Made by a program: the position numbers and the translations under genes. Positions 1 through 31,502 of a DNA stretch of 31,502 nt are shown in pieces. The stretch's first letter is position 1; each line of letters begins with the position of its first letter. The notes beneath the pieces were generated by a model. That model saw nothing but the letters and a program-made list of their open reading frames with translations, did no database searches and was not told the origin of the DNA. The DNA lies in contig CALMVH010000206.1 in the NCBI GenBank assembly GCA_937873165.1, positions 1 through 31,502 of the forward strand. Direction: 5' to 3'. This DNA is from an uncultured Rhodospirillales bacterium (GTDB lineage Bacteria; Pseudomonadota; Alphaproteobacteria; CALMVH01).

Positions 1-314
1 CGGTAGAACCCCGACAGCAGCCAAAGCGCCAGCACGATCCCCACCGCCGCGAACACGAGCGGTTGCGAACCCGCGCCGCCATTCAAAAGCCGGTCAATGT
101 ACGAACGCGCGTGCCGCAGCCAGTCCTCTGGACCATTACCGCCACCGGCACCGCCGCCGCCGCCCGATCTGCCAGGACCGGGCTTTCGCGCGTTCCAGGG
201 TGGTGACGCGGGTTCCTCGGGTTTGGGCGGCGTTTGCCCGCCCCAGGGTCCATTCCCTTGAGTGGGATTGCCGCCTTGGCCGCCTTTGTTCCCGTCGTTG
301 TTTTGCCACGGCAT
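1..314 (-). CDS. hflK: FtsH protease modulator HflK, N-terminal part (runs off the window start; not in the supplied ORF track)
   Basis: Manual translation from ATG at 314: MPWQNNDGNKGGQGGNPTQGNGPWGG...GGGGG...PLVFAAVGIVLALWLLSGFYR. The MPW start, GPWG motif, Gly-rich linker and TM helix ending SGFY are typical of HflK. AAGGA SD lies about 11 nt upstream. Confidence 0.88.
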   Translation of the reverse strand, partial: MPWQNNDGNKGGQGGNPTQGNGPWGGQTPPKPEEPASPPWNARKPGPGRSGGGGGAGGGNGPEDWLRHARSYIDRLLNGGAGSQPLVFAAVGIVLALWLLSGFY

Positions 315-454
315 CGGACCTGGAATCCTTCATATCGGAAGCGTTCCTTATGCGGCGGCGTTGTTGCGGCTGCAACGGGTTTTTACAGCGCGGTTGACAG
401 GAGGATGCGCGGCTCCGATGGTCGGGGCAGCAACGCAACGATTGAGGAGCCGCC

Positions 455-1480
455 TTGCCGCCTCGTGACCTGATCCAGGGATTGCTGGTCGAACTCGCCT
501 TCAACGCCAGGATCGCGGCCGTCGAGGAGGGAGACGGTCAATCGACGGTGGTGCTGGAGATCGATCCCAAAATGGGCAGCCATGCCGAAACGCTGCGGCA
601 GGCGCTGGAACGGCGGTTGCAGGCTTTGTCGCCTGATCCGGTGCGCGTGGTGCTGACGGCGGAACGCGCAGCCCCGCCACCGCCCGCGCGTAAAACCATC
701 GCGGAGGCAAAGCCGATAAAAGGCGTTAAGCGCATCATCGCGGTTGCGTCCGGCAAGGGCGGGGTAGGCAAATCCACCACCGCGGTCAATCTGGCGCTCG
801 CGATGCAGGCGGAGGGCTGGCGGGTCGGCATGCTGGATATCGACATCTACGGGCCATCCCTGCCGAAACTGCTGAACGTATCGGGCCACCCGGAGGTCGT
901 GGGCGACAAGCGCATGGTGCCGCTGCTGGCCCACGGCATGCCGGTTCTGTCCATGGGATTCCTGCTGCCGGCGGACAAGGCGGCGATCTGGCGCGGCGCG
1001 ATGGTGCAGGGCGCGGTCACGCAGTTGCTGCACCAGGCGGAGTGGAATGCGCATGGCGACCTGGATGCGCTGATCGTCGACACGCCCCCCGGCACCGGCG
1101 ACGCCCACCTGACGCTGACGCAGGCGGTCAACCTGTCGGGGGCGATCATCGTCTCGACCCCACAGGACCTCGCCCTGATCGACGCGCGCAAGGCGGTGCA
1201 GATGTTCCAGCGCCTGTCTGTGCCGATACTCGGCCTGATCGAGAACATGAGCTATTTCCGCTGCCCCCATTGCGGCGAGCAGACTGACATTTTCGGCCAT
1301 GGCGGCGCACGCGACGACTGCGCCCGGATGGACATCCCGTTCCTGGGCGAGATACCGCTGGAACTCTCGATCCGCGAGAGCAGCGACAGGGGATTGCCGA
1401 TCGTGCTGGCACAGAGTGATGCCGATATCGCGCGAGCCTACCGCAGGATTGCGCATAGCCTGATCGGCCGGAACGTTTAG
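455..1480 (+). CDS. mrp: Mrp/NBP35 (ApbC) family Fe-S cluster carrier ATPase
   Basis: Walker A VASGKGGVGKST, DIDIYGPS, WRGAMV, DTPPGTGD, ENMSYFRCPHCG. TTG start preceded by GAGGAG. Confidence 0.93.
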   Translation: MPPRDLIQGLLVELAFNARIAAVEEGDGQSTVVLEIDPKMGSHAETLRQALERRLQALSPDPVRVVLTAERAAPPPPARKTIAEAKPIKGVKRIIAVASGKGGVGKSTTAVNLALAMQAEGWRVGMLDIDIYGPSLPKLLNVSGHPEVVGDKRMVPLLAHGMPVLSMGFLLPADKAAIWRGAMVQGAVTQLLHQAEWNAHGDLDALIVDTPPGTGDAHLTLTQAVNLSGAIIVSTPQDLALIDARKAVQMFQRLSVPILGLIENMSYFRCPHCGEQTDIFGHGGARDDCARMDIPFLGEIPLELSIRESSDRGLPIVLAQSDADIARAYRRIAHSLIGRNV

Positions 1481-1503
1481 AAGCACTATACCTTCTTAGC
1501 CCC

Positions 1504-2442
1504 ATGAAACTCGCCGTCGTCCTCAACGCCTCCGCCGGCAGCCTGATCGGCAAGGCTATCGAGGAGGCACGCGCCGAGATCGAGCAAGGGTTCGCCGCTT
1601 CGGGCAACGAGGTCGAGGTGCATACGCCCGAAGGCAAGGATCTGGTCGACACGCTGGTACGGGTCGCGCGGTCGGGGTGCGATGCCGTGGTGATTGGCGG
1701 CGGCGATGGTTCCATCGCGACGGCGGCGGATGTCTGCGCCCGCGAAAACGTGCCCCTGGGCGTTTTGCCGCTCGGCACCATGAACATGCTAGCGAAGGAC
1801 CTTGCCATTCCGCTGACGCTGAAGGCAGCCATCGATGCGTTGGGGCGGGGCCAGATACGCGCGATCGACATCGGCGAGGTCAACGGCGAGACCTTTCTGT
1901 GCAACGCGACGCTGGGCCTGGTGCCATATGTCGGCGAGGAACGCGAGCACCAGCGCGGTAAGCCCAGATGGCAGATGGCGGGCGCCATGATGCGCAAGGT
2001 CGGGCAGGCGGCGTGGCGCTGGCCGGGCGTGCGCGTAACGCTGGAACACGACGGCAAGAAGCGCCGGGCCGTCACCCGCTTGCTGACGGTAGCCAACAAT
2101 GCCTACGAGGACAGCCGCAAGGGCTTCCTGACCCGCGCCAGCCTGGACCAGGGCGTGCTGACCGTGTACCTGTCGCGTCACCGCACGCGGCTTGGTTTGT
2201 TCTGGTTCAGCGTCGGCTTGTTGTTCCACTTCTGGCAGCATGACCGGCACCTGGAAATCTTCAGCACCACGGAGATGGTGGTGCACGGCCACCATCGGCG
2301 CTCCCTGTCGGTTTCCTATGACGGCGAGATGAAGGACCTGGCCCTGCCCCTGCATTTCCGCATCCGGGCGGGCGCGCTGAAAGTGCTTGCGCCGTCAGCG
2401 CCGAAAGTCGAAGAAGCGGCGAAGACCCAGCGGATTCCATGA
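1504..2442 (+). CDS. Diacylglycerol/lipid kinase family protein (YegS/BmrU-like)
   Basis: LNASAG, GGDGS ATP motif, LPLGTMN, IDIGEVNG. Confidence 0.88.
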   Translation: MKLAVVLNASAGSLIGKAIEEARAEIEQGFAASGNEVEVHTPEGKDLVDTLVRVARSGCDAVVIGGGDGSIATAADVCARENVPLGVLPLGTMNMLAKDLAIPLTLKAAIDALGRGQIRAIDIGEVNGETFLCNATLGLVPYVGEEREHQRGKPRWQMAGAMMRKVGQAAWRWPGVRVTLEHDGKKRRAVTRLLTVANNAYEDSRKGFLTRASLDQGVLTVYLSRHRTRLGLFWFSVGLLFHFWQHDRHLEIFSTTEMVVHGHHRRSLSVSYDGEMKDLALPLHFRIRAGALKVLAPSAPKVEEAAKTQRIP

Positions 2443-3284
2443 AAACCATCGCCCAGATATCCGACCTGCATTTCGGCCGGACCGACCCCGAGATCGTGAC
2501 CGCGCTGCTGGATGATCTGCGCGCAGAACAGCCGCATTTCATCGTGGTGTCGGGTGACCTGACCCAGACGGCGAAACCCGCCGAGTTCGAGGCGGCACAC
2601 CTGTTCCTCGGCAAGCTGCCGTCGCCGTATCTCGTGATCCCCGGCAATCATGACGTGCCGCCAGTCAACATCGTCGAGCGATTCACGCGGCCGTTCGCGC
2701 GCTACCGCCGCTGGATCGCACAGGACCTTTGCCCGAACCATGTCGAGCCGGGCCTCGCCATCGCGGGCGTCAACACCGCGCGGCGCTTACGCTGGAAGCT
2801 GAATTGGGCGCTGGGCAGCATCTCGAAGTCGCAGATTGCGCGGGTGGAGGCGTTCTTCAGGCGATTTGGCGACGACGTGCTTAAGATCGTGGTGACTCAC
2901 CACCCGTTCCTGCCGCCCCCCGACACGCCGCAGGAGGACCTGGCCGCGCATGCCGCGCAGGCGATCCCGGTGTTCGAGGCATGCGGCGTCGACCTGATCC
3001 TGTCGGGTCACCTGCACCGCGCCTACACGGGGGACCTCGGCGGGCAGGGCAGGGCAATCCACCGCTCGATCCTGGTGGCGCAGGCCTCGACCGCGACCTC
3101 CACCCGCGTACGCGGCGAGCCGAACGCCTACAACGTAATCCATTACGAGGGCCGGCGCCTGGGCCTGGGCACGCGGGTTTGGGACGGCAAGACCTTCGTG
3201 CCGCACGATACCGCGTGGTTCGAGAAATCGAATGGACAATGGCTTCCGGTCACGCAAGCCGCGAAAGAAACGCCGAAGGTCTGA
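2439..3284 (+). CDS. Calcineurin-like metallophosphoesterase, coupled to the lipid kinase gene
   Basis: ISDLHFG, SGDLTQ, PGNHD, THHP, LSGHLH motifs; ATGA overlap with the upstream stop. Confidence 0.9.
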   Translation: MKTIAQISDLHFGRTDPEIVTALLDDLRAEQPHFIVVSGDLTQTAKPAEFEAAHLFLGKLPSPYLVIPGNHDVPPVNIVERFTRPFARYRRWIAQDLCPNHVEPGLAIAGVNTARRLRWKLNWALGSISKSQIARVEAFFRRFGDDVLKIVVTHHPFLPPPDTPQEDLAAHAAQAIPVFEACGVDLILSGHLHRAYTGDLGGQGRAIHRSILVAQASTATSTRVRGEPNAYNVIHYEGRRLGLGTRVWDGKTFVPHDTAWFEKSNGQWLPVTQAAKETPKV

Positions 3285-3366
3285 TTGTTCCTGATGTGAT
3301 AAGGTCTACCGGCATACCTGGACGATGAGGATGGCCGCCGCAGATTGCATCCTTAAAGCTGGGCAG

Positions 3367-4236
3367 TCACCCCATCATTGACGCCGCCGTCATTCCCAGG
3401 CCGAACAGCACGATCAGGGTCGCGCCGCCGAACTCGACCACGCGGGCGAGGCGGGACGTGGTTTCCTCCTGCGCGATGCGGGCGACGACCAGCCGCCGGG
3501 CAAAAATCGCCAGCAGTCCCAAGGCGATCATGGTGATCGCCATGCCAAGCGCAATGGCGGCAGTCATCAGCAGGCCCAGCCAGACGATGTCGTTGGCAAA
3601 GCAGTAGATCAGCAGCAGCACCGCGCCGGAACACGGGGCAATCCCGATGGTGAAGGACAGCAGGCCCTGCCGCCCATCGTGATTATGGCCATGATCGTGC
3701 GCGTGGTTGCATCCGGCATGCCCGTGATCGTCAGCCCTCCATGCTTTCCACAGCATGTAAAATCCTACAAGCGCGATGCAGGCGTAGCTGGCGGTGCGCA
3801 GGCCGGGCATGTCGCCCGTCGGGCCCCACAGGCGGGTTGCGAGGTAATGCGCGAGCAGCACGATCACGATGGCCGAGATCACGTGCATGATCGCCAGCTG
3901 CCCGCCCATCAGGAAGCCACGCCATACCCGCCGCTCGTGCGATAGGAAATACGTTGTGACCACGAACTTGCCATGGCCGGGACCAATGGCGTGGACCACG
4001 CCGTAAGTGAAGGCAAGGCCCAGCGCGATCCACAGGCTGCCGGGGGAGCCGCCCTCCTTCACCTCGCGCAGGCGATGCGCCAGGGTACGATTGAAGTCGC
4101 GCTGGATGTCGATGCCGGTCTGGAACAGGTGGTGCAGCACACGGGCCGCCAGGTCGTGTTCAATGAACAACAGCACCGCGACCGCGATGCCAAAGCCGCA
4201 CAGCACGGGCGCGGAGGGCTTCAGGATTTTTTGCAT
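3367..4236 (-). CDS. Nickel/cobalt transporter, RcnA/NicO (HoxN/HupN/NixA-like) family
   Basis: YGVVHAIGPGHGK motif, His-rich loop DDHGHAGCNHAHDHGHNHD, GIAPCSGA, multiple TM helices. Confidence 0.88.
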   Translation of the reverse strand: MQKILKPSAPVLCGFGIAVAVLLFIEHDLAARVLHHLFQTGIDIQRDFNRTLAHRLREVKEGGSPGSLWIALGLAFTYGVVHAIGPGHGKFVVTTYFLSHERRVWRGFLMGGQLAIMHVISAIVIVLLAHYLATRLWGPTGDMPGLRTASYACIALVGFYMLWKAWRADDHGHAGCNHAHDHGHNHDGRQGLLSFTIGIAPCSGAVLLLIYCFANDIVWLGLLMTAAIALGMAITMIALGLLAIFARRLVVARIAQEETTSRLARVVEFGGATLIVLFGLGMTAASMMG

Positions 4237-4826
4237 GCAATCTTTACCGCTTCGGGCGTGACCTGCCCGAAATAGATCTTGTGCGCGGGATCGGGCACGA
4301 TTGTGTCGGTGCAGACGCCGGAGGCTATGCCGTTGAACGAAATCGGATCGTGCGGGGTGAAAGCCAGATCGACGAAGAACGTTTCATCGTAAAATCCGGT
4401 CTCGACCTTGTGCGCGATGGGATCGACGGGAGCAGGCAGGTAAGCCGTGAAGCGGAACCGCACCTGGTCCTTCTCAAGGCTCGCCGCAAAGTTGCCCGTA
4501 CGCGCGATCTTCTGCTCTTTCCCATCGACGCGGACATGCGTGTAGTAGCCGAAATCGGCATAGCCGGGCAAAACCTGCTGTTGTAGTTCCGCGATGTCGG
4601 CCGCGTCGAACTTGCCCTTCTTGCCGTGGTCAAAATCCTCGATCAGCTGGGCGCTGAACATTTCATCGAACAGCCAGTCGACATCGACCGCCACCAGCTT
4701 GTTCCGGTCGAAATCGAACGCGCCCCGGGTCTCGATCCACACATGCGGGTGGGCTTGGGCGACGCTTGGGAACGCTGTGGCGGCAAGCGCTGCCAGGATG
4801 CGTATCTGATCCCTGATCCCTGACAT
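4221..4826 (-). CDS. DUF1007 family periplasmic protein (usual partner of the Ni/Co transporter)
   Basis: Signal peptide ending AQA then HPHVWIE, W.FDEMFS, FYDETFF; directly upstream of the NicO-like gene. Confidence 0.85.
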   Translation of the reverse strand: MSGIRDQIRILAALAATAFPSVAQAHPHVWIETRGAFDFDRNKLVAVDVDWLFDEMFSAQLIEDFDHGKKGKFDAADIAELQQQVLPGYADFGYYTHVRVDGKEQKIARTGNFAASLEKDQVRFRFTAYLPAPVDPIAHKVETGFYDETFFVDLAFTPHDPISFNGIASGVCTDTIVPDPAHKIYFGQVTPEAVKIACKKS

Positions 4827-4837
4827 CTGATCCCTGA
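4806..4837. repeat. Heptamer tandem repeat (CTGATCC), about 4.6 copies
   Basis: ctgatcc-ctgatcc-ctgacat-ctgatcc-ctga read directly from the sequence. Confidence 0.8.
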
Positions 4838-4839
4838 AG

Positions 4840-4915
4840 TGGTGGGCGCGGAGGGACTTGAACCCCCAACCAGACCGTTATGAGCGGCCGGCTCTAACCA
4901 TTGAGCTACACGCCC
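4840..4915 (-). tRNA. tRNA-Ile2 (CAT anticodon, lysidine-type); Met less likely
   Basis: Reverse complement GGGCGTGTAGCTCAATGGTTAGAGCCGGCCGCTCATAACGGTCTGGTTGGGGGTTCAAGTCCCTCCGCGCCCACCA, 76 nt, cloverleaf with encoded CCA. The GGCCG-CTCATAA-CGGTC arm resembles alphaproteobacterial Ile2 tRNAs. Confidence 0.92.
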
Positions 4916-4981
4916 GGCCCGCGCACTGTGCCAAGGCTGGGCCCGATCCGCAAGGGGCTCGGCTGCAACTGCGGCACGGTC

Positions 4982-5254
4982 TCATTTCAGGCTGCGCACG
5001 GCATCGTTCGGGTCTTCCATTGTGGACGTGCTGTGGCGGTACGCCTGCCACCCGATCCAGCTTGCCACGATCAGGCAGAGGATTGTGGTAAAGACGATTC
5101 GTATGGCCGACGGTATCTTGTCGGTGGCCTCCAGATCCGAAAGAACGCGGATGCAAAACGCACTCACTGCTATGAACAGGATCAGGAAGGCGGTAGCTCC
5201 GATCGGATGGGCATCCGCCAGTTGGAGGAAAGCAAATAGGTGCGATGTCTTCAT
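4982..5254 (-). CDS. Small hypothetical membrane protein (2 TM); alternative TTG start at 5287
   Basis: MKTSHLF... two hydrophobic segments; AGGGG upstream of the ATG; the TTG start overlaps the upstream stop (TTGA). Confidence 0.5.
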   Translation of the reverse strand: MKTSHLFAFLQLADAHPIGATAFLILFIAVSAFCIRVLSDLEATDKIPSAIRIVFTTILCLIVASWIGWQAYRHSTSTMEDPNDAVRSLK

Positions 5255-5283
5255 CGTCAGTCGAACCCCTGTAGCAAGTACGC

Positions 5284-5520
5284 TCAAAGCCGCATCTTTG
5301 GAATATAGATCACGAGCATCGTAGCGCTGTAGAAGACCAAACCACTCAGCCAGGCCAGTGTTGAGACAAGATGTCCCTGCTGCGCAGCACTTCGGAGCTT
5401 CATTGCGACAACAAGAAATAGTAACAATAGTGCAATGGCTTGTCCGATGACTGTGTGCATTACAGCGAACAAAACGAGTTTTATAAGAAAGAACAATAAT
5501 GGACCGAGTTCAATCGTCAT
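5284..5520 (-). CDS. Small hypothetical membrane protein (about 3 TM) overlapping the ftsK 3' end
   Basis: MTIELGPLLFFLIKLVLFAVM...; ATG 5520 overlaps the ftsK stop region by 11 nt; AT-rich and very hydrophobic. Confidence 0.5.
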   Translation of the reverse strand: MTIELGPLLFFLIKLVLFAVMHTVIGQAIALLLLFLVVAMKLRSAAQQGHLVSTLAWLSGLVFYSATMLVIYIPKMRL

Positions 5521-7897
5521 TATACCCGCCTTTCGGCACAAGCACCTCGCGCTTGCCCACGTGGTTGGCCTGGCTGACGACGCCTTCCTTTTCCATGCGC
5601 TCGATCAGGCGCGCGGCCTTGTTGTAGCCGATCTGGAAATGGCGCTGCACAAAGCTGGTGGAGGCCTTGCGTTCGCGCGCCACCAGGGCCACCGCCTTGT
5701 CGTACAGGTCGTCGCCGCTGCCGCTCTCCGCTGCCTCGTCGCCGCCGCTGTCACTGTCTCCGAACTCGGGATCTTCCTCGGTGATCGCATCGATGTAGGC
5801 AGGCTCGCCCTGCTTCTTCAGGAACGCGGCAATGTGCTCCACCTCCTCGTCGCGCACGAACGGTCCATGCACGCGTATGATGCGCCCCCCTGACGCCACG
5901 TACAGCATGTCGCCTTGGCCCAGCAGTTGCTCCGCGCCGGACTCGTTCAGGATTGTGCGGCTGTCGATCTTCGAACTGACGGCAAAGCTGATGCGCGTTG
6001 GAAAGTTTGCCTTGATCGTACCGGTGATCACGTCGACGGAGGGGCGTTGCGTCGCCATGATCAGGTGGATGCCGGCGGCGCGCGCCTTTTGCGCCAAGCG
6101 CTGGATTGCGACCTCGATATCCTTGCCCGCGACCAGCATGAGGTCTGCGAATTCATCCACCACCACAACGATGTACGGCAGTTCCGTCGTCTCGATCGCC
6201 TGATCCTCGAACAGCGGCTTGCCGGTATCGGGATCGAACCCTGTCTGCACCGTCCGGGTCAGCACCTCGCCTTTTTCGCGCGCCTCCCTCAGGCGCTGGT
6301 TGTAGCCGTCGATGTTGCGCACGTTCAGTTTCTGCATGGCGCGGTAACGGTCTTCCATCTCGCGCACCGTCCAGTTCAGCGCCACAACCGCCTTTTTCGG
6401 TTCGGTCACCACCGGCGTCAGCAGGTGCGGGATGCCGTCGTAGACAGACAGTTCCAGCATTTTCGGATCGATCATGATGAAACGGCACTGCTCGGGCTGC
6501 AGGCAGTACAACAGCGACAGGATCATGGTATTGATCGCGACCGACTTGCCTGATCCCGTGGTGCCCGCGACCAGCAGATGCGGCATGCGGGCCAGATCGA
6601 CGGTGATCGGCTGGCCCCCGATATCCTTGCCGAGAACCAGCGGCAGCTTCAACTGGGTCCGCTGGTAGGTTTCGCTTTCCAGCATCTCGCGCATGTACAC
6701 AGTTTCGCGGATCTTGTTCGGCAGTTCGATGCCGATCGCGTTGCGGCCCGGTACCACGGCCACGCGCACGGACACGGCGCTGAGCGAACGCGCGATGTCG
6801 TCAGCCAGCCCGATCACCCGGCTGGATTTGGTGCCGGGGGCAGGCTCCAGCTCGTACAGCGTGACGACGGGACCGGGATTGATGCGCACGATGTCGCCGC
6901 GCACGCCGAAATCGCTGAGCACGCCCTGCAACGCCTGCGAAGTCGCTTCCAGCGCGTCGCGGCTCAGATCGGGACTCACTTTCGCGGCCGGCGGCAACTG
7001 CATCAGATGCGTCGGCGGCAACGAATATTCATCGATGGGAAGCAAATCCTGTCCGGTTGCCGCCCGCGCGGGTTCCGCGGCAGTTTTCTTCACGATCTGC
7101 GGAGCCTTGCGCTTTTCCGCCGCACGAACCACCACCGGCGCGTCTTCCTCGACGGGCGGTTCGTCTTGGTCGTCCGGCTCCGGCTCGTGCCCACGACGCG
7201 CCGCCAGGCTGCGCGTTTGTTCCGAAAGGGTATGCGCAAGGTCGCGCGTCTTCGTGGCAGTGGCCCGGCTGGCGGACATGCCCCCGGTTACCGCCTTGCC
7301 CCATTCGGTCAAGGTGAAGCCCAACAGCCCGATCATCAGCAGGGCGGACGATATCAGGCCTACCCCCTCGACAAGGAAGGGCGCGGCCATGCCCAGCGCC
7401 GGACGCAGCATGCGGCTGGATGCCGCTTGCGCAAGGTCTCCGATGCTGCCGCCCGCCGTATCGAACAGGGTGAACGGGATGATCCCCAGCACCGTTGCCG
7501 AGGTAATAAGGCAAAGCAGCAGCGCCACGATGCGTAGCCACCAGCGTTTCATGGGACGCCGGACCAGGATGAACGTGCCCCAGGCGGCAAACGTCAGAGG
7601 CACCAGAAACGCGGCGAAGCCGAGCGTGAACAGGAACAGGTCCGCGGCATAGGCTCCGGGGCGGCCGGCGAGATTGGTAGGATCGCTGCGCGTCGCATGA
7701 TCGAACGAGGGATCGGCGTGGTTATAAGTCGCAAACGAAATGGCCAGAACCATGGCCAGGGCAATCAGGCAAAGCGCGCCGAGGTCGATCAGGCGCCGAT
7801 GGATAAAGCTGCGGAAAGCCGGAGGAAGGATCGGCGTGCGCTTTGCCGATTTTCCGAACCGCGCCGCGGATGTTCCTGCATAGGCCGTACGTGCCAT
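5510..7897 (-). CDS. ftsK: DNA translocase FtsK
   Basis: N-terminal 4TM domain, GPVVTLYELEP, PHLLVAGTTGSGKS, IDPKMLELS, ATQRPSVDVITG, gamma domain STSFVQRHFQIGYNKAARL. Confidence 0.98.
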   Translation of the reverse strand: MARTAYAGTSAARFGKSAKRTPILPPAFRSFIHRRLIDLGALCLIALAMVLAISFATYNHADPSFDHATRSDPTNLAGRPGAYAADLFLFTLGFAAFLVPLTFAAWGTFILVRRPMKRWWLRIVALLLCLITSATVLGIIPFTLFDTAGGSIGDLAQAASSRMLRPALGMAAPFLVEGVGLISSALLMIGLLGFTLTEWGKAVTGGMSASRATATKTRDLAHTLSEQTRSLAARRGHEPEPDDQDEPPVEEDAPVVVRAAEKRKAPQIVKKTAAEPARAATGQDLLPIDEYSLPPTHLMQLPPAAKVSPDLSRDALEATSQALQGVLSDFGVRGDIVRINPGPVVTLYELEPAPGTKSSRVIGLADDIARSLSAVSVRVAVVPGRNAIGIELPNKIRETVYMREMLESETYQRTQLKLPLVLGKDIGGQPITVDLARMPHLLVAGTTGSGKSVAINTMILSLLYCLQPEQCRFIMIDPKMLELSVYDGIPHLLTPVVTEPKKAVVALNWTVREMEDRYRAMQKLNVRNIDGYNQRLREAREKGEVLTRTVQTGFDPDTGKPLFEDQAIETTELPYIVVVVDEFADLMLVAGKDIEVAIQRLAQKARAAGIHLIMATQRPSVDVITGTIKANFPTRISFAVSSKIDSRTILNESGAEQLLGQGDMLYVASGGRIIRVHGPFVRDEEVEHIAAFLKKQGEPAYIDAITEEDPEFGDSDSGGDEAAESGSGDDLYDKAVALVARERKASTSFVQRHFQIGYNKAARLIERMEKEGVVSQANHVGKREVLVPKGGYNDD

Positions 7898-7964
7898 TTA
7901 TTTCCGTTTCAAGTCGGTACAAACCGGAAACAGATTAGCGAAAACGAGTCCCTAGTGGAAGCTT

Positions 7965-9743
7965 TTACTGCTTGGTCGCGACCGGGGCCATCAGAACCGC
8001 ATGCTCCGCCGGGGGCGAAAGCAACGTGCCCAGAACAGGGCGCAGCGCCATCAGCAGCGTTGCATTCGCGGCATCCCGACCTAGCCACGAACGGCCGCGC
8101 ATCAGCGCATCGTCCGAATCCTCGTCCTTGTTGAGCAACACGGAATGCAAGAGCTCCGACAGGGTCGGCTCGTGCGGAATCTCGTCGATCTCGATCTGGT
8201 CGTCTGCTTTCAGCCCCATCGCTTCCTTGGCACGCCGGATGGCGGTATCCAGCCCGCCCAGCTCATCCACCAGTCCGATATCCTTCGCCTGCTTGCCGGT
8301 ATAAACGTGGCCTTTGGCGATATCCTCGACCTTTTCATCCGACATCTTCCGTCCGTCGGCGACCAGTCCCTTGAAGTGGTTGTAGATATCGTCCAGCAAC
8401 TGGTTCTGCTTTGCCAGCTGTTCGGGCGTGAAGGCGTGGAAAGGCGAGTCCATGTCGGCGTTCTGCCCGATGGTGACGGATTGTCCGACGACGCTGTAGT
8501 CCGACATCAGCTTGCCGATCACCGGCTTGCCGCCCAGCACGCCGATCGAACCCGTCAGGGTGGCGGGCTCGGCGATGATCTTGTCCGCGTCCGCCGCGAT
8601 CCAGTACCCGCCCGATCCCGCGACCTCGCCCATCGACACGATCACGGGCTTGCCGGCATCCTTTGCCAGCAACACCCCGTTGCGGATCGTTTCGGACGCC
8701 ACGACGGATCCACCGGGACTGTTGATGCGGAACACGATGGCCTTGACGTCGTCGTCCTCGGAAGCCTGCTTGAACGCCAGCAGCACGTCGCGGGGATCGC
8801 TGGCCTGGTTGTCCGACAGCGGGTCAAGCGGATTCGCACCGGTGTGGCGTGCCAGTTCGCCCTGCGCGTAGATCAGGGCGATCTTCGACTTCGTGTCGGG
8901 AGCGGGCAGCGCGCCGAGGTAGTGGTGCACCGATATCGTGTCGTCCGTCGAAGTCTGGTCCTGCAGATCGTCCAGCGCTTGGTCGCGGTAATCGATCTCG
9001 TCGATCAGCTTGGCATCCTTGGCGGCATCGGCGCTCAGCGGCCCGGTGTCCAAGAGACGGCGCAGCGCCCCGACATCGACCTTGCGGTAGGCCGCCACGC
9101 CGTCCACGATCTGGGTCACGATGTCGTTCAGCAGGCTTTCCGTCATTTCGCGGTTGGCGGGCGTGAAGCCGCTTTCGCTCAGATTGTCGAAGGCGGTCTT
9201 GTACTGCTCGCGCTTGGTCACCTGGAACTCGACGCCATATTTTGCCAGCGCGTCCTTCAGGAAGAACTCGTCGGCCGAGATCCCCATCAGGCCGACCGTG
9301 CCCATCGGCTGCAGCCAGATCTTGTCGGCGGCGGTTGCCAGATAGAACTCGGCGGCTCCCGGACCCTGCTCGCCAAAGGTATCGGCAAAGGCATACACGG
9401 GCTTGCCGCTGCGGCGGAATGCCAGGATGGCGTCGTGAAGTTCCTGCGCCTGCGTCAGGGGCAGGTTGTCCGTGATGTCGATGAACACGCCCTTGATCCG
9501 GTCGTCGTTCGCGGCGGTGTGCAGTGCTGTCAGGGCATCGCCCAGCGACATCTGCCGCGCCAGTTTCAGCGGGTCGAATCCCGGCTTTTCCTGCAACTCG
9601 CCTTCGATTGTCATCGCCAGGATGGCCTTGGCGGGAAGAACGGGACTGGAGTGAGCGACGCGCAGATATATACCCCCCGCCACGAGAACGCCGAGAACCG
9701 CCAGAAGCCCCAAGGCAGCAAAGATACGAGTCAGAATGCGCAT
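7965..9743 (-). CDS. sppA: Signal peptide peptidase SppA (long tandem-domain form)
   Basis: N-terminal TM anchor, KREQYKTA, FRINSPGGS, SMGEVAGSGGYWI, TGSIGV, IAKGHVYTG. Confidence 0.94.
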   Translation of the reverse strand: MRILTRIFAALGLLAVLGVLVAGGIYLRVAHSSPVLPAKAILAMTIEGELQEKPGFDPLKLARQMSLGDALTALHTAANDDRIKGVFIDITDNLPLTQAQELHDAILAFRRSGKPVYAFADTFGEQGPGAAEFYLATAADKIWLQPMGTVGLMGISADEFFLKDALAKYGVEFQVTKREQYKTAFDNLSESGFTPANREMTESLLNDIVTQIVDGVAAYRKVDVGALRRLLDTGPLSADAAKDAKLIDEIDYRDQALDDLQDQTSTDDTISVHHYLGALPAPDTKSKIALIYAQGELARHTGANPLDPLSDNQASDPRDVLLAFKQASEDDDVKAIVFRINSPGGSVVASETIRNGVLLAKDAGKPVIVSMGEVAGSGGYWIAADADKIIAEPATLTGSIGVLGGKPVIGKLMSDYSVVGQSVTIGQNADMDSPFHAFTPEQLAKQNQLLDDIYNHFKGLVADGRKMSDEKVEDIAKGHVYTGKQAKDIGLVDELGGLDTAIRRAKEAMGLKADDQIEIDEIPHEPTLSELLHSVLLNKDEDSDDALMRGRSWLGRDAANATLLMALRPVLGTLLSPPAEHAVLMAPVATKQ

Positions 9744-9752
9744 GAACTATCC

Positions 9753-10835
9753 TTAGGGTCTCGACCCCTCGCGGGTCAATGCCTTCTGGCGAAGCAGGAA
9801 GTCCGCCAGCACCAGCGCCATCATTGCCTCGCCGACCGGCACCGCCCGAATCCCGACGCAAGGGTCGTGGCGCCCCTTGGTTGAGATGCTCGTCTCGCCG
9901 GGGTTGAGGTCGATCGTGCGCCTTGGGCTCAAGATCGAACTTGTCGGCTTGACCGCGAAACGCACAACGATGTCCTGACCCGTCGATATCCCGCCCAGTA
10001 TGCCGCCCGCGTGGTTGGCGGCAAAGGCAGGCTGGCCGTTGTCCAAGTACATTTCGTCGGCGTTGTCCTCGCCCGACAGCGCGGCCGATGCGAACCCATC
10101 GCCGATCTCGACACCCTTCACTGCGTTGATACCCATCACGGCGGATGCCAGCACTGCGTCCAGTTTTTCGTACACCGGCTCGCCCAGTCCGGGTGGCACG
10201 CCACGGGCGGTGACTTCGATTACCGCCCCGGTGGACGAACCCGCCTTGCGGATGTCGTCGAGGTAGGTTTCCCACTGGATCGCGGCCTGGGGATCGGGGC
10301 AGAAGAACGGGTTTGCGTCGATGGCGGCATCGTCCCAACGGCTGCGGTCGATCCTCTGTGCGCCGATCTGGACCAGTGCGCCCCGGATCGAAATATCGGG
10401 GATGATCTTGCGCGCCACGGCCCCCGCCGCAACGCGCATCGCGGTTTCCCGCGCCGAAGACCGCCCGCCGCCGCGGTAGTCGCGGATGCCGTATTTGGCC
10501 CAATAGGTGTAATCGGCGTGTCCGGGCCGGAACTTGTCCTTGATGTCGCCGTAATCCTTCGAGCGCGCATCGACGTTCTCGATCAGCAGCGAAATGGGGG
10601 TGCCGGTCGTCACGCCTTCGAACACCCCGGAGAGAATTTTTACCTGATCGGTTTCGCGGCGCTGGGTGGTGAAGCGGTTCTGCCCGGGCGCGCGCTTGTC
10701 GAGGAAGGGCTGGATATCGGCTTCGGACAAGGGGATCAGAGGCGGCACGCCATCCAGCACGCACCCGATGGCCGGGCCATGGCTTTCGCCCCAGGTGGTA
10801 AATCGCAGTTGCGTGCCGGAACCGTTGCCCGCCAT
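9753..10835 (-). CDS. aroC: Chorismate synthase
   Basis: [53 protein letters not shown]. Confidence 0.98.
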
Positions 10836-10841
10836 GGCGGC

Positions 10842-11699
10842 TCAGGCGGCGGAAGGCTTGCCGACCAGCCCCTGCAACAGGTCCGAAACCCCTTCCGCGG
10901 CATCCACCGCGACCATGCCGACCGTGTGATACCCGGCATCGACGTGCAGGATTTCACCGCTGACGCCCGAACCCAGCTCGCTCAGCAGGTACAAGGCCGA
11001 GTTGCCGACATCCTGGATGGTCACGTTGCGCCGGAGCGGCGCGTTCAGCTCGTTCCATTTCAGGATATAGCGGAAATCGGAGATGCCGCTGGCCGCCAGC
11101 GTCTTGATGGGTCCCGCCGAGATGGCGTTGACGCGGATATTCTTCTGTCCAAGGTCCACCGCCAGGTACCGTACCGAAGCCTCCAGGGCGGCCTTCGCCA
11201 CGCCCATGACATTGTAATGCGGCATGACCTTCTCGGCGCCATAATAGCTGAGGGTCAGCATCGATCCGCCGTTCGGCATCAGCTTTTCCGCCGCCTTCGC
11301 AATGGCGGTGAACGAGAACGCGGAAACATCCAGGGTCATCTGGAAGTTCTTGCGGGTGGTATCGACGTAGCGCCCGTCCAGTTCGGCCTTGTCGGAAAAG
11401 GCGATGGCGTGGACGACGAAGTCCAAGGTGCCCAGCTGTTTCTGGACCTTGGCAAACAGGGTTTCTATGGCATCGTCATCGGTCACGTCGCAGGCTTCGA
11501 TGAACGATGACTTGAGGGATTCGGCCAAGGGGCGGACGCGCTTCTCGATGGCATCGCCCGCATAGGTAAAGCCCAGGGTGGCGCCCTGCGCGGCACACGC
11601 GGTCGCGATGCCCCACGCAAGGGAACGTTCATTCGTCACGCCCATGATCAGGCCGCGCTTGCCCGCAAGAAGAGATCCCGTCATTCCACTATCAGTCAT
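10842..11699 (-). CDS. fabI: Enoyl-ACP reductase FabI
   Basis: GKRGLIMGVTNERSLAWGIA, VHAIAFS, YNVMGVAKAALE, RVNAISAGPIKTLAA; ATG 11699 follows an AGGGG SD. Confidence 0.97.
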   Translation of the reverse strand: MTDSGMTGSLLAGKRGLIMGVTNERSLAWGIATACAAQGATLGFTYAGDAIEKRVRPLAESLKSSFIEACDVTDDDAIETLFAKVQKQLGTLDFVVHAIAFSDKAELDGRYVDTTRKNFQMTLDVSAFSFTAIAKAAEKLMPNGGSMLTLSYYGAEKVMPHYNVMGVAKAALEASVRYLAVDLGQKNIRVNAISAGPIKTLAASGISDFRYILKWNELNAPLRRNVTIQDVGNSALYLLSELGSGVSGEILHVDAGYHTVGMVAVDAAEGVSDLLQGLVGKPSAA

Positions 11700-11771
11700 A
11701 AAAGCCCCTGCAAGTCCGTACGCTGATAAACCGCATCCGGGTGCCGAGAGCAAGCGGCAATGGCCTGGACC

Positions 11772-12311
11772 TTACGAGGAAACGGGGGTCCAGGAGCCGT
11801 CGGGATTGCGGCAAGCGGTTCCGACGGATTGCTGATTCTGACCGCCGATCAGGATATTCTGGGTGTACTCGCGGCAGTACTGCCCTTGCTGGTTCTGGTA
11901 CACCTGTTGCGGCACGATCGTGCCCGTGACCTGAGGATTGCTGGGGCTTTTCCAGGGTAGAGCCTGCCCGGGCTGGTTGTTGTTCAGCGCCACCTGAGTC
12001 TGCTGCTGGTTATAGGCGATGGTGCCCCGGTCCAGCGAGTTGCCGACGCGATTACCCAGAAAGCCGCCCAGCAGAACGCCGCCCACAGTGGTCAGGACCT
12101 TGCCGCTGCCATGCCCGAACTGGTTGCCCAGCAAGCCGCCGAGGCCTGCGCCCGCCAGCGTTCCCACAGCCTCGCCGCCGCCGATGCCGCTGCCGCCGGC
12201 GCTGCCGGTGCTGCCGTTTCCAAGCGGACCGGGCTGGCCCGTTTGCGTCGCGCAGGCGGCGAGGGACAGTGAAAGAGCAACGGTGCAGGCGGTCAGTTTC
12301 AGGGTCTTCAT
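11772..12311 (-). CDS. RT0821/Lpp0805 family surface lipoprotein (17-kDa antigen-like, glycine zipper)
   Basis: C-terminal 179 aa of the 11772..13304 ORF: lipobox LAAC, glycine zipper, YCREYTQ..GTACRNPDGSW. Confidence 0.9.
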   Translation of the reverse strand: MKTLKLTACTVALSLSLAACATQTGQPGPLGNGSTGSAGGSGIGGGEAVGTLAGAGLGGLLGNQFGHGSGKVLTTVGGVLLGGFLGNRVGNSLDRGTIAYNQQQTQVALNNNQPGQALPWKSPSNPQVTGTIVPQQVYQNQQGQYCREYTQNILIGGQNQQSVGTACRNPDGSWTPVSS

Positions 12312-12410
12312 CGCGGCGATTCCTTGCTGTTGTCGTAGCATCTCAGGCGAGAGGCGGATGCGTGCCAATCTTCGGCTGGACTTAAAGGGTGATTCGGGCG
12401 CAAATCGGGC

Positions 12411-13034
12411 ATGACCGAACGCGACCCATTTTCCGAAACAACCGCCGATCCCATCGAACTGTTCCAGTCTTGGCTGGAAACTGCAAAGGGAACCGAGATC
12501 AACGATCCAAACGCCATGTCGCTTGCCACGGTTGGACCCACGGGCGCGCCTTCGGTCCGGATCGTGCTTTGCAAGCGTGTCGATGCCGCCGGCTTCACGT
12601 TCTACACCAACCGCGAAAGCCGCAAAGGCGGCGAGTTGCTGCACACGCCGGTGGCGGCCCTTTGTTTCCACTGGAAATCCCTCCAGCGGCAGGTGCGGGT
12701 AGAAGGAAGGATTGCAGAAGTTTCTTCGGAAGACGCGGATGCGTATTTTGCCAGCCGGCATCCTTCCAGCCGCATTGGCGCGTGGGCCTCGCAACAATCG
12801 CGGCCGCTCGACAGCCGCACAACCCTGGAAGAGCGCACGAAAGAGTTCGAGGCCAGGTTCGCGGGGCAGAACCCGCCGCGTCCGCCGTACTGGACCGGCT
12901 TCACGGTTGCGCCCGCCGCCATCGAGTTCTGGCAGGAACGGCCTCACCGCCTGCACGACAGGGTCGTGTTTTCCCGCCAGCGCGACGAAGCGAAGGGTGA
13001 CGGAGTTTGGCAACAGCAGCGCCTGTATCCGTGA
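12411..13034 (+). CDS. pdxH: Pyridoxine/pyridoxamine 5'-phosphate oxidase
   Basis: NAMSLATV, RIVLCK, FYTNRESRKG, RQVRVEG, SRIGAWASQQS, EFWQ..HRLHDR, RLYP. Confidence 0.97.
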   Translation: MTERDPFSETTADPIELFQSWLETAKGTEINDPNAMSLATVGPTGAPSVRIVLCKRVDAAGFTFYTNRESRKGGELLHTPVAALCFHWKSLQRQVRVEGRIAEVSSEDADAYFASRHPSSRIGAWASQQSRPLDSRTTLEERTKEFEARFAGQNPPRPPYWTGFTVAPAAIEFWQERPHRLHDRVVFSRQRDEAKGDGVWQQQRLYP

Positions 13035-13960
13035 CCCTGGAACCGCCTGGAAGCGGTGGCCTGCGCGTCCGGGCCGCCATGGCAAGCCTGTGCGTCGCCG
13101 GCCTCCTGATCGTGCTGAAGATGCTGGCTTATTTAACAACGGAGTCGGCGGGCGTCCTTTCATCCCTGATGGACTCCATGCTCGACGGCTTGTCCGCGAC
13201 TGTGACGCTGATCGGCGTGCGTGCGGCTGGGCGGCCGCCCAGCCGCTCCTACCGCTTCGGGCGCGGCAAGGCAGAGCCGCTCGCGGCCTTGGCGCAGGCT
13301 GCATTTATCCTGGGATCGGCCGTGCTACTGTGCGTCGAGGTTGCCGACCGGATCGTCACAACACGACAGGTGCGTTTCGAAGCCTGGGGTATCGGCGCGC
13401 TCGCGATCGCATCCGTGATCGTAGTTGGGTTGATCGCGTTGCAACGGCAGGTCGTGAAGCAAACAGGCTCGATCGCCATTCAGGCCGACTTCCGGCATTA
13501 TGTCGGCGACATCGGCATCAACCTGGCCGTCATACTGGGGCTGATCCTGACGTCGCTGACGGGCATCATGCTGTTCGACACAGTGTTTGCGCTGATCGTT
13601 GCCGTGTTTCTGCTCGTCACGTCGTGGGGGGTTGGCAGGCAGGCTTTGCGCCTGCTGCTTGATCGCGAAATTCCTCAAGGCGAGCGGAACGCGATCCGCG
13701 CCTGCGTTCTTGCGCACCCGCAAGCGCGTGGGATGCACGATCTGCGCACCCGCGACTCCGGCACGATGAGGTTCATCGAACTGCATCTTGAGTTAGACGG
13801 AGCGTTGACACTCGCGCAAGCGCACGAGATCACCGATCAAATCGAAACGAACCTGAGACAGGACTTTCCCGCTACTGAAATTCTGATACACCAGGAACCG
13901 GCTGGGCTCGACGACCAGCGCCTGGATCAACGCATCGCGGAGACGTCGCAAGATGAATAA
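13031..13960 (+). CDS. fieF: Cation diffusion facilitator (FieF-like)
   Basis: SLMDSMLD, FGRGKAEPLAA, ADFRHY.GD, MHDLRTR, IELHLE, ILIHQEP; GTG start overlapping the pdxH stop. Confidence 0.88.
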   Translation: MTLEPPGSGGLRVRAAMASLCVAGLLIVLKMLAYLTTESAGVLSSLMDSMLDGLSATVTLIGVRAAGRPPSRSYRFGRGKAEPLAALAQAAFILGSAVLLCVEVADRIVTTRQVRFEAWGIGALAIASVIVVGLIALQRQVVKQTGSIAIQADFRHYVGDIGINLAVILGLILTSLTGIMLFDTVFALIVAVFLLVTSWGVGRQALRLLLDREIPQGERNAIRACVLAHPQARGMHDLRTRDSGTMRFIELHLELDGALTLAQAHEITDQIETNLRQDFPATEILIHQEPAGLDDQRLDQRIAETSQDE

Positions 13961-14438
13961 GAAGCTGCCGCTTGTCCTGTTCCTGAGCGTTCTTTCGACG
14001 GCGGCTCCAGCCCGCGCCGCGGATGAATCCTGTTGGAAATCCGCGGAAGTGACCGCGTACAACATCACCATGCAAACACTGATGATCGCCCATGTGGCGG
14101 CGGCTTGCGATAGTGTTGTACCCAGCACGCCAAGCCTGAAAACAAGATTTTCGGATTTTATTACAAAGAATGGACCGGCGATGGAGTCCGACCGTGGCCA
14201 CCTGAGCGACTATTTCAAGCGCGCCTATGGCGACGATTACCAGACCCCGATGCAGAAGTCGCTGGACCGCGAGAATACGCGCATAGAGGCAAAGGTCGCC
14301 CAGAACGTATCGGCGCAATCTTGCGCCGGAGGGGCGCAGTTGATCAACGCGCTGGCTGCCGCGACCTGGCCCGACTTCGTGCAGGACGCCGACGGCCAAC
14401 GCTGGGCCGACAAGGCCGGACTGCCGGCGTGCCAGTAA
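13953..14438 (+). CDS. Hypothetical secreted protein with 4 Cys
   Basis: Signal peptide MNKKLPLVLFLSVLSTAAPARA; overlaps the CDF gene end; high-GC coding bias. Confidence 0.7.
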   Translation: MNKKLPLVLFLSVLSTAAPARAADESCWKSAEVTAYNITMQTLMIAHVAAACDSVVPSTPSLKTRFSDFITKNGPAMESDRGHLSDYFKRAYGDDYQTPMQKSLDRENTRIEAKVAQNVSAQSCAGGAQLINALAAATWPDFVQDADGQRWADKAGLPACQ

Positions 14439-14466
14439 CGTTCCGCAAGTTATCGGTGCCGAAGAT

Positions 14467-14937
14467 TTAGGGCTGTTTCGGTGATTGCCGGCAATTGTTT
14501 GTAACCCGCAAGGCTTGTTTCGCGTCGGCGATCGCTTTGTCCGTCAGTTCCCCATTTTGTGCTTTTCCAAGCCGCTCCATATCCATCTGAACCGGCGTCA
14601 TGACAGAGTTTGGTATTACCGGCCCGGTATCCGAGGTCGTAACCGAACCCCTCCGGCTTTTACCATCCTGCGGATTGATGAGGCAGACATTCGTCAGGCC
14701 GCTGGGGTTACGGGGCGTGTTGTTCTCGACCCAGATTTCGACATTCGCGTCTATGCGCGGATTACCGCCTCGTGGCACGATATGAATAGCCGCCGCACGC
14801 CCGTCGGGCGTAGTGAAGTTGACATCCTGCGCCCTTGCCGCCGTCGATGCCAGCGCCGTTGACAAGGTCAGGCCGGAAATGAGTCGGGTCAGGAACGGCT
14901 TGGCAGGACGTCGCGTATCGTTGGAGAAATCGGGCAT
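14467..14937 (-). CDS. Hypothetical secreted protein (start 14937 or 14967)
   Basis: Hydrophobic signal-like stretch ending TAARA-QD; no competing genuine ORF. Confidence 0.6.
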   Translation of the reverse strand: MPDFSNDTRRPAKPFLTRLISGLTLSTALASTAARAQDVNFTTPDGRAAAIHIVPRGGNPRIDANVEIWVENNTPRNPSGLTNVCLINPQDGKSRRGSVTTSDTGPVIPNSVMTPVQMDMERLGKAQNGELTDKAIADAKQALRVTNNCRQSPKQP

Positions 14938-15035
14938 GCGCTGACCTTCGGTTCGTGTGTCATACAATGCTTTCGTCCTCAGACCATAGCAGCTTGAGCC
15001 ATATGCCGTGCGTCCTCAAGTTCGATACAAGTTAT

Positions 15036-15050
15036 TTAACATTTTTTTAA
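15036..15050. promoter_or_regulatory. Putative CtrA-type site TTAA-N7-TTAA
   Basis: TTAA-catTTTT-TTAA matches 8 of the 9 fixed positions of TTAA-N7-TTAAC. Confidence 0.5.
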
Positions 15051-15130
15051 TGAACATGCAAGGGCCCGGTACCAAGGCCAGTCGCTGCGAGACCTACCGG
15101 AACGGTACCATATCGATTTGAGCTGGAACG

Positions 15131-15158
15131 TTGACACCTACCCTGCGCAGGGTATCTG
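15131..15158 (+). promoter_or_regulatory. Probable sigma70-type sdhCDA promoter (TTGACA) with a palindrome in the spacer
   Basis: Perfect TTGACA at 15131-15136; TACCCTGCGCAGGGTA palindrome at 15139-15154; weak -10. Confidence 0.45.
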
Positions 15159-15186
15159 TAGCCACAGCAACCATCCGGGTCAGGTG

Positions 15187-15606
15187 ATGTCCGAAACCAG
15201 CGTCAGCGTCACGAATAAACCGAGGAAGCAGCGCCCCCTCTCGCCGCATCTGCAGATTTACAAGCCGCAACTGACCACGATCCTGTCGATCAGCCACCGC
15301 GTCAGCGGCATATTGCTGACGCTTGGACTGGTGTTATTCACAGGCTGGATCGTGACGCTGGCGGGACCACAGGATAGTTTTGACGCTTTTCAGGCGTTCC
15401 TCGGGTCGATAGGGGGTCAAATCCTGCTGTTCGGCTGCCTGTCCGCCCTGTGCTTCCATACTGCGACAGGTGTCAGGCATCTGTTCTGGGACGCGGGCGT
15501 TGGCTATTCCATTCCGGCGACGTACCGGTCGGGCTATGCGGTCCTGGGCTTCTCGGTACTGGCGACCGCCGTGGTCTGGATCCTTGGCATGAACTGGCTG
15601 TCATGA
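15187..15606 (+). CDS. sdhC: Succinate dehydrogenase cytochrome b556 subunit
   Basis: RPLSPHLQIYKPQLTTILSISHRVSG, FHTATGVRHLFWD. Confidence 0.97.
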   Translation: MSETSVSVTNKPRKQRPLSPHLQIYKPQLTTILSISHRVSGILLTLGLVLFTGWIVTLAGPQDSFDAFQAFLGSIGGQILLFGCLSALCFHTATGVRHLFWDAGVGYSIPATYRSGYAVLGFSVLATAVVWILGMNWLS

Positions 15607-16007
15607 TGTCCGGTCATGAAAAAGGTCTGCGTACGCCGCTGAAGCGCGTGCGGGGCCTCGGCTCGGCGAAGGAAGGCGTCTCGCATTGGTGGCAAACGCG
15701 CCTGACCTCGATCGCGCTGGTACCGCTGACGCTATGGTTCGTGGTCAGTTGCCTCGGCATCGAACACACCGACTACACGGGCGCCCGGTTGTGGATCGCC
15801 AGTCCCCTGCATGCGCTGCCGCTGATCCTCCTGACCGTTATCATGTTCATGCACGCCGCCAGCGGTATGCAGGCCGTGTTCGAGGATTATATCCACAAGG
15901 AAGGCCGCAAGCTTCTCGTGATCTACACGGTCAAGGCATTGTGTTTCGGCCTGTGCGCCGTCAGCGTATTCGCCATCCTTAGAATTGCGTTTGGAAACCA
16001 GTCCTGA
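15603..16007 (+). CDS. sdhD: Succinate dehydrogenase hydrophobic anchor subunit
   Basis: [38 protein letters not shown]. Confidence 0.96.
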
Positions 16008-17794
16008 TGCCTGCTTACGAAATCATCGACCACGAATACGACGTTGTTATCGTAGGCGCGGGCGGTGCCGGTTTGCGGGCGGCCATGGGAATGTCGGAGA
16101 AGGGGCTCAAGACCGCCTGCCTGTCCAAGGTCTTTCCGACCCGCAGCCACACGGTGGCGGCGCAGGGCGGCATCAGTGCCGCGCTTGGCAACATGGGCGA
16201 GGATGACTGGCGCTACCATATGTACGACACGGTCAAGGGCTCTGACTGGCTGGGCGACCAGGACGCGATCGAATACATGTGCCGCGAGGCCATTCCCTCC
16301 ATCATCGAGCTGGAGCATTTCGGCGTGCCGTTCAGCCGCACGGCCGAGGGTAAGATCTACCAGCGCGCCTTTGGCGGCATGACGGCGAAGTACGGCGCCG
16401 AACAGGCGTACCGTACCTGCGCAGCCGCCGACCGCACCGGCCATGCCATGCTGCACACGCTGTACCAGCAGGCTTTGAAGCACCAGACTGAGTTCTTTAT
16501 CGAGTTCATCGCGCTGGACCTGCTGATGGACGAGGATGGCACCTGCCGCGGCGTGCTGGCGTGGAACCTCGACGATGGCACCATTCACCGTTTCCGCGGG
16601 CAAATGACTGTCCTCGCGACTGGCGGCTACGGCCGCGCGTACTTCTCGTGTACTTCGGCGCATACCTGCACGGGTGATGGCGGCGGCATGGTGCTGCGTG
16701 CTGGATTGCCGATGCAGGACATGGAGTTCGTGCAGTTCCACCCGACGGGTATCTACGGCGCAGGCTGCCTGATTACCGAAGGCGTGCGCGGCGAGGGCGG
16801 GTACCTGACAAACGTCACTGGCGAACGTTTCATGGAACGCTACGCCCCGCATGCCAAGGACCTCGCCAGCCGCGACGTGGTGAGCCGCTCCATGACCATC
16901 GAAATCCGCGAGGGCAGGGGCTGCGGGCCGCACAAGGATCATATTCACCTGCACCTTGAGCACCTCGATCCCAAGGTGATCCACGAGCGCCTGCCCGGCA
17001 TCGCGGAAACCGCGCGCGTGTTCGCGGATGTCGACGTGACGCGCCAGCCGATCCCGGTTCTGCCGACGGTGCACTACAACATGGGCGGCATTCCGACCAA
17101 CTACCGCACCGAAGTTCTGAACCCGACAGCCGCCGATCCCGACGCCGTGGTGCCGGGGCTGATGGCGATCGGCGAGGCAGCGTGCGTGTCGGTGCATGGC
17201 GCAAACCGCCTGGGCTCGAACTCGCTGCTCGACCTGGTGGTGTTCGGCCGCGCCGCCGCCCTGCGCGCCGCCGAGGTGGTGAAGCCCGGCGCGCTGCAGA
17301 AGGGTCCGCCGAAGGCCGCCGAGGACAAAGCGCTGGCCCGCTTCGACCATTTCCGTAACGCCTCGGGCAACATCCGCACCGCCAACCTGCGGATGGAGAT
17401 GCAGCGCGTGATGCAGAACGATTGCGCGGTGTTCCGCACCGACGAAACGCTGCAAAGCGGCGTCAAGTCGATGCAGGATGTCTGGGCAAAGCGGCCCGAC
17501 ATCGGCGTAGCCGACCGATCTCTGATCTGGAACTCCGACCTTGTGGAGACGCTGGAACTTGACAACCTGATGCTTCAGGCCGTCGCGACCATGAACAGCG
17601 CCGCCGATCGCCAGGAAAGCCGCGGCGCGCACGCCCGCGAAGACTTTCCGAACCGCGACGACGAAAAGTGGATGAGGCACTCGACGGTGAAAGTAGACGA
17701 GCAGGGCCAGATTACGCTCGGATCCCGGCCCGTGCACCTGTACACGCTGACAGATGAAGTCGAAGTATTCCCGCCTAAGGCACGGGTTTACTAA
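16007..17794 (+). CDS. sdhA: Succinate dehydrogenase flavoprotein subunit
   Basis: GAGGAG FAD motif, [12 protein letters not shown] covalent-FAD His, [27 protein letters not shown]-terminal PPKARVY. Confidence 0.99.
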
Positions 17795-18157
17795 TGTTTT
17801 TTCGAGGTCACCCTCGGATACAATTTAAACCTATAGTTTTACAATGGCCTGTAATAAGCATACTTATTTCTTATCCTTTGTCTGGAATCGAACACCATTT
17901 TTATATTTTCTTTAAGCTTGCGATTTTAGCTGTTACTGTGGGAAAGGCAGCAAGCTTGCCTGGGATTATCGCTCTTTTTCTTTTTTGAAAGCGTTGGAAA
18001 AATTGTTGGACTACCTATCCTTTTATCAAACAATCTTAAGTTGGAAATAAGCGTATTTAGTCTGAAATATTTGATTCTCGTAAATATAATAACCACGTAC
18101 TTTATATTTAACTGGGTTCACTATCGTCGGTCATTCAAAGTATCCCATATCAATTAA
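17794..18157 (+). pseudogene. AT-rich hydrophobic ORF apparently split by a frameshift in a T6 tract
   Basis: Frame 1 (17794-17988) ends ...LFLF*. The +1 frame is open 17930-18157 (FESVGKIVGLPILL...FNWVHYRRSFKVSHIN*) with no ATG. The junction is at TTTTTT 17981-17986. Confidence 0.4.
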
Positions 18158-18280
18158 AGATTATAACCTTTAATCGCTGGTAGATGGTAACCTCCTGTTG
18201 CCTGGCTCAGTAAAGAATGCCAGTGTCTTTCCGCCAAAATGGCGTATGGTAATTGCGTCTTTTTCACGACGCGCGCGAAC

Positions 18281-18622
18281 ATGGCATCACCCCTCATTCT
18301 CGACTTGACCAGACATAGGCTGAGTTCCAGTCGGTTACGCCTGCAGGATTACGCCATCTGGAGCGGCAATCCCAACTCGACCTTCGGTGTGATTCGTTAC
18401 CAGACGGATGGCCACACCCAACTCTCAGTGAACAGGGTGAATTTGGACAAACGGATATTCCTCGACCGGAGCGGGAAGCCTCACGTGGACGAGTTCTTCA
18501 AGATGAACAAGGATACGATCTTCGACGCGATCGTCGGGGAACTTTACGGGTTTCGGATGGCGGCTGAAATGCCCATTGCATTTCCACCGCGCCCGAACAC
18601 CGTGCTGCTGCGAAAGCCCTAA
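18281..18622 (+). CDS. Hypothetical protein (alternative start 18239)
   Basis: Open frame MASPLILDLTR...PNTVLLRKP; no family recognised. Confidence 0.5.
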   Translation: MASPLILDLTRHRLSSSRLRLQDYAIWSGNPNSTFGVIRYQTDGHTQLSVNRVNLDKRIFLDRSGKPHVDEFFKMNKDTIFDAIVGELYGFRMAAEMPIAFPPRPNTVLLRKP

Positions 18623-18632
18623 AGCCGGACAC

Positions 18633-19097
18633 TCACAAGCCCTTGACAGCCTCCGCTACCTGGCTCACGTGCCCCGGAACGCTGACCTTGCGCCAAATCC
18701 TGGCAACCTTGCCATCGGCAGCGATCAGCACCGTCGAGCGCTCTATTCCCATGTACTTCCTGCCGTACATGCTTTTTTCCACCCACACGCCGTAGTCCTC
18801 GCAGGCCTGGCCTGCCTCGTCGGATGCCAGCGGGAAGGGCAGGCCGTACTTTGCCTTGAACTTGTCGTGGCTTTGCACGCTGTCTTTGGAAATGCCAACG
18901 ATCATGGCCCCGACGCCCACGAAATTGGGCATGGCATCCCGGAAGTCGCAAGCCTGCGCGGTGCAGCCCGACGTGTCATCCTTGGGGTAGAAATAAAGCA
19001 CCACCGGCTTGCCACGCAGTTTCGACAGCGTGACGGTCTCGCCGCCGTCGACCGGCAGGGTGAAGTCGGGCGCTTCAGATCCGGTTTCGACGCTCAT
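18633..19097 (-). CDS. bcp: Thioredoxin-dependent peroxiredoxin Bcp/PrxQ
   Basis: VVLYFYPKDDTSGCTAQACDFRD, YGRKYMGIERST; GGAG SD before ATG 19097. Confidence 0.96.
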   Translation of the reverse strand: MSVETGSEAPDFTLPVDGGETVTLSKLRGKPVVLYFYPKDDTSGCTAQACDFRDAMPNFVGVGAMIVGISKDSVQSHDKFKAKYGLPFPLASDEAGQACEDYGVWVEKSMYGRKYMGIERSTVLIAADGKVARIWRKVSVPGHVSQVAEAVKGL

Positions 19098-20025
19098 AGT
19101 TTTCTCCATAAACCGGGATCGACAGGTAGGCCAGCCGCTTCATCTCGCGCCGGCCCCGGGTCACGGTGGACAGGATCATGCCGCAGGCGGAGCTCAAGAA
19201 GGCAAGCCCCATGAGGCCCGTCGCCAGGACAGCGGTCGGCAGGCGCGGTACCAGGCCGGTGTGGAGGAAATCGCGGATCACGGGGATGGCGATGAAGACC
19301 GACAGCAGTCCCAGCATCACGGCCGCGACACCGAAGAACTCCATGGGGCGTTCCTGCTTTACCAGATGGGTGATGGTCAACAGGATACGCCAGCCGTCGC
19401 GGAAGGTGTTCAGCTTGCTGACCGATCCCTCCGGGCGCGACTTGTAGACGGTGGGTACTTCGGCGATCGGCATGCGCAGCTCCAGCGCGTGCACAGTTAA
19501 TTCGGTCTCGGTTTCGAACCCGAGCGCCAGCGCCGGGAATGTCTTTACATAGCGGCGCGAGAAAATCCGGTACCCCGACAGCATGTCGTGCAGGCGATTA
19601 CCGAAAATCGTCGAGACCAGCGTCGTCAAGAGCCAGTTGCCGAAGCGATGGCCCGAGCGATAGGCAGCCTGTTCCTGGCTGATGCGGCTGCCGTTCACCA
19701 TGTCCAGCCGCTCGTCGATCAGGCGCTGGATTAAGGCGGGCGCCACCGATGCATCGTAGGTCGCGTCGCCGTCCACCAGCACATACACGTCCGCCTCCAC
19801 GTCGGCGAACAACGACCGTACCACGTTGCCCTTGCCTTGAAGCGGCACGGGCCGGACCTCCGCCCCGGCGGCGCGGGCGATCTCGACCGTGCAATCCTTT
19901 GAGTTGTTGTCGCCAACGATGATGCGCGCATGGGGCAGGGCGGCGCGGAAGCCCGCGATCACCATGCCAACGGCGACTTCTTCGTTATAACAGGGGATCA
20001 GGACGGCGATGCTGGGCGTTTGCAT
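19075..20025 (-). CDS. Glycosyltransferase family 2 (DPM1-like, two C-terminal TM helices)
   Basis: IPCYNEE, DNNSKD, QGKG, VDGDATYD, DMLSGYRIFS, FETETE. Confidence 0.92.
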   Translation of the reverse strand: MQTPSIAVLIPCYNEEVAVGMVIAGFRAALPHARIIVGDNNSKDCTVEIARAAGAEVRPVPLQGKGNVVRSLFADVEADVYVLVDGDATYDASVAPALIQRLIDERLDMVNGSRISQEQAAYRSGHRFGNWLLTTLVSTIFGNRLHDMLSGYRIFSRRYVKTFPALALGFETETELTVHALELRMPIAEVPTVYKSRPEGSVSKLNTFRDGWRILLTITHLVKQERPMEFFGVAAVMLGLLSVFIAIPVIRDFLHTGLVPRLPTAVLATGLMGLAFLSSACGMILSTVTRGRREMKRLAYLSIPVYGENYERRNRI

Positions 20026-20109
20026 GGCGCGTGTTTAGCGTGAAAAGACACCGGATGCAATTTGCCTGTGCGGCTGTGTACCGGCGCGGCGAAGGATCGG
20101 TCGGAGGTG

Positions 20110-20934
20110 TTACCGCCGCGTGTCGAGGATACGCTGCATCGCGGCCGCGAATCCATTTTCCTTGTTGCTCAGCGTGACATCCTTCGCCTCGGTCTTTACG
20201 GCATCGGCGCCATTGCCCATGGCGAAGCTGTAGCCCGACACCCGGAACATCATGACATCGTTGTCGCTGTCGCCAATGGTCGCGATTTCGTGCGTGCCGA
20301 TGCCGTAATGCTGGGCCAGTCGCCGCACCACCTGCCCCTTGTTCGCATCGTAATGCGTGATATCGAGGTAAAACGGCTGGGAGCGGGTGGCCGAAAGCCG
20401 CGTGCCGAAGCGGGCGTTGATCTCCGCCTCCGCCCGTTCCACCAGCGGATAATCCATGCTGATGCCGACGATCTTGTTCGTTCCGGCCAAAGCTTCCGCA
20501 TCGAAGGCGGGCACGATCAGGGGATCATATCCAATCGAGCGGGTTTCGTTGCCGACGCGGGGGCCATCGGGATTGTCGATGAACCAGTCATCGCCCGAAA
20601 ACACCCAGGCGCTCAGGCCCATTTCCGCCAGCAAGGCGACGACTTCGGCGGCAGTGGTTTCGGGAAACCGCAGGTTTTCGAGCACGTCACCTTCGGGCGA
20701 GACGATGCGGCCGCCGTTGAAGCCCGACACCGGCGTATCCAGTTGCACGGCGTCCCGCACCTTTTGCATGCCGCGCACCGGGCGGCTGGAGGCGAGCGCG
20801 AACAGGATGCCTTCCGCGCGCAACGCATCGATGGCGGCCATGGCCTCCGGCGTGACCTCCTTGGTAGGCGTGACGAGCGTTCCATCAACGTCGGAAAGAA
20901 CGAGCTTAATACCGGACAGGAGTTCGTGGGTCAT
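20110..20934 (-). CDS. Cof-type HAD-IIB hydrolase
   Basis: SDVDGTL, ASSRP, NKG, IGDSDND..M, AMGN. Confidence 0.93.
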   Translation of the reverse strand: MTHELLSGIKLVLSDVDGTLVTPTKEVTPEAMAAIDALRAEGILFALASSRPVRGMQKVRDAVQLDTPVSGFNGGRIVSPEGDVLENLRFPETTAAEVVALLAEMGLSAWVFSGDDWFIDNPDGPRVGNETRSIGYDPLIVPAFDAEALAGTNKIVGISMDYPLVERAEAEINARFGTRLSATRSQPFYLDITHYDANKGQVVRRLAQHYGIGTHEIATIGDSDNDVMMFRVSGYSFAMGNGADAVKTEAKDVTLSNKENGFAAAMQRILDTRR

Positions 20935-20936
20935 GA

Positions 20937-22748
20937 TTACCTTGGTAACGGTCCCATGCTGGCGGAATCAACCAGATTCCGGGCCGTGTGCAACAATCCG
21001 ACATGGGAAAATGCTTGCGGGAAGTTGCCCAGCTGGCATTTGGCGATCGGATCGTACTCCTCCGCCAGCAGCCCGAGATCGTTGCGAACCGCCAAAAGTT
21101 GGTCGAACAGCACCCGCGCTTCTGGCTTGCGGCCGGTTGCGATCAACGCATCGGCCAGCCAGAACGTGCAGGCGAGGAACGATCCTTCGCCGGGTGGCAG
21201 GCCGTCGCCACTCTCGCTATCGGGCTCGTAGCGCATGACCATGCCGTTTTTCACCAGCGTTTTCTGCACGGCATCGACCGTGCCGATCACACGCGGGTCG
21301 TCGCCCGGCAGAAATCCAACCAGCGGAATGCGCAACAGCGACGCATCCAGCTTGCTGCTGCCGTAGGCCTGCATGAAGCTGTTGCGCGTCCCATCGAAAC
21401 CTTTCTCGCAGACATCGGCATGGATCCGGTCGCGTACCTTCGTCCAGCGTGCGACAGGGGCATCGAGGTTGCGCGAAGTAGCGGTCCTCACCGCGCGGTC
21501 AAACGCCAGCCAAGCCATGTCCTTGGAATAGGTATGGTGCTGCGGCGGTCCGCGCATTTCCCACAGGCCGCTGTCCGGCTGATCCCAGATGGTTTCCAGG
21601 AACTGGATAATGCTCTTGCCCATTGCCCAGGAGTCTTCGCTCGGCGGAAGCCCCATCTGACCTCCCAGCGACAGGGCATCGGCCAGTTCGCCATACACGT
21701 CCAGCTGGCGCTGCTCGCTGGCGGCGTTGCCGATGCGGACTGGCTGGCTGTCGCGGAAGCCCTTCAGCCAGGGCAGTTCCAGTTCGGTCAGCCGGCGTTC
21801 GCCCGCGATGCCGTACATGATCTGCAGATCGGCGGGCTGTCCCGCCGCCGCCCGCAAAAGCCAGCCCCGCCAGTCGCAGATTTCCTGGGTATGCCCCCAG
21901 CGCATGAACGCGTTCAACGTAAAGGCCGCGTCGCGCACCCAGCAGTAACGATAGTCCCAGTTACGCACGCTGCCCGGCCACTCGGGCAGCGAGGTCGTGA
22001 CCGCCGCCACGATCCCGCCTGACAGCGTGTTGGTCAGGGCCTTCAGGGTGATCAGCGACCGCACAACAGCTTCGCGCATTTCGCCCACGCCATCCGCGCA
22101 GGTGCCAACCCATCGCCGCCAGTACCGGCGGGTTTTTCCCAGCAGGTGATCGGCCGAGCGGGGCAGCATGTCTTCCAGGTACGACATGTGCCAGCTCATC
22201 TCCAGCGGAATGCGCTGCTCCTTGCGGACGGTGAACCGCCCTTCGGTGTGCATGTCCTTGCCTTCCAGCGGCACGGGGGTGCGGATGCGTACCGAATAAG
22301 GGCCGGAGATGGCGTAAATACCCTCGTCCACGCTGCGCACCCAGGGAATGGTCGATCCATAATCGAAGCGCAGGTACAGTACCGTCTGCATCTCGACCTC
22401 GCCTTCGACGCATTCCACGATCCGCACCAAGCGACCGTGCGAAGGCTGAGTGTCGATCGGCATAAAATCGGTCAGTTCGACCACGCCCGTCGAGGTCTCG
22501 AACCGGGTGACGAGAACCAGCGTATCTTCCTCGTAAAAGCGGGTGATTGATTTCGGTTCGCCAACGGGAGCCACCTGCCAGTAGCCGTTCTCCGCCTCGC
22601 CCAGCAAACGGGCGAACACGGCGCCGCTGTCGAAGCGCGGCAGGCAAAGCCAGTCGATGCAGCCGTTGCGGTTCACCAGCGCGGCTGTGTGGAGATTGCC
22701 GATAACGCCGTAATCTTCGATGCGGCCCGGACGGGAAAGCTGATCCAT
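20937..22748 (-). CDS. Glycoside hydrolase family 15 (trehalase/glucoamylase-like)
   Basis: IEDYGVIGNLHTAALV, WLCLPRFDS, RNWDYRYCWVRDA, QLDVYGE, SGLWEMRG, LLAEEYD, GNFPQAFSH. Confidence 0.93.
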   Translation of the reverse strand: MDQLSRPGRIEDYGVIGNLHTAALVNRNGCIDWLCLPRFDSGAVFARLLGEAENGYWQVAPVGEPKSITRFYEEDTLVLVTRFETSTGVVELTDFMPIDTQPSHGRLVRIVECVEGEVEMQTVLYLRFDYGSTIPWVRSVDEGIYAISGPYSVRIRTPVPLEGKDMHTEGRFTVRKEQRIPLEMSWHMSYLEDMLPRSADHLLGKTRRYWRRWVGTCADGVGEMREAVVRSLITLKALTNTLSGGIVAAVTTSLPEWPGSVRNWDYRYCWVRDAAFTLNAFMRWGHTQEICDWRGWLLRAAAGQPADLQIMYGIAGERRLTELELPWLKGFRDSQPVRIGNAASEQRQLDVYGELADALSLGGQMGLPPSEDSWAMGKSIIQFLETIWDQPDSGLWEMRGPPQHHTYSKDMAWLAFDRAVRTATSRNLDAPVARWTKVRDRIHADVCEKGFDGTRNSFMQAYGSSKLDASLLRIPLVGFLPGDDPRVIGTVDAVQKTLVKNGMVMRYEPDSESGDGLPPGEGSFLACTFWLADALIATGRKPEARVLFDQLLAVRNDLGLLAEEYDPIAKCQLGNFPQAFSHVGLLHTARNLVDSASMGPLPR

Positions 22749-22834
22749 GGGTTGATGAACGGGGGCGGCGGCGGCGGGGTTCCTCATTTCCGACGGTTTC
22801 GAACTATGCTAAGGACCCTCGACAGCGGGGGAAT

Positions 22835-23671
22835 ATGATGAGCCACAAAATCGGGATCGTGACGGGAGCATCCAGCGGCATCGGGACCGAGACTGCGATT
22901 GGCTTGGCAAAGCAGGGGTTTCACGTCGTGATGGTGGGCCGCAATCCGCAGAAGTCGGAAGCCGCGCGCAAGCGGGTGTGGGCGGCGGTTCCGGATGCCA
23001 AGGTCGACCTGCTGCTGTGCGATTTTGCGTCCCTCGGCGCCGTGCGTGACCTCGCCGGCACCATTCTTGCGCATTACGACCGCATCGATGTCCTGGTGAA
23101 CAATGCCGGGCTGTTCGAAATGAAGCGGACGGAAACAAAAGATGGGTTCGAAACGACATTCGGCGTCAACCATCTTGCGCCTTTTCTCCTGACGAACCTG
23201 TTGCTGGACCGCCTGATCGCTTCGGGCAGCAGCCGTATCGTCAACGTTGCGTCCGTAGCGCATCGCCGCGCGCATCTGGACTTCACCGACCTGCAAAGCA
23301 ATCGCAACTACGGCTGGCTGAAGGCTTATAGCCGTTCAAAACTGGCGAACATCCTGTTCACACGTGAACTGGCAAAGCGCCTGGCCGGCACCTCCGTCAC
23401 TGCCAACTGCCTGCATCCGGGACTGGTGGCGACCAGCATCGCACGGGGTGGATTCTTCCCGAGCCTGTCCATGAAATTGGCGCGCCCGTTCCTGATCTCG
23501 CCGGCAAAGGGAGCCGAAACATCTGTTTACCTCGCCACCTCGCCCGAGGTGGAGAGAGTGAGCGGCCGGTACTTCGACAAAAGCGCGGACACCGAACCAT
23601 CCGAAGCAGCCCGCAACGATGCGGACGCCGCCCGGCTCTGGGATGTCAGCGCGAAGATGGTGAAGCTGTAA
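22835..23671 (+). CDS. SDR oxidoreductase (retinol dehydrogenase/WWOX-like)
   Basis: TGASSGIG, LVNNAG, FGVNHL, YSRSK (YxxxK), LHPGLVAT. Confidence 0.92.
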   Translation: MMSHKIGIVTGASSGIGTETAIGLAKQGFHVVMVGRNPQKSEAARKRVWAAVPDAKVDLLLCDFASLGAVRDLAGTILAHYDRIDVLVNNAGLFEMKRTETKDGFETTFGVNHLAPFLLTNLLLDRLIASGSSRIVNVASVAHRRAHLDFTDLQSNRNYGWLKAYSRSKLANILFTRELAKRLAGTSVTANCLHPGLVATSIARGGFFPSLSMKLARPFLISPAKGAETSVYLATSPEVERVSGRYFDKSADTEPSEAARNDADAARLWDVSAKMVKL

Positions 23672-23792
23672 CGGCGGCCAGCCTTGAAATACGTCCGGTC
23701 TTCCCTCGGTTTCCGTCGCTGCCGCTCTATTATGAACGGTATGATCCACGTTGTCATGAATTGGGCGCACGGTACCCGAAAGCATTTGCGCC

Positions 23793-24668
23793 ATGCCGCA
23801 ATTGTCTGATGGCTGGCCAGCGCTGCTTGCGCAGCCGGTCAAGCAGGCGATCACCAGGCAGGTCACCGCGTTGCTCAGCGATCCGGCCCGGAACCCGCCT
23901 GTCCAGCGCCGGCCCGACGGGTTGTTCGGGCCAAATGCGGTTGCCTGGCGGGTGCATGGCGACGTCACGTCGATGATGGTCGGCGGTGTCGCGGGCCTCA
24001 TGCTGCAGATGCTGCATCCGGCCGTCCTGGCGGGGGTATGGGATCACTCGAACTTTCGCGCCGACATGCACGGCCGCCTGAAGCGCACGGCGCGGTTCAT
24101 CGCGCTGACCACCTACGGCAGCCGTGCGGAAGCAGAGTCGGTTATTGCGCGGGTGCGCTCCATCCACGATCACGTTAACGGGACCATGCCCGATGGCACC
24201 CCTTACGCCGCGAACGATCCAGCGCTTTTGGCGTGGGTGCACCTGACCGAAACCAGCAGTTTCCTGGATGCCTGGATCCGGTATGCCGAGCCGCGCATGT
24301 CGCGCATCGACCAAGACCGGTATTTCGCGGAGATGGTCCAGATCGCCGAAGCGCTGGGCGCCGATCCCGTCCCGAGATCCAGAAGACAGGCAGACGATCT
24401 TGTCCATGCCATGCGGCCACTGATGCTGTGCGACGACCGCACGCGCGAGGTCGGCCGCCTGGTCCTGACCCAGCGCGCGCCGAGCAAGGCAGCCGAGCCG
24501 GTGCAGGCGCTTGCTCTCCAGGCAGGCGTCGACCTGTTGCCGCCCTGGGCGCGGCGGATGCACGGCTTGCCTGCGCCGGCCTTCAACCGCCCTCTGTTAA
24601 GGGGCGGTACAATGGGAATGGCGCGCACCATGCGTTGGGCGTTCAAGGCAGATAGTCCCAGCGAGTGA
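23793..24668 (+). CDS. MpaB'/DUF2236 family oxygenase-like protein
   Basis: AWRVHGD..SMMVGG..GLMLQMLHP..LAGVWDHS, RL.RT, IHDHV.G, YAANDP.LL.WVH. Confidence 0.85.
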   Translation: MPQLSDGWPALLAQPVKQAITRQVTALLSDPARNPPVQRRPDGLFGPNAVAWRVHGDVTSMMVGGVAGLMLQMLHPAVLAGVWDHSNFRADMHGRLKRTARFIALTTYGSRAEAESVIARVRSIHDHVNGTMPDGTPYAANDPALLAWVHLTETSSFLDAWIRYAEPRMSRIDQDRYFAEMVQIAEALGADPVPRSRRQADDLVHAMRPLMLCDDRTREVGRLVLTQRAPSKAAEPVQALALQAGVDLLPPWARRMHGLPAPAFNRPLLRGGTMGMARTMRWAFKADSPSE

Positions 24669-24770
24669 CCGGCTGGCGAAGATTTGACCTTTAAGCGCGC
24701 CACTTCGTAGTGCCGTGACCTAGCGACACAAAGGGCTGGACACCAAACAAGACCGACGGTACACAACGTT

Positions 24771-24791
24771 GATTTTGATAATCATTCGCAA
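24771..24791. promoter_or_regulatory. Fur box upstream of the NAS-like operon
   Basis: GATTTTGATAATCATTCGC matches GATAATGATAATCATTATC at 15/19 positions; 7-1-7 core TGATAAT-C-ATTCGCA ends 19 nt before the ATG. Confidence 0.8.
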
Positions 24792-24809
24792 CATCGAACT
24801 TGGACTCTT

Positions 24810-25751
24810 ATGTCACCTCAACAAAATGCCCCTTCGCAACGCGGCAATGTCGCGGAGATGGTTGGAGCTTATCTGGAAGCCTATGCAGTCCTGAGCACAG
24901 CGGCTGACTTTTCCCCGCGCAATGCGGACGTAACTCGCACGCTGACCAAGTTGGTGGCAAGAGCGTCGAAGCCCTATAGTGCGCAGGAGACGCAAAGCAT
25001 ACTGGGGCACCCGGAGGTTCGCCCGCGCATACGCAAGATGTGGTCGTACCTCAGCCGCGCCGAGGCGGAGATGGAAGCGTTTTTCGGTGAGAAGCTGGAC
25101 AAAAGCACCGTTACGGACTTCCCGTACTTGAAGAACTACCAGCAACTTGCCGCTGCCGAGATCAGTCAGTGGAACCGGTCTTTGCACTTCAGGTCTCCCG
25201 AAAGCGCTGGCGCAATTGCCTTGCCAGGGGCCGGGCCGCTGCCCCTGACGGCCGTTGTGATGCATCAGCAAACCGGCCGCCCGATCACTTGTATCGACTC
25301 GGATCCCGGCGCGGTCAGGATCGGGTCGCGGTTCCTGGCCAGATGCGGGTTGGCGAAAGATATCACCTACGTTCACGCCGATGCAGCCTCGCACGACTAC
25401 CGAGGGCATTCGGCGGTTCTGGTGGCAAGTCTGATCGGTGACAAGCACGGCGTGACCAAACAGATCATGAAATCAAAGCATACCCGTGAATACGCTGTGC
25501 GCAGTGCAGAGGGTACTCATATCTTGCTGTACCCACCGGTGCCGTCGCAACTGCCCCGCAAACACGGCATTACCTTTGACCGCCGAACCGCTCCCACGCC
25601 CGAGATCATCAATACGACCTTGTTTGCAACGCTACCTGTTCCTCCCGCGGCGTCCGACAATCTACGCGCAGCCGGAAACGCTGCAACCCAGAACGGGCTT
25701 TGTAAGCTGCCACCGGTACGCCGTCCGGCGCCCGGTCATCCGGAAGCCTGA
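24810..25751 (+). CDS. Nicotianamine synthase family (CntL-like SAM-dependent aminobutanoyltransferase)
   Basis: AEAEME, FPYLKNYQQL (FPYxxNYxxL), GAGPLPLT (GSGPLP), VLVASL, RSAEG..LLYP, which are the hallmark NAS motifs. Confidence 0.88.
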   Translation: MSPQQNAPSQRGNVAEMVGAYLEAYAVLSTAADFSPRNADVTRTLTKLVARASKPYSAQETQSILGHPEVRPRIRKMWSYLSRAEAEMEAFFGEKLDKSTVTDFPYLKNYQQLAAAEISQWNRSLHFRSPESAGAIALPGAGPLPLTAVVMHQQTGRPITCIDSDPGAVRIGSRFLARCGLAKDITYVHADAASHDYRGHSAVLVASLIGDKHGVTKQIMKSKHTREYAVRSAEGTHILLYPPVPSQLPRKHGITFDRRTAPTPEIINTTLFATLPVPPAASDNLRAAGNAATQNGLCKLPPVRRPAPGHPEA

Positions 25752-25759
25752 AGGTCTCT

Positions 25760-26632
25760 ATGTCGCCCCGTATCGCGCTGATCACTTGCCGCACCTGGCC
25801 AGCGTTGTCCAAGTCAGACCTGCTCTACGCCTCGGCGTTGCAAGATCTGGGAGCAATCGTTGAAGCGGTACCTTGGAATGGCACGCAAGATTACCGTCTT
25901 TCCGAGTACGATGCGGCAGTCCTTCGCAGCAATTGGGACTATCACGACAACGTGCCGGAGTTCAAAAGCTGGTTGCGGTCGGTTGATGACTCCGATGCTG
26001 TACTGCTGAATCCCTGCAAGGACGTCCTGTACTTTCTGGACAAAAGGTCGCTGCTGGAACTTCAGGCAAACGGAGTGCCCATGGGCAAGGTACGCGCGGT
26101 AGACTGCGATGCCGATGCCGTCAGGAGTGTTCTGGCCGAAGAAAGCTGGGAAAAAGCCGTTTTAAAGCCGGTCTATGGCGCCAGCGGACGCGGCGTCGAA
26201 CTGGTGCAAAAAGAGGATGCCGAGGCTGCCGTCGACCGGCTTAAACGAGATGTGGGACCCCGAGACCTGCTTGTTCAGGAATTCCTGCCGGAGATCCAGT
26301 CGGGCGAAATCCAGATGGTTTTTTTCAATGGCAATTTCTCGCACGCTGTGCGGAAGATTCCTGCGGCGGGCGAGTTCCGAACGAACTCGAAGCATGATCC
26401 CGTTGTAGAAAACTACTATCCTGATGACACTTCGATACAATCGGCCCGGACTATATTGCTGTCTCTTGACTCGGTTCCTCTCTACGCGCGCGTCGATGGA
26501 GTGCTGCGCGACGGCCAATTTATCTTGAACGAACTGGAAGTAAACGAACCGGGGCTTTGGCTGGACCGGGCAGGGCCTGATGCCGCCGCCTGGTTCGCCC
26601 AGGCTACCCTGCAACGGATCCTAGCAGCCTAG
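25760..26632 (+). CDS. ATP-grasp ligase, DcsG/RimK-like subfamily
   Basis: LRSNWDY, LLNP, VLKPVYGASGRG, VQEFLPEI..GE, HAVRK.P..GEFR, YARVD, ELEVNEP; starts 8 nt after the NAS stop. Confidence 0.85.
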   Translation: MSPRIALITCRTWPALSKSDLLYASALQDLGAIVEAVPWNGTQDYRLSEYDAAVLRSNWDYHDNVPEFKSWLRSVDDSDAVLLNPCKDVLYFLDKRSLLELQANGVPMGKVRAVDCDADAVRSVLAEESWEKAVLKPVYGASGRGVELVQKEDAEAAVDRLKRDVGPRDLLVQEFLPEIQSGEIQMVFFNGNFSHAVRKIPAAGEFRTNSKHDPVVENYYPDDTSIQSARTILLSLDSVPLYARVDGVLRDGQFILNELEVNEPGLWLDRAGPDAAAWFAQATLQRILAA

Positions 26633-27519
26633 GTCGCTCGATAAGCGCTGCCATCCTCGACGTGAATGGGGTTTTCCACATACACGCCATGATCGGGAAC
26701 GGCGATCGCATCGAAGTTGTCTGCCAGCAGGTGCAGCGCGCGCCGCATGTCCAGTCCTTTCATGGCGCGGCCATGACCGGGAACAGCCAGTTCCGGCTCA
26801 AGCGCCGCAAGGGATCGAACGGAGTTCCGCGCCTGGTCCCAGTTCTGTGTGAAGTATTTTGGCGGGCCGTGGATTTCAGGTTTCTGCAGCGCGACGGCAT
26901 AGGCCGATTCCTGCGCGGTCGTGCAGAACGCATCGGCCACGATCAGCGCCTTGTCCTCCGGCCGCCAGAGCGACGCGTGACCCGGGCTGTGGCCGGGGGT
27001 AGGAAGCCACTGCCAGCCGGGCATGCCGGGCACCGTTCCATCCGCAGGCAGCGTGTGCAGCGACGCCCCTAAATCGATGGGACCTCGCGGATAAAGCTCC
27101 GACAGCGAGGCCATCATTCCACCCCCGACGCCGGGATCGGGCGGCTGGTAAGCGGAGGTTCCGTCCACATAAGGCCGCTCGAACTCGTGGATGTACACGG
27201 GTACGTTCCAGTGCTTCAGCAGGTCCCTTGCCGAGCCGACATGGTCGAAATGGCCATGTGTCAGAATAATGGCCTGCGGCGGTTGCCCCGCGAAGCGCTT
27301 GTCGGCCACCGCGCGGATCGCCCCGGCAGACCCGGGAATGCCGGTGTCGACCAGCGTCCACGGCGATCCCGGCCGCCCAAAAAAGACGACATTGACGATC
27401 GCCGTTCGCATATACGCCAGATCGGCGGCAACCTCATGCGTATCGTCGTTCCGCCCTGTATCCGCCGCAGGATCGTCGGCTCGGCTTGCCGGGTTCAGCG
27501 ATAGATCGAGCTTCGGCAT
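26629..27519 (-). CDS. MBL-fold metallo-hydrolase
   Basis: LVDTG, THGHFDH, TPGHSPGH, VADAF, PGHG; its stop overlaps the ATP-grasp stop (CTAG). Confidence 0.9.
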   Translation of the reverse strand: MPKLDLSLNPASRADDPAADTGRNDDTHEVAADLAYMRTAIVNVVFFGRPGSPWTLVDTGIPGSAGAIRAVADKRFAGQPPQAIILTHGHFDHVGSARDLLKHWNVPVYIHEFERPYVDGTSAYQPPDPGVGGGMMASLSELYPRGPIDLGASLHTLPADGTVPGMPGWQWLPTPGHSPGHASLWRPEDKALIVADAFCTTAQESAYAVALQKPEIHGPPKYFTQNWDQARNSVRSLAALEPELAVPGHGRAMKGLDMRRALHLLADNFDAIAVPDHGVYVENPIHVEDGSAYRAT

Positions 27520-27639
27520 TTCCGGTCTCCTGGAACAGGGGGCGATGTCATGATGAACGGCCTGCCGGTCAGGGGGTTCCTGGAAGCCACGCGTTCGGGT
27601 ACCCGCCTCAATCCCTCACGCGTGCGGATGCACGCCGTG

Positions 27640-29088
27640 TCAGAAACTCCGGCCCGCCGAGCTTTCGGACAAATTGGCTCGAACTTCATCCAGTGAGTAC
27701 GGCCGTGTGCATTGTCCATTGCGGAAAACTTCCTGCAACTCGCCGGTCGCTTCCTCGGCGTCGTTCACCTGGTCCTTCGTGACGTAGCCTCCGAGGCCAT
27801 CGCGCGTCAGGGTCATGAGGCCCCGCTTGCTTTTCTTTGAGGGATCGGTGGCCGGATCCTTGTAGATTTCGACCTTCTCGCCGTGCTGGCGCACGATGCG
27901 GGTCGCCTTGACGGAAAATGCCAGTTCGTCGCGGTTGTGGTTTTGCAGCAACAGGCCGCCCACGCCGATCACCAGGTTGCTGCTGGCAAAGCCCAGTGTT
28001 TCCATGCGGGCGAGGATGGTTTCGAAACGCTCGTAGTACATGCCATCGCCATAGATCAAGCCAACGTGGCTATCGAGGACGCGGTAGCCCTTGCTGTTTA
28101 CCGTGCCGCCGAAAACGTCCCACAGCAGTTCGAGCGAGCCCTTGATCTCGGGAGAGGCACCCTCGGACGGTGCCCCATCGGCCTGCGGGATACCGCAAAT
28201 GATGTCTTCCGGCGTGCCGCTGTCGGGCCGGAACACCACCTTGCCCTGCCGGGCCATGATCCGGTCGCGGCGGCGCGGGGCGTAGTCGGTCAGGATCTTG
28301 AAATAATCGTACGTATCGCTGACGATGCTCACCACCCCGGCCGGGTAGAGGTCCAGCATGCGGTCGAAGGCCTCATATTCGCCGTCGCGGCCGAAGCTGC
28401 ACATCACGCTGTGTTCGCTGGCGGGCACGCTGCGGCCCTTCACCGATCCGGCGGCGTCGTAGAACTTGTCGAGGAACCAGTTGGCGATCACCGTGTCGCT
28501 GCCCTGGAAATTCAGCAGGTGGGCAGCGCCGCTGATGGCCGCCGTTTCCTCCGAGCTTACCCCGCGGTAACCGAAATCGTGCACCTGGTAGGGAATGTGG
28601 TCCAGGGTGTCGCATGTCCGCTCGGCGTAGCGCAGTACCAGCTCGTGGAACTTGCGGCTGTGCGTTGCGACCGTGCAGGAGTTCCAGACTTTCAGCAGCA
28701 GGCTTTCCACAAACCCCACGCACCAGAAGAATTCGGGTCTGGTGTTGCGGATGCTGAAGAGGATGTTGCGGCTGCCGAGGCGGGTGCCTTCGGGCACGGC
28801 CTTGATGCTGAGCGGCCAGTACCCGAGATCGGTCAGCGCCCGGATCTTTTCCTGAACGGAAGGGGATGGCTCGCCCAGGATCTCGCGGTGGTACTGCAGG
28901 AACTCCTCTCCGTTCTTGCGCGTCAGCGGCTTCGACAGGTACTCCATGAGAATGTATTGCAGGCCAAAGAACACAACCGGCTGGTTCGGCTTGCGCGCTT
29001 CGAGGTAGCTGTACACCTCGACGGTATCGCCGGGGTATTGCTCCATGTGGCCCATCTTGTAGACGTCGGTCAGTAGCAGGGGATTCAT
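27640..29088 (-). CDS. nadV: Nicotinamide phosphoribosyltransferase (NadV/NAMPT family)
   Basis: TDVYKMGHMEQYP, HDFGYRGVSS, AHLLNFQGSDT (Asp at the nicotinamide-specificity position), PASEHS, VSDTYD, RPDSG, YGDGM; GGAGGA SD. The real start is internal to the 567-aa ORF call. Confidence 0.9.
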   Translation of the reverse strand: MNPLLLTDVYKMGHMEQYPGDTVEVYSYLEARKPNQPVVFFGLQYILMEYLSKPLTRKNGEEFLQYHREILGEPSPSVQEKIRALTDLGYWPLSIKAVPEGTRLGSRNILFSIRNTRPEFFWCVGFVESLLLKVWNSCTVATHSRKFHELVLRYAERTCDTLDHIPYQVHDFGYRGVSSEETAAISGAAHLLNFQGSDTVIANWFLDKFYDAAGSVKGRSVPASEHSVMCSFGRDGEYEAFDRMLDLYPAGVVSIVSDTYDYFKILTDYAPRRRDRIMARQGKVVFRPDSGTPEDIICGIPQADGAPSEGASPEIKGSLELLWDVFGGTVNSKGYRVLDSHVGLIYGDGMYYERFETILARMETLGFASSNLVIGVGGLLLQNHNRDELAFSVKATRIVRQHGEKVEIYKDPATDPSKKSKRGLMTLTRDGLGGYVTKDQVNDAEEATGELQEVFRNGQCTRPYSLDEVRANLSESSAGRSF

Positions 29089-29879
29089 GGCTGTTCCTCC
29101 GTGATGAAATCGTTCAGGATTTGCTGCGCGCTCGACACCGTCAGGCCCTCCCGCGGTGTTTGCGGAAAGCTGTCGGTCGTATGGATCGCCTCGATCCCCG
29201 CCTCGAACAGCCGTTCGATGCCTTTGGTGAAGATGCCGTGGGTAATCGCCAGGCTGATGCTGCGCGCGCCGTGCCGCCGGAGATAGTCCGCCAGCATGAT
29301 AAACGTGCCACCGGCATCGCAGATATCGTCGGCGATCAGGCACTCGCGGCCTTCAACCGCGCCGAAGATGCCTTCGATCTCCAGGCTTCCCGTCGCAGTA
29401 TCCCGATGCTTCAGGGCGGTTGCGACGCTGGCAAAGGCGGGCGCGTACGCGGTCGCCTTTTTGACCGCGCCCTGATCGGGTATTACCAATGTCATCTCGC
29501 CTGTCCGCGCCTCCAGCGCCGGTATGACAAATCGCGATTGCGGCACGTTTACCAGCCGGTCGATGCAGGCGAAAGCAACGTCCGAGTGGGCATCCAGCGT
29601 GTAGATGCGGCGGCAGGGCGCGGCATTCAGCAGGCTGCCAACGACTTTCAGCGAAAACGGCTCTGCCTTGCTGGTGGGGCGATCCTGCCTGCCATACGGC
29701 AGGTATGGCAGAAACAGATCGAAGGGTTGCCCATCGCGCGCACGGTGATTGGCATCGCATGCCAGCAGCACGGACATCAGGTAGTCGTTGAGGTTCGGCT
29801 GCATCGGCAGGAACAGCAGCTCCTCCCGGCCATCCAGCTTGCAGTGCGCTTCGCCTGCGGGAAACTTGAAAACATTCAT
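29085..29879 (-). CDS. prs: Ribose-phosphate pyrophosphokinase-like protein (short Prs/Adps-type, 264 aa)
   Basis: FKFPAGE, PYLPYGRQDR, LDAHS, PDQGA, K.RD, DDICDAGGTF; ATGA overlaps on both sides. Confidence 0.88.
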   Translation of the reverse strand: MNVFKFPAGEAHCKLDGREELLFLPMQPNLNDYLMSVLLACDANHRARDGQPFDLFLPYLPYGRQDRPTSKAEPFSLKVVGSLLNAAPCRRIYTLDAHSDVAFACIDRLVNVPQSRFVIPALEARTGEMTLVIPDQGAVKKATAYAPAFASVATALKHRDTATGSLEIEGIFGAVEGRECLIADDICDAGGTFIMLADYLRRHGARSISLAITHGIFTKGIERLFEAGIEAIHTTDSFPQTPREGLTVSSAQQILNDFITEEQP

Positions 29880-30580
29880 ATCGTTCGTCCCAGGAAAGGA
29901 GTGGCATCGGAGCGTATGCGGTAGAGCTGCGAGGGCCGGTTGCTGGCGTGGCGCATTTCGCCGGGCACCGGCTCCAGCAGGCCGGCATCGGCCATCTTCT
30001 TGCGGAAGGCGGACTTGTCCAGCCGACGGTCTAGGATCTGCTCGTACACCGATTGCAGGTCGGGCAGGGTGAACTTCGCCGGCAGCAGATGCGCCGGCAG
30101 GATGGTATATTCCACCTTGCCGCGCAGGCGTTCGAGTCCTGTCCGCAGAATCAGGTCGTGATCGAAGGCGAGAACAGGCCGGGTCTCGACGGGGTGCCAC
30201 GCCACATCCTCGGCATTGGCGCCGCTTTGCAGCGCCAGCTGTTCGGAGGCAATCAGCGCAAAGTACGCAAAGGTCGCGGTCCAGCCGCGCGGGTCGCGCC
30301 GGGCGTTGCCAAAGCCTTGCAGTTGCTCGATGTAGGGTGTCGCGACGGCTGTCTTGCTGCCAAGGATACGCGCCGCCGCCCCGTCGAGGCTCTCGTCCTC
30401 GTCCGGCCGGACATAGCCGCCCGGCAAGGCCCACATGCCTTCGAAAGGCGGTACCGCGCGCTGCATCAACAGGACCTGCAACTGCCCTTCGCGCAGCGTG
30501 AAGATCACCAGATCCACCGTAACGAAGGGCCGGGGACACTGGGCTGGGGAAATGTCTTGCGAGGCACTCGCTTTGGTCAT
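29876..30580 (-). CDS. nrtR: NrtR family Nudix-related transcriptional regulator
   Basis: VTVDLVIFT, WALPGG, degenerate Nudix box (AARILGSKT instead of RELxEETG), EQL..F...RDPRG, LAFDH, wHTH FTLPDLQ.VYE.IL...DK..FRKK. Confidence 0.93.
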   Translation of the reverse strand: MTKASASQDISPAQCPRPFVTVDLVIFTLREGQLQVLLMQRAVPPFEGMWALPGGYVRPDEDESLDGAAARILGSKTAVATPYIEQLQGFGNARRDPRGWTATFAYFALIASEQLALQSGANAEDVAWHPVETRPVLAFDHDLILRTGLERLRGKVEYTILPAHLLPAKFTLPDLQSVYEQILDRRLDKSAFRKKMADAGLLEPVPGEMRHASNRPSQLYRIRSDATPFLGRTI

Positions 30581-30586
30581 GACCCA

Positions 30587-30629
30587 CGGAAACATACTTA
30601 GTTGTTATAGTCAACTAAGTATGTTTCCG
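30587..30629. promoter_or_regulatory. Perfect 18-bp inverted repeat with a 7-nt spacer; putative NrtR operator
   Basis: CGGAAACATACTTAGTTG-ttatagt-CAACTAAGTATGTTTCCG, 6 nt upstream of the nrtR ATG. Confidence 0.75.
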
Positions 30630-30634
30630 CCTAC

Positions 30635-30667
30635 AAAGAAAAAAGCGGAACCAAGCGGCCCCGCTTT
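30635..30667 (-). terminator. Rho-independent terminator after the DUF3597 gene
   Basis: Minus strand AAAGCGGGGCC-GCTT-GGTTCCGCTTT followed by TTTCTTT. Confidence 0.8.
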
Positions 30668-30689
30668 CTCCATCTTGTCTGTTCGCGGG

Positions 30690-31127
30690 TTACGCGGCTT
30701 TCAGACTATCCGGCACCCGTCCGCCGTTCTCGGCAAGCTTTTGCATGACCTGCTTGTGCAGCCACACGTTCATAGAAGCTGAGTCACCCGTATCGCCGGT
30801 ATAGTTCAGCTCCTTCGCCAGTTCCTTGCGGGCTTCCAGGCTGCTGTCAAGGTCAAGCAGCTTCAGCAGGTCGACGATCGACTGTTCCCAGTTCAGCTTT
30901 TCGCCCTTCTTGGCGGCGAGCCCGGTCAGGACCGCGTGCACATCGACCTGTTGCAGCGGCGCGGTCTCCGGCTGCGAAGGCTGTGCCTGCGTCGTTGGCT
31001 GCTGCGGAGCAGGCTGCGCCGCGGAAGCCGTCTGTGCTCCCGGCGCGGTGGAAGGCTGGGGCATCGCCGTCGAGATCTGCCCGGACGCATGGAAGATCTT
31101 GGAGATGATGGATCCGAGTATGCTCAT
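30690..31127 (-). CDS. DUF3597 family protein
   Basis: MSILGSI.SKIF, Ala/Pro/Gln linker, VDV..VL, LNWEQSIVDLLKLLDLDSSL.AR.ELA.EL.Y.GD..DSA.MNVWLH. Confidence 0.9.
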   Translation of the reverse strand: MSILGSIISKIFHASGQISTAMPQPSTAPGAQTASAAQPAPQQPTTQAQPSQPETAPLQQVDVHAVLTGLAAKKGEKLNWEQSIVDLLKLLDLDSSLEARKELAKELNYTGDTGDSASMNVWLHKQVMQKLAENGGRVPDSLKAA

Positions 31128-31160
31128 AATGGCCTCGTAATAGCCGTGAGTAGAAGGAAG

Positions 31161-31502
31161 TTACGCAGCCGCCGGGATGTGCATGTCCTGCGCGCTGGGC
31201 ATGGCGCCATTCGGCGTCAGGCGATCTATCAAGCTTGGAAGGATGCGCGCGACTTCGCTCACCACATCGTTCGGCGCCATACCGGTCTGCTGGGACATCG
31301 ACTGGACCTGATCGTCTCCCAACGCGCTGTGAACCTGCTCCGGGCTGATCGCCTGGTTGGTTCCGCTGCCCACCCACGATTGGGCGAGGTGACCCAGTCC
31401 GGCTTGCTCGAACCGTCCCAGCAGACCCGACAAGGGACTGGCGTTGCCTTGTGCCAACATGCCGCCGCCCGAATTGGTTATCATCGAGATCAGCGCCGGC
31501 AG
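31161..31502 (-). CDS. YidB/DUF937 family protein, N-terminus beyond the window
   Basis: GL.GLL.RF.QAGLG..AQSWVG.G.NQ.IS, LP.LIDRLTP.G; the frame stays open to the window edge. Confidence 0.88.
   Translation of the reverse strand: MPALISMITNSGGGMLAQGNASPLSGLLGRFEQAGLGHLAQSWVGSGTNQAISPEQVHSALGDDQVQSMSQQTGMAPNDVVSEVARILPSLIDRLTPNGAMPSAQDMHIPAAA

Follow-up and report, generated by a model that had tools for sequence, protein, structure and literature searches.

A nicotianamine synthase-family gene paired with an ATP-grasp ligase in uncultured Alphaproteobacteria: a candidate metallophore pathway

Nicotianamine synthase (NAS)-family enzymes transfer the aminocarboxypropyl group of SAM to an amine, so that the product gains a primary amine and a carboxylate. 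They vary mainly in the acceptor, which is Glu for the archaeal enzymes and His for the bacterial enzyme CntL. In every characterised bacterial pathway to a nicotianamine-like metallophore known to us, an opine dehydrogenase, CntM, completes the product. The second family considered here, the DcsG_N-type ATP-grasp ligases, has no role known to us for any member other than DcsG. Opine zincophore clusters have been surveyed with CntM as the bait, an approach that by the authors' own account would miss CntM-independent systems (PMC7438024); in that survey, CntM genes were almost always co-located with cntL (PMC7438024).

Here we describe a two-gene locus in which a NAS-family gene is followed directly by an ATP-grasp ligase gene. 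A preliminary description of the locus knew of no characterised pathway that combines these two enzymes, and a literature search found no paper pairing nicotianamine synthase with an ATP-grasp enzyme.

The gene pair and its products

The window (the whole stretch of 31,502 nucleotides that was analysed) belongs to a metagenome-assembled genome (MAG) of 2.28 Mb in 355 contigs, which is 85.9% complete. Two open reading frames on the same strand, 8 nt apart, form the pair (Table 1), and both the frames and their spacing are as the preliminary description gave them. The unit comprises these two genes and, upstream of them, a 141-bp spacer at 24669-24809; position 24771 is the first base of a Fur-like box in that spacer, and no gene starts there. 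An AAGG Shine-Dalgarno-like stretch lies in the 8-nt gap, just 5' of the ligase ATG, and together with the short gap it makes translational coupling of the ligase to the NAS gene probable. Purifying selection acts on both, as dN/dS values of 0.24 (NAS) and 0.17 (ligase) against a 95% identical twin locus (L003) show. At the other end of the unit, the stops of the ligase and of the convergent metallo-beta-lactamase-fold gene overlap. No exporter or importer genes were found within the window. Further downstream, the window carries a NAMPT/NAPRTase-like gene and a Prs-like gene (27640-30614, minus strand); in the twin locus, these two are followed by an NrtR-like Nudix regulator.

Table 1. Features of the gene pair and its neighbourhood in the window
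Feature	Position	Strand	Remarks
GH15 glucoamylase-like gene	20937-22787	minus	
Short-chain dehydrogenase	22835-23671	plus	
MpaB/Lcp-like oxygenase	23793-24668	plus	
Fur-family operator-like box	24771..24789	.	15/19 to GATAATGATAATCATTATC; sequence GATTTTGATAATCATTCGC
NAS-family SAM-dependent 3-amino-3-carboxypropyl transferase (P0001), 313 aa	24810..25751	+	PF03059 64.7 bits
DcsG_N-type ATP-grasp ligase (P0002), 290 aa	25760..26632	+	NCBIfam DcsG 124 bits; GSH-S_ATP 49 bits
Metallo-beta-lactamase-fold gene, convergent, downstream of ligase	26629-27519	minus	

The match of P0001 to the Pfam NAS profile PF03059 (cut-off 27.1 bits) covers profile positions 6-269 of 276, and its score against the CntL equivalog model NF033601 is 17.3 bits, with a cut-off of 350. 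A clade profile built from 24 relatives gave seven matches in the PDB, of which the archaeal thermonicotianamine synthase structures were the best (3FPE, E = 7e-21), with the CntL structures reaching only 4e-13. The catalytic residues of archaeal MtNAS, E81 and Y107, align with E89 and Y110 of P0001, which do not vary within the clade; nor do a SAM-binding GxGPLP motif (G140-A-G-P-L-P145) and an RSAEG motif across the 24 relatives. The C-terminal tail is Pro/Ala-rich and poorly conserved. By its sequence, P0001 is a NAS-family enzyme and no CntL orthologue. ATP-grasp neighbours come up in one paper on azetidine-carboxylate synthases. The seven PDB structures matched by the clade profile include no such synthase. 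These synthases are presumably relatives of class I methyltransferases, outside the NAS family.

For P0002, the Pfam matches are to the GSH-S_ATP and RimK ATP-grasp domains, and the best NCBIfam model is DcsG, whose equivalog cut-off of 360 bits is not reached. The HMM searches proposed in the preliminary description thus bore out the NAS assignment and placed the second protein near DcsG, below equivalog level. Relatives of P0002 carry the DcsG_N domain, PF27100. An AF2 model of the ligase, computed from a 41-sequence alignment (pLDDT 95.6), was most similar among PDB structures to DcsG (6JIL, TM 0.86, 27% identity); RimK, LysX/ArgX and Ddl came next. All 23 of the 23 family-invariant residues are kept, including K136, E183, R207, D246, E258 and E260. 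In a phylogenetic tree, the two NAS-linked ligases form a branch of their own (support 100/97), which departs from the rest of the family in the NSQYGG loop and at six positions that are conserved elsewhere, as would fit a new substrate. No dcs cluster genes lie near the ligase, its neighbours being the NAS gene and the metallo-beta-lactamase-fold protein. P0002 is by these comparisons an intact DcsG_N-family ATP-grasp ligase and no cycloserine synthetase, and both enzymes of the pair look catalytically competent.

Distribution and metal-regulator boxes

A word-indexed search of 5.8 billion proteins returned only two NAS relatives of more than 40% identity, one from the 95% twin, where the neighbours are the same as in the window, and a 68% homologue from a second locus (L002). 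When 1.84 billion cluster representatives were searched exhaustively with HMMER, only one other cluster, that of L002, exceeded 40% identity. The NAS–ATP-grasp pair is present in the window, in the twin and in this one related organism (NAS 68%, ligase 57% identical). The ligase was absent from nine contexts of NAS homologues with 30-40% identity obtained by protein look-ups, from the vicinity of NAS-like genes at all of 11 loci in a species-level genome collection (among them Rhodospirillaceae, Hyphomicrobiaceae and Micavibrio), and from the vicinity of NAS matches among 401 genomes of the same class. Relatives of the ligase with 45-47% identity were seen in three contexts, none with a NAS gene; the 45-51% relatives are stand-alone genes, the 51% relative having a gene 25 nt upstream. 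The pairing is very rare and confined to one tiny clade of uncultured bacteria, so that recurrence among NAS homologues, which the preliminary description had put forward as a neighbourhood check, is not general. As just two species-level lineages have the pair, its conservation rests on essentially one evolutionary event. Horizontal acquisition of the pair was considered and rejected, its G+C content being just 3-5 points under that of the flanks and its divergence from L002 equal to the genome average; vertical descent within the lineage is the reading we prefer.

The organism carrying L002 is related to that of the window (BipA 92% identical, other shared genes 57-77%). There the NAS gene is followed 13 nt on by the orthologous ligase gene, and the pair stays together even though the flanks differ on both sides. 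Upstream lies a divergent gene for a TonB-dependent receptor, for which no close characterised relative was found, and downstream lie proC and bipA. A role for proC in the L002 pathway was rejected, as proC and bipA also occur together on another contig in the window's genome. The 195-bp spacer between the receptor and NAS genes contains two Zur-like boxes, one near each divergent start, each matching the 23-bp Zur consensus at 15 positions (15/23). They are the two best such boxes in the 17-kb locus, with 0.034 expected per spacer. The orthologous operon is thus preceded by Zur-type and not Fur-type boxes, and as far as sequence can tell the receptor and these boxes are a second, separate link to metal starvation.

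In the window, the Fur-like box lies 21-39 nt 5' of the NAS start and matches the classical 19-bp Fur consensus. From base composition, 0.59 matches at the 15/19 level are expected in the 2.28-Mb genome and 3.4e-4 in the 141-bp spacer, in keeping with the putative Fur box given to the pair in the preliminary description. Four sites at this level occur in the genome, and only the one upstream of NAS is confirmed as non-coding and beside a gene start; it is also the best non-coding 7-1-7 match genome-wide. A GATAAT -10-like hexamer lies inside the box, ~28 nt before the NAS ATG; a strict sigma-70 promoter scan called no promoter at this spacer. In the 95% twin, neither the box nor the proximal spacer shows any change, while the distal spacer has many.

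The genome encodes Fur-like, Irr and Zur-like regulators. Among Alphaproteobacteria, Fur homologues regulate iron in some orders and, as Mur, manganese in others, and Fur-like boxes are recognised by both kinds (PMC1698941). Since the genome encodes Irr, the Fur homologue of this organism could be of the manganese-responsive Mur type. The box may safely be described, from its sequence match, as a Fur-family metal operator, and iron is the leading guess for its metal. The difference in box types between the two lineages makes the metal unreadable from the window alone, and a Fur-type box in one with Zur-type boxes and a receptor in the other is as would be expected of a broad-spectrum metallophore. 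Of the earlier proposal that the product is made under iron limitation, the link to metal starvation is supported by the metal-regulator-like boxes, but iron is not fixed as the metal, given the Zur-type boxes at the orthologous operon and Irr in the genome.

No E. coli-type Fur regulon could be reconstructed in the genome, the other near-consensus sites being coding or situated before unrelated genes; one of them falls inside a signal-peptide codon run. The 86%-complete MAG yielded no FeoB, and its one FTR1-type iron permease (contig C160) has no Fur box. Two queries, PF00593 and the L002 receptor, detected no TonB-dependent receptor in it either. Elsewhere in the genome, a Fur-like AT-rich site lies ~40 nt 5' of a manganese-catalase gene (contig C52:~5934, L062), a possible Fur/PerR-type target. 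On another contig (C279:3120-3165, L036), two tandem Zur-type boxes, one of which agrees with the E. coli Zur consensus over its first 16 bases, lie just 5' of two CbiA/ParA-like P-loop NTPase genes and an Orn/DAP-decarboxylase-like gene. From its sequence, this would be an unusual candidate zinc-starvation operon, and its near-perfect Zur-type half box indicates that the lineage does use Zur-type boxes.

Proposed pathway and alternatives

Candidate amine- or carboxylate-modifying enzymes also accompany other NAS-like genes as neighbours or fusion partners, namely class I methyltransferases, GNAT fusions and a PALP fusion. The commonest arrangement in Alphaproteobacteria is a NAS-like gene with a class I methyltransferase. 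Such clusters recur (L019 (G002:C4) 6441-11602; also L020, L037, L041 and L007), often with a second, divergent NAS-like protein; we know of no characterised product for them. Two proteins, P0260 and P0269, are natural NAS-GNAT acetyltransferase fusions, which suggests N-acylated nicotianamine-like products. In the sister genus, a 595-aa protein combines a weak NAS-like N-terminal region with a PLP-dependent (PALP) domain and is encoded beside an alpha/beta hydrolase. The window's own genome contains, in the last ~210 bases of contig C202 (L035:9120-9330, minus strand), a C-terminal fragment of a second NAS-like gene, cut by the contig end and located near a MazF-like toxin gene, hemF, a SpoU methylase and cytochrome c1. 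This setting matches that of the methyltransferase-linked NAS type, which lies beside petABC in relatives, so the genome has two NAS-like systems. The variety of enzymes beside or fused to NAS-like genes, CntM in the known systems among them, indicates that a tailoring partner is the rule in the NAS family; we infer that the NAS product is what such partners modify and that the ATP-grasp ligase belongs to their number.

We hypothesize that the pair is a two-gene, metal-starvation-induced operon for a small nicotianamine-like aminocarboxylate, probably a metallophore, in which the ATP-grasp enzyme tailors the NAS product by an amide bond. We place the probability of this reading at about one half. 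The evidence comprises the gene families, the intact catalytic residues, the tight linkage, the conservation of the pair and the metal-regulator-like boxes in both lineages. Co-transcription, the substrates, the order of the steps, the product, the bound metal and the routes of export and uptake are inferred. When metal is scarce, a Fur-family repressor would leave the promoter-overlapping box. The NAS-like enzyme would then transfer one or more 3-amino-3-carboxypropyl groups from SAM to the amine of an amino acid, with release of MTA, and the ligase would form an amide bond on this intermediate via an acyl-phosphate. The likeliest ligase reaction would be acylation of the free terminal amine by a carboxylate-bearing acid, or else extension of a carboxylate. 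The ligase would thereby do the amine tailoring for which staphylopine-type pathways use the opine dehydrogenase CntM.

Among the alternatives, the two enzymes might act in the reverse order: the ATP-grasp enzyme would join two amino acids, as glutathione synthetase and L-amino-acid ligases do, and the NAS-family enzyme would then alkylate the amine of the dipeptide. The match of the ligase to the glutathione-synthetase ATP-grasp domain is in keeping with this, as is the established variation of NAS-family enzymes in their acceptor (Glu in archaea, His for CntL), and the order of steps is not fixed by the data. We consider it unlikely all the same, as the ligase gene is downstream of the NAS gene and the partners in other family members (methyltransferase, GNAT) resemble enzymes that tailor a NAS product, although both points are suggestive only.

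It is similarly improbable that the two genes are mere neighbours with no shared pathway, and that the Fur-like box arose by chance or serves another regulator. Such a reading would account for a pairing seen in one small lineage only, for relatives of each gene that normally occur without the other, and for a genome in which no Fur regulon is definable. It does not sit well with a pair that has outlasted the rearrangement of both flanks, with spacers of 8 and 13 nt, with the divergence of the ligase branch at conserved positions, or with metal-regulator-like boxes 5' of the pair in both lineages at a low chance expectation.

The resemblance to DcsG, the closest solved structure with a TM-score of 0.86, raises a third alternative, in which the gamma-nitrogen of the terminal aminocarboxypropyl unit would attack the activated alpha-carboxylate and close a 3-amino-2-pyrrolidinone lactam, an antimetabolite or signal rather than a chelator. 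This lactam is the carbon analogue of the cycloserine ring, and on chemical reasoning an N4-substituted 2,4-diaminobutyrate has the same carboxylate-nitrogen spacing as the O-ureido-serine substrate of DcsG. However, P0002 has 27% identity to DcsG and a score a third of the equivalog cut-off, and formation of the lactam would cost chelating groups, a poor fit with the metal-regulator boxes and with the TonB-dependent receptor adjoining the pair in L002. We regard cyclisation as rather unlikely.

An ordinary CntLM-type opine pathway, with cntM and the transporter genes in the unassembled 14% of the genome, could hide in a MAG that is 85.9% complete in 355 contigs, but it is very improbable given the 17 bits of P0001 on the CntL equivalog model (cut-off 350) and its closer similarity to archaeal NAS, the almost constant position of CntM genes beside cntL (PMC7438024), and the lack of CntM within 8 kb on either side of the pair in L002. 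A cntM elsewhere in the genome, which the preliminary description had named as the finding that would speak for a standard opine, did not turn up: PF10100 and PF02317 found no CntM-type gene in the 86%-complete genome, with searches that had no positive control, the control genomes also being without matches.

Beyond amide tailoring of the NAS product in this one operon, a broader proposal may be put forward more tentatively. There may be a class of CntM-independent nicotianamine-like metallophores, in which the ATP-grasp enzyme caps or extends the aminocarboxypropyl chain by an amide, as one of several interchangeable tailoring enzymes of alphaproteobacterial NAS proteins (methyltransferase, GNAT, PLP-dependent beta-replacement, ATP-grasp), with the ATP-grasp version under Fur-like wiring in one of its two lineages and Zur-like wiring in the other. 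If true, the pathway would add a new scaffold to the small nicotianamine-like class of metallophores and offer a first way into the function of the large family of DcsG_N ATP-grasps; its reach is limited by the narrow distribution, one lineage of uncultured bacteria.

Comparison with known systems

DcsG (6JIL) shares the DcsG_N plus ATP-grasp architecture with the ligase and is the structure closest to it. DcsG is the D-cycloserine synthetase; in contrast, the ligase scores at a third of the equivalog cut-off, has no dcs genes nearby and belongs to a large family of stand-alone relatives. The PvsA-type ATP-grasp enzyme of vibrioferrin is a precedent for amide bond formation inside a small polycarboxylate metallophore. 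PvsA-type ligases, however, belong to another ATP-grasp subfamily and have NIS synthetases as partners, with no SAM aminocarboxypropyl transferase. MtNAS (PDB 3FPE/3FPF/3FPG, 3O31) is the closest solved relative of P0001 by the clade profile, with the Pfam family, the catalytic Glu and Tyr and the GxGPLP motif in common; it differs in acting alone, with no known ATP-grasp partner or Fur-type operator, and its identity to P0001 is low.

The CntL/CntM pathways (staphylopine, pseudopaline, yersinopine and bacillopaline) likewise combine a bacterial NAS-like enzyme with one tailoring enzyme, and Fur-family control, putative for the pair described here, would be a further common trait. Their exporters (EamA, MFS) and ABC importer have no counterpart in the NAS–ATP-grasp cluster, whereas the TonB-dependent receptor beside the orthologous pair in L002 recalls the pseudopaline locus. 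They also differ in the tailoring step: CntM is an NAD(P)H-dependent reductive condensing enzyme, while the partner here is, judged by its family, an ATP-dependent amide ligase.
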